Of a DNA stretch of 64,000 bases, positions 1 to 64,000 are shown in pieces. The DNA is from Gemmatimonadota bacterium (lineage in GTDB: Bacteria > Gemmatimonadota > Gemmatimonadetes > Palauibacterales > Palauibacteraceae). The stretch covers positions 2,391-66,390 of the forward strand of contig JBPCJZ010000181.1 in NCBI GenBank assembly GCA_051004775.1, given 5' to 3'. Below the pieces are notes generated by a model. That model saw only the letters and a list, made by a program, of their open reading frames with translations, made no database searches and was not told the DNA's origin. The position numbers and the translations under genes are program-made. Position 1 is the stretch's first letter, and each line of letters begins with the position of its first letter.

Positions 1-550
1 CACCGGCCGGGCCGGCGCGACCGCCGGCCTTCGCCAGGAGCGCGACCGGATTCCCATGCGCCTGTACCTCCGTCCCTCGACCCGGCTTCAGGTGCGCGGC
101 CGCCTCCGGGTAGCCGAGATGGACCTGGTTCACCTGCGGGGCCAGCAGCCGCGTGGCAAGGCCCGGCCAGGCGTTCTGCTCCTGGATGGCGGTCGGCCGT
201 CGGGCCGCGATCGCGTAGGCGAGCGCCGGCCCCGACGCGTACCCGCCCGTCCCCAGCACCACGTGCGGGTCGAGCGTCCGGAAGGCCGCCGCGACGCCGC
301 CGAGCACCTTCGGGCCGGAGCGCAGGAGCTTCCAGTTCTCCCACGGCCGTGTGCGTCGGAGCGGCTCCATCGGCAGCAGGCGGAAGTCGTAGCCGCTCGT
401 CGGCAGGACGCGCGCCTCGACCCCGCGCTCGGCGCCCACCAGGAGCAGCTCGCACGCCGGCGCGGCCCGCCGCAGCGCCGCCGCGAGGTTCAGTGCCGGG
501 ACGAGGTGGCCCCCCGTCCCGCCACCAGCGATCAGGATCCGCTCCGCCAT
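1..550 (-). CDS. murG: UDP-N-acetylglucosamine--N-acetylmuramyl-(pentapeptide) pyrophosphoryl-undecaprenol N-acetylglucosamine transferase MurG, N-terminal part (gene runs off window start)
   Basis: Reverse complement from 550 reads MAERILIAGGGTGGHLVPALNLAAAL..., the classic MurG N-terminus with the GGTGGH motif. It sits downstream of ftsW in the dcw order. It is absent from the ORF track because it is truncated by the window edge. Confidence 0.85.
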   Translation of the reverse strand, partial: MAERILIAGGGTGGHLVPALNLAAALRRAAPACELLLVGAERGVEARVLPTSGYDFRLLPMEPLRRTRPWENWKLLRSGPKVLGGVAAAFRTLDPHVVLGTGGYASGPALAYAIAARRPTAIQEQNAWPGLATRLLAPQVNQVHLGYPEAAAHLKPGRGTEVQAHGNPVALLAKAGGRAGPAG

Positions 551-553
551 GGC

Positions 554-1732
554 TCAGCTTCTCCATGCGGTAGACACGTTCAGGAGAACGCCCGTCGCGC
601 CGAGCATCAGGATGAGGTTCGTGCCGCCCGCGCTGATGAACGGGAGGTTGACCCCCGTCGTCGGCAGAAGTCCGAGCGCGACGCCCATGTGGGCAAAGGC
701 GGAGATCGACACCAGGGCGGTGATCCCCACGGCGAGCAGACGGCCGTGCACGTCGGGCGCGCAACGCGCGATCCGCAGGCCGAGCAGCGTCCACGCCACG
801 AACAGCAGGATGAGCATGAGAGCCCCGATGAACCCCCACTCCTCGGCGATGATCGAGAAGATGAAGTCGTTCTGCGGCTCGGGCAGATAGGACATCTTGA
901 GGCTGCTGCGCCCGAAGCCGACGCCGGTCACGCCGCCCGACCCGATCGCGATCATCGACTGGCGGAGCTGGTAGCCGCTCGTCGCGGCGACCGACGACGG
1001 GTCGACGAAGGCCGAGACGAACGCACCAATGCGCGCGCGGCGGTAGCCAGACGACATCGTGGCGGCGAGCCCGATCGGCACCACGGCCGCGAGCCCGAGC
1101 GCGATGTGGGTCAGCCGGGCGCCGGCCACGAACAGCACCACCCCGGCGAGCACCGCGATCCACAGGGCGGCCGAGAAGTGCGGCTCGAGAAGCACGAGCA
1201 GGCACACGCCGCCCACGACCAGCACGATCGGGAGCAGCCCTTCCTTGAACTCGTGCAGCCGGTCCTGCTTCTTCACGGCTATAGCGGCGGTCCACATGAC
1301 GACGGCGATCTTCGCGAACTCCGACGGCTGCACCGTCATGCCGATGCGCAGCCAGCGGCGGGCACCGTTCCACTCGGGCGCGATGGCCTGCGTTCCGGGC
1401 AGCAGCAGCGGGATCAGCAGGAGGACCGAACCCGCGAGGATCGGCCAGGCGAGCTTTCGATACCACCGGTAGTCGATGAGGCTCGCGGCGATGAGGACGA
1501 GCAGGCCGATACCCGCGCGGCTCGCCTGCGCGAACAGGAAGTGGCCGTCCTGGAGCCCCTGCTCGTGCGCGACATACGCGCCGGCGCTGTAGACCGACAG
1601 CAGGCCGAAGCTGAGGAACAGCAGCGTCACGCCGAGGAGGGCCCGGCCGGCCACGGACGCGCCGCTGCTCGGACGCACGGGGAAGCCCCGCAGGCCGAAC
1701 GTCGAACCACGGCTGGTCGCGGTCGCGCCCAT
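554..1732 (-). CDS. ftsW: Cell division protein FtsW (SEDS family peptidoglycan glycosyltransferase)
   Basis: 392-aa multi-TM protein with SEDS-type conserved segments. It lies between murD and murG. Its start overlaps the murD stop by 1 nt. Confidence 0.9.
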   Translation of the reverse strand: MGATATSRGSTFGLRGFPVRPSSGASVAGRALLGVTLLFLSFGLLSVYSAGAYVAHEQGLQDGHFLFAQASRAGIGLLVLIAASLIDYRWYRKLAWPILAGSVLLLIPLLLPGTQAIAPEWNGARRWLRIGMTVQPSEFAKIAVVMWTAAIAVKKQDRLHEFKEGLLPIVLVVGGVCLLVLLEPHFSAALWIAVLAGVVLFVAGARLTHIALGLAAVVPIGLAATMSSGYRRARIGAFVSAFVDPSSVAATSGYQLRQSMIAIGSGGVTGVGFGRSSLKMSYLPEPQNDFIFSIIAEEWGFIGALMLILLFVAWTLLGLRIARCAPDVHGRLLAVGITALVSISAFAHMGVALGLLPTTGVNLPFISAGGTNLILMLGATGVLLNVSTAWRS

Positions 1733-3123
1733 CAGCCCTCCACCGGGGGAAGCGCCCCGACGGCGCGGGCGAACGCCTCGCCTCGCACTTCGTAGTTCGG
1801 GTACATGTCGAAGCTCGAGCAGGCGGGCGAGAACAGGACGACGTCGCCGGACACGGCGTGGCGAGCCGCGGCCCGGACGGCCGCGTCCATCCCGTTCTCG
1901 ACGGATACCTCGGGCGCGACGTCGCCCAGCTCCGCGACGATCTTCGGCGCCGCTTCGCCAAAAGCGACGATGGCCCGGAGCCGGTCGGCCGCGGCGGCAG
2001 CGATCGCCGTGTAGGGCTCACCCTTGTGCCGCCCGCCGAGCATCAGGACGATCGGCCGGTCGAACGCGCGGACCGCGGCCGTCGCGGCCGCCACGTTCGT
2101 GGCCTTCGAATCGTTGATCCAGGTCACGCCGCCGCGATCGGCCACCGGCGCGAGCCGGTGCGGAAGTCCCTGCGCGCGACGCAGCCCGTCGCCCACGGCC
2201 GTCGCGGGGCTCCCGGCGAGCCGGGCCGCCAGCGCGGCGGCCAGCGCGTTGGCCACGTTGTGCGGGCCGATCAGCGGGATCTCGTCGGCCGGCAGCCAGG
2301 TCTCCACGTCGTCGCCGGCGAGACGTCCCCTGAGCACGCCGTCGTCCGCGAGCCAGGCGCCGCGCTCGACCTCCTTCCCGACGGAGAACAGGTAGCGCTC
2401 GGACCCGGCGGCCCCCGAGGCGAGGTCGAGGACGGCCTCATCGTCGGCGTTGAGGATCCAACCGGTGTCGTCCCGGCCTGCCGAGAAGAGGCGCTTCTTG
2501 TCTGCGTAGTACGCCTGCAGGTCGCGGTACCTGTCGAGGTGGTCCGGGGCGAGGTTCAGGAGCGCGCCGATGTCCATCTGGAAGGTCTCGAGGTCGGCGA
2601 GCTGGAAGCTGCTGAGCTCGACCACGACCCAGTCCGGCTGTTCCTTCTCGATCGCCGTCCACGAGAGCGGCCGGCCGATGTTGCCGCCCGCCACCGCCGA
2701 CATGCCGCTCGCGACGAGGATGTCCGCCGTGAGCTGGGTGGTCGTCGTCTTCCCGTTGGTGCCGGTGATCCCGATCACCCGGCTGCTCAGCGCACCGAAG
2801 GCGAGCTCCACCTCGGCGATCGTGCGGATCCCCTCGCGGGAGATCTGCTGGCGCACCTCGGAGAACGGGCTGATGCCGGGGCTCACGACGACGAGCTCGG
2901 ATGCGAGGATGCGGTCCATGTCGTGGCGGCCGGCCTCGGCGTCGATCCCCTCGGCCGAGAGCTTTGCGGCCGCCTCGGTCTGCTCGACACCTGCGAACGC
3001 GTCGCTCGCATACACATCGGCGCCACGGGCGGCGGCGAGGCGAGCGGCGGCGGTGCCGGACACGCCGAGACCGAGAATGCTGACCTGCGCTCCGTCTCCG
3101 AACGGCATCTCGCGCGCGCTCAT
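1732..3123 (-). CDS. murD: UDP-N-acetylmuramoylalanine--D-glutamate ligase MurD
   Basis: True start MSAREMPFGDGAQVSILGLGVSGTAAA... at the ATGA overlap with the mraY stop (3120-3123). The track ORF 1732..3942 carries a spurious Arg/Pro-rich N-extension overlapping mraY. GITGTNGKTTTT P-loop, Mur ligase architecture. Confidence 0.9.
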   Translation of the reverse strand: MSAREMPFGDGAQVSILGLGVSGTAAARLAAARGADVYASDAFAGVEQTEAAAKLSAEGIDAEAGRHDMDRILASELVVVSPGISPFSEVRQQISREGIRTIAEVELAFGALSSRVIGITGTNGKTTTTQLTADILVASGMSAVAGGNIGRPLSWTAIEKEQPDWVVVELSSFQLADLETFQMDIGALLNLAPDHLDRYRDLQAYYADKKRLFSAGRDDTGWILNADDEAVLDLASGAAGSERYLFSVGKEVERGAWLADDGVLRGRLAGDDVETWLPADEIPLIGPHNVANALAAALAARLAGSPATAVGDGLRRAQGLPHRLAPVADRGGVTWINDSKATNVAAATAAVRAFDRPIVLMLGGRHKGEPYTAIAAAAADRLRAIVAFGEAAPKIVAELGDVAPEVSVENGMDAAVRAAARHAVSGDVVLFSPACSSFDMYPNYEVRGEAFARAVGALPPVEG

Positions 3124-4226
3124 CGGACCTTCAGCGTCGCGAGGGCGACGAGGGCGAAGATGATTCCGAGGATGTAGAACCGGATGACCACGCGGGTCTC
3201 CGGCCATCCGAGCTGCTCGAAGTGATGGTGCAGCGGGGCCATCCGGAACACGCGACGGCCGGTTCCCGTGCGCCGCCTCGTGATCTTGAACGTCGTCGTC
3301 TGAATCAACACCGAGAGAGCCTCCAGGACGAACATGCCTCCGACGACCACCAGCAGCAGCTCGGACTTGAGCAGCACGGCGACCGTCCCGATTGCGCCTC
3401 CCAGCGCGAGCGATCCGGTATCGCCCATGAACACGCTCGCCGGGGGGGCGTTGAACCACAGAAATCCGATCGCCGCGCCAGCGACCGACACGCAGAACAC
3501 CGTCAGCTCTCCCGCCCCGGGCAGATACGGCAGGCCCAGGTAGTAGGAGGTATCGAGTCGCCCCATCACATAGGCGAAGCCCGCCATCGCGATCGCCGCG
3601 ATCGCGCACAGCCCGGCGGCCAGCCCGTCGAGGCCGTCGGTGAGGTTGACCGCGTTGGAGAAGCCGGCGACCACGATCGCGATGAACAGCGGGAACACGA
3701 TCGGGATGAGCACCAGCTCGACGTTCTTGAAGAACGGCACCATGCGGTGCGTCGGCTCCCCGCCGGGCAGCGGCAACCACAGCAGAAGCCCGCCGAACGT
3801 CAGGCCGGCGACGAACTGCCAGATCAGCTTGTGCCGCGCGATCAGCCCGCGGGACTGGTGCTGGACGACCTTGAGGTAATCGTCCGTGAAGCCGATCACG
3901 CCGGTCACGAGCGTCATCGCGAGGGCCGCGTGGATGTACCACAGGTTGAGCGGCGCCCAGAGAAGCGTCGAGGACACGATCGCGACGAGGATGATGATCC
4001 CGCCCATCGTCGGCGTCCCCGCTTTGTGGTGATGCGTGCGGGGTCCCTCGACGCGCACGACCTGGCCGACGTTGTGCGCCTCGAGCCGGCGGATGACGGG
4101 CGGGCCCGCGACGAAGGTCACGAGGAGCGCCGTCACCATCGCGCCGGCCGCGCGAAAGGAGATGTACTGGAACACGTTGAACACCGTGTGCTGATCCGCG
4201 AGCGGGAACAGGAGGTGGTACAGCAT
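3120..4226 (-). CDS. mraY: Phospho-N-acetylmuramoyl-pentapeptide transferase MraY
   Basis: 368-aa polytopic protein MLYHLLFPLADQHTVFNVFQYISFRAAGA..., the canonical MraY N-terminus, with DD-containing motifs. Confidence 0.93.
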   Translation of the reverse strand: MLYHLLFPLADQHTVFNVFQYISFRAAGAMVTALLVTFVAGPPVIRRLEAHNVGQVVRVEGPRTHHHKAGTPTMGGIIILVAIVSSTLLWAPLNLWYIHAALAMTLVTGVIGFTDDYLKVVQHQSRGLIARHKLIWQFVAGLTFGGLLLWLPLPGGEPTHRMVPFFKNVELVLIPIVFPLFIAIVVAGFSNAVNLTDGLDGLAAGLCAIAAIAMAGFAYVMGRLDTSYYLGLPYLPGAGELTVFCVSVAGAAIGFLWFNAPPASVFMGDTGSLALGGAIGTVAVLLKSELLLVVVGGMFVLEALSVLIQTTTFKITRRRTGTGRRVFRMAPLHHHFEQLGWPETRVVIRFYILGIIFALVALATLKVR

Positions 4227-5593
4227 CAGGCCGCCTCCCCGTCCGCGCGCTCGACCAGGCCGTCCACCACGCGCTCGAGCCGCTCGCCGCGCGAGGCCTT
4301 CACGAGCACGACTTCGCCGGGCCGGGCGCCGTCGATCAGCCGCTCGATGACCGCCGCGGGCGAGGAGGCGTCCGACACTTCGACCCCGGCGGGCGGGTCG
4401 AGTGCGTCGAACGCGGCGCGGAACTCGCCGAGTGGAAAGATGCGGCCGAACCCGGCCTGCAGCAGGCGGTCCGCCACGGCCTCGTGGACCGTTGCGGAGT
4501 CCGCGCCGAGCTCGAGCATCGACGAGACCACCGCGCTGCGCGGACGCCCGGAAAACGCGGTCTCGCAGTAGCGGATCGCGGCTTCGAAAGACTCGGGATT
4601 CGCGTTGTAGCAGTCGGCGACGATCGTCAGCTCGCCGGCCCGGAGCAGCGCGCCTCGCATGCCGACGGGCCGGTACCGGGCCAGCCCCCGCGCGACGGCC
4701 TCGGGCCCGACGCCGATGCCCTCGGCGAGCGCCGCGGCCAGCACCGCGTCGCGCACGTGGTGCTCGCCGCCGACCGGCAACTGGTAGGACACCCCCGCGC
4801 GCTCGAACCGCGCACTCTCGGCGCCCGACTCATAGGTATCCGGCCGGTAGTCCGCGTCGGCTTCGAGCCCGGCGACCACCACATCGTCGCGGATCTGCCG
4901 CGCCGCGGCGGCGAGGCGCGCGGGTACGTCGCCGACTACCGCGCATCCCCCGCCCTGGGCTCCCCGGACGAGCGCCAGCTTCTCGCGCAGCACGCCGTCG
5001 AGGTCGCCGAAGCCTTCGAGGTGCGCGGCGCCCACGGTCGTGACGACGGCGTCATCCGGCTCCGCGATCGCGGTGAGCCGGGCGATCTCGCCGGGCGCGC
5101 TGCTGCCCATCTCCAGCACCCAGTACCGCGCGTCGGGCGCGGCGCGCAGGATGGAGAGCGGGAGTCCCGTGAGGCTGTTGAGATTTCCCGGCGTCGCCCA
5201 CGTCGCCGCGGACTCGCCGAGTGCGAGCGCGAGCATCTCCTTCACCGTGGTCTTCCCGGAGCTTCCGGTCACGCCGATCACCCGCGCGCCGCTGCGGCGG
5301 CGGGCGAACCGAGCCAGGTCGCCGAGCGCGCGCAGCGTATCGGGCACCGCGAACAGTTCCATTCCGCCCGCGTTGAACTCGCGGTCGGCCGGCACGACCG
5401 CGCCGGTCGCGCCGCGCCGCGCGGCCTGCTCGAGGTAGTCGGCGCCGTCGACGCGCTCGCCGCTCAGCGCGACGAACAGGGCGCCGCGCTCTACCTGTCG
5501 CGAATCGATCGCGACCGACGGGTAGTGACGCGTGCTCTGCGCGGGGGACAGGCCGAGCGCCCGGCGGATCTCGTGGCTCTCGAAGCCGCTCAC
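4226..5593 (-). CDS. murF: UDP-N-acetylmuramoyl-tripeptide--D-alanyl-D-alanine ligase MurF
   Basis: 455 aa, Mur ligase with GVTGSSGKTTVKEM P-loop. Position between murE and mraY. Confidence 0.9.
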   Translation of the reverse strand: MSGFESHEIRRALGLSPAQSTRHYPSVAIDSRQVERGALFVALSGERVDGADYLEQAARRGATGAVVPADREFNAGGMELFAVPDTLRALGDLARFARRRSGARVIGVTGSSGKTTVKEMLALALGESAATWATPGNLNSLTGLPLSILRAAPDARYWVLEMGSSAPGEIARLTAIAEPDDAVVTTVGAAHLEGFGDLDGVLREKLALVRGAQGGGCAVVGDVPARLAAAARQIRDDVVVAGLEADADYRPDTYESGAESARFERAGVSYQLPVGGEHHVRDAVLAAALAEGIGVGPEAVARGLARYRPVGMRGALLRAGELTIVADCYNANPESFEAAIRYCETAFSGRPRSAVVSSMLELGADSATVHEAVADRLLQAGFGRIFPLGEFRAAFDALDPPAGVEVSDASSPAAVIERLIDGARPGEVVLVKASRGERLERVVDGLVERADGEAA

Positions 5594-7137
5594 CGGCCCT
5601 CCCCCGCCAGGCGGGCGACGACCGCCGCCTCGTCGAACGGGATCTTCTCGCCCTGGATATCCTGGTAGGTCTCGTGGCCCTTGCCGGCGAGCAGCACGAC
5701 ATCGCCCGGCTCTGCAGCGGCGACGGCGGCCCCGATGGCCTCGGCCCGATCCTCGATTACCTCGCAGCGATTGGGGGGCAGGTCCGCGACGATGTCGCCG
5801 ATGATCTGCCCGAGGGCTTCGGTGCGCGGGTTGTCCGTCGTGAGGATGACCCGGTCGGCACCCTCCGCCGCCGTCCGCCCCATCAGAGGACGCTTGCCGC
5901 GGTCGCGGTCACCGCCGCACCCGAACACGACGCTGAGGCGACCGTCGGTCAGCTCCCGCAGCGCGGCGAGCGCGCGGGACAGGCCGTCGGGAGTGTGGGC
6001 GTAGTCGCGCAGGACGAGCGGGCCCGGCGGACCGGCCAGCGTCTCCATTCGTCCCGGCACCTGGGGCGCCGACGCCAGCCGTGACGCGATGCCGCCCACG
6101 TCGAAGCCGAGCGCCCACGCTGTCGCCGCGGCGGCCAGTGCGTTGGACACGTTGAACTCGCCGAGGAGCGGCAGGGCGACGGGCGCGCTGCCGGACGGGG
6201 TCTCGAACCTCCAGTGGCTTCCCTGGGCCGAGTGCTGCACGTGGGTCGCGCGCACCGCGGCCTCGCTTCCGAGGCCGAACATCACGACGCGTACGTCGTC
6301 GAACACCGGCGAGTGCCAGGCCGGATCGTCGGCGTTGACGACGGCCACGCCGTCCTCCGCGAGCCGCGCCACGAACCCCAGCTTGGCCTCCCGGTACGAC
6401 ACCATGTCCGGATGGTAGTCGAGATGCTCGCGGCTCAGGTTGGTGAAGGTCACGGCCACGAACTCGAGCGCCTCGACCCGGTGCTGGTCGAGCGCGTGCG
6501 AGGAGACCTCCATCGCCAGCCACTCGGCGCCCGCGTCGGCCGCTTCGTCGAGGTCGGCCGTCAGCTCGAGGGGACCCGGCGTCGTCATGCGGCCTCGCGC
6601 GCGGCGCGTTCCGTCGGGCAGGTAGAGCCCGAGCGTCCCGAGCGCCGCCGCCTTGCCGTTCGCGCCGAGGAGGTGCCGGAGGATGAGCGCCGTCGTCGTC
6701 TTGCCGTTGGTCCCGGTGATGCCGGCGATGCGAAGGCGCGCGGCCGGGTCATCCGCGGCCAGCGCCGATAGGTGGGCCGCGGCGATGCGGGTATCGGAGA
6801 CGCGGAGCAGCGGGATCGTGGCCTCGACATCGCGCTCGACGATGGCCGCGAAGGCGCCCGACGCAGCGGCTGTCGCGACGTAGTCGTGCCCGTCCGCCTC
6901 GGTTCCCGCGATGGCGCAGAACAGATCACCGGTCGCCACGCGCCGGGAATCCACACGCAGCGACGCGAAGCCCTCCGGGGGCCGTCCGGACCAGGTGAAG
7001 GCGACGCCCTTCTCCCGGAGCCGTGACTCGACGCTGCCTGTGGTGATCAATTTTTCTGCGCTTCCTCCGTCGCGTGGTTCGATGTTCTCCTCGGATGCCG
7101 CCGGCGTCGCCACCGCTGGAGTCGCCGGTCCCATCAC
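5590..7137 (-). CDS. murE: UDP-N-acetylmuramoyl-L-alanyl-D-glutamate--2,6-diaminopimelate ligase MurE
   Basis: 515 aa, GITGTNGKTTTALIL P-loop, Mur ligase domains. dcw position. Confidence 0.9.
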   Translation of the reverse strand: MMGPATPAVATPAASEENIEPRDGGSAEKLITTGSVESRLREKGVAFTWSGRPPEGFASLRVDSRRVATGDLFCAIAGTEADGHDYVATAAASGAFAAIVERDVEATIPLLRVSDTRIAAAHLSALAADDPAARLRIAGITGTNGKTTTALILRHLLGANGKAAALGTLGLYLPDGTRRARGRMTTPGPLELTADLDEAADAGAEWLAMEVSSHALDQHRVEALEFVAVTFTNLSREHLDYHPDMVSYREAKLGFVARLAEDGVAVVNADDPAWHSPVFDDVRVVMFGLGSEAAVRATHVQHSAQGSHWRFETPSGSAPVALPLLGEFNVSNALAAAATAWALGFDVGGIASRLASAPQVPGRMETLAGPPGPLVLRDYAHTPDGLSRALAALRELTDGRLSVVFGCGGDRDRGKRPLMGRTAAEGADRVILTTDNPRTEALGQIIGDIVADLPPNRCEVIEDRAEAIGAAVAAAEPGDVVLLAGKGHETYQDIQGEKIPFDEAAVVARLAGEGR

Positions 7138-7139
7138 AG

Positions 7140-9239
7140 CTACTGCAGCAGCACGCGTGCGCCCGGCACGACGCGGGCGCCCGGGCCGGGCGTCGTCGCT
7201 TCGACGCGCCCTCCGGCTTCGTTGTCTACTGCCAGGCCGAGCTCGTGGAGCCGGGCTACCGCCTCGCGGAGCCCGAGCCCGCGCAGGTCCGGAAGCACCA
7301 CGGTGCCGGCCGAAGCCTCGAGCGCGGTCTGGCGCGGGGCGTCGAGGCGCGGGGCGTCGAGTCGCGGCATGTCCTGCGGGGAGGACGCGCTTCCCCGGGC
7401 GGAGGCGCCGCCCTGGCCGACCTCGCCAGCCCCGTCGGCCCCGTCCGCGGCGGCGAACCGGAACGGCGTCGGCTCGACCCCCCGCTCGACCGGCTCCGTG
7501 CTGAAGGCGTGGTCCCAGTCGTACGGACTGCCCGAGGTCGACACGACCCGACCCGTGACGAGCCCGGACTCGGCCGCCGAAAGGATGGCCTGGACCACCG
7601 CGCGACTCACCGGGGCCGCCGCCCCGCCTCCGTAGATCGACGACTTCGGATCGCTCAGTTTGGCCAGTACGACGAGCTGCGGATCGTCGGCCGGCAGGTA
7701 GCCGACGAACGAGGCCACGTAGCGCCCGGCCTGGTAGGCGCCGTCGGCGGAGATGCGCGAGGTGCCCGTCTTGCCGGCGATGTCGATCGTCTGCAGAGCG
7801 GCCTCATCGCCCGTGCCCGATCGTACGACGCCCGCGAGGACCCGGGTGATCTCGTGCGCCACTTCCTTATCCACGACCTGGCGGACGACGCGCGGCTCGT
7901 GTTCCCGAATCACTTGGCCGTCGGCGTCGCGCACCCGCCGCACGAGCGTCGGCTGCAGGAGCACTCCGTCGTTGGCGAGGGCGCCGTAGGCCGCGACGAG
8001 CTGGATCGACGTGACCGTCATCTCGTAGCCGTACGCGAGCGAGTGCTGGCTGAGCGGCGACCAGTACTGCGGCTTGCGCAACACGCCCGCGGACTCCGAC
8101 GCCGACTCGATCATGGTCGGAGTGCCGAGGCCGAAGTCGCGCAGGTAATAGTACTGCATGCCGGGCTCGGGAATCCGCTCCGCCAGCTTCGCCGCTCCGA
8201 TGTTGCTGGAGTAGCGGATGATCTCTTCCACCGTCAGCGAATCGTACTCGTGCACGTCGGTGATCGTGCGGTATGGCGTCTTGTAGGTGCCGCCCTCCAC
8301 GTAGATCTTCTCGTCGAGCCGTGCGAGCTTCTCCTGCAGCAGGGTCGCGAGGAGGACCGGCTTGCTCGTCGAGCCCGGCTCGTACGGATCGGTGAAGGCC
8401 GGGATGCGCGCTTCCCCGCCCGTCGTGACGCTCGCCAGGGCCAGGATCTCGCCGGTCCGCGGATTGGCCAGGATGACGTCCCCGCCGCTGGCTCCCGTCT
8501 CCGTGAGGGCCCTGGACAGCGAGGCCTCCGCGATCTCCTGGAGCTCGGCGTCGATCGTCAGTACGACATCGCGACCGGGCCGGGCGGCCACGCCGCCCGC
8601 GTGCCGGAGGGGGAACGTCGCGCCGTGCGCGTCCCGGCGACTGACCTGTTCGCCGGGCGTGCCGGTGAGCAGGTCGTCGAACACGCGCTCGAGTCCGGTC
8701 GCGCCCCGGCCCTCGGAGTCGAGCGAGCCAAGAAGCTGGCCCGCGAGCCTCCCCTCGGGATGGGCCCGCGCGGCGATCGGCTCGAAATGGACGCCCCGCG
8801 GCACGGCCTGCTCCAGCATCTGCCGGGTACGACCGTTGACGTGTCCGATCGCGAGCCAGCCTGCCCGTCCGTCCTCCAGCCGCTCCGTCTCGCGGCTCGT
8901 CAGGTCGAGCACCCGGCGGATCCGGTCGACGGCCTCGGCGCGGTCGGTGGCTTCCGTCGGAGCGAAGAACGCGGCGTAGTTCTCGCGCGAGACGGCCAGG
9001 GGTCGGCCGTGCCGATCGAAGATCCCGCCACGCGCCGCGGGCAGCTCCCTTGTCTCCGTCGTCTGGCTCACGGCGAGGTCGCGCCATGCCGAACCCTGTA
9101 CTACCTGCAACTGGAAGGCACGCGCGCTCATCGCCAGGCCGAGCACCACGGTCGCGCACGACAGAAATCCGCACCGGAGCGTCTGGCTGCGCGACGCGGC
9201 GTGGCCGCTCGCGGCTTTCTTCTTCTTGCGAGGACTCAT
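7140..9239 (-). CDS. ftsI: Penicillin-binding protein 3 / FtsI (class B transpeptidase) with C-terminal PASTA domain
   Basis: 699 aa. N-terminal TM, dimerisation domain, transpeptidase with STSKP (SxxK) motif. C-terminal PASTA-like segment VVLPDLRGLGLREAVARLHELGLAV. Confidence 0.9.
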   Translation of the reverse strand: MSPRKKKKAASGHAASRSQTLRCGFLSCATVVLGLAMSARAFQLQVVQGSAWRDLAVSQTTETRELPAARGGIFDRHGRPLAVSRENYAAFFAPTEATDRAEAVDRIRRVLDLTSRETERLEDGRAGWLAIGHVNGRTRQMLEQAVPRGVHFEPIAARAHPEGRLAGQLLGSLDSEGRGATGLERVFDDLLTGTPGEQVSRRDAHGATFPLRHAGGVAARPGRDVVLTIDAELQEIAEASLSRALTETGASGGDVILANPRTGEILALASVTTGGEARIPAFTDPYEPGSTSKPVLLATLLQEKLARLDEKIYVEGGTYKTPYRTITDVHEYDSLTVEEIIRYSSNIGAAKLAERIPEPGMQYYYLRDFGLGTPTMIESASESAGVLRKPQYWSPLSQHSLAYGYEMTVTSIQLVAAYGALANDGVLLQPTLVRRVRDADGQVIREHEPRVVRQVVDKEVAHEITRVLAGVVRSGTGDEAALQTIDIAGKTGTSRISADGAYQAGRYVASFVGYLPADDPQLVVLAKLSDPKSSIYGGGAAAPVSRAVVQAILSAAESGLVTGRVVSTSGSPYDWDHAFSTEPVERGVEPTPFRFAAADGADGAGEVGQGGASARGSASSPQDMPRLDAPRLDAPRQTALEASAGTVVLPDLRGLGLREAVARLHELGLAVDNEAGGRVEATTPGPGARVVPGARVLLQ

Positions 9240-9667
9240 GATCCCTCGTTCCCGGCGGACGACCGCAGGTCGTCGCGCAGTATGACCACTTCATCGTCGG
9301 TCGCCTGCCGAAGGCCGAGCTCGGCGGCGAGGCGGCCGACGCGCTCGCGCGATGTCAATGAATCGACCCGTATCCGTTCGTCCCCCAGCGACTCGTCGAG
9401 CAGCCGGGTCTCGCGCCGCATGTCGGCGAGGGTCTCGGCCAGCCGCGTGCCTTCCGCCGATCGCCGGATCGAAACGAGCAGCCCCGCGGGGATCGAGAGG
9501 GCCGCTACGGCAACGATGATCTGGCGGCGAACCGTGCCGACGCGCTGGCCCGGCTTTCGGCTCGAGGACGACCTTTTCCGCGCCGGGGCCTTCCGCGTCG
9601 AGGCTTTCTTCCGCGCCGGAGCCTTCTTCTTGCCCCGCGTCGTTGCCTTTCCCCCGCGAGGACTCAT
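9236..9667 (-). CDS. ftsL: Cell division protein FtsL-like (septum formation initiator family) with long Lys/Arg-rich N-terminal tail
   Basis: Start MSPRGGKATTRGKKK... at the ATGA overlap with the rsmH stop (9664-9667). Basic tail, single TM (IIVAVAALSIPAGLLVSI), then coiled-coil. The track ORF 9236..9832 over-extends into rsmH. Confidence 0.7.
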   Translation of the reverse strand: MSPRGGKATTRGKKKAPARKKASTRKAPARKRSSSSRKPGQRVGTVRRQIIVAVAALSIPAGLLVSIRRSAEGTRLAETLADMRRETRLLDESLGDERIRVDSLTSRERVGRLAAELGLRQATDDEVVILRDDLRSSAGNEGS

Positions 9668-10605
9668 GCCGCCCGCTCCCACGCCCGCAGGCGCGCGCTG
9701 CGCGAGCGGGGGTTGCGGTCGACTTCGGCAGGAGATGGCCGCACGGGCTTCTTCGTCAGCAGGCGACCGAGCGCGACCCCGCGGCATCGGCACATCGGGA
9801 GTTCCGGGGGGCACACGCACTCGCGGCTCCATTCGCGGAACGCGTTCTTCACCAGCCGATCTTCGAGCGAGTGATACGCGATCACGACGAAGCGACCCTG
9901 CGGCGCGAGCAGGTCACGGAACGCGGGGAGCGCCTGCTCGAGCGCGTCCATCTCGTCGTTGACCGCGATGCGCAGGGCCTGGAACAGACGCGCCTTGGTC
10001 GCCGCGGACAGGCCGCCGCCGAGCACGACCGTACACGCCGCGACGAAGTCGTCCGACGTGGCGAAGGGCTCGGTCGCCCGGCGCTTCACGATCTCGCGGG
10101 CGAGCGCCCGCCAGTGCCGCTCTTCCCCGTACTCACGGAAGATCCTGCCGAGCTCGTCCTGCGATGCCTCGTTGAGAACATCGGCCGCGGTACTCCTCCC
10201 GCCGGCTGTCCCGCCCATCCGCATATCCAACGGTGTGCTCCGACGGAAGGAGAAACCGCGACCGTGTTCGTCGAGCTGATACGAGGAGACGCCGAGATCG
10301 AGAAGTACTCCTCGCACGGGCATCGTCTCCGTTTCCGACGCCACCAATCCGGCGACGTCCCGAAAGTTTCCATGATTGAGGCGCGTCCGGTCGGCGTACG
10401 GGGCGAGTCGCCTCGTCGCCGCCTCCAGCGCCTCATCGTCCTGGTCGACTCCAATGAGCCGCAGCTCGGGGTCGGCCTTCAGCAATCGTTCCGCATGACC
10501 GCCGCCGCCGACGGTCCCGTCAATCCAGATCCCCGGTCCTTCGGGCCGCAGCCGGCCCAGCACCTCTTCGGCGAGGACGGGCTCGTGCGAAAAGCCTCCG
10601 CTCAT
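9664..10605 (-). CDS. rsmH: 16S rRNA (cytosine1402-N4)-methyltransferase RsmH (MraW)
   Basis: 313 aa, MSGGFSHEPVLAEEVL...GTVGGGGHAERLL, the typical RsmH N-terminus and SAM-binding motifs. Immediately downstream of mraZ. Confidence 0.92.
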   Translation of the reverse strand: MSGGFSHEPVLAEEVLGRLRPEGPGIWIDGTVGGGGHAERLLKADPELRLIGVDQDDEALEAATRRLAPYADRTRLNHGNFRDVAGLVASETETMPVRGVLLDLGVSSYQLDEHGRGFSFRRSTPLDMRMGGTAGGRSTAADVLNEASQDELGRIFREYGEERHWRALAREIVKRRATEPFATSDDFVAACTVVLGGGLSAATKARLFQALRIAVNDEMDALEQALPAFRDLLAPQGRFVVIAYHSLEDRLVKNAFREWSRECVCPPELPMCRCRGVALGRLLTKKPVRPSPAEVDRNPRSRSARLRAWERAA

Positions 10606-10626
10606 GAGCCCTGGTCGCTCCCGGCC

Positions 10627-11058
10627 TCAGGCGAACAGGCTGCCGAGGAGCGCGCCGAGATCCCCCGGTCCGTCGCCCACGGCGTTCTCGAACCGCTCCG
10701 GGCTCCAGATCTCGATCTTGTCCAGCGCCCCGATCAGCAGGGCTTCTCCCTGGATGTCGGCGCGCGTGCGCAGACGCTCGGGGAGCAAGATCCTTCCCTG
10801 CTTGTCCGGGGAGACTTCCTGGGCATTGGCGGTCAGCGCGAGGAAGGCGTGCCGCTTGTCCGGCGCCCGCCGCAAGTGCTCGCGCATCCGCCGGTCGACG
10901 CCCTCCCACGTATCCGAGGGATAGAGCGTCAGGGCTTCCGCGTGTACCTGGATGAGCACGAAGGAAGCGGTCTCGGTTTCCCGACGGAATGGCGCCGGAA
11001 GCGTGACGCGCCCCTTCTCGTCTACCTGATTGAGGTGGCTCCCCAGGTATCCGCCCAC
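10627..11058 (-). CDS. mraZ: Transcriptional regulator MraZ
   Basis: 143 aa, two MraZ (DxxxR-like) half-domains (DEKGRVTLP ... DKQGRILLP). GTG start. First gene of the dcw cluster. Confidence 0.88.
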   Translation of the reverse strand: MGGYLGSHLNQVDEKGRVTLPAPFRRETETASFVLIQVHAEALTLYPSDTWEGVDRRMREHLRRAPDKRHAFLALTANAQEVSPDKQGRILLPERLRTRADIQGEALLIGALDKIEIWSPERFENAVGDGPGDLGALLGSLFA

Positions 11059-11096
11059 TTGGCCCCGTTCGGAACTGGTTCAACGTCCGTGAGAAA

Positions 11097-11145
11097 TCCC
11101 CACTGTTTCCCACTTTTCCCCACTGACACCCATTGTACCCACCCC
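11097..11145 (-). promoter_or_regulatory. MraZ operator: three perfect plus two degenerate direct repeats (A)GTGGG at 10-bp spacing upstream of mraZ
   Basis: Plus strand reads cccact at 11099, 11109 and 11119, then cccatt at 11129 and cccacc at 11138. This equals AGTGGG on the gene strand with exact 10-bp periodicity, 40-90 nt upstream of the mraZ start. It matches the known MraZ-binding direct-repeat arrangement. Confidence 0.7.
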
Positions 11146-11267
11146 ATGTGGGCGACGCAACCCCCGCATCTCCACCGTTCCCGGGCCCTTCCGGGCGGGT
11201 GTTCCCGGCCGCGTCGGGCGAGTTTCCCCCGGTCTCCGGTGGGAACGGTGAGAAGCAGGCCGGACGC

Positions 11268-11302
11268 AAAAAAGCCCGGCGGGACGGGAGTCCCACCGGG
11301 CC
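11268..11302 (-). terminator. Rho-independent terminator downstream of the TPR gene
   Basis: Gene-strand GCCCGGTGGGACTCCCGTCCCGCCGGGC hairpin followed by TTTTTT (plus strand aaaaaa at 11268-11273). Confidence 0.7.
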
Positions 11303-11362
11303 GATTCGCTGTGCCGCCGGCTCGCCCGTCAGGGGAGCCGCCGGATCATGCCGTCCGGTCGA

Positions 11363-13210
11363 TCAGCCGCCGCTACGGCACGCCGGCTTCTTCAGGATCG
11401 CCTGTTCGCGATACAGGTAGACGTCGGTGCTCTCGCGGACCTGCGCCTGGTTCTCCGCCTGGAAGCTCCCCGCGCGGTTCAGAGCCGGCAGCACCTGCTC
11501 GAACTGGTTGAGGGCCCGACGGGCCGGACCGCACGCCTCGGCCGAGTTGGACGAGTCGAGGTTCACGCCGATCTGGTAGCGGCTGAACGCGGTGAAGAAG
11601 TAGAGCTGCTCGCGCGTCTGCTGGACGCTGGCGAACTCGGTGGCCGTCTCGAACATCGCGACGGCGCGCTCGTACTGGCCGCCCTTGAAGAAGTCGTTGT
11701 AGCCGCGGCTCAGAAGCTGCTGTGCGATGACATCCTGGTCTTCGCCCTTCTCGATCGCGGCGCGCATGTCGGTCTCCGCGCCCGCCTCGTCACCCGCGCT
11801 CAGCTTGAAGAAGGCCCGCTTCGTCAGCCCGCGCTCGAGCTCCGGATTGAGGCGCAGGGCTTCGTTCATGGCCGTGACGGCGCATGCGAAATCTTCCGAC
11901 CGGGCGCAGATGTCAGCCTGGAGGGAGCGCAGCGTGGCGTCCTCCGGAAGCTGCTCCTGGGCCCGCTCGGCAAACCTGCGCGCCTCGGTCAGGTCGTCCA
12001 GTTGCAGGTACACGGCCACGACGTTCTTGAGGATCTGCGGGTCCGTCTCGGCGCCCTTGAGATCGAGCACCTTGTTGTAGGCCTCGAGGGCCAGCGCAAG
12101 AGCCGCGTCGTCCTGGCCGCCGGAGGTGAGGCCGCCCGTGTCGCCGGCATCCTGCATCCCGGCGCCGTCCGCGGCGCGCATCGAGTCGGGCAGGACATCG
12201 GAGCCGCCCGAAGTTCCCTTGTTGAGCGCGACGTTGCCGAGGAACTCCCACATCTCGGCGTTGGTCGAGTCGCGGGCGAGGCCCTCCTGCAGCAGCTCGA
12301 TCGCCCCGTCGAACTCGCCGGCCTTGGCGAGGTCGAACGCGATCTGCATGCGGACGCTGGCATCCTCCGGGTTGAACCCGAGGTACTGGCGGTACAGTTC
12401 GAGCGCCCGATCCTTGTTGCCGAGCTGCGCTTCGGTGTACGCGAGCGAGTTCAGTGCGTCGATATTGGCCTGGTTCGACTCGACGACGTCGGACAGCAGA
12501 TCGCGTGCCTCTTCCCAGTTTTCCTGCCCCATGTAGAGACGCCCCATCAGGTACTTGGCCGTCTGGCTATTGGGGTTGTACTCCAGGGCGGCCTCGCAAT
12601 TCCGGGCGGCGTCTTCGTACTGTTCGCTCGCCAGGTAGTCGTTGCAGAACAGGAGGGCGCGCTGGTAATCCACCTGGCCCTCGATGGCATCCATGATATG
12701 CCCCGCGGCTTCCTGGGCGCCGGAGTTGCCGTCGTCCTGGACGGAGAACTGGGGAATCTCGGTGGCGTCACCGGTCTGCGCGTCGATGAACGCCACGTTG
12801 AACACGTTCCCGCCCGATCCCTTCGACACGGTTCCGTGCAGAATGATGTCGGCGTTCAATCGTCCGGCGAGCTGCCGCCACTGCACCAGGCCGAGGTCCT
12901 CCTGCTTCAGCTTGAGGCGCTTGAGTTCGTCGTCGACGGCGTCTTCCTCGATGGCCGTCAGCGTGGCGACATCCTGCAGGTCTTCCATGACCCGCTCGGA
13001 CACCTTGCGCCCGAAGTTGCGCTTCACCCCGCTCTGCTCGGCAATCGGCGCGACCAGGACCCTGGCGCGTCCGCCGCCCGAGCCGGTCTCCTGAGCTGCA
13101 GCCGGCATCGCGAAGAAGAGCGCGGTCAGCACCGCTCCCGCCGTCGCCAGCCCGGTTCGTATCGCGTGAACTTGCATCATTCTGGCCCTTTGGTCTGTTT
13201 CCAATGTCAA
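11363..13210 (-). CDS. Secreted tetratricopeptide-repeat (TPR) protein
   Basis: 615 aa. Signal peptide (TGLATAGAVLTALFFAMPAAAQE). Multiple TPR-like repeats (AKYLMGRLYMGQENWEEA..., ALNSLAYTEAQLGNKDRALELY...). Confidence 0.7.
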   Translation of the reverse strand: MTLETDQRARMMQVHAIRTGLATAGAVLTALFFAMPAAAQETGSGGGRARVLVAPIAEQSGVKRNFGRKVSERVMEDLQDVATLTAIEEDAVDDELKRLKLKQEDLGLVQWRQLAGRLNADIILHGTVSKGSGGNVFNVAFIDAQTGDATEIPQFSVQDDGNSGAQEAAGHIMDAIEGQVDYQRALLFCNDYLASEQYEDAARNCEAALEYNPNSQTAKYLMGRLYMGQENWEEARDLLSDVVESNQANIDALNSLAYTEAQLGNKDRALELYRQYLGFNPEDASVRMQIAFDLAKAGEFDGAIELLQEGLARDSTNAEMWEFLGNVALNKGTSGGSDVLPDSMRAADGAGMQDAGDTGGLTSGGQDDAALALALEAYNKVLDLKGAETDPQILKNVVAVYLQLDDLTEARRFAERAQEQLPEDATLRSLQADICARSEDFACAVTAMNEALRLNPELERGLTKRAFFKLSAGDEAGAETDMRAAIEKGEDQDVIAQQLLSRGYNDFFKGGQYERAVAMFETATEFASVQQTREQLYFFTAFSRYQIGVNLDSSNSAEACGPARRALNQFEQVLPALNRAGSFQAENQAQVRESTDVYLYREQAILKKPACRSGG

Positions 13211-13375
13211 TCCCCCCGGTTCCTACCCGTGGGTTCCATCAACGTACGACACTATGCGCCCCCCCCAGGTTCCGCGCGTCCGCGGAACCCTGCCTTCCGG
13301 GCCGGCCGGTGCCGTTGCCCGGGGGGGACCAGGCCACTCGTGGGAAAGTGGAGGAAAGTGGGCGAAGCTGGAAAG

Positions 13376-13450
13376 TGGGCGAAGCTGGATTCGAACCAGC
13401 GACCTCCTGCTTGTAAGGCAGGCGCTCTGGACCAACTGAGCTATTCGCCC
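13376..13450 (-). tRNA. tRNA-Val (anticodon TAC)
   Basis: Gene strand GGGCGAATAGCTCAGTTGGTCCAGAGCGCCTGCCTTACAAGCAGGAGGTCGCTGGTTCGAATCCAGCTTCGCCCA. Cloverleaf with 7-bp acceptor stem, GTTCGAATC T-loop, anticodon loop CTTACAA. Confidence 0.85.
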
Positions 13451-13459
13451 CGGATCCGC

Positions 13460-13693
13460 TCAATCGGCGCCGCGTCCGCTGAATCCCACCAGGAGGCCGG
13501 CGGGAACGAGGACGGCGTAGCCAAGGAACAGGAGCAGCGGAGCCGCCACGACCGACCCCGCCGACAGCAGGACGTAGCCCACGATGACGGCGGCGAGGCC
13601 GCCGAGGAGCAGGGCCACGTTGAGCGCGCGGAGGCCGAACAGGCCGGTCCGCTCTACCGGGGCGGAGTCCCGCCGCGTTCGACTTGAAGTCAT
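13460..13693 (-). CDS. Small hydrophobic membrane protein (2 TM), hypothetical
   Basis: 77 aa with two predicted TM helices. No recognisable family. Confidence 0.4.
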   Translation of the reverse strand: MTSSRTRRDSAPVERTGLFGLRALNVALLLGGLAAVIVGYVLLSAGSVVAAPLLLFLGYAVLVPAGLLVGFSGRGAD

Positions 13694-13724
13694 CCTGATA
13701 TGCTAGGCCGCACGGCGAACAACG

Positions 13725-14738
13725 TCAATCTCGGGAAGCCGCACGCGGGGGAGCCAGATCGTCCGTCGGCTGGTCGCTGCCGAGCGCGAGTTCGGCCTCG
13801 TCCGCCAGGGCGGCCAGGTCCTCTCGCCGCTCGCTCTCTTTCATCTCACGCAGCCGGCGCCGATCTCGCCGGACCCTCGCGACGCCGAGCCCGATCACGA
13901 GTACCGTCACACCGAACCACAGGAAGGCGGTCCGGCTGAGCAGATAGAGCCAACCGTACCGGTCGAGCACCCCCTTCCGCCACCGCTCCTCGAACCGGTC
14001 GTAGGTGAGTCCGTACACCGCGCGGAGCGCGCCGTCGATCGTATCGCCGCCCCGGAGCCGGGCGAACAGGGCGCGCAGCCCCGCGTCTCCGCCCAGGTCC
14101 TGCAGGGTCTGAACGGCGGTGTACGATAGCAGGTACGCCGTCCGCGGCTCGAAATCAGAGCGGAAACCCCGATCGAGGTCCGCCAGAAGGCCCTGTCCCC
14201 CGCGCAGGAGGACGAACTGCAGCCGCCACGCTTCGTCCCAGTCCCACGTCCCGCTCGCGGCCTGCGCATAGCCCTCGTGCAGCCAGCGCGGAACGTTCCC
14301 CCCGGTCGCGGTGTGCAGGGCGACGTGCGCCGCTTCGTGCCGGTAGACGGAGAGGAGGTTCGCGGCATCGCGCTGCGGGCCGTCCACGCGGAGCGCGATC
14401 AGGCGGCGTGCCGGTTCGGCGACACCGGCGACCCAGGGCTCCGACCGGCCGAGGCCGAGGCTGTCGAGACTCGTCAGATCGCGGACGAACCACACGGTCA
14501 CCGGTTCGCGGTTGACGAGGGAGTCATCGATGCCCGGCATGCCGCCCCATACCCCCTGCCGGCGGCCGATGCTCTCGGCGAGCCGCGCCAGCCCCGGATC
14601 GGAGCGGAGGTCGAGGGGCGGCGACGTGGCGGGCGCCGCTCCGTCCGCGGGGGGCCGGTCGTCATCGGGAGCGCAGGCGGACACCCCGATCGCGCATGCC
14701 GCGACCAGGGCCGCGGCGGCGGCGCGCGCGGAGAGCAT
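13725..14738 (-). CDS. Putative lipoprotein with HExxH zinc-metallopeptidase-like motif and C-terminal membrane anchor
   Basis: True start MLSARAAAAALVAACAIGVSAC (lipobox-like Cys). HEAAHVALH...HEGYA gluzincin-like motif. C-terminal TM (FLWFGVTVLVIGLGVA) plus a charged tail. The track ORF is over-extended into rluD. Confidence 0.5.
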   Translation of the reverse strand: MLSARAAAAALVAACAIGVSACAPDDDRPPADGAAPATSPPLDLRSDPGLARLAESIGRRQGVWGGMPGIDDSLVNREPVTVWFVRDLTSLDSLGLGRSEPWVAGVAEPARRLIALRVDGPQRDAANLLSVYRHEAAHVALHTATGGNVPRWLHEGYAQAASGTWDWDEAWRLQFVLLRGGQGLLADLDRGFRSDFEPRTAYLLSYTAVQTLQDLGGDAGLRALFARLRGGDTIDGALRAVYGLTYDRFEERWRKGVLDRYGWLYLLSRTAFLWFGVTVLVIGLGVARVRRDRRRLREMKESERREDLAALADEAELALGSDQPTDDLAPPRAASRD

Positions 14739-14770
14739 TGCGCGTGCGAGGAGAAGCCCGCGCGCGGGCT

Positions 14771-15754
14771 TCAGCCCGCCGACGTCTCGCGGGCCCACGC
14801 GACGGCTCCCGCCAGGGGCTCCGGGAGCGGCGAACTGAAGGTCATGGATTCGCCGCTCACCGGATGCGTGAAGCTCAGGCGAGCCGCGTGCAGGAACAGG
14901 CGGTCGGTGCGCCGGGCGAGCCGGAGGGCCCACTGACCGCCAGCGCCCATCATGCCTCGCTCGCGTCCCGCGCCGTACACCGGGTCGCATACCACCGGGT
15001 GGCCGAGGTCCGCCAGATGCACGCGGATCTGGTGCGTTCGTCCGGTCTCGAGGCGGATCGCCAGCAGGTCGGCCGCGGGCCAGCGCTCGAGGCGCTGAAC
15101 ATGAGTTACGGCGGGACGCCCGCCCTCGACGACCGCCATACGCTTGCGGTCCTTCGGGTGGCGAGAGATCGGCCGATCGATCGTCTGTTCTTCCGGATCG
15201 ACGTGACCCCACGCGGCCGTGATGTAGCCGCGCATCACTTCCCGACGCGCGAGCGCGTGGGCCAGCCGCCCGTGCGCCTCGTCCTGCCGCGCCACGATCA
15301 TCAGTCCGCTCGTGTCCCGGTCGAGGCGATGGACGATGCCGGGCCGCAGCGGCAGACCGACCGACGACAGGCTCCCGTAGCGGCCGAGCAACCCGTTGAC
15401 CAGCGTACCGGACGGATGCCCCGGGGCGGGATGCACCACGAGGCCGTAGGGTTTGTCGACGACCAGGAGCGAGTCGTCCTCGTAGACGACCGTGATGGGG
15501 ATATGCTCGGCCAGCAGGTCCGACACCGGCGGCGGCGGAATTTCTACGACGATCTCGTCACCCGACCTCGGACGGTAGCTTTTTCGAACCGCGCCGCCGT
15601 TCACGCGCACGCGCCCGTCGGCGATCAATTCGGCGGCCCGCGAGCGGCTCAACCGGGTGCATTCGGCTACCGCCCTGTCAAGACGGTCGTCGCTGTCTTC
15701 GGAGATCCGGATGCGGACCATTTCAGACGGCGGCGAGGTCTTCCCGTTTTTCAC
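14771..15754 (-). CDS. rluD: 23S rRNA pseudouridine synthase, RluD family
   Basis: 327 aa. S4 domain, then catalytic HRLDRDTSGL motif (RluA/RluD family). Confidence 0.88.
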   Translation of the reverse strand: MKNGKTSPPSEMVRIRISEDSDDRLDRAVAECTRLSRSRAAELIADGRVRVNGGAVRKSYRPRSGDEIVVEIPPPPVSDLLAEHIPITVVYEDDSLLVVDKPYGLVVHPAPGHPSGTLVNGLLGRYGSLSSVGLPLRPGIVHRLDRDTSGLMIVARQDEAHGRLAHALARREVMRGYITAAWGHVDPEEQTIDRPISRHPKDRKRMAVVEGGRPAVTHVQRLERWPAADLLAIRLETGRTHQIRVHLADLGHPVVCDPVYGAGRERGMMGAGGQWALRLARRTDRLFLHAARLSFTHPVSGESMTFSSPLPEPLAGAVAWARETSAG

Positions 15755-16220
15755 GCTTCTCCTCCAGGTAGAAGGAGATCAGCAGCAGCACCGCCCCGAC
15801 GCTGACGGCCGAATCGGCGACGTTGAAGATCCAGAACCGGTGCGTGCCGAGTCCCACGTCGATGAAGTCGACGACGCCGGCCTCGTAGCGGAACCGGTCG
15901 ATGATGTTTCCGATCGCTCCGCCGCATACGAGGGCGAGCGCCGCGAGGCGCAGGATGTCGGTAGACGGGGTCGCGCGGTACATCCAGCCCAGTACGCCGA
16001 GGGCCGCGATCGAGAGCGCCAGAAAGAACAGTCGCGAGTGCTCGCCGATGTTGATGCCGAAGGCCGCCCCGGGGTTGTGCGTGTAGGTGAGGCGGAAGAA
16101 GTCGCCGAGAACCGGACGGACTTCGTGCATGATCAGCGTCTGGACCACCCACTGTTTCGTCAGCACGTCGAGCAGGATCGCCAGCCCGGCGATGCCGAGA
16201 AACAGTATCAGCTTGTTCAC
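15723..16220 (-). CDS. lspA: Lipoprotein signal peptidase (signal peptidase II)
   Basis: Four TM segments, conserved NPGAAFG and FNVAD motifs. Probable GTG start (VNKLILFLGIAG). Confidence 0.85.
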   Translation of the reverse strand: MNKLILFLGIAGLAILLDVLTKQWVVQTLIMHEVRPVLGDFFRLTYTHNPGAAFGINIGEHSRLFFLALSIAALGVLGWMYRATPSTDILRLAALALVCGGAIGNIIDRFRYEAGVVDFIDVGLGTHRFWIFNVADSAVSVGAVLLLISFYLEEKREKREDLAAV

Positions 16221-16261
16221 TCCCGGGCCGGCGGCGGCGGGCGTCTCGGCCACGGCGCCGG

Positions 16262-16636
16262 TCACCCGTTCTCCTCGCGCTCCTTGCAGCGGATGCAGAG
16301 CCGCGTGTGCGGCAGTGCGTCGAGGCGCTCGAACGCGATCTCTTCCCCGCATTCCTGGCAGACGCCGAACTCCTTCGGGGTCTTGTAGAGGCGGCGCAGC
16401 GCCTGGTCGAGATGGTACAGGTAGCGGCCTTCCTTGCTCGCGAAGAGAAACGCCTTCTCGCGCTCCATCGCGTCGGTGCCCTGGTCCGCCATGTGGAAGC
16501 TGTACGCCGAGTTCTCGCCTTCGGACCCGGGCGTAACCTTGCTGAGGGCCTCGTCGTAGCTGCCGAGGTCCTTCAGTGCCCGCGCCCGCATCTCGAGCAG
16601 ACGGTCTTCGAAATACTTGCGATCCTTCTTATTCAT
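16262..16636 (-). CDS. dksA: DksA/TraR-family C4 zinc-finger protein
   Basis: MNKKDRKYFEDRLLEMRA... coiled coil plus CxxC-N17-CxxC (CQECGEEI...CIRCK). Position ileS-dksA-lspA-rluD mirrors B. subtilis ileS-ylyA-lspA-rluD. Confidence 0.8.
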   Translation of the reverse strand: MNKKDRKYFEDRLLEMRARALKDLGSYDEALSKVTPGSEGENSAYSFHMADQGTDAMEREKAFLFASKEGRYLYHLDQALRRLYKTPKEFGVCQECGEEIAFERLDALPHTRLCIRCKEREENG

Positions 16637-16679
16637 TCCGTCCTCGAATCGAGAATTTCTATGCGCTTCGACCGGCGCC

Positions 16680-19600
16680 CTAGCGGACACCGGCGGAGTC
16701 GTCCACTACCTCGAGACCGATTCGCACCGGCTCGCCTTCGATCTCCACGGTGCTTACCACCGGCATTTCGTCGACCGAGTCCGCGCCGGCCGCGAAGGCG
16801 ACCGCGAGCGTCTCCGCCGCGATGTAGCCATCGTGCGCCCGCGCCGCCCGCTCGATGTCGGGGCCGGCGGCGACGGCCAGCCGGATGCGGTCGTCGACCG
16901 CGAAGCCGGAATCTCGCCTGAGCCGCTGCACCCGGTTGACCAGTTCCCTCGCCCGACCCTCGTCGAGCAGATCCTCGTCGAGCGCCGTGTCGAGGCCGAC
17001 GAGGAATCCGTCCATCGCCTCCACGGTCAGGTCGCCCGAGGCTTCCTCGAGAACCATCGCGTCGCCGGGGAGGATCTCGACGGTTCTGCCGGCCGCCTCG
17101 ACCTCGACGGATTCGCCGTCCCGCAGTCGTCGGACGAGCTCCCCGGCCATACCGGCGATGGCCTTCGCGACGGCCGGTGTATCCCCGCCGAACCTGGGGC
17201 CGAGAACTCCGAAATCCGGTTTCGCGGATAGTCTAACAATATCGTCGTCGCCGGCAGGAAATTCAACGCGCCGTACGTTGAGTTCGGCTCGCAGGAGGTC
17301 GACCAGGGCGTCATCGAGTCGCCGGCCGCCGGGCAACACGGCCTGCAGAACGCCGAGCGGCTGGCGAACGCGGATTCCCGCCTCCTCCCGGGCCGCCCGG
17401 CCGAGCGTGGCCAGGCGCCGCACGGCGTCCATGGCGCGTTCGAGCTCCGGGTCGATCGCGGACGTAGCCGGCGCCGAAGCCCCGTCCGAAGCCGAGGCCG
17501 ATGCCCCGTCCGAAGCCGAGGCCGATGCCGGAGCGCCCGGGAAGTCGGCCAGGTGCACCGAGTCGCCCACCAGTTCGCGGTGCAGCCAGTCGGGCAAAAA
17601 TGGCGCGATCGGCGCCAGCAGGCGGCTCACCACGACGAGCGCATGGTGCAGCGTGGCGAACGCGTCGGCGCTGCCGAGATCCTCCGCGTCGGTCGCCCGG
17701 CTCGCCCAGAAACGATCCCGATTCGTGCGCACGTACCAGTTCGACAGGTCGTCCTGCACAAACGCGGAAATCGCGCGCGCCGCGCGGGTCAGATCGTAGT
17801 CCTCCAGCGCACCGCGGACGGTGGCGGCCGTAGAATCGACCCGGCTGAGCAGCCATCGGTCGACCGGGCGCCGCTCGGGCGGCGGAAGGGCGGCCGCGTG
17901 CGCGGCGCTTCCGCCGGCGTCGTGACGCCAGCCCTCGAGGTTCGAGTACATCGCGAAGAAGCGGTACGTGCTGCGCAGCGTGTCGAACATCTTGCGGTTC
18001 GTCTCGTGCAGCGCGTCGCCGTCCCAGCGCTTGGGCAGCCACGGATTGCTCGAAGCGAGCAGGTAGAAGCGCAGGGCGTCCGCGCCGTGCTCGGCGATCG
18101 TGTCCCACGGATCGACGACGTTGCCGCGAGACTTCGACATTTTCTGGCCGGTGTCGTCGAGGATCAGGTCGTTGACGACGACGTTCCGGTAGGCGCTCTT
18201 GCCGAACAGGATCGTCGAGAGCGCGAGCAGCGAGTAGAACCAGCCGCGCGTCTGGTCGACGCCTTCGGCGATCGCGTCCGCCGGGAAGTGCGCGTCGAAC
18301 ATGTCCGCGTTCTCGAATGGATAGTGCCACTGCGCGAACGGCATCGAACCCGAGTCGAACCAGGCGTCGAGCACCTGCGGGACCCGGCTGAGCTCGCCTT
18401 CGCACTCCCCCGCCTCGCAGGGCCAGGTCAGGCGGTCGATGTCGGGCCGGTGCGGGTCGAATCCGTCGGGCAGCGCCCCCGCGCGCTCGGCCAGCGTCTC
18501 GTAAGACCCGATCACCTCGCGTGCGTCGCACGCGTCGCAGGTCCAGATCGGCAGCGGCGTGCCCCAGTAGCGGTCGCGCGAGATCGCCCAGTCGATGTTG
18601 CCCGCGAGCCACTCGCCCATGCGGCCCGAACCGATCTCCGGTGGATGCCAGCCGACGGCCGCGTTCTCCTCCATCATCTGCCGCTTCACGTCGGTCGTCC
18701 GCACGTACCACGAATCGCGGGCCATGTATAGCAGCGGGGTGTCGCAGCGCCAGCAGTGCGGATAGCTGTGGCGGAAGCTCTCACGCCGGAACATCAGGCC
18801 GCGTTCCTCCAGCAGATCCTGCAGGCGCTCGTCGGCGTCCTTCACCAGCTCACCACCCACCTCCGCGACGTCCGCGTTGAACCGGCCGGCGTCGTCGACG
18901 GGCCGGACGACCGGCAGGCCGTGCGCCTGTCCGAAGGCGAAGTCGTCGGCGCCGAAGGCGGGCGCCGTGTGGACGAGCCCCGTTCCCTCCTCGTCGCTCA
19001 CGAAGTCGGCGGGAAGAACCCGACCGGTCTTCGCGTCGTAGGACGGATCCAGCGGCAGCGGACGCAGGTACTCGAGCTTCGCGAGCTCCTCGGCGGATAC
19101 GTCGCGCGCGGGCACGGCATCATCGCCGAATAGTGACTGAACGCGGGAAGCCGCGAGCACGTAGCGCGCGCCTCCGTGCTCGACCTCGACGTAGCGCACG
19201 TCCGGACCAAAGGCGACGGCCACGTTCGAGACCAGCGTCCAGGGCGTGGTGGTCCACACGAGGAGATGGGTGTCCGACCTTCCCACGATCGGAAACCGGA
19301 CGGTGATCGACGGATCGGTCCGATCGGCGTATCCCTGGGCTACCTCGTGGCTCGACAGGCCGGTGCCGCAGCGCGGGCAATATGGCAGCACCTTGTAGCC
19401 GAGATACAACAGGCCCTTCTCTTCTATCCGCGACAGCGCCCACCAGACCGATTCGATATAGTCCGGCGAACAGGTTACGTAGGGTCGGTCGTAGTCGAGC
19501 CAGTAGCCGATCCGCTCCGACAGCCGCTCCCAGTCCGCTTTGTACGTGAACAGGTTCTCGCGGCACACGCGGTTGAACTCCGCGATTCCGAGCTTCTCGA

Positions 19601-19919
19601 TGTCCGGTTTCCCCGACAGGCCGAGCAGTTTCTCGACCTCCAGCTCGACGGGAAGGCCGTGCGTGTCCCAGCCGGCGATGCGGGTGACGTGCCGACCCGT
19701 CATGGCCCGGAAGCGACCGATCGAGTCTTTGATCGTCCGCGCCATCACGTGGTGGACGCCCGGACGGCCGTTCGCGGTGGGCGGGCCCTCATAGAACACG
19801 AACTCCGGCGCGCCTTCGCGGGCGGCGAGACTCCGACCGAACGTGTCCTCGGTCCGCCAGAGTTCCAGAACCTCGGCCTCGAGGTCGCTCACGGACCCCG
19901 GCAGCTCCCGGTACGTCAC
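16680..19919 (-). CDS. ileS: Isoleucine--tRNA ligase (long, type 2-like)
   Basis: 1079 aa. HIGH-region (PTANGRPGVHH) and KMSKS motifs. The C-terminal region carries a duplicated SASDGASA octapeptide. Confidence 0.92.
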   Translation of the reverse strand: MTYRELPGSVSDLEAEVLELWRTEDTFGRSLAAREGAPEFVFYEGPPTANGRPGVHHVMARTIKDSIGRFRAMTGRHVTRIAGWDTHGLPVELEVEKLLGLSGKPDIEKLGIAEFNRVCRENLFTYKADWERLSERIGYWLDYDRPYVTCSPDYIESVWWALSRIEEKGLLYLGYKVLPYCPRCGTGLSSHEVAQGYADRTDPSITVRFPIVGRSDTHLLVWTTTPWTLVSNVAVAFGPDVRYVEVEHGGARYVLAASRVQSLFGDDAVPARDVSAEELAKLEYLRPLPLDPSYDAKTGRVLPADFVSDEEGTGLVHTAPAFGADDFAFGQAHGLPVVRPVDDAGRFNADVAEVGGELVKDADERLQDLLEERGLMFRRESFRHSYPHCWRCDTPLLYMARDSWYVRTTDVKRQMMEENAAVGWHPPEIGSGRMGEWLAGNIDWAISRDRYWGTPLPIWTCDACDAREVIGSYETLAERAGALPDGFDPHRPDIDRLTWPCEAGECEGELSRVPQVLDAWFDSGSMPFAQWHYPFENADMFDAHFPADAIAEGVDQTRGWFYSLLALSTILFGKSAYRNVVVNDLILDDTGQKMSKSRGNVVDPWDTIAEHGADALRFYLLASSNPWLPKRWDGDALHETNRKMFDTLRSTYRFFAMYSNLEGWRHDAGGSAAHAAALPPPERRPVDRWLLSRVDSTAATVRGALEDYDLTRAARAISAFVQDDLSNWYVRTNRDRFWASRATDAEDLGSADAFATLHHALVVVSRLLAPIAPFLPDWLHRELVGDSVHLADFPGAPASASASDGASASASDGASAPATSAIDPELERAMDAVRRLATLGRAAREEAGIRVRQPLGVLQAVLPGGRRLDDALVDLLRAELNVRRVEFPAGDDDIVRLSAKPDFGVLGPRFGGDTPAVAKAIAGMAGELVRRLRDGESVEVEAAGRTVEILPGDAMVLEEASGDLTVEAMDGFLVGLDTALDEDLLDEGRARELVNRVQRLRRDSGFAVDDRIRLAVAAGPDIERAARAHDGYIAAETLAVAFAAGADSVDEMPVVSTVEIEGEPVRIGLEVVDDSAGVR

Positions 19920-20602
19920 GCGGCGCGGCCTGCGCTGACGAGTACCGGCAGCACCGCCCGCAGGAGGGCCTCGAGACCGGCAAGCTCATCCGCGCCCATC
20001 GCGTCGGAGAACGACGTCGCGAGGGCGGCGATTCCCACGACCCGGCGTCCCGCATGACGCGCGACGATCGCCTCGTCGGCGAAGCCCGTGGACGCCATGT
20101 CGGCGCCGAGCGTGCGTAGCATCGCGAGCTCGGCGGCGGTCAACTGATCCGATGTGACGGCAGCGACGATCCCCTCGCGCAGTTCGAGTCGGGCATTGGC
20201 CGCGGCGGCGCGCAACTCACGTCGCAGGCGCGGATCCCAGGCGTCGGTGAGGTCCGGGAAGCGCGGACCCCAGGCGTCGTCGTTCGCGCCGACGAGCGGG
20301 TTGCTGCCGGTGAGGCTGATGTGATCCGCGACGAGCGCCAGGCGCGCGCCGCGCCGCCAGTCGGGCCGCGCGGGAGCAGCCGTATCGATGACGAGCACCG
20401 TGTCGACGCCGTCATCCAGTATCGCCCGCAACGCGCCGCGGCGATCCGTCGCCGATTCCGTGGCGCCACGCACGCGCACCGCGACCGCGTCGCCGGAAGC
20501 CGCGGTGCCGGGAGCCGCGGCCCCCGGATCGACAGCACCCGTACGGTCGAGCCGTTCGGCCAGGTCGGCCAGCGCGGGTCCGAGAACGACGGCGAGGCTC
20601 AT
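19916..20602 (-). CDS. Purine nucleoside phosphorylase (PunA family)-like protein, shortened and probably degenerate
   Basis: DHISLTGSNPLVGANDDAWGPRFPDLTDAW aligns to the PNP motif [33 protein letters not shown]. It is only 228 aa, and the N-terminal phosphate loop and RFHxYEG region are not recognisable. Confidence 0.6.
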   Translation of the reverse strand: MSLAVVLGPALADLAERLDRTGAVDPGAAAPGTAASGDAVAVRVRGATESATDRRGALRAILDDGVDTVLVIDTAAPARPDWRRGARLALVADHISLTGSNPLVGANDDAWGPRFPDLTDAWDPRLRRELRAAAANARLELREGIVAAVTSDQLTAAELAMLRTLGADMASTGFADEAIVARHAGRRVVGIAALATSFSDAMGADELAGLEALLRAVLPVLVSAGRAA

Positions 20603-21300
20603 GCGCCGGCGCTGCCATGTTCCGCCGGCTGCGTGGCCGCGGACGCCTCTGAAGGCCCGACCTCGCGGTTTGGCCCCGACGCCTCCGCCCCGGCGCCTTC
20701 CCCCGTCTCCGGCGAGCCGGCGGCAACTGACTCAGTGCCCGCATCCGGGGCATCGGCCCCGGACGCCCTCTCTACCGCGTTGGCCTCCGCGCTCGACTCG
20801 GCCTCGGATTCGCCATCCTCGGGGCCCCATCGTCCTTCGGCGATCCGGCGCTCCTCTTCCTCGAGTTCGCCGAGGAAGCGCTCCAGGGACCAGCGGAGGG
20901 AGCGCAGGAATCCGGTGCGGCGGACCTTCAGGTCCTCGAGCGCGCGCCGGGAAGACTCCGTCTGCGCTTCCGCCCGCTTGAGGATTCCCTCGGCCTCCTG
21001 GTCGGCCTCGCGAAGCTTCAGTTCCGCGCTGCGCTCGGCCTGCGTGCGCGCTTCCTCGCGCAGCTCCTGCGCGGTCACCAGCGCCTCGTTGAGCGCCCGC
21101 TCCCGCTCTTCGAACGCGCCGAGCCGCTCCCTGAGCGCCGCGAGTTCGCCCTGCTGGCGATTGTCGCGCTGCACGAGTTGCTCGAGGCGCTCCGCGCACA
21201 TGTCGAGAAACGTGTCGACCTGCCCGGTATCGTAGCCGCGCAGCGAGCGCTTGAAGTCGTCCTTCTTCTTCCGGACGTCCAGCGGTGTGAGATCCATCAT
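20599..21300 (-). CDS. divIVA: DivIVA-domain cell-division/polarity protein
   Basis: N-terminal DVRKKKDDFKRSLRGYDTGQVDTFLD is the hallmark DivIVA lipid-binding domain. It is followed by coiled coil and an acidic tail. Confidence 0.85.
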   Translation of the reverse strand: MMDLTPLDVRKKKDDFKRSLRGYDTGQVDTFLDMCAERLEQLVQRDNRQQGELAALRERLGAFEERERALNEALVTAQELREEARTQAERSAELKLREADQEAEGILKRAEAQTESSRRALEDLKVRRTGFLRSLRWSLERFLGELEEEERRIAEGRWGPEDGESEAESSAEANAVERASGADAPDAGTESVAAGSPETGEGAGAEASGPNREVGPSEASAATQPAEHGSAGA

Positions 21301-21994
21301 GCAAATCCCGGTCTCTCTCCAAGCAGGACCGTCCCGAGACGGACCTGCGTCGCACCTTCGAGGATGGCGATCTCGAAATCGCCGCTCATTCCCATCGACA
21401 GCTCTTCACCCGTGAAGCCCGGGATCCGTTCCCGGCAGAGTTCCAGGCACCGGCGCGTCCGCGCGAACACCTCGCGCAGTTCGGATTCCGGCGCGCCGAA
21501 CGGTGCCATCGTCATCAAGCCTTCCACCCGGACGCGCGGCAGAGCGCACATCCGCTTGATCGTTCCGAACGCATCGTCGACCGGCAGGCCGCCCTTCGTC
21601 TGCTCGCCGGAGGCGTTTACCTGCACCAGCACGGGAAGGTCCGGCCGGCCCTCCGCCTCGGCCGCCGCGTTGAGCCGGCGTGCCAGGCGCAGGGAATCTA
21701 CAGCGTCCACGCGATCGAAGAGGCGGACCCCACGCGCGGCCTTGTTGCGCTGGAGGTGGCCGATCATCTCCCAGGCGACGCCGAGGCCGCCGAGCATTTC
21801 GCGCTTCTCCTCCGCCTCTCCCACCCGATTCTCACCGACGGCGTCGAACCCGGCGCCCGCGACCGCGCGCAGGACGTCGGGCGGGAACCCCTTGGTTACC
21901 GGAAGTATGCGGACGGAAGCGGGATCACGACCGGCTTCTCCGGCGGCGGCTTCCACCGCCGCGCGGACGCCGGCCGCGCGCTCTTGAAATTCAG
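21297..21994 (-). CDS. yggS: YggS-family pyridoxal-phosphate homeostasis protein (PLPBP)
   Basis: VRILPVTKGFP...GENRVGE... is the alanine-racemase-N-like PLP barrel. Start is probably the GTG at VNETEF (the track gives 22070; the extra N-terminal 25 aa are doubtful). Confidence 0.8.
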
Positions 21995-22350
21995 TCTCGT
22001 TCACCGCGCGGAGTCTACCGGCGGCGTCGCTCACCGGCAACGCGACGTCGGGCAACGAGCCGCCGGGCAACGGGCGGGGTCGGCGGCCCGGCGGGACCGG
22101 GCAGAGCCCGCTCAGCGTTCAGGGAGCAGAGCACCGCTGGCGAATCCATACGGCGACCGGTCGATCGCGGTTCATCGCCGGCTCGAACTCCATCGCCGGC
22201 AGGAGGCGCCTGGCCACGGAGTCGAGCGTCGCGTACCCGCTGCCTTCCTGTACTCTCGCCTCGAGCACGTCGCCGTTGAGCAGGCGGAGCTCGATCTCGC
22301 GCGGCCTCTAGCGGGGCGTGCCGGCGGTTCACGTTGACGTGCCGCACCTG

Positions 22351-22390
22351 AAACGCAAACGGGGCCGCTGGCGAAATCGCCCGCGGCCCC
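22351..22390 (-). terminator. Rho-independent terminator downstream of tonB
   Basis: Gene-strand GGGGCCGCGGGCGATTTCGCCAGCGGCCCC hairpin (8-bp GC stem) followed by GTTTGCGTTT. Confidence 0.6.
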
Positions 22391-22419
22391 GTCCCTCCTG
22401 CACCCGGCTTCCCCGCGGA

Positions 22420-23085
22420 TTAGCGCGTGCTGAACTGGATCGGCAACACAATCCACACACCGACTGGCTTGTCGCGGTTCTGCGCCGGCACGAACTCGCC
22501 CTGCTGGGCGATCTCGAGCGCCACCTGGTCGAACTGGGGGTAGCCGCTCGACCGCTGCACCTTCGCGTTCGTCACGTCGCCATTTTCGGCAACGAAGAAG
22601 TAGACGCCCACCGTCCCGCTGACGCCCGCCTCGCGCAGCATCGACGGATATCGCTGTGTAGCCAGTCGAAGCAGTTGCGCTCGATTCTTCAACTGTGGTT
22701 CGATGTCACGCGGGATGTACGACGGCACGTCCGAGGGACGCGCGCCCGCGGGCGGCGGCGGCAGGTTCTCGATCGGGTTGGACTCGAAGTCGGTCCGGGC
22801 GATCGTGATGTCCTCGTCGATCTTGGCGGCGCTGACGCGCGGCGTCGCCGGCCGGGAGATCTTCTCCGGCGGCGGCGGGATCTTCACTTCGGGCGGCAGG
22901 TCGACGACCTCCGCCTCTTCCGACGTGAAGCCCATGTCGTCGGCCGTCATCGACGGGAACAGGGCGAACAGCCCGAGATGGGCGAGCGCCGCGGCGATCA
23001 CTCCGATCGCCATCCAGTCGCCGCTGCGGGACTTGAACCGGTCGTTGGCGGTTACCCACATGGCAGCCGATTTGTCCTTGGCCAT
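22420..23085 (-). CDS. tonB: TonB family energy transducer
   Basis: N-terminal TM, Pro-rich spacer (KIPPPPEK...LPPPPAG), TonB C-terminal domain (VYFFVAENGDVTNAKVQRSSGYPQFD). Confidence 0.85.
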   Translation of the reverse strand: MAKDKSAAMWVTANDRFKSRSGDWMAIGVIAAALAHLGLFALFPSMTADDMGFTSEEAEVVDLPPEVKIPPPPEKISRPATPRVSAAKIDEDITIARTDFESNPIENLPPPPAGARPSDVPSYIPRDIEPQLKNRAQLLRLATQRYPSMLREAGVSGTVGVYFFVAENGDVTNAKVQRSSGYPQFDQVALEIAQQGEFVPAQNRDKPVGVWIVLPIQFSTR

Positions 23086-23087
23086 AA

Positions 23088-23531
23088 TTACCTCCTCGCC
23101 CGCTGAACTCGCTGCTCGATCCGCGTCGCGAACGTCACGCGGACCGCTCCTGCCTGCTTCAACTGCTCGGTGATCTCGTTGATCTGGTGGTACGCAACCT
23201 CGCGGTCGCCGCGAATGGCGACCACCAGGCTGCGATTCTCGGCGTAGAGCGGCCGGATCACGCCGGAGATGCTCTCATACGGCACGAGCTGGTCGTTGAT
23301 GAACACCCGTCCCTCCGGGTCCACCCAGACGTGCACGATGTTCTTCCGCTTCTCATCGATCTTCTCGGTCGCCTCGGCGTTGGCCCAGTCGATCTTCACG
23401 TCTTTCTCTTTCCGGAACACGGTAGAGACCATGAAGAAGATCAGCAGCAGGAACGCGATGTCGGCCATCGAGGACGAGGGGATCTCCGCGCTGGAATCCG
23501 ACTTCCGATGAAACCCTCCACGCTTGGCCAT
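23088..23531 (-). CDS. exbD: Biopolymer transport protein ExbD/TolR (copy 2)
   Basis: 147 aa, single TM (IAFLLLIFFMV) plus periplasmic domain. Confidence 0.85.
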   Translation of the reverse strand: MAKRGGFHRKSDSSAEIPSSSMADIAFLLLIFFMVSTVFRKEKDVKIDWANAEATEKIDEKRKNIVHVWVDPEGRVFINDQLVPYESISGVIRPLYAENRSLVVAIRGDREVAYHQINEITEQLKQAGAVRVTFATRIEQRVQRARR

Positions 23532-23532
23532 G

Positions 23533-23958
23533 CTACTCCTCGAGTATCTGGAGGGAGATCCGATCGGCGCCCGAGAGCTTCACCTGGTCGAGAACGTCGA
23601 TCATGTACCTGTAGGAAGCCTCGGGCGCCGTCTTGATCGCGGCGATTAGCTTGTCGTTGCCCGCCAGCTCCGCGCGCAGCAACGGTTCGATCTGGCTGGC
23701 CGCGACGGTTTGCTCTTGCTCGCTCTCTCCACGACGGACGACCACGCGACCGTCGGGCTGGATGAGAAAGAAGATGATGTTCTTGGCCGCGATCTCCACT
23801 TCGTCCGTGTCGGGGTCGGGCAGGACGATCGGCAGGCCCTTCTCTTCGTTGAACACGGTCGTGGTCAGGAAGAAGACGAGCAGCAGGAACGCGATGTCGG
23901 CCATCGACGCGGTCGGAATTTCGTCCGACACCCGCTCTTTTCGATTCAGAATCGCCAT
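23533..23958 (-). CDS. exbD: Biopolymer transport protein ExbD/TolR (copy 1)
   Basis: 141 aa, MADIAFLLLVFFL TM plus periplasmic domain. Tandem with the second exbD. Confidence 0.85.
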   Translation of the reverse strand: MAILNRKERVSDEIPTASMADIAFLLLVFFLTTTVFNEEKGLPIVLPDPDTDEVEIAAKNIIFFLIQPDGRVVVRRGESEQEQTVAASQIEPLLRAELAGNDKLIAAIKTAPEASYRYMIDVLDQVKLSGADRISLQILEE

Positions 23959-23971
23959 CGTCAGTTCCTCA

Positions 23972-24634
23972 CTACCTGCGGGTAGTCGTGGCTTGGCTCT
24001 CGTCCTGCGCGCGCCAGATCATGTCGAGCACCTGCTGTGTGCCTTTGTCCATGTCCGCGATCAGCGTGTCGATCCTCGTCACGAAGTAGTTGTAGGCGAC
24101 GTTCACCGGGATCGCGATCGTCAGGCCGGCCGCCGTGGTGATCAGGGCGATCTTGATGCCCGAGGCCACGAGGGCCGGTTCGACCTGCCCCGCCGCTTCG
24201 ATGGCGTCGAAGGCCGCGATCATACCGATCACGGTACCCAGAAAGCCGAGCATCGGAGCCACGTTCGCGATGGTCGCCAGAACGGTGAGACCCCGTTCGA
24301 GGAAGTCGAGTTCCAACGTGCCGGTCGTCTCGATGGCCTTGCTGATGTCCGCGCCGCGCTCGTTGGCGCGCAGGCGCTTCAGGCCGGAGAGCAGGATGGC
24401 GGCCACGGGGCCACGGGTCTCGTGCGCCCGTTCGATGGCCTTGTCGATCTCGCCGCCGACACCGAGCGCCTCGATGTCCGCGAGGAGTTCCTTCGAGTCC
24501 TTGTGGGCGACGTGGAGAGTCCACCCCTTCGCGATGATCACGCCGAGGGCGACCAGGGAGCAGAGGATCAGGGGATACATCATGAAGCCCCCGTCCACGA
24601 AGATCGTCAGCAGCTCGTAACTGGTGTCGTTCAC
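23972..24634 (-). CDS. exbB: MotA/TolQ/ExbB proton-channel protein
   Basis: 220 aa, three TM, conserved C-terminal TM pair (GLTIAIPVNVAYNYF). Confidence 0.85.
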   Translation of the reverse strand: MNDTSYELLTIFVDGGFMMYPLILCSLVALGVIIAKGWTLHVAHKDSKELLADIEALGVGGEIDKAIERAHETRGPVAAILLSGLKRLRANERGADISKAIETTGTLELDFLERGLTVLATIANVAPMLGFLGTVIGMIAAFDAIEAAGQVEPALVASGIKIALITTAAGLTIAIPVNVAYNYFVTRIDTLIADMDKGTQQVLDMIWRAQDESQATTTRR

Positions 24635-24736
24635 TCGTCAATGCTCCGTTCTTCGCGGAAATCGGGCCGCGGCCGGAACTTCTGCGGCGGAAAGTAGTTT
24701 ATTCGCGGCTCCGGGCGGCGTCAAACCTCGGGGGCC

Positions 24737-25600
24737 TCAGGACCTCGATTCCCGCTCGGCCGGCCGGCCGGTCGGACTCAGCGTGTCGGCGGCGCCGGTC
24801 TCGGAGCGGACGTGGGGCTCTTCGTCGTCCTGCGCCTGCTCTTCCTGCAGGCGGCGCCGCAGCTCCTCCGGTCCGATGTCGCGCGTCAGCAGCCCGCGAT
24901 GGGCGAGCGAAATCTGCCCGGTTTCTTCCGAGATCACCACCACCAGCGCGTCGGTCTCCTCCGACAGCCCGATCGCGGCCCGGTGCCGCGTGCCCATCGT
25001 GCGATCGATGAGGGGCGACTGCGACAGGCGCAGGATAACCGCGGCCGCCGAGGCGACACGATCCTGGCGGATGATGATCGCCCCATCGTGGAGGGGCGAG
25101 TACGGGGAGAACACGGTGGCCAGGAGTTCGGGGGAGACCGCGGCGTCGAGCGGCGTCCCGTTGTCGAGGTGCCCGGCGAGGTCGACCTCGCGTTGTACGG
25201 CGATGATGCCGCCGATCTTCGCCCGCGCGAGTCGATCGGCCGCCTCGACGATCGCCTCGTACACCTCCGCCCGCTCCGTCGCGGCGAACAGTCGGAACCA
25301 GCGCGTCCGTCCGAGTCGGGCGAGCGCCGTTCGCAGCTCCTGCTGGAAGATCACGATGAGCGCGAAGGCGCCGTAGGTGAAGACCTGGGAGAGCAGATAA
25401 GGGACGAGGCGCAACTGGAGGGCGCGGCTGATCGCGTAGACGCTGACGAGCACGACGAAGCCGACGAGCACCTGGAACGCGCGGGTGCCGGTGTACGCGA
25501 CGAGGATCCGGTACACGAGGTACGACACCACCAGGATCTCGAGCACGTCCTTCCAGTCGAGCCGGAGGAAGCTCAGATAGTCGACGATCCCTTGCAGCAT
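24737..25600 (-). CDS. cdaA: Diadenylate cyclase CdaA (c-di-AMP synthase)
   Basis: Three N-terminal TM helices. DAC domain with DGA (LHDGAIIIR) and RHRAA motifs (TRHRAAIGLSEETDALVVVISEETG). Confidence 0.88.
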   Translation of the reverse strand: MLQGIVDYLSFLRLDWKDVLEILVVSYLVYRILVAYTGTRAFQVLVGFVVLVSVYAISRALQLRLVPYLLSQVFTYGAFALIVIFQQELRTALARLGRTRWFRLFAATERAEVYEAIVEAADRLARAKIGGIIAVQREVDLAGHLDNGTPLDAAVSPELLATVFSPYSPLHDGAIIIRQDRVASAAAVILRLSQSPLIDRTMGTRHRAAIGLSEETDALVVVISEETGQISLAHRGLLTRDIGPEELRRRLQEEQAQDDEEPHVRSETGAADTLSPTGRPAERESRS

Positions 25601-25640
25601 CTTCTCCTCGGTCTCTTCGGTCTGTTCGGACTCTGGCGCG

Positions 25641-26483
25641 TCAGCCGGCGCGGCGGATCGCGTCCGCCATGTCGAGTGCGCGCCGCACGGGGCCCACGTC
25701 GTGGACCCGAAACAGCCGTGCTCCCCGTTCCAGTGCGGCCAAACAAGCCGCGATCGTTCCTTCCACCCTCTGCTCTACCGGTACGTTCAAGATCTTACCG
25801 ATGAATGACTTTCGCGAGGGGCCGACGAGCACCGGATAGCCGAGCGCCATGATGGCGGAGGTTCCCGCCAGCAGCGCGAGGTTGCCCTCCACCGACTTTC
25901 CGAACCCGATTCCGGGGTCGACGACGATCTGGGCCGCCGCGCACCCGGCGTCGCGTGCCCGGCGCGCCCGGGCATCGAGCCAGCCGGCTACCTCGCCGAG
26001 CAAGTCGTCGTACGTGGTGTCCTCCTGCATGCTCCGCGGGTCCCCGCGCATGTGCATCACGACGAGCCCGGCCCCTTCGCGCGCGCAGAGGTCCGCGATA
26101 TCGGGGGAAACCTCGAGTCCGGAGACGTCGTTCACGATCGCGGCGCCCGCCCCCAGCGCGCGCTCGGCGACGTCGCGTTTCGTGGTGTCGATCGAGACGA
26201 CCGCGCCGCGGCGCGCCAGGGGCTCGATCACCGGTGACACCCGGCTCCACTCTTCGTCGGCCGGCACGGGCGGCGCACCGGGACGGGTAGACTCCCCGCC
26301 GACGTCGATGATGTCGGCCCCGGCCGCCAGCATGCGTTCGGCGTGCGAGAGGGCGGCCCCCGGCGCGCGATGCTCGTCGCCGTCGGAGAACGAATCAGGT
26401 GTGACGTTGAGAATCCCGACGACCACCGGCCGGGACAGCGGGACGCTCCCGCCCCGGATCTGCCAGTCGGCGGGGCGGGACAA
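25641..26483 (-). CDS. folP: Dihydropteroate synthase
   Basis: 280 aa, pterin-binding barrel (VGILNVTPDSFSDGD...GADIIDVGGESTRPG). Confidence 0.9.
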   Translation of the reverse strand: MSRPADWQIRGGSVPLSRPVVVGILNVTPDSFSDGDEHRAPGAALSHAERMLAAGADIIDVGGESTRPGAPPVPADEEWSRVSPVIEPLARRGAVVSIDTTKRDVAERALGAGAAIVNDVSGLEVSPDIADLCAREGAGLVVMHMRGDPRSMQEDTTYDDLLGEVAGWLDARARRARDAGCAAAQIVVDPGIGFGKSVEGNLALLAGTSAIMALGYPVLVGPSRKSFIGKILNVPVEQRVEGTIAACLAALERGARLFRVHDVGPVRRALDMADAIRRAG

Positions 26484-26498
26484 GTCCAGGGGCTCCGG

Positions 26499-29837
<3,339 letters not shown>

Positions 29838-29856
29838 CGATATCCGTACTCTTCTA

Positions 29857-30447
29857 TCAGAGAGCCGCCACGAACGGCAGGTGGCGGAAGTCTTCAGCGT
29901 GATCGAGTCCATACCCGACGAGAAACTCCGGCGGCGCGTCGAACCCCGTCCAGCGGGGCTCCAGCGACAGGTCCGGCGCCAGCTGCTTGTGCAGGAGGGC
30001 GCACAGCTCGAGAGACTTCGGAGCCCGGTGCTCCAGGGCCGTCGCGAGACGATTGATGGTGTTGCCGCTGTCGACGATGTCTTCGACCAGCAGAACGTGC
30101 CGACCTGCGATCGGCGCCATCGGGTCGTACAGGAGTTTAACATTTCCGGACGAAGTTGTTCCCGTTCCGTAACTCGACGCGACGATGAAGTCGACGTGGA
30201 GCGGCCGGTTGATCGCGCGCACGAGATCCGCCAGGAAGATGAACGAGCCCTTCAAAAGGCCGAGCACGAGGAGCTCTTCGCCAGCCGGGTAGAACTCCGT
30301 GATCTCCGCCGCCATCTCTTCCACGCGGGCGGCGATCTCCGACTCCGTGTAGACGATACGCGCGGAATCACGGTCGACGGCGTCGGTGAGCCAGTGGCCC
30401 TCGGGCACCGTCTCGACCTCCGTGCGTTGCTTTGCCGCTTCAGCCAT
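29857..30447 (-). CDS. hpt: Hypoxanthine phosphoribosyltransferase
   Basis: 196 aa, PRTase motif VLLVEDIVDSGNT. Conserved tilS-hpt-ftsH arrangement. Confidence 0.9.
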   Translation of the reverse strand: MAEAAKQRTEVETVPEGHWLTDAVDRDSARIVYTESEIAARVEEMAAEITEFYPAGEELLVLGLLKGSFIFLADLVRAINRPLHVDFIVASSYGTGTTSSGNVKLLYDPMAPIAGRHVLLVEDIVDSGNTINRLATALEHRAPKSLELCALLHKQLAPDLSLEPRWTGFDAPPEFLVGYGLDHAEDFRHLPFVAAL

Positions 30448-31711
30448 CCTCGACCTCGATTACGATGTTCGCGTTGTTGGCGTCGTTCGCTTCCGTGACC
30501 CCTGGCCGAGCGTCGCGTGCGATGCGTGGCGCCTTCAGCACGGCGCACAGCACGTTTCCGCGGCAATCCGCCACGACGGGAACGCTGTCGCGATCCCGAG
30601 CATCCACCCGGTCGGCACCGAAGACGCGGCTCAGACGCCGGGTGCCGCCGGGCAGGCGGATCCGGTCGCCGGGAAGTCGTCCACGGACCGTCAGGGGATA
30701 ATGCTCCCCGGGTACATACAGAGCAACGCGCGTGCCAGCCATAGTCGAGGAAGGTTTATGCCCCCAGCGGACGACCCGTTCCCTGCCGCCGAGTTGGATG
30801 CGGCCCGTCCCGGCCGCGGGTCCCGGAATGAGCAGGGGGACATCCGCGGGTGAGCCCGCGCTCGGCGATCTGACCGACCACGTGTCGAAACTCCGCTCGA
30901 TGCGCAGTCCCGCGCCGAGGTCGAGCCCCTGGCCGCTCCGGAGCCGGAGCATCGCCTCGGCGGCGCGGCGGGCGGGTCGACCGCGGAGTCGCACGCCACG
31001 CCGTCGAGCCGCCGCGCGAAGAGCCTCCGCCCTCAGCTCGGCCGGCCACTCGGCCAAATCGCCCATTTCGAAGCTGCGCAGCACGCGTTGGACGACCGGA
31101 CGGGCCGCCGCCTGGACGCCCGCCGCCGCCCGTCCGATCGAGAGGATGAACTCGTCGACGTCGACGTCCATTTCGGCCGCGAGCGCCGGAAGCAGGTCGT
31201 GGCGGACCCTGTTCCGCGCCCAGCGCCGATCCTCGTTCGACGGATCCGCCACGTAGGGAACACCTCGGGTGTCCAGCCACGCGGCCAGCTCAGCCCGCGT
31301 GAAGCCGAGGAGCGGTCGGACCAGGCGGCCGCGCCGAACGGGGATGCCCGCCAGTCCTCGGCTACCCGTGCCCCGGAGAATGCGAAACAGGATCGTTTCC
31401 ACCTGGTCGTCGCGCTGGTGGCCCGTCGCGATGCGCCGCGCTCCCGTCTCGTGCGCCACCGCGCGGAGCCAGGCATAGCGCGCGCTCCGCAGTGCTTCAT
31501 GGGTAGGAGGGATCCGTTCGCGGGATCTTCCGGAGCGCCATTCGACGCCTAGCGGCGCGACGCGCTCCCGAAGGGCTTCCGCGCGGTCCCGCCCGCCCGG
31601 GCGAAGTCCGTGATCGAAGTGAGCCGCTACGAGCCGCCACGCGTGTCCGGCGGACAGCTCGTGCAGGAGTCCGAGGAGCGCAGACGAATCGGGGCCGCCC
31701 GAGATTGCCAC
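30440..31711 (-). CDS. tilS: tRNA(Ile)-lysidine synthetase TilS (start uncertain)
   Basis: PP-loop SGGPDS immediately at the annotated GTG start (VAISGGPDSS). The conserved upstream strand ...RPILVAISGG is encoded in frame but has no ATG/GTG/TTG for 100 codons. Confidence 0.8.
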   Translation of the reverse strand: MAISGGPDSSALLGLLHELSAGHAWRLVAAHFDHGLRPGGRDRAEALRERVAPLGVEWRSGRSRERIPPTHEALRSARYAWLRAVAHETGARRIATGHQRDDQVETILFRILRGTGSRGLAGIPVRRGRLVRPLLGFTRAELAAWLDTRGVPYVADPSNEDRRWARNRVRHDLLPALAAEMDVDVDEFILSIGRAAAGVQAAARPVVQRVLRSFEMGDLAEWPAELRAEALRAAARRRGVRLRGRPARRAAEAMLRLRSGQGLDLGAGLRIERSFDTWSVRSPSAGSPADVPLLIPGPAAGTGRIQLGGRERVVRWGHKPSSTMAGTRVALYVPGEHYPLTVRGRLPGDRIRLPGGTRRLSRVFGADRVDARDRDSVPVVADCRGNVLCAVLKAPRIARDARPGVTEANDANNANIVIEVEDG

Positions 31712-31796
31712 GAGGATCGGCCGTCCCGGCGGCAGCAGGCGCGGCTGCGCCTGGAGTTGCGCGGCGAGCCGACCGGCGAGCGATGCGGACCGAGGG

Positions 31797-32159
31797 TCAG
31801 ATTCCTGGCCGGCCGCCGCCGTCGGATCCCCCGCCCGGGAGCTGATTGCGCCACGTGCCCGCGTTGCGGTAGTAGTCGAGCTTCTCCGGCACGCCCACTC
31901 CGTAGGAAGGGCCCCCCGGTTCGACCGCTTCCGTATGAGGGGAAACGGCCTCGCGGGAGGCCGTCTGCCCCCGGGAGGCCATCCGCCGCTTCTCGTCGAG
32001 TGTGAGAGCGCGGTTGCGGCCCGCCACGTACACGTCGAACGCCGCGCGCCAGTCAGCGCGGGCCGGCAGCGGCCGCATTCCGTGCGGGCCCTCCGGGTCC
32101 GGCGCGCCGATCGGTTCGGCGGGCCCTTTGCCGATCGGTTTGCCCATGGGCTCGCTCAT
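31797..32159 (-). CDS. Hypothetical Gly/Pro-rich ORF between frr and tilS (possibly non-coding)
   Basis: 120-aa ORF with low complexity. It overlaps the frr stop. No family resemblance. Confidence 0.2.
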   Translation of the reverse strand: MSEPMGKPIGKGPAEPIGAPDPEGPHGMRPLPARADWRAAFDVYVAGRNRALTLDEKRRMASRGQTASREAVSPHTEAVEPGGPSYGVGVPEKLDYYRNAGTWRNQLPGGGSDGGGRPGI

Positions 32160-32713
32160 ACCGCCATCACCTCGGTTTCCTTCTTCGCGAGCAGCTCGTC
32201 GAGCCGCCCGATGTGCCCGTCCGTCAGCTTCTGGAGTTCGTCGAGCGCGCGGTGCATCTCGTCCTCGCCGACTTCCCCATCCTTCTTCAGCTGCTCGATT
32301 TCGGACTTCGCCTTCTGGCGCGTTTGCCGGACCGCGATCCGCCCCTCCTCGGCCATCCGGTGGAGGAGCTTGACCATCTCCTTGCGCCGTTCCTCGGTCA
32401 GGGGCGGAATCGCGACACGGATCAGGTTGCCGTCAACGCTCGGATTGAGCCCCAGGTCAGCCGACTGGATGCCCTTGGCGACCGCGTTCACGAGCGACGT
32501 GTCCCACGGCTGCACGATGAGCATCGCGGGCTCGGGGGCCGTCACCGTCGCCGTCTGCTTCAGCGGCATCATCGAACCGTACGCCGGCACCTGAACCGAA
32601 TCGAGAAAGGCAGGGCTCGCCTTGCCCGTGCGTACGCTGGCGAACTCGCGGCCGACGGCCTCGAGGTTCTTGTCCATCTGGCCAGAAGCTTCCTTGAGCT
32701 TCTCTCGTGTCAT
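32156..32713 (-). CDS. frr: Ribosome recycling factor
   Basis: 185 aa, full-length match to Frr (MTREKLKEASGQMDKNLEAVGREFASVRTGKASPAFLD...). Confidence 0.93.
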   Translation of the reverse strand: MTREKLKEASGQMDKNLEAVGREFASVRTGKASPAFLDSVQVPAYGSMMPLKQTATVTAPEPAMLIVQPWDTSLVNAVAKGIQSADLGLNPSVDGNLIRVAIPPLTEERRKEMVKLLHRMAEEGRIAVRQTRQKAKSEIEQLKKDGEVGEDEMHRALDELQKLTDGHIGRLDELLAKKETEVMAV

Positions 32714-32723
32714 CGTCTGCCTC

Positions 32724-33437
32724 TCAGGTTACGAGCGTTCCGATCCGCTGGCCGCGCAACGCCGCCAGGATCGCGCCCTGTTCCCGGATGTTCAATACCA
32801 TGACCGGAAGATTGTTCTCGCGGCACAGCGCGATCGCTGCCGTGTCCATCACCTTGAGCTCGCGGTTGAGCACGTCCCGGTAGGTGAGATCCGTGAGGAG
32901 CTCCGCTTCCGGATCCAGCTCCGGGTCGGCCGAGTACACGCCGTCGACTTTGGTCGCCTTGAGGATGACGTCGGCGTCCATCTCAATCGCTCGGAGCACG
33001 GCGGCCGTGTCCGTCGAAAAATAGGGATTGCCGGTTCCGCCCGCGAAGAGGACGACGCGGCCCTTCTCGAGGTGCCGCAACGCGCGGCGGCGTATGTAAG
33101 GCTCCGCGAGCTGTTCCATCCGGATCGCGGTCATGACGCGCGTCACGACCCCGGAGCGCTCCAGCGCGTCCTGCAGGGCGAGCGCGTTGATCACCGTAGC
33201 CAGCATGCCCATGTAGTCGGCCGAGACCCGGTCCATTCCCTGCCGGCTGGCGACAGTTCCACGCACGATGTTGCCGCCGCCGACGACCAGGCCGAGCACC
33301 ACGCCGGCGGCATGGACTTCGCCGATCTCTTCCGTCAGGGTCTTCACCACGCTCGGCGAGATGCCGAACCCCTGCTCTCCGGCGAGCGATTCGCCGGAGA
33401 GCTTCACCAGGGCCCTGGGATATTTCAGGTCCGTCAT
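32724..33437 (-). CDS. pyrH: Uridylate kinase
   Basis: 237 aa, KLSGESLAG...GGGNIVRG amino-acid kinase fold. The tsf-pyrH-frr order is conserved. Confidence 0.93.
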
Positions 33438-33478
33438 TCGAATCCTTCGTCCCGCCGGCGACTCCGCCAGCGTTCAGG

Positions 33479-34336
33479 TCAATCCCCGATCTGGAAACGG
33501 ACGAACCGGCGCACCGTGAGGCTCTCGGCCTCCGAGCTCAGGCGCTCCTGGATCGTCATGTCCGGATCCTTCACGAATCCCTGGAGCAGCAACGCGCTCT
33601 GCTCGTAGAACTTCCGCATCCGGCCCTCCACGATCTTCTCCACGATCGCCTCGGGCTTACCCTCTTCGCGCGCCTGCTCCATGAGCAGGTTTCGCTCACG
33701 CTCGCGCTCGGCCGCCGGGATGTCGTCGGCCGACACGCCCACCGGATTCGCAGCGGCGATGTGCATCGCGACGTCGCGCGCCGCCTCGTCGTGACCCGAG
33801 CCCCCGGCGAGTTCGACGATCACGCCGATCTTGCTGCCGAAATGAACGTAGGTCTCCGTCGTGGCCTCCGCCGCCGGCTCCAGCCGCACGGCCTGGTAGA
33901 TCGTGATGTTCTCCCCGATCCGTGCACGCAGGTCCGTGAGCTCCGTCTCGAACGCCGCGAACTCCGGCCGCTCGAGCAACTGCTCGCCGGTCAGAACCTC
34001 GCCGTCGGGCAGGTCCGCGCCCAGGATCGCCTCTCCGACCCGTCGGGTGAAGTCCTTGAACTCGTCGTTGCGCGCAACGAAATCGGTCTCGCTGGAGACC
34101 GCCACCATCGCGTATGCGCCGGCCTGGCCGTCGATGTGGACCACACCCTCGGAGGTGGCGCGCCCGGCTCGCTTGGCCGCCTTTGCCGCGCCCCACTTCC
34201 GCAACAGGTCGATCGCCTGCTCTTCGTCGCCCCCGACCTCCAGGAGCGCCTTCTTGCAGTCCATCATCCCGGCCCCGGTACGGTCCCGCAGCGACTTCAC
34301 GGATTGCGCCTTGATCGTCGACATCTCGCTTCTCAC
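33479..34336 (-). CDS. tsf: Elongation factor Ts
   Basis: 285 aa. N-terminal UBA-like VKSLRDRTGAGMMDCKKAL. Dimerisation core. Confidence 0.92.
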   Translation of the reverse strand: MRSEMSTIKAQSVKSLRDRTGAGMMDCKKALLEVGGDEEQAIDLLRKWGAAKAAKRAGRATSEGVVHIDGQAGAYAMVAVSSETDFVARNDEFKDFTRRVGEAILGADLPDGEVLTGEQLLERPEFAAFETELTDLRARIGENITIYQAVRLEPAAEATTETYVHFGSKIGVIVELAGGSGHDEAARDVAMHIAAANPVGVSADDIPAAERERERNLLMEQAREEGKPEAIVEKIVEGRMRKFYEQSALLLQGFVKDPDMTIQERLSSEAESLTVRRFVRFQIGD

Positions 34337-34385
34337 TTTCCTGAATCGAAAGACCTCGGGTCCCCCGCTCTACTGGTCAATACTC

Positions 34386-34412
34386 AAAAAAAAGGCCACC
34401 CAGGGGGTGGCC
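34386..34412 (-). terminator. Intergenic rho-independent terminator/attenuator between rpsB and tsf
   Basis: Gene-strand GGCCACCCCCTGGGTGGCC hairpin immediately followed by TTTTTTTT. Confidence 0.75.
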
Positions 34413-34429
34413 CACCGTCGATCCCGAGC

Positions 34430-35521
34430 TCAGGGTGAGCCGTCTTCTTCCCTGGTCTCGTCGGGATCGCCGTCGCCCCCGTCTCCATCCGCAGTAACAC
34501 CTGCGGGTTCCGGGTCCGGCTTTTTCTCCACCTCCGGCTTTTTCTCCGCCTTCGGCTTTTTCTCCGCCTTCGGCTTCGCGGCCTCCGGCGCCGGGCGGCT
34601 CGCCCCGGCCGCCTCGGCCGCCTCGGCCTCGACGCCACCGTCGGCATCTTCCGATTCCGCGTCCTGCGCGGGATCGCCCGCTTCGTCGTCCGTCGCGTGG
34701 CGACGGCGGCGAATCAGGTCCGGTCTCGGACGCCGCTTCGGACGCTTCTTACGCGAACCGGCCGCCGCGTCGGACTCGCCGACGTCGGACGAATACGTGT
34801 ACGCGCCCTGCTCCCCCGCGCCTTCCTTGGCGTCGGGCCGTTCGCGCCGCGCGCGCTCGATCTCGTCGGCGATGACGCCGGTGATCAACTGCACGGAGCG
34901 GATCGCGTCGTCGTTGCCCGCGATCGGGATCGTCAAATAGTCAGGATCCGCGTTGGTGTCCGCGATCGCGACCACGGGGATGTTCAGCCGGTTGGCCTCC
35001 TTCACCGCGATCTCTTCCTTCTTCGCGTCGACCACGAACACGAGGCTCGGCAGTCGGCCCATGTCCTTGATTCCGGACAGGTACCGGTCGAGCTTCGTCC
35101 GCTCGCGGTCCATCAACAGCTTTTCCTTCTTGGTATAGAACTCGAACGCGTTCTCTTCCATCCCGCGCTCGAGCTCCTTCAGGCGCCGGATGTTCTTCTT
35201 GATCGTCTGGAAGTTGGTCAGCATGCCGCCGAGCCAGCGCTCCGTAACATAGTGCGAGCCGCAGCGCTCCGCCTCCGTCCGGACGACGTCCGACAGCTGG
35301 GGCTTGGTGCAGACGAACAGAACGCTACCGCCACCCTGGACGACCGAGTGAACGAGGTCCCGCGCGTTGTTGAGCTCGCGAAGCGTCTTCTTCAGGTCGA
35401 TCAGGTAGATCCCACCGCGCTCGGCGAAGATGTACTTGCGCATCTTCGGGTTCCACCGATGCGTCTGGTGACCGAAGTGCACGCCCGCCTGTAGAAGATC
35501 TTTCAGTCCGACGTCAGCCAT
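34430..35521 (-). CDS. rpsB: 30S ribosomal protein S2 with about 110-aa acidic/Lys-Pro-repeat C-terminal extension
   Basis: Conserved S2 core over about 250 aa. The tail contains ...KPKAEKKPKAEKKPEVEKKPDPEP... repeats, with matching DNA tandem repeats near 34520-34575. Confidence 0.9.
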   Translation of the reverse strand: MADVGLKDLLQAGVHFGHQTHRWNPKMRKYIFAERGGIYLIDLKKTLRELNNARDLVHSVVQGGGSVLFVCTKPQLSDVVRTEAERCGSHYVTERWLGGMLTNFQTIKKNIRRLKELERGMEENAFEFYTKKEKLLMDRERTKLDRYLSGIKDMGRLPSLVFVVDAKKEEIAVKEANRLNIPVVAIADTNADPDYLTIPIAGNDDAIRSVQLITGVIADEIERARRERPDAKEGAGEQGAYTYSSDVGESDAAAGSRKKRPKRRPRPDLIRRRRHATDDEAGDPAQDAESEDADGGVEAEAAEAAGASRPAPEAAKPKAEKKPKAEKKPEVEKKPDPEPAGVTADGDGGDGDPDETREEDGSP

Positions 35522-35557
35522 GAGGTTCCGTACAGTGATCGTGAAACAGGTCCGGGA

Positions 35558-35953
35558 TCAACGCTTCGAGAACTGGAAGCGCTTTCTGGCCTTGGGCCGC
35601 CCCGGCTTCTTGCGTTCGACGACGCGCGCGTCGCGCGTCAGGAGCCCCTGAGCACGCATTGGGCCACGCATCTCTTCGTCTTCCACCACCATCGCACGGG
35701 CGATGGCGAGCTGGATCGCGCCGGCCTGCCCGCTGAGGCCGCCGCCGCGCACGCGCGCGTAGACCGCATAGCGGCTCCCGGCCTCGGTCACGGTGAACGG
35801 CCGCTGCACGGCCTCCTGGTGACGGATCTGGGGAAAGAAATCTTCGAGCGACCGCCCGTTGATCTCCCATTCCCCGCCGCCCGGGCGAAGGTATACCCGC
35901 GCCGTGGCCGCCTTCCGTCGTCCAACCGCCTGTGCCAGTGTCTGATCCGCCAA
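35558..35953 (-). CDS. rpsI: 30S ribosomal protein S9
   Basis: 131 aa ending ...GRPKARKRFQFSKR. Confidence 0.93.
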   Translation of the reverse strand: MADQTLAQAVGRRKAATARVYLRPGGGEWEINGRSLEDFFPQIRHQEAVQRPFTVTEAGSRYAVYARVRGGGLSGQAGAIQLAIARAMVVEDEEMRGPMRAQGLLTRDARVVERKKPGRPKARKRFQFSKR

Positions 35954-35988
35954 GCTACGTCCTCCGTGAGATTCCGTTCAGGGTTCTG

Positions 35989-36417
35989 CTACAGTTCGAT
36001 GGTTCGCGGCTGCTGCGGGCCATGCGGATGATCATCCCCCGCGTAGACCCGGAGCTTGCCGAGCATCTGGCGTCCGAGAGCGTTCTTGGGAAGCATTCCC
36101 TTAACCGCGAGCTCGATCACCCGCTCGGGGCGCTTCGCCAGCATCGTCTTGAACGGGATGAACCGCTCGCCCCCCATGTATCCGCTGTGGCGGAAGTATT
36201 CCTTCTGATCGGCCTTGCGTCCGGTGAGCCGCACCTGCTGCGCGTTCAGCACGATGACGTAGTCGCCCACGTCCATGTGCGTGCTGAAGGTCGGCTTGTG
36301 CTTGCCGCGCAGGACGCTCGCGACGCGCGTGGCCAGACGACCGAGGATCTGGTCCTTCGCGTCGATGACGAGCCACTCGCGTTCGATTTCGCCGGCTTTG
36401 ACTGTATACGTCTGCAT
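35989..36417 (-). CDS. rplM: 50S ribosomal protein L13
   Basis: 142 aa, [30 protein letters not shown]... Confidence 0.93.
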
Positions 36418-36527
36418 CGCGATGCCTGCTGAATGTGCCCCGGTTCGCGTCGTTCGAGAACTGGGGAGAAAAAGCGAGCCGCCCCGCGCTCGTCGGGACG
36501 GCCGATATCATTTTACCCGCAGCCAAG

Positions 36528-36558
36528 CAAGCTACGCCGCGGATATGGGCGTGTCAAG
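36528..36558 (-). promoter_or_regulatory. Candidate sigma-70 promoter for rplM-rpsI (TTGACA-N17-TAGCTT) with about 110-nt leader
   Basis: Gene strand reads cTTGACAcgcccatatccgcggcgTAGCTTgc. Perfect -35, 17-bp spacer, TAnnnT -10. Confidence 0.45.
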
Positions 36559-36597
36559 CAGTCGCGAAGGCCCGTGGAACGGGCGCGGAGGGCTGGT

Positions 36598-37458
36598 TCA
36601 AGGGATGCGGAACGCTCTCAGTTCGCGCCCCTCGGCGCCGAGGCGGAGGCGCTTCAGCGCCCGTTCGCGGATCATGCCCGCCCGTTCCCGGCTAACGCCC
36701 AGCCGGGTGCCGATCTCCGACAGCGTCGCGGGCTCGCACCCCTCGAGGCCATAGTAGGCGCGCACGACACCGGCCTCACGCTCCGGCAGGCGGCCGAGCC
36801 CGTCGCGCAGGGCGGTCTCGAGCGCGCCTCGATCCACCCGGAGCTGGGGATCGCTGGCTTCGTCGGGCAGGAGGTCGAGAAGCGAGGCGTCTCCGGCTCC
36901 CCCGAGGGGCGCGTCGAGTGAGACGTAGGAGCGCCGGGTGTCGAGCGCCTCGCGAACCTGCTCTTCGGTGAGGTCGAGTTCGGCCGCGATGTCCCCCGGG
37001 CTCGCGGATCTTCCGAGCCGCTGTCGGAGAACCCTCGCCGTACGTGCTACGACGCGCGCCCTCTCGATCCGGCCGGCCGGCACGCGGACGATCCTCGTCT
37101 CGCGGGCGAGCGCGCCGAGGACCGATTGGCGGATCCACCAGACCGCGTAGGAAACGAACCGGACGCCACGCGTCTCGTCGAAGCGCCGCGCGGCCTCTAT
37201 CAGGCCCAGGTTTCCTTCGTTGATCAACTCGTCGAGCGGGATGCCCCGGTGGGCGTAGCGCCGCGCGACGGTCACGACGAACCGCAGGTTGGCTCCGACC
37301 AGGCGATCGAGCGCCTCGCGGTCACCCTCGCGGATCCGGGCGGCGAGTTCGCACTCCTCGTCGCGAGACAGCAGCGGATGCTGCCGGATCTCGCCGAGGT
37401 AGCGGTCGAGGGCGCCTCCCGAGTCGGTCAACGGATGGGGTCCAGCAGCCGCGCCCAC
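36598..37458 (-). CDS. RNA polymerase sigma factor, sigma-70 family (regions 2-4 only; group 2/3-like)
   Basis: LDELINEGNLGLIEAARRFDETRGVRFVSYAVWWIRQSV (region 2.2-2.4), then regions 3 and 4.2 HTH (TLSEIGTRLGVSRERAGMIRERALKRLR). The exact start is uncertain (it overlaps the lepB 3' end). Confidence 0.8.
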   Translation of the reverse strand: MGAAAGPHPLTDSGGALDRYLGEIRQHPLLSRDEECELAARIREGDREALDRLVGANLRFVVTVARRYAHRGIPLDELINEGNLGLIEAARRFDETRGVRFVSYAVWWIRQSVLGALARETRIVRVPAGRIERARVVARTARVLRQRLGRSASPGDIAAELDLTEEQVREALDTRRSYVSLDAPLGGAGDASLLDLLPDEASDPQLRVDRGALETALRDGLGRLPEREAGVVRAYYGLEGCEPATLSEIGTRLGVSRERAGMIRERALKRLRLGAEGRELRAFRIP

Positions 37459-38261
37459 CGGATCTCGGTGAGCCAGGGGAACGGAACCAGCTTATTGCGA
37501 TCGTACGAGAAATAGATGATCAGCGGGCGGCCCTTGACCGCCTCCCTCGGCACGAACCCCCAGTAGCGGGAATCCTCGGAGTTGTCACGATTGTCGCCCA
37601 TGACGAAGTAGCTGTCGGGCGGAACGGTGATCGGCCCCCAGTTGTCGCGGGTGGGTCGGTACTCCTCCACGCGGCGGCCGTTCTCGACGAGGTGAGCGCG
37701 CTGCCAGTCGAACTGCGGGCTGCGCGGATCTTCGAAAGGGCGTGAATGTTTCGCATACGGCTCGATGACCTCGCCACCGTTCCGGTACAGTACCCCGTCC
37801 ACCATTTGCAGCGTGTCGGTGGGCAGCCCCACGATCCGCTTCACGTAATTCGTGTGCGCGGCCTGGCGGGCGCGCGGCGGCGGCTCGAACACCGCGACGT
37901 CGCCGCGTTCCGGCGGATCGAGCGCGGGCAGCCGAACGGCCGTTCCGGGGATCTCGGCACCATACACCATCTTGTTGACGAGGAGGAAATCGCCCACGAG
38001 CAGCGTGTTCTCCATCGATCCCGTCGGGATCTGGAACGCCTCGACGACGAAGCTCCGGACCAGCAGGAAAAGGGCGAACGCCACGGCGATCGACTTCGTC
38101 CACTCCCACATCCATCGCCCGACGGATCCATCCGACGGAGAGAGCGCGCGCTTCGTGGGTGTCACGGTCGTCTCGTCCCTCGCAGATTCGTTCGGCATCT
38201 TCTCCGTCTTCTCGTTCGTCATTTCATCGGTCTCGGTTCGCCACTTCCCCGGTGAGTCCAT
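37428..38261 (-). CDS. lepB: Signal peptidase I
   Basis: TM then PTGSMENTL (Ser box) ... KRIVGLPTD ... GDNRDNSEDSRYWG (boxes D/E). Confidence 0.88.
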   Translation of the reverse strand: MDSPGKWRTETDEMTNEKTEKMPNESARDETTVTPTKRALSPSDGSVGRWMWEWTKSIAVAFALFLLVRSFVVEAFQIPTGSMENTLLVGDFLLVNKMVYGAEIPGTAVRLPALDPPERGDVAVFEPPPRARQAAHTNYVKRIVGLPTDTLQMVDGVLYRNGGEVIEPYAKHSRPFEDPRSPQFDWQRAHLVENGRRVEEYRPTRDNWGPITVPPDSYFVMGDNRDNSEDSRYWGFVPREAVKGRPLIIYFSYDRNKLVPFPWLTEIRWARLLDPIR

Positions 38262-38338
38262 CGAGGCAGATCCATACCCATCGCTCGCCGGCGGCGTTCC
38301 CGGGGACCGACAGTGTGGCCGCGTCGTTCAACGGAGCG

Positions 38339-38974
38339 TCAAGGCACCGGGACGAGGACCACGTCGTCGCCGTCGAGCCGGATGGCCCCCACGTCGCGGT
38401 GCATGGGGGTGACGATTCTCCCGTTCGACGTCCGAATCCCTTCGGACGCGAGTCCCTGCACGACGAGCGGCAAAGCCATGGAGGGCAGCACGAGTTCACC
38501 TACCTGCAAGCTACGGACCTGGATCTCCAGTTCCCCTGCTCGCTCGACGGCGGGCACGAGCCCGACCAGCACACGGGAGGAATCGGCCATGAACGAGCGA
38601 ACCATGTCGGGCGTCTTGAACCCCTCCAGGTCGTCGGGGCGAATGCGCGCGGACAGGACGACGATCGAGTCCTGCACGTCGATCTGCGGATCCTCGACGC
38701 CCGCCGGCAGAGACGCGCCCGATCGGTACGTCAGGATACTCTGAAGTTCGGCTTCGCTGAGCCGGACCTCTTCCGTCAGACCCTCTCTCGCGATCCGGTC
38801 CAGCTTGCGCTCGGCCGACTGCGCCAGGCGCTCGCTCGGCTCTCGGTTGCCGCCGATCTCAAGACGGCCCATCCAGTCCGAAATCCGGTCGCGGGCCAGC
38901 CACGCGCCTCCCGCCAGGAGCAGAAGGAGCAGCAGGCAGCCGAGCCCGGAACGGCATCCCCTACGCGAAGCCAT
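38339..38974 (-). CDS. Hypothetical exported protein
   Basis: 211 aa, signal/anchor LGCLLLLLLLAGGAWLA. No recognisable domain. Confidence 0.45.
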   Translation of the reverse strand: MASRRGCRSGLGCLLLLLLLAGGAWLARDRISDWMGRLEIGGNREPSERLAQSAERKLDRIAREGLTEEVRLSEAELQSILTYRSGASLPAGVEDPQIDVQDSIVVLSARIRPDDLEGFKTPDMVRSFMADSSRVLVGLVPAVERAGELEIQVRSLQVGELVLPSMALPLVVQGLASEGIRTSNGRIVTPMHRDVGAIRLDGDDVVLVPVP

Positions 38975-39011
38975 GGCCCGTCTCGTCGTTCAGCATAGTC
39001 ATGAGCCGATG

Positions 39012-39602
39012 CTACGCGCGCGAGGCGCGTGGCGGTAGGGTTCTTCGTCCGAGATTGAGCCGATCCAGCCGCTCGTACTGCGCGCCCCCGGGCGACACGC
39101 GGCTGCGCATCAGGTCGAGGGACCGGATCGTCACGGCGGCATCGATCGTGAGACCCGGTGTCGAGGCCGCGAAAGCGCGGAAGGCTCCGGGAGAGGCGTC
39201 GCTCGTAGCGCGACCGAGAGTCACGTGCGGGCGGAAGGAGCGCCCGTCGCGCTCGAACCCTTCGGCGGCGAGGCTACGCTCGAGCCCATCGCGGAGCACC
39301 CGGAGCGCGGGCCCCGCGTCGATGGCGATCCAGATCACGCGGGGCCGGCGCGGCGAAGGAAACGCCCCCACCGAGCCGAAGCGGATCTCGAACGGCGCGG
39401 CCCCGGCGGCCGCCTCTTCCAGCACCTCGACAATGCGCGGACGTGCGGCGTCCGACTGTTCTCCCAGCCAGCGCAGGGTGAGATGGTAGTTCCCGGGCGG
39501 AACCCACCGAACCGGCAGACCGGTGGCCGCCAGCCGCCTGGACAGCCGCTCGAGCTCACGCTTCACGACGGAAGTCAGATTCACAGCAACGAACATGCGC
39601 AT
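39012..39602 (-). CDS. thpR: RNA 2',3'-cyclic phosphodiesterase ThpR (LigT-like 2H phosphoesterase)
   Basis: Two HxT/S motifs (HLTLRWLG and HVTLGRA). Start at MRMFVAVNL (the track ORF is N-extended). Confidence 0.8.
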   Translation of the reverse strand: MRMFVAVNLTSVVKRELERLSRRLAATGLPVRWVPPGNYHLTLRWLGEQSDAARPRIVEVLEEAAAGAAPFEIRFGSVGAFPSPRRPRVIWIAIDAGPALRVLRDGLERSLAAEGFERDGRSFRPHVTLGRATSDASPGAFRAFAASTPGLTIDAAVTIRSLDLMRSRVSPGGAQYERLDRLNLGRRTLPPRASRA

Positions 39603-39750
39603 CAGGAAACCTATCGACTTGCCGGACGCGCAGCGGCGGGTGCCGCCTCGCACGGGCCGCTGGAGGTCGGTACCATGTCGCGGACGGATCCCGCGCCGTG
39701 CCGCGGTATTCCCACGTCCCTCGATCACAGTGTCTTCAACTCCGAGTCCC

Positions 39751-40239
39751 ATGGACCAGTTTCGCATCGCGATCAGCAAGGAACAGATCCTGTTCGCCGC
39801 AGCCCACTTCATCACGTACGGGGACGGCACGGCGGAGGCGCTGCACGGCCACAACTATCGCGCCGGGGTCTCCATGGCCGGACCGCTCGACCCGCATCAC
39901 CTGGTGTTCGATTTCGTTCGCCTCAAACGCGAACTCGAGCAAGTGGTCGGCGAACTCGATCATCGCACGCTCCTGGCCTCCGGCAATCCGCTGCTGCCGC
40001 TGGAAGCCGCCGACGGCGAGATCGTCGTGCGGGCAAAAGAGCGGCGGTATGTCTTCCCCGCGTCCGACGTGAGGGTGCTCGACCTGCCCAACACCACGGC
40101 GGAGATGCTTGCCGCCTGGATCGCCGACCGCCTGCTCGAGCGGCTCGGGGCGGGTGCGGCGGGTCTCACGGAGATCGAGATCGAGGTCGAGGAGTCGAAC
40201 GGCCAATCAGCTTTCTGCCTTCGGCCGCTGCCCGGATGA
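39751..40239 (+). CDS. queD: 6-pyruvoyl-tetrahydropterin synthase family protein (QueD/PTPS-III-like)
   Basis: 162 aa, HGHNY zinc motif (AEALHGHNYRAGV) and ELDHRTL. No Cys in the CxxxHGH position. Its stop overlaps the pabB start (ATGA). Confidence 0.8.
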   Translation: MDQFRIAISKEQILFAAAHFITYGDGTAEALHGHNYRAGVSMAGPLDPHHLVFDFVRLKRELEQVVGELDHRTLLASGNPLLPLEAADGEIVVRAKERRYVFPASDVRVLDLPNTTAEMLAAWIADRLLERLGAGAAGLTEIEIEVEESNGQSAFCLRPLPG

Positions 40240-41741
40240 ACGAATCCGCGGTCGCCTCTCCGGCGACCGCCCCTCCCCCGGACGAGGCGTTCGGCAGGAT
40301 CGCCCACCTGCCCTACGCTCTCTGGCTCGATTCGGCCGCGGACACCGCGGGCACCGGGCGCCACTCCTTCGTAGCCGCCGATCCATATGGCGTGCTGCAG
40401 GTCCGAGGCGGCCGGACCACGTGGGCCACGGCCGAGGGCGAGCGTGAGATCGAGGGTTTGCCCCTGAACTTTCTCGACGAACATCTGCGCGAGGCGCGGA
40501 CGGCGGGTTCTTCTCCGCTGCCCTTCGACGGCGGGGCGGCCGGGTGGCTCTCGTACGAGCTGGGGGGCGAATTCGAGCGCCTGCCTCCGCCCCCCGGGCG
40601 CGACCATTCGCTTCCCGACCTTCACCTGGCCTTCTACGACTCCGTCGTGGGATGGGACCACGTGGCGGGAACGTGCCACGTCGTCTCGACCGGGAGGCCC
40701 GCGCTCGGGCGGTCGGCCGAGCGACGGGCGACAGAGCGGTTGGAGGCGACGCTCGCCTGGCTGACGGGCGACCGGCCGGCGACTTCGGGCCTCGGGGCGA
40801 TAGCGGCGTCGGCGTCGGCGTCGGCAGAGACGGCGGCTCGAGGCCGTCGCCGTTCTCTCGCGACCGTGCCGGAGCGGCCGGTCCCCGGATTTCCGTGGCT
40901 GTCGTCGACCACATCGGAGGCCGAGTACGTAGAGGATGTGGCCCGCGTCATCCGCGCGATCCGCGACGGAGACGTCTACCAGGTGAACCTGTCGCAGCGC
41001 TTCCTCGCGTCGGTGAGCCTCGATTCTTCCGAGCTGTACGCACGACTCAGGCGCCGCAGTCCGGCTCCGTACGGCGCCGTGATCCGGGCGGGCGGCGGGA
41101 CCGTCCTCAGCACGTCTCCGGAGCGCTTCCTGCGCGTCGACGCCGACCGTGGCGTGGAGACGCGGCCGATCAAGGGAACGCGTCCCCGCGCGGCAAACCC
41201 CGACGAGGACGCGAGGTTCGCCGCCGAACTCATGGCGAGCGAGAAGGACCGGGCGGAGAACCTCATGATCGTCGACCTGTTGCGGAACGACCTGTCCAGG
41301 GTCTGCCGGCCGGGCTCCATCCGCGTGCCGGAGCTGTTCCGGCTCGAATCGTGGGCCACGGTGCACCACCTCGTGTCCGTCGTCCAGGGGCGTCTACGGC
41401 CGAACGTCGGGGCCGGCGAACTCGTCCGCGCGACGTTCCCGTGCGGCTCCGTCACGGGGGCCCCGAAGATTCGCGCCATGGAGCTGATCGCGGAGCACGA
41501 GCGCGTCGCGCGCGGGCCATACTGCGGCGCGATCGGCTACTTCGGATTCGGCGGGCAGGTCGACCTGTCCGTCGCGATCCGTATCGTCGCGCTCGAAGGA
41601 TCGCGCGCCGTCTTCCACGCCGGTGGAGGGATCGTGTACGACTCCGACCCGGCGGACGAGTATCGCGAGACCCTCGACAAGGCGCGGGCCATCATCGAGG
41701 TCCTCGACCAGGCCGCTCCACGGGAGAGGAGCCGGCGATGA
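40236..41741 (+). CDS. pabB: Aminodeoxychorismate synthase component I (chorismate-binding enzyme, PabB/TrpE family)
   Basis: About 500 aa, chorismate-binding motifs (SPERFLRV...PIKGTRPR...FPCGSVTGAPKIRAMELI...GGGIV). The track ORF 39225.. is a spurious N-extension. Confidence 0.85.
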   Translation: MNESAVASPATAPPPDEAFGRIAHLPYALWLDSAADTAGTGRHSFVAADPYGVLQVRGGRTTWATAEGEREIEGLPLNFLDEHLREARTAGSSPLPFDGGAAGWLSYELGGEFERLPPPPGRDHSLPDLHLAFYDSVVGWDHVAGTCHVVSTGRPALGRSAERRATERLEATLAWLTGDRPATSGLGAIAASASASAETAARGRRRSLATVPERPVPGFPWLSSTTSEAEYVEDVARVIRAIRDGDVYQVNLSQRFLASVSLDSSELYARLRRRSPAPYGAVIRAGGGTVLSTSPERFLRVDADRGVETRPIKGTRPRAANPDEDARFAAELMASEKDRAENLMIVDLLRNDLSRVCRPGSIRVPELFRLESWATVHHLVSVVQGRLRPNVGAGELVRATFPCGSVTGAPKIRAMELIAEHERVARGPYCGAIGYFGFGGQVDLSVAIRIVALEGSRAVFHAGGGIVYDSDPADEYRETLDKARAIIEVLDQAAPRERSRR

Positions 41742-42358
41742 TCCTCCTCGTCGACAACTACGATTCTTTCTCTCACAACCTCGCGCGCTACTTCGAGGAA
41801 CTGGAGCGCGAGGTGCGAGTCGTGCGCAACGACGCCATGTCGGTCGCGGATGCGCTCGCCACGGCTCCCACTGCGATCGTTCTCTCCCCGGGCCCGGGGG
41901 GCCCGGGACAGGCGGGCATCTCGACGGAGCTCATCCGGCGGGCGCCCCCCGAGCTGCCCATCCTCGGGGTGTGCCTCGGCCAGCAGTGCATCAGCGTCGC
42001 GCACGGCGGGCCCGTGGGACCGGCGCCCGTCCCCGTGCACGGAAAGCTGACGGAGGTGCTGCACGACGGCGGCGACCTGTTCACCGGGATTCCGTCGCCG
42101 TTTCTCGCCACGCGCTATCACTCGCTCGTCGTGCCCGCCAACCGGCTCCCTCCCCGACTGCGTGCCCTCGCCCGGACGCGCGAGGGCACGTTGATGGCCC
42201 TGCGGGACCGTGAGCGACCGGTCTGGGGCGTGCAGTATCATCCGGAAGCCCTGCTCACGGAGCACGGCCACGCGCTGCTCGCCAATTTCCTCGCGCTCGC
42301 CGAGGGACGGACACCCGCCGGGACGATGGGGGATCTGCCGCCCCGCGAGTGCCCGTAG
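41738..42358 (+). CDS. pabA: Aminodeoxychorismate/anthranilate synthase component II (class I glutamine amidotransferase)
   Basis: MILLVDNYDSFSHNLARYF...GVCLGQQC...YHPE. GATase triad Cys-His-Glu. Start overlaps the pabB stop. Confidence 0.88.
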   Translation: MILLVDNYDSFSHNLARYFEELEREVRVVRNDAMSVADALATAPTAIVLSPGPGGPGQAGISTELIRRAPPELPILGVCLGQQCISVAHGGPVGPAPVPVHGKLTEVLHDGGDLFTGIPSPFLATRYHSLVVPANRLPPRLRALARTREGTLMALRDRERPVWGVQYHPEALLTEHGHALLANFLALAEGRTPAGTMGDLPPRECP

Positions 42359-42416
42359 CAGACCGCTGCAACGACTGTAGAGGGTCGCGCGCGCGACGCT
42401 TACGCTGCTCGGACAC

Positions 42417-43946
42417 TCACCCGGCGGGCCGGAACTCTCCCGCACGCCGGCGGTGCGCGAGCGCCTCGAGGACGTGCGGCGCACGAACCGCGGCGCTCTC
42501 GGCCAGGTCGGCGATCGTTCGGGCCACGCGCAGCACCCGGTGACAGACCCGCATGCTGAGCCGGGACTGCCGGGCGGCCTGGACGAGAAGCACGGCACCT
42601 TCGTCGTCGGGCCGGCAGTAGAGGCGTTGGCGGGTAAGGTCGAGGGCCGCGTTGGGCTCGGGCTGGCCGCGCGCGAGGCGGAACCGGCGGGCCGCGGCCA
42701 CGCGGCGGGCGACGGTTGCGCTGCTCTCCCCGGGCGAACCGTCCAACGCGCTCCATTCTCCCCCTGCCATTTCATGGATCATGTCGATCCGATCCAGCAG
42801 GGGGCCACTGACCGTCCGGAAGTAGCGGCGTATCTGCCACTCGCTGCACACGCACGAACTCGCCCCCGACGTCACGTATCCGCAGGGACATCCGTTCATC
42901 GCGGCGACGAGCTGGAAGGCGGCGGGGAGAGTGACCGCGCCGGTCGCGCGTACCAGGCGCATGGTTCCGGTCTCGAGCGGCTGGCGCAGGGCGTCGAGGA
43001 CGCCGGGCCGGAACTCGCCGAGTTCGTCGAGGAACAGGACACCGCGATGCGCCAGCGACGCTTCCCCCGGCCGGAGCTGCGAGCCGCCGCCGACGAGACC
43101 GACGGCGGTCACGAGGTGATGCGGCGCCCGAAACGGCCGGACCGCCAGGAGACCGTCGGCCGGATCGAGCAGCCCGGCGACGCTGTGGACGATGCTCGCC
43201 TCTACCGCCTCCTCGGGGGTGAGCGGCGGCAACAGGCCGGGAAGGCGCCGCGCGAGCATCGTCTTGCCGACGCCCGGTTCGCCGAGCAGCAGGACGTGGT
43301 GCCCGCCGGCCGCCGCGATCTCGAGCACCCGCCGCGCCACCACCTGGCCCTGTACCTCGGCCAGATCAGGCTCCGAAGGCCGTCCGTTCGAGCCCCCGCG
43401 GTGAGGGGACGGGCTCGTCCGGGGAAGATCCGGTCCGCCGGACAGGTACGCGATGACCTGGGTCAGCGAAACGGCGCCCCGCACCACCACGTCGTCCGCG
43501 GTTGCCGCCTCGCGCAGGTTCGCCTGCGGCACGATGAGGCTATGCACCGCCGCGTCGGCGGCGCACCGCAGGGTAACCGGAAGCACGCCGCGCACGGGGC
43601 GGATGCCGCCGTCCAGGCCCAGTTCCCCGATTGCGGCGAGCCCGGTCAGGGCCTCCACCGGGACGTGGCCCGCCGCGGCCAGCACGGCGATGAGGATCGG
43701 CAGGTCGAAGGCCGCGCCGCTCTTGGGCAGGTCCGCCGGAGCGAGGTTGACCGTGATCCGCAGCCCCGGGATCGTCAGGCCGGCGCGACCGGCGGCCGCG
43801 CGGATTCGCTCGACGCACTGGAGGGCGGCCCCCGGCGGCATGCCGACGATCCGGACCATCGGAGTCCCGCGCCGGATCGAAGCCTCGACCCGAACCCGCA
43901 TGGGCTCCAGTCCTACGAGCGCGAACGTCGTGAGAGAGCGGTACAC
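42417..43946 (-). CDS. yifB: YifB/ComM family Mg-chelatase-like AAA+ ATPase
   Basis: 509 aa, N-terminal Lon-SSD-like domain, Walker A GEPGVGKT, Walker B VLFLDELGEF, C-terminal Mg-chelatase domain. Confidence 0.88.
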   Translation of the reverse strand: MYRSLTTFALVGLEPMRVRVEASIRRGTPMVRIVGMPPGAALQCVERIRAAAGRAGLTIPGLRITVNLAPADLPKSGAAFDLPILIAVLAAAGHVPVEALTGLAAIGELGLDGGIRPVRGVLPVTLRCAADAAVHSLIVPQANLREAATADDVVVRGAVSLTQVIAYLSGGPDLPRTSPSPHRGGSNGRPSEPDLAEVQGQVVARRVLEIAAAGGHHVLLLGEPGVGKTMLARRLPGLLPPLTPEEAVEASIVHSVAGLLDPADGLLAVRPFRAPHHLVTAVGLVGGGSQLRPGEASLAHRGVLFLDELGEFRPGVLDALRQPLETGTMRLVRATGAVTLPAAFQLVAAMNGCPCGYVTSGASSCVCSEWQIRRYFRTVSGPLLDRIDMIHEMAGGEWSALDGSPGESSATVARRVAAARRFRLARGQPEPNAALDLTRQRLYCRPDDEGAVLLVQAARQSRLSMRVCHRVLRVARTIADLAESAAVRAPHVLEALAHRRRAGEFRPAG

Positions 43947-44046
43947 GCCCGGCAGATACGTTCGAGCCTCAACGAGTGATCAAAGAAGCTCGCCGAAGAA
44001 CGCCTCGACGACCCCGCGCGACGACCCCGCGTGTCGCCCCCCGGCG

Positions 44047-44751
44047 CTACCCGCCGTAGAACGAAGCGATCTTCTCGAGCGGCTCGCGCTCGAGCGCCGG
44101 CACCCTGGCCCCCGGCGCCGGATAGCCGGCGACGAGCAGAAGGAACGGGCGCTCGTTCTCGGGCCGTTCGAGGAGCGACCCCAGGAATCCCATGGGGCTC
44201 GGGGTATGAGTGAGCGTGACGAGCCCGGCGTGGTGGAGTGCGGTAATGAGGATGCCGGTCGCGATTCCCACGGATTCCTGCACGTAATAGTGCTTGTGAC
44301 GCTCGCCGTCGGGACCGAGTCCCCAGCTACGGGCGAACACCACGATCAGGCAGGACGCGGACTCGAGAAACGGCTTGCTCGCGTTCGTTCCGAGCGGCTC
44401 GAGCGCCGCCAGCCACTCGTCCGGCGCCCGGCCGGAGTAGAACTCGCGTTCGGCCTCCTCGGCCGCCACTCGGATCCGGCGCTTCAGCTCGGGATCGCGG
44501 ACCACGGCGAAGTGCCATGGCTGCATGTGGGCGCCACTCGGCGCCGTGCCCGCGGCGCGGACGCAGTCCTCGATGACCTCGAGTGGAACTTCGCGGTCGG
44601 AGTAGTCGCGCACCGTTCGGCGGCGCCGCACGTCTTCGTAGAAGTCGCGGGCCCTCTCCCGCATCTCGGGCTGCCTGCGCTCGATCCAGCTCGTGAGGGG
44701 AACGAACTCGTGCCTCGGCGCCTCGCTGACGTCCCGCTCCTCTTCGCTCAC
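44047..44751 (-). CDS. Nitroreductase-family flavoprotein
   Basis: [13 protein letters not shown]...[12 protein letters not shown] is the nitroreductase fold signature. Confidence 0.7.
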
Positions 44752-44910
44752 CCGGTACCTCGTCTCGGTTGACGCCCCTGGTTGACGCCCAGCCCAGTCT
44801 TGATGTCACGCGACGCGACGCCTAACGTCCGGGGCCCGCAGTATGGTCGTCTTACCGGGAGGATCGCCCTGGCCCAACCCACTGTCCAGACCGAAGGCCG
44901 TCGGACACGC

Positions 44911-45861
44911 ATGGCCGGACGGCGGTCCGTCGGCCTTGCCCTCGCGATCGGCGCCGGGATCCTCTGGGGCACCACCGGGCCCCTGAGCACCGCCCTGTAC
45001 GCGGAGGGCGCGGCCCTCACGTCCGTCGGATTCTGGAGGGTCGCGCTCGGCGGCGTGGGCCTCGCGATCTGGGGCCTGTTTCACCGCGAGCTCTTCTCCG
45101 CGGACCGCGCGGGCCTGCTGGTCGTGGGACTCCTCGGAGGCGCCTGCGTCGCCGGGTTCGAGGTCGCCTACCAGTTCGCGATCGCCGGGGTGGGCGTGGC
45201 GGGCGCCGCGGCCCTCCTCTATACCGCCCCGTTCATGGTCGCCGTCGCGGCCCGGGTATTCCTCGGTGAAGCCCTCACGCCGCTGCGAATCCTGCTGGCT
45301 CTCGGCGTCATGGCCGGCGCCACGCTGACGGTGCGGGGCGGCTCCGGGGTCGAGACGATCTTCGCATCCCGCGGAGAAGGGTTGCTGCTCGGCGTGGCCG
45401 GCGGACTCATCGCGGCGATTTCCTATGCCGGGACCACGCTCGTCGGGCGTTGGGCGGTCCCGCGTTACGGCCCGCTCAGGGTGCTGTGGATGGAGATCGT
45501 GGGCGGCATCCTGATCCTCGGCATGGCGCTCCCGCTGTTCGGTCGCGCGCCGCGAGCGCCCGTTGGCGCGGACGCCTGGCTGTACATCGCCCTTCTCGCC
45601 ATCGGCACCGTAATCGCGGCCAACGTCCTGTTCTTCGGGGCGCTCGAGCGGGCGGAAGCGGCGCCGGTGTCCGTCGCTACGACGGTGGAGCCCGTGGCGG
45701 GAGCGCTCCTGGCCCTCGCCCTTCTCGGCCAGGGGCTGACCCCGGCCGGCTGGGGCGGCCTCTGCCTCGTCGTCCTCTGCGTGGCTACCGGAGTCATGGT
45801 CGAGAGCCGGACCCGGTCCGGCGAGGTCCCGTGTCCGGACCCCGGGCGTTCGGTAGGTTAA
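44911..45861 (+). CDS. EamA/DMT-family transporter (10 TM)
   Basis: Start ATG 44911 (MAGRRSVGLALAIGAGILWGTTGP). Two EamA repeats. Confidence 0.75.
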   Translation: MAGRRSVGLALAIGAGILWGTTGPLSTALYAEGAALTSVGFWRVALGGVGLAIWGLFHRELFSADRAGLLVVGLLGGACVAGFEVAYQFAIAGVGVAGAAALLYTAPFMVAVAARVFLGEALTPLRILLALGVMAGATLTVRGGSGVETIFASRGEGLLLGVAGGLIAAISYAGTTLVGRWAVPRYGPLRVLWMEIVGGILILGMALPLFGRAPRAPVGADAWLYIALLAIGTVIAANVLFFGALERAEAAPVSVATTVEPVAGALLALALLGQGLTPAGWGGLCLVVLCVATGVMVESRTRSGEVPCPDPGRSVG

Positions 45862-45869
45862 CCGGCGTG

Positions 45870-46586
45870 CCTAACGAACCTTCTAGACCCGTGGCGGACA
45901 CGCGCAGGCTCGACGAACTGAACTGGCGCGAGGTCGCGGACTGGTTCCGCCGCGATCCCCGGCTCCTCCTGCCGGTCGGCGGCTGCATCCAGCACGGGCC
46001 GCACCTTCCGCTCGGGACCGACAATCGCATCACCGAGCGCCTGGCGATCGACATATGCGACCGGACGGGAATCCTTCTGGCTCCGCTCATGCCGTACGGG
46101 GTCGCGTCACGCGAGGACCTTGCATACGCTGGCACGGCCGGACTGGAGCGAAAGACCCTCCACAGGGTACTCAATGAACTGGTGGCTTCGTGGGAGCGGC
46201 AGGGGCTGGAGGAGATCACCCTGCTGACCACGAACGGAAACGCCCGGAACATCCAGGCGCTGGCGATGGTGATCGGTGACACGGTCCGCGTCCGCTCCGT
46301 CGATACGCGGGCGATCGACGTATCGCGCTTCCTGACATCCGCGACATCGGACAACGCGGGCGAGTTCGAGACTTCCATCATGCTGCACCTCGCCCCCGAA
46401 CTGGTGCGTGAGACAGCGGTGGAGGACCTGGCGGCCCAGGTCGCCGGAAGGGCTAAACCGCCACCCGTGAAGGGTACGTCGGGCGTCGTTGGGACCCCGT
46501 CGGCGGCAAACGCGAAAAAGGGACTGGAACTGTATGAATATCTCGTCGACAGCATCGTTGGGCGGCTCGGCGCGCTGGATCCTTAG
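45870..46586 (+). CDS. Creatininase-family amidohydrolase
   Basis: LLLPVGGCIQHGPHLPLGTD... creatinine amidohydrolase fold motif. The start (GTG) is approximate. Confidence 0.7.
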   Translation, partial: PNEPSRPVADTRRLDELNWREVADWFRRDPRLLLPVGGCIQHGPHLPLGTDNRITERLAIDICDRTGILLAPLMPYGVASREDLAYAGTAGLERKTLHRVLNELVASWERQGLEEITLLTTNGNARNIQALAMVIGDTVRVRSVDTRAIDVSRFLTSATSDNAGEFETSIMLHLAPELVRETAVEDLAAQVAGRAKPPPVKGTSGVVGTPSAANAKKGLELYEYLVDSIVGRLGALDP

Positions 46587-47271
46587 GTCGGCCGGCTGCG
46601 CGACCGCGGTAGTGGCCGCGGGACTCCTCCCGGCATCGGCCGTTGCGCAGGACCCGAACCTCGTCGACCAGGGCCGCTACGACATCACGATCGGAGATCG
46701 GGCGGCGGGCACCGAGACCTTCGCGATCCGGCGCCAGGGCGACGGCTACATGTCCGTCGGCCGCCTCCAGATCGAGCAGGGCTCGGCCTGGCTCCGGTCG
46801 GGCGAGTTCGGACTTCGCACGGATGGGGCGTTCGCGCCGCTCCGCTACGAGACCAAGTCCTCCGATGGGGGCCAGGGGATCCGGCTGACGAGGGCGGGCA
46901 CCCGGATTCGCGTGTCGAACTCGACGGCGGAGGGTGAGAGACTGACGGAACTCCTCGCCGATCCGAACCAGGTACTCCTCGATCCGGGGATCGCTCAGCA
47001 CTATTACTTCTTCGTTCGGCGCGTGACCGCGGGGGCGACAGGCTCGCTTAAGGCGCTCCTTCCCGGGGAGGCCCAGGAGGTGCCGATACGGCTCGTCGGC
47101 ACCACGGACACCGAGGTCCAGGCGGCCGGTTCTCGCCAGCCGGCCCGCCGCTATGAATTCACCGTGGGCGGCGCCACGCATCTCGTGTGGGCCGATCCCG
47201 CGGACGGCCGCATCCTCCGGGTCGAGGTTCCGGATCGGCAGTGGCGCAGCGTGCGCCGCGCGGAGAACTAG
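46534..47271 (+). CDS. Hypothetical secreted protein
   Basis: Signal peptide MNISSTASLGGSARWILRSAGCATAVVAAGLLPASAVAQD. No family recognised. Confidence 0.45.
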   Translation: MNISSTASLGGSARWILRSAGCATAVVAAGLLPASAVAQDPNLVDQGRYDITIGDRAAGTETFAIRRQGDGYMSVGRLQIEQGSAWLRSGEFGLRTDGAFAPLRYETKSSDGGQGIRLTRAGTRIRVSNSTAEGERLTELLADPNQVLLDPGIAQHYYFFVRRVTAGATGSLKALLPGEAQEVPIRLVGTTDTEVQAAGSRQPARRYEFTVGGATHLVWADPADGRILRVEVPDRQWRSVRRAEN

Positions 47272-47437
47272 CAGTTCTTCAACTGGCTTCCAGCCGCGAA
47301 TGACCGCCGCCAGCAACGTGTACCCTTCAGTGCGTGTTCTCTCGTCGAGACCGCGAAACAGCAGGCGGCCGATCGCCGTAGGGTGAGCGGCCGGACTCTT
47401 CGAATCGATCAGCCCGAACCTCAGGCCGGACCATAGC

Positions 47438-48736
47438 ATGTCACGAAAGAAGAAAATTCTCATCGGAGGGGGCGCGCTGGTCGCCCTCGCGGTCATCGTC
47501 GGCGCGCTCCGCGCGGGCGGAAGCGATGCCGTTTCCGTGCGCACCGAGCAGGTCACGCGGCGTGATCTCGTGGCGCGGGTTTCCGCCACGGGCCACATCG
47601 AGCCGAAGACCTCGGTCGACATCAGCGCCGACGTCTCGGGACGGATCGTCGAGCTCACGGTCGAAGAAGGCGACGACGTGAAGGAGGGCGAACTGCTCCT
47701 CGTGATCGACGACGCGCGTTTCCGCGCCGCTCTGCAGCGTGCCCGGGCTTCACTGGCCGATGCCAAGGCCCGGGAGACGCAGGCCAGGGGCAACTTCGAC
47801 CAGTCGGCCCGTGACTTCGAGCGCATCCGCGAACTGAAGCAGCGCCTGCCGGAGATGGTTACGGACAGCGAGTTCGAGGTGGCCCGGACCCGGTCCGAGG
47901 TCCAGGCGGCGCTGCTCGAATCGTCACAGCACAACGTCGAGATGGCGCGGGCCGGGGTCCGCGAGGCCGACGACCAGCTCTCGAAGACCGTGATCCGCGC
48001 CCCAATGTCCGGTCGTGTCACGCGGCTCAACGTGGAGCGGGGGGAGACGGCGGTCGTCGGGACGATGAACAACCCGGGCAGCCTCCTGCTCACCGTCGCC
48101 GACCTTTCGGTGATGGAGGCGGTGATCGAGGTGGACGAGACGGACGTGCCGGAGATTTCCGTCGGAGACTCGGTATCCGTGCGCATCGACGCGTTCGGCG
48201 AACGCGAGTTCGTCGGGCGGGTGACGACGATTGGCAATTCGTCGCTCACGCCGCGGGCGCAGCTCTCTTCGGACCAGGCGATCGACTTCGAAGTCCGGGT
48301 CACGCTGGAGAACCTGGAAGTAGACCTGCGGACGGACCTGTCGGCGACCGCCGACGTCATCACGGACGTCCGCCCGAACGCGCTGTCGATTCCTATCATC
48401 GCACTCACGCTGCTGGATTCCGACGAGTTCGAGCGCCTCCCGAACGAAACGGGCGGGAGCCCGGCCGGCGGCTCGGGGAATCGAGACGGCGTGGAGGGCG
48501 TCTTCGTGGTGGAGGGCGGTATCGTCCGGTTCCGACCGGTCGAGGTCGGGATCGCGGGCGACAGCTACTTCGAAGTGATCAGTGGGCTTGACGAAGGAGC
48601 GACCCTCGTGGCAGGCAGCTTCCAGGCGATCCGTGAACTGTCCGATGGCGACCCGATCGTGGTCGAGGCGTCCGACAAGCGAACTACCCAGGCGAACCGC
48701 GGCGCGGCCGGGGCGGCGGAGGAGAGCGAGAAGTGA
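47438..48736 (+). CDS. macA: Efflux transporter periplasmic adaptor subunit (HlyD/MacA family)
   Basis: TM anchor, biotinyl-lipoyl-like hairpin, coiled-coil, beta-barrel segments. Confidence 0.85.
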
Positions 48737-49452
48737 AAGAAATCAGGGACATCGTGATCGAGACGCATGGCCTCAAGAAAGAGTATCAGATGGGGTCGGA
48801 GACCGTCTACGCTCTGCGGGGCGTCGACATCAAGATCCGGCGCAACGAATACATCGCCGTGATGGGGCCGTCGGGTTCGGGCAAGTCGACCCTGATGAAC
48901 CTGGTGGGCTGCCTCGACACGCCTACCGCGGGCGAGTACGTGCTCAACGGACAGCCGGTGCAGGGCCTCGAGGATGACGAGCTGGCCCGGATCCGCAACC
49001 GTGAGATCGGATTCGTCTTCCAGACGTTCAACCTGCTGCCGAGGGCGACGGCGCTGCACAACGTGGAACTCCCGCTCATCTACGCCGGTGTGGGGTCGCG
49101 CGAACGCGCCGAGCGAGCGAAGGGTGCGCTCGAGCGAACCGGCCTCGGCGACCGCATGCATCACAAGCCCAACGAGCTATCGGGGGGCCAGCGTCAGCGC
49201 GTCGCGATCGCGCGGGCTCTCGTCAACGAGCCGTCGATCCTGCTCGCCGACGAGCCGACCGGAAACCTCGACTCCGTCACGTCGTCCGACATCATGGACG
49301 TATTCGACGAACTGCGTGCCGCCGGCCAGACGATCATCATGGTGACCCACGAGCTCGAAATTTCCGAGCGCGCCGAGCGGACGATCACCCTGCGGGACGG
49401 CAGCATCGAGTCGCACGACGCGCAACGCGAGCACCGTCCCGTCGGCGTCTGA
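48733..49452 (+). CDS. macB: ABC transporter ATP-binding protein (MacB/LolD-type)
   Basis: Walker [10 protein letters not shown], signature [15 protein letters not shown], Walker [13 protein letters not shown]. Confidence 0.9.
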
Positions 49453-49485
49453 GCCGGTCGGTCACGTCGACGTGAGCCCCCGCAC

Positions 49486-50730
49486 GTGAGCACCCTCGAG
49501 GGGATCGTCCTCGCGCTGCAGCAGGTCTGGGCGCACAAGCTGAAGTCCATCTTCAGCCTGCTCGGCGTCGTCATCGGCGTCACCTTCCTGATCGCCGTCA
49601 TCACCATCGTGGAAGGGATGAACCGGTACGTCGAAGAAGACGTGGCGGGATCCCTGTTCGGAGTGAACACGTTCACCGTCGTTCGGCGGACGAGAATCGC
49701 GACGGGGGCGGAATCGCAGGCTGAACGGCGGAAGGCGGCCCGCAACCCCGACCTCACGCTGCGGGACGTCGAGATCGTCCGCGAGGCGGTTCCCGACGCC
49801 TGGCTGCTCTCCTACTACGAGGACCGCGGCCTCGACGAGGTGCGACGCGGCGAGACTCGCCGGCGCAACGTCCGGCTGATCGGCGGGTCGCCCGACCACT
49901 CGGAACTGCAGGGATGGGACATCGCCGATGGACGCGGCCTGACGGACGTGGACGAGCGTCGCGGCCTCCGCAACGCGGTGGTCGGCTCCGCAATCGCCGA
50001 GAAGCTGTTTCCCGACGAGTCGCCGATCGGCGGCGAGATCCGCCTCGGCGCGCATCGGTTCAACGTTATCGGGGTGTTCGAGGAACAGGGCGGCCTGCTC
50101 GGCAACGTGCGCGACGCGTCGATCCTGATCCCGTTCGCCACCTATCGGCAGAACTTCTCGCGTAGCCGCAACGAGGTCGACGCGATCAGCGTGAAAATGC
50201 GTTCTGAGGACGAGTTCGAAGAGGCGAAGCTCGCCGTCGAGGCCGCGCTCCGCTCCGACCGTGCGCTCCGCCCGGGCGATCCCGATTCGTTCCACTTCGA
50301 GACATCCGACGATCTGCTCGGCACGTGGCGCCAGATCTCCCGCATCCTGTACCTGGCCGTTCCCGGGCTCGTGTCCATCTCGCTCGTCGTGGGCGGCATC
50401 GTGATCATGAACATCATGCTGATGTCGGTTGCCGGGCGCGTGAAGGAGATCGGAATCCGCAAGGCGATCGGGGCTCGGCGCCGTGACATCCTGCTCCAGT
50501 TCCTCGCCGAGTCGGCGGTCCTTTCGCTGCTGGGCGCCGTCATCGGCATCCTGCTGGGCATCGGCCTCGGGGCCGTCGCCGATGCCGTGTTCCCCGTCCC
50601 CGCGGCGGTCCCGCTCTGGTCGCTCGGGCTGGCCCTGTTCATCGGGCTCGGAGTCGGCGTCCTGTCGGGCTTCTATCCGGCGTGGCGTGCCGCGCTGCAG
50701 GATCCGATCGTGGCGCTGCGCAGTGAGTAG
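49486..50730 (+). CDS. ABC transporter permease, FtsX-like/MacB-type (copy 1)
   Basis: 414 aa. N-terminal TM, large periplasmic domain, three C-terminal TM (FtsX domain). Confidence 0.85.
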   Translation: MSTLEGIVLALQQVWAHKLKSIFSLLGVVIGVTFLIAVITIVEGMNRYVEEDVAGSLFGVNTFTVVRRTRIATGAESQAERRKAARNPDLTLRDVEIVREAVPDAWLLSYYEDRGLDEVRRGETRRRNVRLIGGSPDHSELQGWDIADGRGLTDVDERRGLRNAVVGSAIAEKLFPDESPIGGEIRLGAHRFNVIGVFEEQGGLLGNVRDASILIPFATYRQNFSRSRNEVDAISVKMRSEDEFEEAKLAVEAALRSDRALRPGDPDSFHFETSDDLLGTWRQISRILYLAVPGLVSISLVVGGIVIMNIMLMSVAGRVKEIGIRKAIGARRRDILLQFLAESAVLSLLGAVIGILLGIGLGAVADAVFPVPAAVPLWSLGLALFIGLGVGVLSGFYPAWRAALQDPIVALRSE

Positions 50731-50740
50731 GCGCCACGGG

Positions 50741-52006
50741 ATGGGGATCGGTGCGACCCTGCGCGAGGGGATGCGCGTCGCCCTCGGGTCGCTGTTCGCC
50801 AACAAAGTGCGGAGCTTCCTGACGATTCTGGGGATCGCGATCGGGGTCATCGTCGTCGTGCTGATGGCGGCCGTGATCGAAGGGATCAACACCAGCTTCA
50901 CCGACGCGATCGCCTCGGCCGGACCCAATACGTTCTACCTGGCGCACGCGCCCTTTGAGGCGAACTTCGATGGCCCCGGCGACGAAGAGGAGAGCGCATG
51001 GATGCGGAACGACCCGCTCGATCCGCAGTGGGCGCCGCTGATCGAACGTCTGCCCGAGATCGAAGCCGTGGAGCCGATCGCAGACCTGTCGCAGAGCGGA
51101 TTCTTCGCCTCGGCTGACGGCGAGGAGGTCCGGATCACGCTGGCGGCCGTCGGGCCCCGGTACCTGGAGCTCAGCGGCGGCGACATCACCGACGGACGAT
51201 ACTTCTCGGACGTCGAGGAACAGCGGCGCACGTCGATCGCCGTGATCGACTCCGCAGTCGCCGCGGACCTGTGGCTCGGCAAAGACCCGCTGCTGCGAAA
51301 CATGAACATCGGACAGCCCGGTCGGCGGCAGGCCGTGTTCAAGACCGTCGGGACGTACAAGCCGCCCAACAACCTGTTCTCCGGACTGGCGACGCATTAC
51401 GTGTTGATCCCCTTCTCGGCCGCCGACAAGAACCTGCGCTTCTGGGATCGCATGATCACGTTCATGGTCGTCCCGGAGGCGGAGGCGCCGCTTGACCAGG
51501 CTCTCGACGCCGTACGGGGCCGCATGCGTCAGCTTCGCGGTCTGTCGCCGGGGGAAGAGGACGACTTCGCGCTGGTGACGCAGGACGAGGTGCTGAGCCT
51601 GTGGGGCCGCCTGACCGGCATGCTGTTCGCGGTCGCGATCGCGCTGTCCGGCGTCGGGTTGATGGTGGGCGGTATCGGCGTCGTGGGGATCATGATGATC
51701 TCGGTGACGGAGCGGACGCGGGAGATCGGCCTGCGGAAAGCCCTGGGCGCCCGGCGGCGCGACCTCATCCTGCAGTTCCTGGTCGAGGCGGCGACACTGA
51801 CGCTGATCGGGGGCGCAATCGGCCTCGCCGTAGGCGGCGGGCTCGCGTTCATCGTCAACGCGATCTCCCCGATTCCCGCCGTAGTCCCGCTGTGGTCCGT
51901 CGTGGTGGCGCTGCTCGCCTCGGTGCTGACCGGTGTCGGGTTCGGACTCTACCCCGCCGTCCGCGGCGCCGCGCTCGACCCGGTCGACGCGCTGAGGTAC
52001 GAGTGA
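50741..52006 (+). CDS. ABC transporter permease, FtsX-like/MacB-type (copy 2)
   Basis: 421 aa, same architecture. Start MGIGATLREGMRVALGSL. Confidence 0.85.
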   Translation: MGIGATLREGMRVALGSLFANKVRSFLTILGIAIGVIVVVLMAAVIEGINTSFTDAIASAGPNTFYLAHAPFEANFDGPGDEEESAWMRNDPLDPQWAPLIERLPEIEAVEPIADLSQSGFFASADGEEVRITLAAVGPRYLELSGGDITDGRYFSDVEEQRRTSIAVIDSAVAADLWLGKDPLLRNMNIGQPGRRQAVFKTVGTYKPPNNLFSGLATHYVLIPFSAADKNLRFWDRMITFMVVPEAEAPLDQALDAVRGRMRQLRGLSPGEEDDFALVTQDEVLSLWGRLTGMLFAVAIALSGVGLMVGGIGVVGIMMISVTERTREIGLRKALGARRRDLILQFLVEAATLTLIGGAIGLAVGGGLAFIVNAISPIPAVVPLWSVVVALLASVLTGVGFGLYPAVRGAALDPVDALRYE

Positions 52007-52024
52007 GGAAGCTCACGTGACGAG

Positions 52025-52762
52025 GTGCACGTGACCGGCGAGGTCGTGACGCCGATCGACATTCTCGCGATCGGCTGTCACCCGGACGACGTCGAGCTGA
52101 CCTGCGGCGGGGCGCTTCTGCGCGCCTCCGACCAGGGATACCGCACGGCGATTCTCGACCTCACGCGCGGGGAGATGGGCAGCAAGGGATCGCGCGACAC
52201 CCGCGCGGAAGAAGCCGCCCGCGCCGCGGAGATCCTCGGCGTCGTGGCGAGGGAGAACGCGGCGCTGCCCGATGCGGGGATCTTCAACACGCAGGAGAGC
52301 CGCGAGCGTGTCGTCGAGCTGCTACGGCACTTTCAGCCGCGGGTCGTGATCCTTCCCTACTTCCGCGGGCGACACCCCGACCACCGGGTCGGCAGCGAAC
52401 TCGCCCGCGACGCCTGCTTCCTCGCCGGGCTCAAGAACTTCGGACGCGGTCCGGCGCGGCGCCCGGACAAAGTGATCTACGCGGCCAGCTTCCGGGAGCA
52501 CGCGGGGAAACCCACCTTCGTCGTCGATATTTCCGCGCAGTTCGAGCGCAAGATGGCTGCGATCCGCTGTTACGGCTCGCAGTTCGACGACGTTTTCAAG
52601 GCCGGGGAGGCGTTCCCCACGGGCCAGCCGTTCTACGACCTGGTCGAATCCCAGAATCGCCACTACGGGTCGCTGATCCGCCGCGGATACGGTGAACCGT
52701 TCGTGACCGAGGAGACCGTCGAGGTCGAGGATCTCATGACGCTAGGCGTGTCCTCGTTCTAA
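52025..52762 (+). CDS. PIG-L/LmbE-family N-acetylglucosaminyl deacetylase (BshB1-like)
   Basis: ILAIGCHPDDVELTCGG...HPDH motifs. Confidence 0.75.
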   Translation: MHVTGEVVTPIDILAIGCHPDDVELTCGGALLRASDQGYRTAILDLTRGEMGSKGSRDTRAEEAARAAEILGVVARENAALPDAGIFNTQESRERVVELLRHFQPRVVILPYFRGRHPDHRVGSELARDACFLAGLKNFGRGPARRPDKVIYAASFREHAGKPTFVVDISAQFERKMAAIRCYGSQFDDVFKAGEAFPTGQPFYDLVESQNRHYGSLIRRGYGEPFVTEETVEVEDLMTLGVSSF

Positions 52763-52787
52763 GCCCCGCTCCGGGCTATATTCGGGC

Positions 52788-53942
52788 ATGATCTACCTTG
52801 ACCATGCGGCGTCCTCGCCGCTCCGGCGCGAAGTGTGGCAGGCGATGGGGGAGCAGCTCGGCTCGGCCGACTACAACCCGTCGTCGACGCACACCTGCGG
52901 CCGGAAGGCGCACGAAGTGCTCGACGAGGCCCGCTCGCGGATCGCGGCGGCGGTCGGCGCGTCCCGCGGCGAGCTGTTTTTCACCGGTGGCGGGACCGCC
53001 TCCGACAACGTGGCCGTCCTCGGCTTCCTCCGCCGGCGCCGCGCCGAACGCCCGCGACTCATCACGTCGGCCATCGAACACAAGGCCGTCATCCGGGCCG
53101 CGAAGCAGGCGGCCCGTGAGGGTGTCGAAGTCGTCTTCCTCCCGGTGGACGCTCACGGCCAGGTCGACCCCGGCCGTCTCGACGACGCGCTCGCCTCGGG
53201 CGGCGACCGTCCGACGCTCGTCTCGATCATGTGGGCCAACAACGAGGTCGGCACGGTGCAGCCGATCGGCGAGCTCGTCGAGACGGCGCATCGCCACGGA
53301 GCCGTCTTTCATTCGGATGCGGTACAGGGCTTCGGCAAGCTCGACATGACGCCGGCGGCCGCTCCCGTCGACATGATGACGGCGACCGCCCACAAGCTGG
53401 GCGGCCCGGTAGGCATCGGGGCCCTCGTCTGCCGCCGCGGCACCTGCCTCGAGCCCCTGGTCTACGGGGGGACGCAGGAGCGCGGCGTGTGGCCCGGAAC
53501 GCAGAACCCGATCGGGGCCGTGGGATTCGCGACGGCCGTCCGACTGTGCCTCGAAGAGCGGGAAGAGCACGTCCCGCTGTACGTCGCGATGCGTGAGAGT
53601 CTCCAGGCGGACCTCGTCGCGGGGATCCCGGACGCCGTCGTTCACGGCGCCGGCGCGCAGGAGCGCCTGCCGAACGTTCTGAGCGTCGGCGTGCCCGGCT
53701 GCGACCAGGCGACGCTTCTCGTCACGCTCGACATGGCCGGCGTCGCCGTATCGAGCGGATCCGCCTGTTCGAGCGGCGCGACTACCGGCTCCCACGTGCT
53801 CGACGCCATGGGCCACGGCGGCGAGGACTACTCCGTCATCCGGGTGAGTTTCGGCCCCGGCACGACGGAAGCGGACGTGCAGACGGCGGGCGCGGCCCTC
53901 GTCGAAGCGATCGCCGGCGCCCGGACGGCCGTAGCGAGCTGA
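52788..53942 (+). CDS. iscS: Cysteine desulfurase (class V aminotransferase, NifS/IscS-like)
   Basis: MIYLDHAASSPL... PLP Lys region (ATAHKLGGPVGIGALV), active Cys (SSGSACSSG). Confidence 0.88.
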   Translation: MIYLDHAASSPLRREVWQAMGEQLGSADYNPSSTHTCGRKAHEVLDEARSRIAAAVGASRGELFFTGGGTASDNVAVLGFLRRRRAERPRLITSAIEHKAVIRAAKQAAREGVEVVFLPVDAHGQVDPGRLDDALASGGDRPTLVSIMWANNEVGTVQPIGELVETAHRHGAVFHSDAVQGFGKLDMTPAAAPVDMMTATAHKLGGPVGIGALVCRRGTCLEPLVYGGTQERGVWPGTQNPIGAVGFATAVRLCLEEREEHVPLYVAMRESLQADLVAGIPDAVVHGAGAQERLPNVLSVGVPGCDQATLLVTLDMAGVAVSSGSACSSGATTGSHVLDAMGHGGEDYSVIRVSFGPGTTEADVQTAGAALVEAIAGARTAVAS

Positions 53943-53944
53943 TC

Positions 53945-55141
53945 GTGACCTACCGGAAGACGCTCGTCGCGATGTCGGGCGGCGTGGACTCGAGCGTCGC
54001 CGCGGCGTTCCTCGTCGACCGGGGACACACCGTCATCGGGGCGACCCTCAAGACCTTCTGCTATTCCGAGGTCGACGGCCCCGGGAAGACCTGCTGCGGG
54101 CTGGAGGGTATCGCGGACGCGCGCTCCGTCGCCTCGCGCCTCGGCATCCCGCACGTGGTGTTCGACGTCGAAAAGGAGTTCACCGACGACGTCATCGACG
54201 ACTTCGTCGCGGAGTACGCCGCCGGCCGGACGCCGATCCCCTGCGTGCGCTGCAACAGCTTCACCAAGTTCCGCGACCTCGTCCGACGCGCCGACGCCCT
54301 CGGCTGCGACGGCATCGCCACGGGACACTACGCCCGCGTCGTCCGGCGCGACGGTGTCGCCTGCCTCGCCCGCGCGGAGGACGATCGCAAGGACCAGACG
54401 TACTTCCTGTGGGGCATCCCGCGCACGGTTCTCGAACGTCTGCACCTTCCCGTCGGCGATCTCACCAAGCCGGACGTCCGCGACGCGGCTCGCCGGCTCG
54501 AGCTCGTGACGGCCGAGAAGCCGGAATCCTTCGAGATCTGCTTCGTGCCGGACAACGACTACGCGGGCGTTCTGCGCCGCTACCTCGGCGACGGTCACCC
54601 GGCCCTCGGACCCGGCCGCTTCGTGATGGAGGACGGCGCGGACGCCGGCGGGCACGACGGATACGCGCGCTTCACCGTCGGCCAGCGCAAAGGACTCCCG
54701 GGCGGGTTCGCGGAGCCGATGTTCGTGCTCGAGATCCGGCCCCACGCCCGCGAGGTGGTGATCGGACCACGGAGTTCGCTGGCGGCCTCGTCCCTGCGGG
54801 CCGGGGGCGCCAACTGGTTGGCGGAACCGCCGGCCATCGGCGAGGAGCTCGGCGTCCGCATACGCCACGGCGCGGCGATCGTGCCGGCGCGCGTCCGGTC
54901 GGTCGGCCCCGACGATTTCGAGCTCGACCTCGCCCTCCCGCAGGACGCGGTGTCGCCTGGCCAGAGCGCGGTGCTCTATCGGGGGGACGTCGTGGTGGGA
55001 GGAGGCGTCATCCACGCGGCGGGACCCGCCGCGGGCGCCGCTGTCACCGCGGCGGACGCGGGAGCTACGGCGGACCATGGAGCTGCTGCCGCCGAGTCGG
55101 AACGCTCGCGCGGACGCGACTTCCTGGAGGTCAGTGCCTGA
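53945..55141 (+). CDS. mnmA: tRNA-specific 2-thiouridylase MnmA
   Basis: PP-loop [11 protein letters not shown], catalytic Cys (CVRCN), typical length. Confidence 0.9.
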
Positions 55142-56249
55142 GGCCCTCGGCCTCCGCCAGTCTCTCCAGCGCTTCCCGCCCCTCGTCGGACAGCTCCTTC
55201 GGCACCCGGATCATGACACGCACGAGCTGATCACCCACCTTGTCGCCCTTGGCCACGCCGTGGCCCTTGACCCTGAACGTCGTGCCGCTCTGCGTCCCCG
55301 CCGGAATCTTGAGTACAATCTTCTTGCTGTCGACGGTCCGGATCCGAACCTTCGAACCGAGCGTGGCCTGGGCCAGGTTGATGGGGACCTCGCAGACGAG
55401 ATCCAGACCGTCGCGCGTGAAGAAGGAGTCGTCCTTCACGCGGAAGCGGACGATCAGGTCGCCGGGGCGCCCTCCCCCGGGTCCCCGCTCGCCCTGGCCG
55501 CTCACGCGGAGGCGGGACCCATCCTCGGTGCCGGCGGGCACCTTGATGCTGATCTTCTTGCGCGTGGCGACCTCGCCGCGCCCCTGGCACGCCGGGCAGG
55601 GCTGGCGGGGAACCTTGCCGCGCCCATAGCAGGCCGGGCACGGCCGCGGGACCGAAAACGACCCCTGGCCGAAGGTGACCGTCCCCCGCCCGTTGCACTC
55701 CGGACAGGTATCGAGCGGCGTGCCGGGCGCAGCGCCGCTTCCGTCGCAGGTCGCGCATTCCTCGCGGATCGGCACCGTCACCGTCACTTTCCCGCCGCGT
55801 ATGGCCTTGCCGAACCCGATCTCCACGAGGTATTCGACGTCTCGCCCCCGCGCCGGCCCCGCGCGTCCCTCCCCACCGCGGCGCCCCCCGATGTCGAAGA
55901 TGGAGCTGAAGATGTCGCCGAGGCCGCCCAGGTCTTCGAAACGGAATCCCCCGCCGTCGGACGTCGGTCCGCGCGGGCCGCCAGCACCCGTTCCCGGGCG
56001 CTGGCGGGTGAAGCCGTCGAGCCCTCCGTACTTCCGGAGCTGATCGTACTTTCGGCGCTTGTCGGCATCCGACAGCACGCCGTACGCTTCGGAGATCTCC
56101 TTGAAGCGCTCGCCGGACTCCGCGTCGTCGGGATTCGCGTCCGGATGGTACTTTTTCGCGAGCGCACGATACGACTTCTTGATCTCCTCGGGCGGCGCTT
56201 TCTCTCCCACGCCGAGGAGGGCGTAGTAGTCCTTCGTTCGCGTCGCCAT
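55131..56249 (-). CDS. dnaJ: Molecular chaperone DnaJ
   Basis: J-domain with HPD (KKYHPDANP), Gly-rich region, four CxxCxGxG repeats. Confidence 0.93.
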
Positions 56250-56252
56250 CGA

Positions 56253-56942
56253 TCAGTTGGCCGCTTCCCCGTCCGCTTCAGAGTCCGCGTCTCCGCCGGG
56301 CTCGTACCGCCGCACCTCGACCTGCGCCGGCCGCACGAGGCGGCCCAGGAACTCGTAGCCCTGCACGAAGACCCGTGAGACGGTGTCGTCGAGGGCGGGG
56401 TCGTCCACGGGCGTCGTCACCACGGCCTGGTGCCGCTGCGGATCGAACTTCTGATCGAGCGCCTCGACGCGCTCCATACCGGCGGCCTCCAGGTGCTTGC
56501 GCAGGTTGAGCAGGATGAGCTCGATCCCCTTGTCGAGCGCCTCTACGGTCGTGCTCTCGTGGGGAGTATCCGCCACGCGAGCCAGGTCGTCGAGGGTCGG
56601 CAGGAGTTGCTGTACGAGGTCGGCCTGGGCCATCGTCCGGCCGTCCATCGCTTCCTTGCGCGTCCGTTTCCGGAAATTTTCGAACTCCGCGGCGAGCCTG
56701 AGGTGCCGATCCTTCAGCTCCGCGAGCTCCGCCGCGAGCGTCGCCGGATCGGACGGCGTCGCCGGTTCACCGGGGCCACCGGAACCACCCGGATCGCCCG
56801 GATCGCCCGGGCCACCCGCCGCGCCGACCGGGTTGCCCTCCGGGCCCGAGGCGTCGCTCGCCTCCTCGCTCCCCGTCGCCTCGCCTTCCACGGGCTGGTC
56901 GGAACTCAGCTTCGACTTGATATCTCTATATCGATTGCGCAC
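56253..56942 (-). CDS. grpE: Nucleotide exchange factor GrpE
   Basis: LRLAAEFENFRKRTRKE... GrpE signature, immediately upstream of dnaJ. Confidence 0.9.
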   Translation of the reverse strand: MRNRYRDIKSKLSSDQPVEGEATGSEEASDASGPEGNPVGAAGGPGDPGDPGGSGGPGEPATPSDPATLAAELAELKDRHLRLAAEFENFRKRTRKEAMDGRTMAQADLVQQLLPTLDDLARVADTPHESTTVEALDKGIELILLNLRKHLEAAGMERVEALDQKFDPQRHQAVVTTPVDDPALDDTVSRVFVQGYEFLGRLVRPAQVEVRRYEPGGDADSEADGEAAN

Positions 56943-57023
56943 TGCACCTCCGAAGTCTTTGCGATGGTCGAACGGTCCGCATGGCGGGTCCGAAATGTCG
57001 GATCCCCTTGCTACCGCGACAAG

Positions 57024-57881
57024 TCATGTCTCCCCGACGTCTCCAAGGCGCGCTTCCGCCCACGCCAAAAGATCAGCGGTCATCCCCGCGGCCACCGGGT
57101 CGTGATGAAGCGCATGGAACGCGCCATCGTACTCGAGCACGGTGGCCGACGGCAGGGCGGCCGCGAAGGCCCGCGCGGCGTCGAGGCTGACGATCCGATC
57201 CTCGCCGGCCAGCAGAACCAGCGTCGGTGTCTGCAGCTTCCCGGCGGCGGCGACCAGTCGTTCCCGTTCCTTCGTCAGGGCGTTCCAGTGACCCGCGCTG
57301 ATCCGCCGCTGGACCAGTTCGTCGGCCGCGAAGCGTTCCGCCTCGGCGGGGGTTCGAAACAGGTCGGAATCCCGGATTCCGGTCGGCAGCGTGAACGACG
57401 GCTTGAGGTGAGCGAGGGCAGTAGAGGCCGCCCGCTTCCAGGCCGGCACGCGCATCGCAGATTCTACGAAAGGCGCCACCAGGATCAACCCGTGCAACCG
57501 GGAAGCGAACACCCGCGTCTGCACCCAGCGCGCCGCGACGAGTCCGCCGAGCGAGTGTCCGAGAAGAAACATCGGAACGCCGGACCGTTCGCGCTCGGCA
57601 TGGGTGACGAGCGCGTCCACGGCGCCCAGGTGATCCGCGTCGAAGTCCCGGACGTGGCCGCGGCGGCCGGGCGATCTGCCGTGCCCATATAGGTCGACGC
57701 CCCGCGTCTCGAAGCCGGCCGTCCCCAGGGCGCCCGCAAACCCGGCGTAGCGCCCGGAGTGCTCCGAAAGTCCGTGTATCACGAGCATGATCGCGCGCGG
57801 GTCGCCGCCGGGCGACTCCCAGCGCCTCTCGAACAGGTCGGGATGAGCACGCTCGGGCGCCCCCGGCACCGCGCTCGGCAC
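57024..57881 (-). CDS. Alpha/beta-hydrolase (lysophospholipase/monoacylglycerol-lipase-like)
   Basis: HGLSEH...GHSLGG nucleophile elbow, C-terminal D and H. Confidence 0.75.
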   Translation of the reverse strand: MPSAVPGAPERAHPDLFERRWESPGGDPRAIMLVIHGLSEHSGRYAGFAGALGTAGFETRGVDLYGHGRSPGRRGHVRDFDADHLGAVDALVTHAERERSGVPMFLLGHSLGGLVAARWVQTRVFASRLHGLILVAPFVESAMRVPAWKRAASTALAHLKPSFTLPTGIRDSDLFRTPAEAERFAADELVQRRISAGHWNALTKERERLVAAAGKLQTPTLVLLAGEDRIVSLDAARAFAAALPSATVLEYDGAFHALHHDPVAAGMTADLLAWAEARLGDVGET

Positions 57882-57895
57882 TGAGGCCGGCGGCG

Positions 57896-58402
57896 TCAGT
57901 TTCCCTCCAGGCGGAGCAGCAAGTCGCGGAGCGCCGCGTCGACCGAAGCGGACCGGACCGCCCGTCGATCACCGGGCAGGCATCGGTCGGTCGCGGTCGT
58001 GCCCCCGGGCCCGGAGACCGCGATCCACACGGTTCCGACTGGCTTTGCGGGCGTCCCGCCCCCCGGTCCGGCTATACCGGTAACGGCGACCGACCAGTCG
58101 GTTCGCGCCCGTTCCCGCATTCCGTCGGCGAGGGCCGCCGCGACCGCGCCGGAAACGGCGCCGTGCGCCTCGATCAGCGTCTCGGCGACTCCAGCTTGTC
58201 GTATCTTGGCGTCATCGGCGTAGACGATCAGTCCTCCCCAGAAGACGTCGGACGCTCCGGCGACCGCGGTGAGTTCGCCGCCGAGCAGGCCGCCCGTGCA
58301 ACTCTCCGCGACCGATAGCGTCGCCGACCGCTCGCGGAGGCCTTGCACGACGCGCCGGGCGAGGCCAGCTGTTTCACACCCCGCGCCGTCTGTCGCGCTC
58401 AT
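57896..58402 (-). CDS. pncC: CinA C-terminal domain protein (PncC-like nicotinamide-nucleotide amidohydrolase)
   Basis: Start [18 protein letters not shown]... [13 protein letters not shown]...VTGIAGPGG. Only the C-terminal CinA domain is present. The track ORF is N-extended. Confidence 0.8.
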
Positions 58403-59031
58403 CCGGTCGGCTCGGCCGCCAATCCCCGGAAGGCCGCGACGTAGACGACGAACGAGTAGATCGTGAAGCCGAGCGCGACGGCCAGGCTGATGGTGGTGAA
58501 CCAGCCATGGAAGCCGTCCCACCAGGCGCCGAAGCGCTGGGCCCCGCCGTTGGTCAGCGCGTCGGTGCGGTAGGCCAGCCACAGGATCATCGATCCGATG
58601 AACACGTTCTGCGAGAACGCCTTGTACTTGCCGGACTGCATCGCCGGGACCACCGTTCCGCGACGCGCCGCCCGTGTCCGGAGCCACGTGACGACGATCT
58701 CCCGTCCGAAGAACACGACCAGGACCCACAGGCCGAGGGCGCCGAAGATCGGCATGCGGCCGAGATCCGGGTTCTCGCGCGCGATCAGGTAGAACGGGAC
58801 GACGGTCGCGACGAGCAGCAGCTTGTCGGCGATCGGATCGACCAGTTTGCCGAAGTTGGTGATCTCGCCGCGCCTGCGAGCGAGCGCGCCGTCCACGAGG
58901 TCCGACAGCGCCGCCACGAGGAAGACCAGCATGGCAAGGAGACGGCTCGAGGCATCCGGCTGCAGGATGAGGTACGTCGCAACGGGCGCGAGCACGATGC
59001 GGAACACCGTGATCGCGTTCGGTAGATTCAC
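58399..59031 (-). CDS. pgsA: CDP-diacylglycerol--glycerol-3-phosphate 3-phosphatidyltransferase
   Basis: GTG start [15 protein letters not shown]-alcohol phosphotransferase motif DGALAR...[10 protein letters not shown]. Confidence 0.85.
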
Positions 59032-59633
59032 GTCCCGGATCGTTCCCCTGCCGCCGCGGACAGGTTGCCGACTACGCGGGATGCGACCGCCGTCAGGGTC
59101 TCGATCACGCCCGATCCGCTGGTCGCGACCGTCTCGAACCATCCATCGGACTCGGCGGACGGCGACAGTTCGGCCGCCATCGCTTCCGCGGGCACGGCTT
59201 CGGGGTGATCCCGTCGGTTGAACTGCAGGATCACCGGGCGCAGCGTCTCTCCGGACGCGACCAGGTGCCGGCGGAGCGACTCCAGCGCGGCCCGATTGTC
59301 CGCCTGCCGGTCCGGGGAGCTATCCGCGACGAACACGAACCCGTCGGCGCCTCGCAGAAGGGCCTGGCTGCTCTCGCTGAGCGCGTCCCCGCCGGGAAGG
59401 CCGACGAGGTGGAGTCGAAGGGAAACTCCGTCGAGCGCACCGAGCTCGACGGTCAAGAAGTCCATGAACAGCGTGCGGTCCTGTTCGTCGGCCGGGGTGA
59501 GGAGAGGACCGCGAGTCGACGGATCCACCCGGTCGAACACCGCGCGCAGGGTTTCCGTCTTGCCGCTTCCCCGCGGGCCCCAGTAGACGACGCGTGTCGC
59601 GACCTCGCGTGTCTGCCGGCTCGATGAGCTCAC
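59028..59633 (-). CDS. mglA: MglA-like Ras-family small GTPase
   Basis: [15 protein letters not shown] (P-loop), [10 protein letters not shown] (MglA Arg-finger region), FVADSS, QFNRRD (NKxD-like), [17 protein letters not shown]. Full-length colinear with Myxococcus MglA. Confidence 0.75.
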
Positions 59634-59636
59634 GCT

Positions 59637-59981
59637 TCAGGCCCCTTCCGCATTCTCCGCCGCCAGCTCCCGCTCCATGGTCGCAAGGATGCCGGCCGCA
59701 CGCTTCCGCAGGAGCGGCCGCTCTTCCCAGGAGAGGTAGTCGCGCAGGAGGAGAACGTTGTCGACCGCCGGCTGACTCTTCAGGTAGCCGAGCGCGGCCA
59801 GGCGCCGAAGGGGCTGCGGGCTGAACAACTCGCGCTGGTGGCGCGCCATCTGGTCGCGGGCCAGCAGGACGCCGGCCAGCCCGAGGGCAGCCGCGCCGAT
59901 CAGCGCTCCGAGGCCTACCTTCAGCAGGCGCCCCATCAGTTCGTCCGAACTGTCCCGCACCAACACGAATTTTTCGGCCAT
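59637..59981 (-). CDS. Small single-TM protein, hypothetical (immediately upstream of mglA-like gene)
   Basis: 114 aa, TM LLKVGLGALIGAAALGLAGVLLA. Not a Roadblock/MglB fold by sequence. Confidence 0.45.
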   Translation of the reverse strand: MAEKFVLVRDSSDELMGRLLKVGLGALIGAAALGLAGVLLARDQMARHQRELFSPQPLRRLAALGYLKSQPAVDNVLLLRDYLSWEERPLLRKRAAGILATMERELAAENAEGA

Positions 59982-60569
59982 CTACATCTCCCTGCGCCCG
60001 GCGAACGCTTCCGCGATCGTGACGCCATCCGCAAATTCCAGGTCACCGCCGACCGGCAGGCCGCGGGCGAGTCTCGTGACCCGCAGATTCGGCAGTCCCG
60101 ACGACAGTCGATGAAGATAGGCGGCCGTGGCCTCACCTTCCACGCTGGGATTCGTAGCGATGATCAGTTCGCTCACGCCCCGCTCGAGGCGGCGCATCAA
60201 GCTCGACATGTTCAGCTCGTCGGGCCCGATCCCATCGAGCGGCGACAGATGTCCACCCAGCACGTGGTAGCGGCCCCGGAACCTGCCGGACGCCTCGATC
60301 GCCGCGATGTCGGAAGCCTCCTCGACGACGCAGATCTCCCCCGGGTCGCGCCGTCCGTTGCAACAGAGCTCGCACGGATCCTCGGAGCTGAGGTTGCCGC
60401 ATTCCCCGCAGGCCCGGACCTCGTCCACCACCCGGTCGATCGCGGCGGCGAGGCGACGGGCATCCGCCGGAGGCGCCTTGAGGAGATAGTACGTCAACCG
60501 CTGTGCCGTCTTCCTGCCCACGCCGGGCAGGCGACTGAACTCCTGCACGAGACCGTCGATGGCAGACAT
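59982..60569 (-). CDS. recR: Recombination protein RecR
   Basis: HhH (LPGVGRKTAQRL), C4 zinc finger (CGECGNLSSEDPCELC), Toprim. Confidence 0.93.
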   Translation of the reverse strand: MSAIDGLVQEFSRLPGVGRKTAQRLTYYLLKAPPADARRLAAAIDRVVDEVRACGECGNLSSEDPCELCCNGRRDPGEICVVEEASDIAAIEASGRFRGRYHVLGGHLSPLDGIGPDELNMSSLMRRLERGVSELIIATNPSVEGEATAAYLHRLSSGLPNLRVTRLARGLPVGGDLEFADGVTIAEAFAGRREM

Positions 60570-60583
60570 CGGCTACAACCGAT

Positions 60584-60916
60584 TCAGCCGCCGAGCAGGG
60601 GCCCGAGGCCGGGCATGCCCAGCCCGCCTGCCGCCTGCTTCATTTCGGCTTCCATGGCCTCGCGCGAGCGTTTCTGCGCCTGGGTGACCGCGGCGAGCAC
60701 CAGGTCTTCGAGCATCTCGAGTTCCGCGGCATCGACCGCCTCGGCGTCGATGCGCAGGCCGACCAGGGTGCCCTTGCCGTCGACCGTCGCCTCCACGAGC
60801 CCGCCGCCACTCGATGCGGCGTGCGTCTGCTGCTCGAGCTTCTCCTGCACTTCCGCGATGCGCGACTGCAACTGCGTGGAAAGCTGCATCAATTGCTGTA
60901 TATTCTTGAAATCCAC
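60584..60916 (-). CDS. ybaB: Nucleoid-associated protein YbaB/EbfC
   Basis: FKNIQQLMQLSTQLQSRIAEVQEKLEQ...GGGLVEATVDGKGTLVGLRID. The start is approximate. Confidence 0.85.
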   Translation of the reverse strand: MDFKNIQQLMQLSTQLQSRIAEVQEKLEQQTHAASSGGGLVEATVDGKGTLVGLRIDAEAVDAAELEMLEDLVLAAVTQAQKRSREAMEAEMKQAAGGLGMPGLGPLLGG

Positions 60917-60992
60917 TGAAACTCCTGCACCTCGTTGAAGGGTACCAGCAGGTCGGTCGCTGAGGACCTGCTGCACGCCGCGACGGCCCGAT

Positions 60993-62756
60993 TCAGTCCT
61001 TCAGTCGCAGGTCGAGTTCTTGTACAGCCGTGCGGAGGTTCGGGTCCGCTTCCATCATGCGGTCCAGCCGCTGCTTCTGCGCCGTCTCGGCAGTAAAGCG
61101 CTCGCCGCGGCCCGCAGCCTCGACCTCCAGGACCAGCGAGCGCGGATCGATATCCAGCCGGCGCGAGAACTCGCGGCGAAACGTACTGGAGCGGAGGGGA
61201 TCCTCGAGAAAATTCTTCACTTCATCCTCCAGGCCCGCTACGACGCCGACCCGGATCCTATCCCCCGACCGCGAGAGCTTCGCGCTCGTGAGGGCTATCG
61301 CTTTTCCACCGATTCCCTTGCCGCGAAGGGCCGCGATCGTCTCCATCCAGGCCCCCTTCAACGCCGTCGGGTCCGCCGACAACGGGGAACTCGCGTCGGA
61401 GCCATCGGTCGCGGCGGCGGTCGAGCGCGCCTCGGGCTCGGCCGGCGCCTCGGGCTGGTCCATCGCTACGGGTTCGGCCGTCGCCTCGGGCCGGGCAGCC
61501 TCGTCGGTGTCGCGGGCGTCGTCGAGCGGCGGCGGCGCCGGGGTGGAGCGAGGCGAAGCGGTCGGGGCGGCCGGCCGCACTGGACGCACGGGCGCGCGCG
61601 GCGGAGTTCCCGTTTCGACGGCCTCCACGAGATCGGCGAACTCGACGTAGGACAGCATGCTGGTCAGCCGCAGCAGGAGCGCCTCGAGTTGGATGCGCGG
61701 CTGAGTGCTGCGGCGCAGACGGCCGGAGGACTCGAACTCCACGGTGGCCATGAGGTAGCGGAGCAGATCTTCCTCGCTGAACCGCGCGGCTTCCTCCGCG
61801 AACGCCGCCCGCGTGGCCGCGGGCAGATCGGCGCCGCCGGACTCGGGATCGAGCCGCAGGCCCAGCAAGACCCGCCAGGCTTCGCCGAGCCCCCGGAGGA
61901 ACTCGCCGAGGTCGTAGCCCTCGTCGAGCAGTTGCTGGACGAATGGGAACACCGAGGCCCGGTCCGCGTCGGCGACCGCCCGCACGATCTCGAGATACTT
62001 TTCCTCGGCGACCAGCCCGAGCATGCGGCGAACGTCTTTGACGGCGACGGAGTCGCCGGAGAAGGACAGGACCTGGTCGAGGAGAGACAGCGCGTCTCGG
62101 ACGCCGCCCTCGGCGCGCCGCGCGATCGGGAGAAGCGCGCCCGCCTCCGCCTCGACGCCTTCCCGCTCCAGCACCTCCTCGAGGCGACCGACGAGGTCGG
62201 ACACGGACACCCGGCGGAAGTCGAATCGCTGGCACCGGGAGAGGACGGGCGCCGCCGTCTGCCGGATCTTCTCGGGCTCGGTGGTGGCGAACACGAAGAT
62301 CACGCGCGGGGGCGGCTCCTCGAGTGTCTTGAGCAGGGCGTTCCACGCCTCCCGGGTGAGCATGTGCGCTTCATCGACGATGTAGACCTTGTAGCGAGAC
62401 TCGTCGGAGGGAGCGTACATCGCGCGTTCGCGCAGGCCGCGGGCGTCGTCGACGCCGCGATTGCTGGCCGCGTCGATCTCGACGACGTCGAGCGCGGTCC
62501 TCCCCGACCAGATGCTCTCGCACGACTCGCAGACGCCGCACGGCTCTCCGGCTTCCCGGTTCGGGCAATTGAGCGCCATGGCGAGGACGCGGGCGGCCGT
62601 GGTCTTGCCGATTCCGCGTGACCCGGCGAACAGGTAGGCGTGGCCGACCCGGCCGGATTCGACGGCGCTGCGAAGCGTCGAAGCGACGTGATCCTGGCCG
62701 ACGAGCTCCGCGAACCTGCGGGGGCGATGGCTGCGTGCGAGGGCGGTCCGATACAT
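60993..62756 (-). CDS. dnaX: DNA polymerase III subunit gamma/tau
   Basis: HAYLFAGSRGIGKTTAARVLA..., zinc module CPNREAGEPCGVCESC, SRC/sensor motifs. Confidence 0.92.
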   Translation of the reverse strand: MYRTALARSHRPRRFAELVGQDHVASTLRSAVESGRVGHAYLFAGSRGIGKTTAARVLAMALNCPNREAGEPCGVCESCESIWSGRTALDVVEIDAASNRGVDDARGLRERAMYAPSDESRYKVYIVDEAHMLTREAWNALLKTLEEPPPRVIFVFATTEPEKIRQTAAPVLSRCQRFDFRRVSVSDLVGRLEEVLEREGVEAEAGALLPIARRAEGGVRDALSLLDQVLSFSGDSVAVKDVRRMLGLVAEEKYLEIVRAVADADRASVFPFVQQLLDEGYDLGEFLRGLGEAWRVLLGLRLDPESGGADLPAATRAAFAEEAARFSEEDLLRYLMATVEFESSGRLRRSTQPRIQLEALLLRLTSMLSYVEFADLVEAVETGTPPRAPVRPVRPAAPTASPRSTPAPPPLDDARDTDEAARPEATAEPVAMDQPEAPAEPEARSTAAATDGSDASSPLSADPTALKGAWMETIAALRGKGIGGKAIALTSAKLSRSGDRIRVGVVAGLEDEVKNFLEDPLRSSTFRREFSRRLDIDPRSLVLEVEAAGRGERFTAETAQKQRLDRMMEADPNLRTAVQELDLRLKD

Positions 62757-62811
62757 GGGCTCAAGCTACCGGCGGAGGTGGTGCGGGGAAAGCGCGGGGA
62801 GCGCCCGAAAT

Positions 62812-62953
62812 GCCGGCGGACGCGCCCTGCAAACCCCCAGGCGAACCGTGGCGCCCATCACGAACTTACCGCTGCTACCTTCACGGTCCTGACGGGATTC
62901 GTACGCTCCGGACCCACGGGCCTGGGGACCCCGAACGTAGGAAGCCGCCGGCC
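62812..62953 (-). ncRNA. ffs: Signal recognition particle RNA (ffs, small bacterial SRP RNA)
   Basis: Gene-strand GUCAGGACCGUGAAGGUAGCAGCGGUAAG matches the domain IV helix-8 consensus (CAGG..CC-GNRA-AGG.AGCAGC). Closing helix CCGGCGG/CCGCCGG. It is immediately upstream of dnaX, as in the conserved ffs-dnaX-ybaB-recR arrangement. The ends are approximate. Confidence 0.6.
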
Positions 62954-62985
62954 GGAGGTCAACGCGGTGACGCTACGGCGGTCCC

Positions 62986-63345
62986 CTAGGCGTCGTCGCC
63001 CGTGAACGCGGCCCGCACGTGCTCGACGCGCGGCGGACCGTGCCGGCGAACCTCGACGGTCACGACGTCGAACCGGTACTCGGACGCCCTTTCGGGTCGC
63101 GTCGCTATCCAGCGGCCGGCCGCGCGGCGCATGTGGAGACGCTTCCTCCGATCGACGGCCTCTCCGGCCGGCTGCGGTCCGGAACGCCGTGTCTTCACCT
63201 CGACGAAGGCGATTACGCTTCCTTCGCGTACCACGAGGTCGACCTCAAGCCGTCCCGCCCGCCAGTTGCGCGCGAGGATCAGGCATCCGCTGGCCTCCAG
63301 CCGACGGGCCGCGAGGTTCTCACCCCAGGTTCCGAGCGATTCCAC
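62986..63345 (-). CDS. yraN: YraN-family (UPF0102) predicted endonuclease
   Basis: 119 aa, GE..A...L...G..IL.RN.R...GE.D.V......I.FVEVK.R pattern. Confidence 0.8.
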   Translation of the reverse strand: MESLGTWGENLAARRLEASGCLILARNWRAGRLEVDLVVREGSVIAFVEVKTRRSGPQPAGEAVDRRKRLHMRRAAGRWIATRPERASEYRFDVVTVEVRRHGPPRVEHVRAAFTGDDA

Positions 63346-63404
63346 GACTTGAGGGTGGCCCCTCGGATCAACGAAGCGTCAGCGCCCGCGGGGGAGGAAC
63401 GCCC

Positions 63405-64000
63405 TCAGGACAGCGTTCGGGTCCAGCCTTCCGCCGCCATCTCGACCCGCCCCCCGTACCCGGCGGATGCGACGAGGGCGGCGACATCGGCCACGGCCCG
63501 GAACTGCGGGTAGACGTGAGTGAGCAGGAGAACGCCCGGCGAGGCCAGTCGGGCGAAGTCCGCCACGGCCGACGGCGACAGGTGGTTGTCGCCCACGAGG
63601 TGGTCCGGCAGCGAGCATTCGCAGACGAACAGGTCGCAGCCGCGGGCAAACCCTCCGAGGTCGACCGCGGGGCCGCTATCGCCGGTGTATGCGAGCGTGA
63701 ACCCGGCGCCGCCGCTCGCGTCCGCACCGTTCGCGGCGCCGCCGCTCGCGTCCAGCCGAAGCGCGAGGCTCTCCTCGGTGTGGGGCGTGTCGAGCGTCCG
63801 CAGCCGCAGGCCGGGCGCGAGTTCCAGGTCCGCGTCGGGCTCGACCTCGCGCACCGTCACCGGGAACCCGGGGTCGAGCATCTGCGGACCCGTCGCCGCC
63901 GCAAAACCGTCCATCATTGCCCTTGTGCCGGAGGGCCCCCAAATCGTCAGCGGCGCCGTGCGGACCTCGGGCAGGAGTCCGTAGGTGAGCGCGAAGAGCA
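63405..64000 (-). CDS. MBL-fold metallo-hydrolase (RNase Z/ElaC-like), C-terminal part; gene continues beyond window
   Basis: ...YTGDSGP...CDLFVCECSLPDH...LLLTHVYPQF, C-terminal MBL motifs. The N-terminus is off-window. Confidence 0.6.
   Translation of the reverse strand, partial: LFALTYGLLPEVRTAPLTIWGPSGTRAMMDGFAAATGPQMLDPGFPVTVREVEPDADLELAPGLRLRTLDTPHTEESLALRLDASGGAANGADASGGAGFTLAYTGDSGPAVDLGGFARGCDLFVCECSLPDHLVGDNHLSPSAVADFARLASPGVLLLTHVYPQFRAVADVAALVASAGYGGRVEMAAEGWTRTLS

Follow-up and report, generated by a model that had tools for sequence, protein, structure and literature searches.

The GTPase-activating protein (GAP) MglB acts on the small GTPase MglA by positioning Arg53 and Thr54 in the MglA active site, and the Q82L variant of Myxococcus xanthus MglA is unable to hydrolyse GTP (PMC6876712). 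The catalytic Gln of the G3 motif was kept by all five MglA groups of a 2014 survey, in which 390 of 449 MglAs had a coupled MglB within four genes and orphans were found as well; G. aurantiaca was represented there by an MglB-coupled MglA of 225 aa, and the mglB-less types described below were unsampled at the time (PMC4316618). In deltaproteobacteria the genes are arranged in the order dnaX-DUF149-recR-mglB-mglA, and a version of this synteny without mglB is found in Bdellovibrio bacteriovorus, whose orphan MglA carries Ser at position 21 (S21) and, according to the prediction made for it, stays bound to GTP permanently (Milner et al. 2014, PMC3983030). An orphan, predicted locked MglA is consequently an outcome of a kind that is already known, and it is the background against which the locus analysed here has to be read.

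The window, meaning the whole 64-kb stretch of Gemmatimonadota DNA that was analysed, contains a string of genes on the minus strand that begins with dnaX (60993-62756), the first gene of a conserved dnaX-ybaB-recR block. The upstream operon member ybaB/ebfC (formerly DUF149; 60584-60976), whose true start may lie 3' of the first GTG, is followed by recR (59982-60569), an ORF for a 114-aa protein with a single transmembrane segment, hereafter protein X (59637-59981), a GTG-initiated gene for a 201-aa MglA-derived small GTPase (59028-59633), the likewise GTG-initiated pgsA, encoding a CDP-alcohol phosphatidyltransferase (58399-59031), and a cinA gene comprising the C-terminal (PncC-like) domain only (57896-58402). 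RecR and PgsA were assigned with Pfam and NCBIfam, CinA with Pfam, and the GTPase by homology and an AF2 model; genes for an alpha/beta hydrolase, grpE and dnaJ come after cinA. The junctions, read from the sequence, are very tight: the recR stop TAG directly abuts the ATG of the X gene (0 nt), the X and GTPase genes are 3 nt apart (TGA-agc-GTG), and both the GTPase stop with the pgsA start (GTGA) and the pgsA stop with the cinA start (ATGA) share 4-nt overlaps. In the NCBI records, the GTPase is named merely 'MAG: GTP-binding protein [Gemmatimonadota bacterium]' (MGI9039307.1) and protein X is a hypothetical protein (MGI9039308.1).

Searching the PDB sequences with phmmer returned Thermus thermophilus MglA (3t12) as the top match of the 201-aa protein, at E=2.2e-38, with M. 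xanthus MglA (5ymx) at E=1.4e-35, while the next family, Arf, reached just 1e-4; no Pfam or NCBIfam family was above threshold. The AF2 model of the protein (pLDDT 87.8, pTM 0.86) was matched by MglA in all of the best 14 Foldseek hits in the PDB, with 6izw_A, the M. xanthus MglA-GTPgammaS/MglB structure, at the top (TM-score 0.85/0.89, rmsd 1.8 Å). The MglA homology that had been proposed from the letters of the sequence is confirmed by both searches, and the Group 1 MglA proteins of M. xanthus and T. thermophilus (Wuichet & Sogaard-Andersen 2014) share with the window protein the same fold (TM-score 0.85-0.89), 37-39% identity, the intrinsic arginine finger beside the G2 Thr (DRTLF, R53, in the window protein), the FVADS motif and, in deltaproteobacteria and Gemmatimonadales, the operon position 3' of recR.

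The window protein also differs from Group 1 MglA. The alignment with MglA is free of gaps from residue 3 to ~130, spanning the P-loop, switch I and switch II, and places the window sequence LVGLPGGDA on LYTVPGQVF, so that Gly82 occupies the column of the catalytic Gln82. In place of TVPGQ, the G3 motif thus reads GLPGG, followed by Asp83, and the G4 motif [NT]KxD has become NRRD through a Lys to Arg change. The P-loop GPRGSGKT conforms to GxxxxGK[ST], and the Thr of the G2 region (T54) is in place. The P-loop, Arg53 region, FVADS and NRRD cited in the original prediction are all present; it had not mentioned that position 21, the equivalent of Ras Gly12 and a Gly in M. xanthus MglA, is Arg in the window protein. 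Trp moreover takes the place of Tyr18, an extended C-terminal helix bears a clade-specific, conserved tail, and no MglB is encoded within the locus.

About 60 orthologues of the GTPase were found in Gemmatimonadota metagenomes (59-86% identity, nearly all 198-204 aa), and since they have the same features, the observation is not due to chance. Residues were counted in 53 full-length members of this window clade. W18, K25, T26, T54, G81, N139 and D142 are invariant (53/53), and the G3 motif follows the pattern GLPG[G/D/A]: position 82 is D in 32, G in 12, A in 7, S in one and E in one member and never Q, which bears out the claim of a missing catalytic Gln and extends it to the clade, whereas 54 of 59 more distant homologues have Q. 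Position 21 is R in 36 members (S 12, Q 2, G 2, K 1) and position 53 is R in 41 and H in 12; the G4 Lys is Arg in 50 of the 53, an acidic residue is present at 82 or 83 in 50, and the tail reads LSAAAEERSG[AT]. A role of Arg21 as a cis arginine finger was considered and is unlikely given the R/S/Q/G/K variation at this position within the clade. Invariant binding residues next to variable catalytic ones are the signature of selection for nucleotide binding without efficient hydrolysis.

To place the locus, 80 GTDB species loci were compared, the nearest to the window among 273 species matches. The X gene lies 3' of recR in all 80; the GTPase gene is found immediately 3' of it in 38, and in 42, including complete Palauibacter chromosomes, the GTPase gene is absent and pgsA comes directly after the X gene. 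The same arrangement without GTPase and without mglB, with an X protein of 143 aa, was seen in another locus (L102). In three Gemmatimonadales loci (L096, L098, L100; L098 on a 4.59-Mb contig), however, the order is dnaX-ybaB-recR-X(90 aa)-Robl_LC7(163-166 aa)-mglA(224 aa)-pgsA-cinA-grpE-dnaJ, and the MglA is fully canonical, with GPGLGGKT (G21), ERTLF (R53), TVPGQ and NKRD. Their 90-aa X proteins are homologous to the 114-aa protein (family profile E~1e-25 over positions 27-106). The search for mglB covered 64 kb of the window genome and ~4-6 kb flanking the orthologous loci on each side: an MglB HMM had no match in the six-frame ORFs of at least 60 aa of the window or of L001-L093, and Pfam found no Robl_LC7 in the small window ORFs, in agreement with the early statement that no Roadblock/MglB gene is adjacent. 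One locus (L095) combines an A21 MglA with three Roadblock genes, so that a change at position 21 alone does not imply independence from a GAP.

The 201-aa gene is therefore the positional orthologue of mglA in a Gemmatimonadota-wide operon, dnaX-ybaB-recR-X-(mglB)-(mglA)-pgsA-cinA. A neighbour-joining distance tree of the MglA sequences was distorted by long branches and lacked the resolution to place the mglB-less proteins as sister to Gemmatimonadales MglA, so that orthology rests on synteny. Because the X gene stands upstream of mglB-mglA in an otherwise identical operon, it is a pre-existing third member, and what distinguishes the window locus is the loss of mglB. The original prediction had itself named a canonical mglB adjacent in relatives, as a sign of merely local gene loss, among the results that would refute it, and this is what was found. 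It had furthermore described the surroundings of the GTPase as a new genomic context, which they are not: dnaX-DUF149-recR-mglB-mglA is the arrangement known from deltaproteobacteria (PMC3983030), and the linkage recR-mglB-mglA recurs in an unrelated, metagenomic, non-Gemmatimonadota locus (L094), where a search for an extra small transmembrane ORF between recR and mglB found none. The DNA-repair and phospholipid neighbours were rejected as functional context, for which they are weak evidence, since the housekeeping blocks dnaX-ybaB-recR and pgsA-cinA occur widely and recR is linked to mglBA elsewhere too. Taken together, the observation behind the original prediction stands, and so does the part of its interpretation that concerns the Gln; the new context and, as set out below, protein X as a replacement of MglB do not.

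Protein X has one hydrophobic segment at residues ~22-41, preceded by a strand-like N-terminal motif, EKFVLVR. Its AF2 model (pLDDT 82.6) is all-helical, with a transmembrane helix and stalk (11-52) and helices at 57-69, 73-85 and 89-113, and the predicted three-helix C-terminal domain belongs to a region (residues 41-106) that is nearly invariant in the family. Both flanks of the transmembrane segment are basic, so that a positive-inside analysis leaves the topology ambiguous. No Pfam match at E<=0.1 and no NCBIfam match was found for the 114-aa protein, the family profile had zero matches among PDB sequences, and Foldseek gave no PDB match with E<0.9 for the model. An hhalign comparison with a profile of five MglB proteins yielded a probability of 0.1%. 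MglB/Roadblock-LC7 (PF03259) has an alpha/beta fold, in contrast to the helical, membrane-anchored model of X, and the likeness between the two is limited to the position between recR and mglA; judged by profile and predicted fold, X is not a Roadblock/MglB protein. Another protein to compare with X is RomX, a three-helix bundle that binds MglA-GTP (PDB 8ZNA; bioRxiv 10.1101/2024.02.20.581209) and is likewise small, helical and found in an MglA context, but RomX is soluble and acts with RomR, whereas X is anchored in the membrane. 8ZNA was not among the 50 best Foldseek matches of the X model, a result to be read with the difficulty of comparing small helical domains in mind and with the presence of 8ZNA in the target PDB set unconfirmed.

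Compared with the GTPase, the family is also better conserved and found more widely. It comprises 351 homologues (166 representatives at 50% identity), of which every one named by organism belongs to the Gemmatimonadota, and the genome scan detected the gene in 273 species of GTDB, almost all of which carry the Gemmatimonadota label. Protein X is hence a separate, phylum-specific, single-pass membrane protein whose gene directly follows recR with or without mglB and mglA.

These findings bear on the proposal, made in the original prediction, that X replaces MglB as a tether or GAP partner in a new two-gene polarity module. The X gene is indeed conserved directly upstream of the GTPase in all 38 species loci that have one, as had been asked of it, and the MglB-coupled 90-aa form is without the N-terminal extension. 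A motif in this extension, [DE][KR]-hhhh-[RK], is present in 34 of 37 loci with a constrained GTPase, in none of 4 with a near-neutral GTPase and in 1 of 43 without a GTPase, a correlation in which phylogeny is a confounder, the independent transitions being few. Against a replacement, the X gene coexists with mglB in Gemmatimonadales, it is retained in the 42 species loci and in L102 where there is no GTPase to serve, Roadblock similarity is missing from both the profile comparison and the all-helical model, and with an ambiguous topology either end might reach the cytoplasmic GTPase. The proposal is therefore improbable as it was put. Another version, in which X became the membrane receptor of a locked MglA derivative after mglB had been lost, with docking through the strand motif newly gained at its N-terminus (M-x-[DE]-[KR]-V-I-V-V-R) and possibly also through the new tail of the GTPase (LSAAAEERSG), is offered as a tentative suggestion with the odds against it. 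If it were true, the pair would make up a membrane landmark module of minimal size and without a GAP that is co-translated with recR and pgsA, and it could tie the synthesis of envelope or phospholipids, or processes of the nucleoid, to one fixed site in the cell.

Across the phylum, the mglB-less GTPases form a series of states. In the 38 GTPase-bearing species loci, the Gln position is Q in 18, D in 9, E in 4, G in 3, A in 2, R in 1 and T in 1, and position 21 is never Gly: forms with TVPGQ have A there, and other forms R, E or S. On a neighbour-joining tree of RecR plus X, states other than Q are scattered between lineages with TVPGQ, at no fewer than five distinct points: the window clade with GLPG[GDA]; a SAPGD/TAPGE clade, in which the Arg finger is lost as well; TVSGR; TVPGE; and a TAPAG/ALPRD/AIAAT group, which sits beside lineages without the gene.

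The strength of selection differed along this series. Pairwise dN/dS of the GTPase was 0.10 for canonical-Q proteins, 0.17 for the window clade, 0.29 for the clade without Arg and Gln, and 0.61 for the TAPAG group, with recR at 0.08-0.16 across all these groups; within the window clade itself, recR was at 0.08 and the X gene at 0.10. The repeated gene loss in related lineages, the value of up to 0.61 in one degenerate group and the relaxed constraint relative to canonical MglA (0.17 against 0.10) would be expected of a functionless relic on its way to being lost. For the window clade this is very improbable: its ~60 orthologues are intact and nearly all of the same length, a dN/dS of 0.17 is far below 1, the nucleotide-binding residues and Trp18 are invariant, and even the newly acquired C-terminal tail is conserved. 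The loss of the Gln is real and clade-wide and, as the codon comparison indicates, a selected state.

The reading that I favour, with a probability of roughly 60% and by analogy with the orphan S21 MglA of Bdellovibrio, is that the window protein is a hydrolysis-impaired, constitutively nucleotide-bound adaptor of the MglA type. The ancestral operon would have contained mglB and a canonical MglA, as Gemmatimonadales still do, and mglB would have been deleted in the lineage of the window; this direction is inferred from the occurrence of recR-mglBA outside the phylum. Gly21, the Arg53 finger and Gln82 would then have been lost repeatedly and independently, as residues for hydrolysis may be dispensable without a GAP, and Arg53 and Gln82 are the two that are positioned by MglB, while all residues that bind nucleotide and Mg would have been retained. 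Two outcomes could follow, namely fixation of a binder that hydrolyses poorly or, in many lineages, loss of the whole gene, and the clade of the window protein (R21, G82, NRRD) would have stopped at an intermediate stage that is still selected. Its members most likely bind guanine nucleotide and hydrolyse it very slowly, acting as constitutively 'on' adaptors whose control would lie in their abundance or localisation and not in a GAP cycle, as has been proposed for the orphan S21 protein of Bdellovibrio.

That the state would be locked is argued from the effects of substitutions at G12 and Q61 in Ras and of G21V and Q82L in MglA. Eukaryotes have comparable proteins in Rnd/RhoE and RhoH, which are atypical, constitutively GTP-bound small GTPases, or pseudoGTPases. 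The window protein resembles them in its substitutions at the Gly12 and Gln61 equivalents and its intact nucleotide-binding motifs, and control through expression or localisation would be expected here as well; it differs in being of independent origin within the prokaryotic MglA family and in being known, so far, from sequence. The likeness to Bdellovibrio MglA is closer, with mglB lost from a dnaX-recR-linked mglA locus, the Gly12 equivalent substituted (R21 in the window) and the gene kept under selection. However, Bdellovibrio MglA retains Gln82 and NKxD, whereas the window clade has lost Gln82 too, and, unlike the Bdellovibrio case, it represents a single stage within a longer series whose last step is the loss of the gene.

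Two features of the window protein speak against a locked state, namely that Arg53 is kept and that the acid at 82/83 could be an alternative catalytic base. A GTPase that still cycles with rewired catalysis might accordingly use this acid as a general base and stabilise the transition state through Arg53, Arg21 or both, with a GAP, possibly X, stimulating hydrolysis. Catalysis by an arginine of the P-loop is known from GBP1 and atlastin, and GTPases that lack the Gln, among them Rap, rely on residues supplied in trans. The acid at 82/83 in 50 of 53 clade members, Arg53 in 41 and Arg21 in 36, the clear purifying selection (dN/dS 0.17) and the tight translational coupling of the X and GTPase genes are all compatible with this view. 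Positions 21 (R/S/Q/G/K), 53 (R/H) and 82 (D/G/A/S/E) all vary, though, which is unexpected of catalytic residues, and sister lineages have dropped Arg53 and the Gln together and then the gene. The soluble domain of X is moreover just as invariant in species without the GTPase, so that X is not specialised as a GAP. Rewired catalysis is thus considered unlikely, and the hydrolysis-impaired adaptor is retained as the preferred explanation.

The locus reveals no new type of GTPase regulator. What it offers is, in one phylum and at one operon position, four states side by side: a GAP with an intact switch, the GAP lost, the catalytic residues (Gly21, Arg53 and Gln82) eroded with binding kept, and the gene lost. 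The series would illustrate how losing its GAP makes a pseudo-switch of a small GTPase, and with at least one Gln-less clade maintained by selection it extends the Bdellovibrio precedent. It also brings to light an unnamed, highly conserved, Gemmatimonadota-specific membrane protein as a constant member of the recR-(mglBA)-pgsA operon. This protein is a tangible candidate for laboratory work on MglA and on the biology of membranes, in a phylum that has hardly any genetics.

The AF2 model of the 201-aa MglA-derived GTPase superposed on MglA bound to a GTP analogue or to MglB with an rmsd of 1.6-1.8 Å, with 2.6 Å for unbound MglA-GTPγS (6h17); GDP-bound MglA fitted worse, at 2.6-3.2 Å. The closer superposition on the GTP-analogue or MglB-bound forms suggests an 'on' strand register for the modelled GTPase; this preference may be a bias of AF2.

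The 224-aa, MglB-coupled MglA of Gemmatimonadales (L098:5786-6460 and L100:5791-6465) carries an insertion of ~30 residues between G4 and G5 (…NPGWPVEDAARQRPLVDPNRPGEMLVQEMDGMWIERAPY…), which neither M. xanthus nor T. thermophilus MglA has and which is likewise missing from the 194-201-aa GTPase forms of loci without mglB. The closest relatives outside the clade (P0062-P0099, ~35-42% identity) include many longer proteins of 310-352 aa, in which a canonical MglA domain (GPGLSGKT, TVPGQV) is joined to an extension of ~140-150 aa. The comparison locus L095 (1239-8353) is an elaborate MglA module: its MglA combines Ala21 (equivalent to Ras Gly12) with NKQD and is preceded by three consecutive Roadblock genes, one of them a fusion with TPR, and the flanks hold two PATAN (PatA_N)-TPR proteins, a DnaA/IstB-like AAA protein, and a CheW-like gene. 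As this Ala21 protein sits with three Roadblock genes, A21 alone does not entail loss of MglB.

Loci with the GTPase and without mglB encode only the C-terminal domain of CinA (~157-171 aa; window 57896-58402), and an alpha/beta hydrolase gene (window 57024-57881) lies between cinA and grpE. At L008 and the Gemmatimonadales loci L098 and L100, CinA is full-length (MoCF_biosynth plus CinA, 411-421 aa) and the hydrolase is absent; at L102, which has no GTPase, CinA is also short (185 aa) and the hydrolase is again absent.

Elsewhere in the window, Pfam identified a gene of the ExbB/TolQ-MotA family and, after it, two ExbD/TolR genes (23091-24637, minus strand). Myxobacterial gliding motors are TolQR homologs; no link between this cluster and the GTPase was found in this analysis. 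Two further minus-strand ORFs, of 216 aa (38342-38989) and 80 aa (13463-13702), showed coding-like GC3 and had no Pfam match at E<=0.01.

In the family alignment of the small TM protein encoded upstream of the GTPase, small-xxx-small (G/A) patterns were abundant in the TM helix. The juxtamembrane motif ARDQMxRHxxxLFSxxPLRRLAALGYL…VDNVLLLRDYLAWEERPLLRKRA was almost invariant in species with and without MglA/MglB alike, which implies that the TM family has some conserved function or partner that does not depend on the GTPase.
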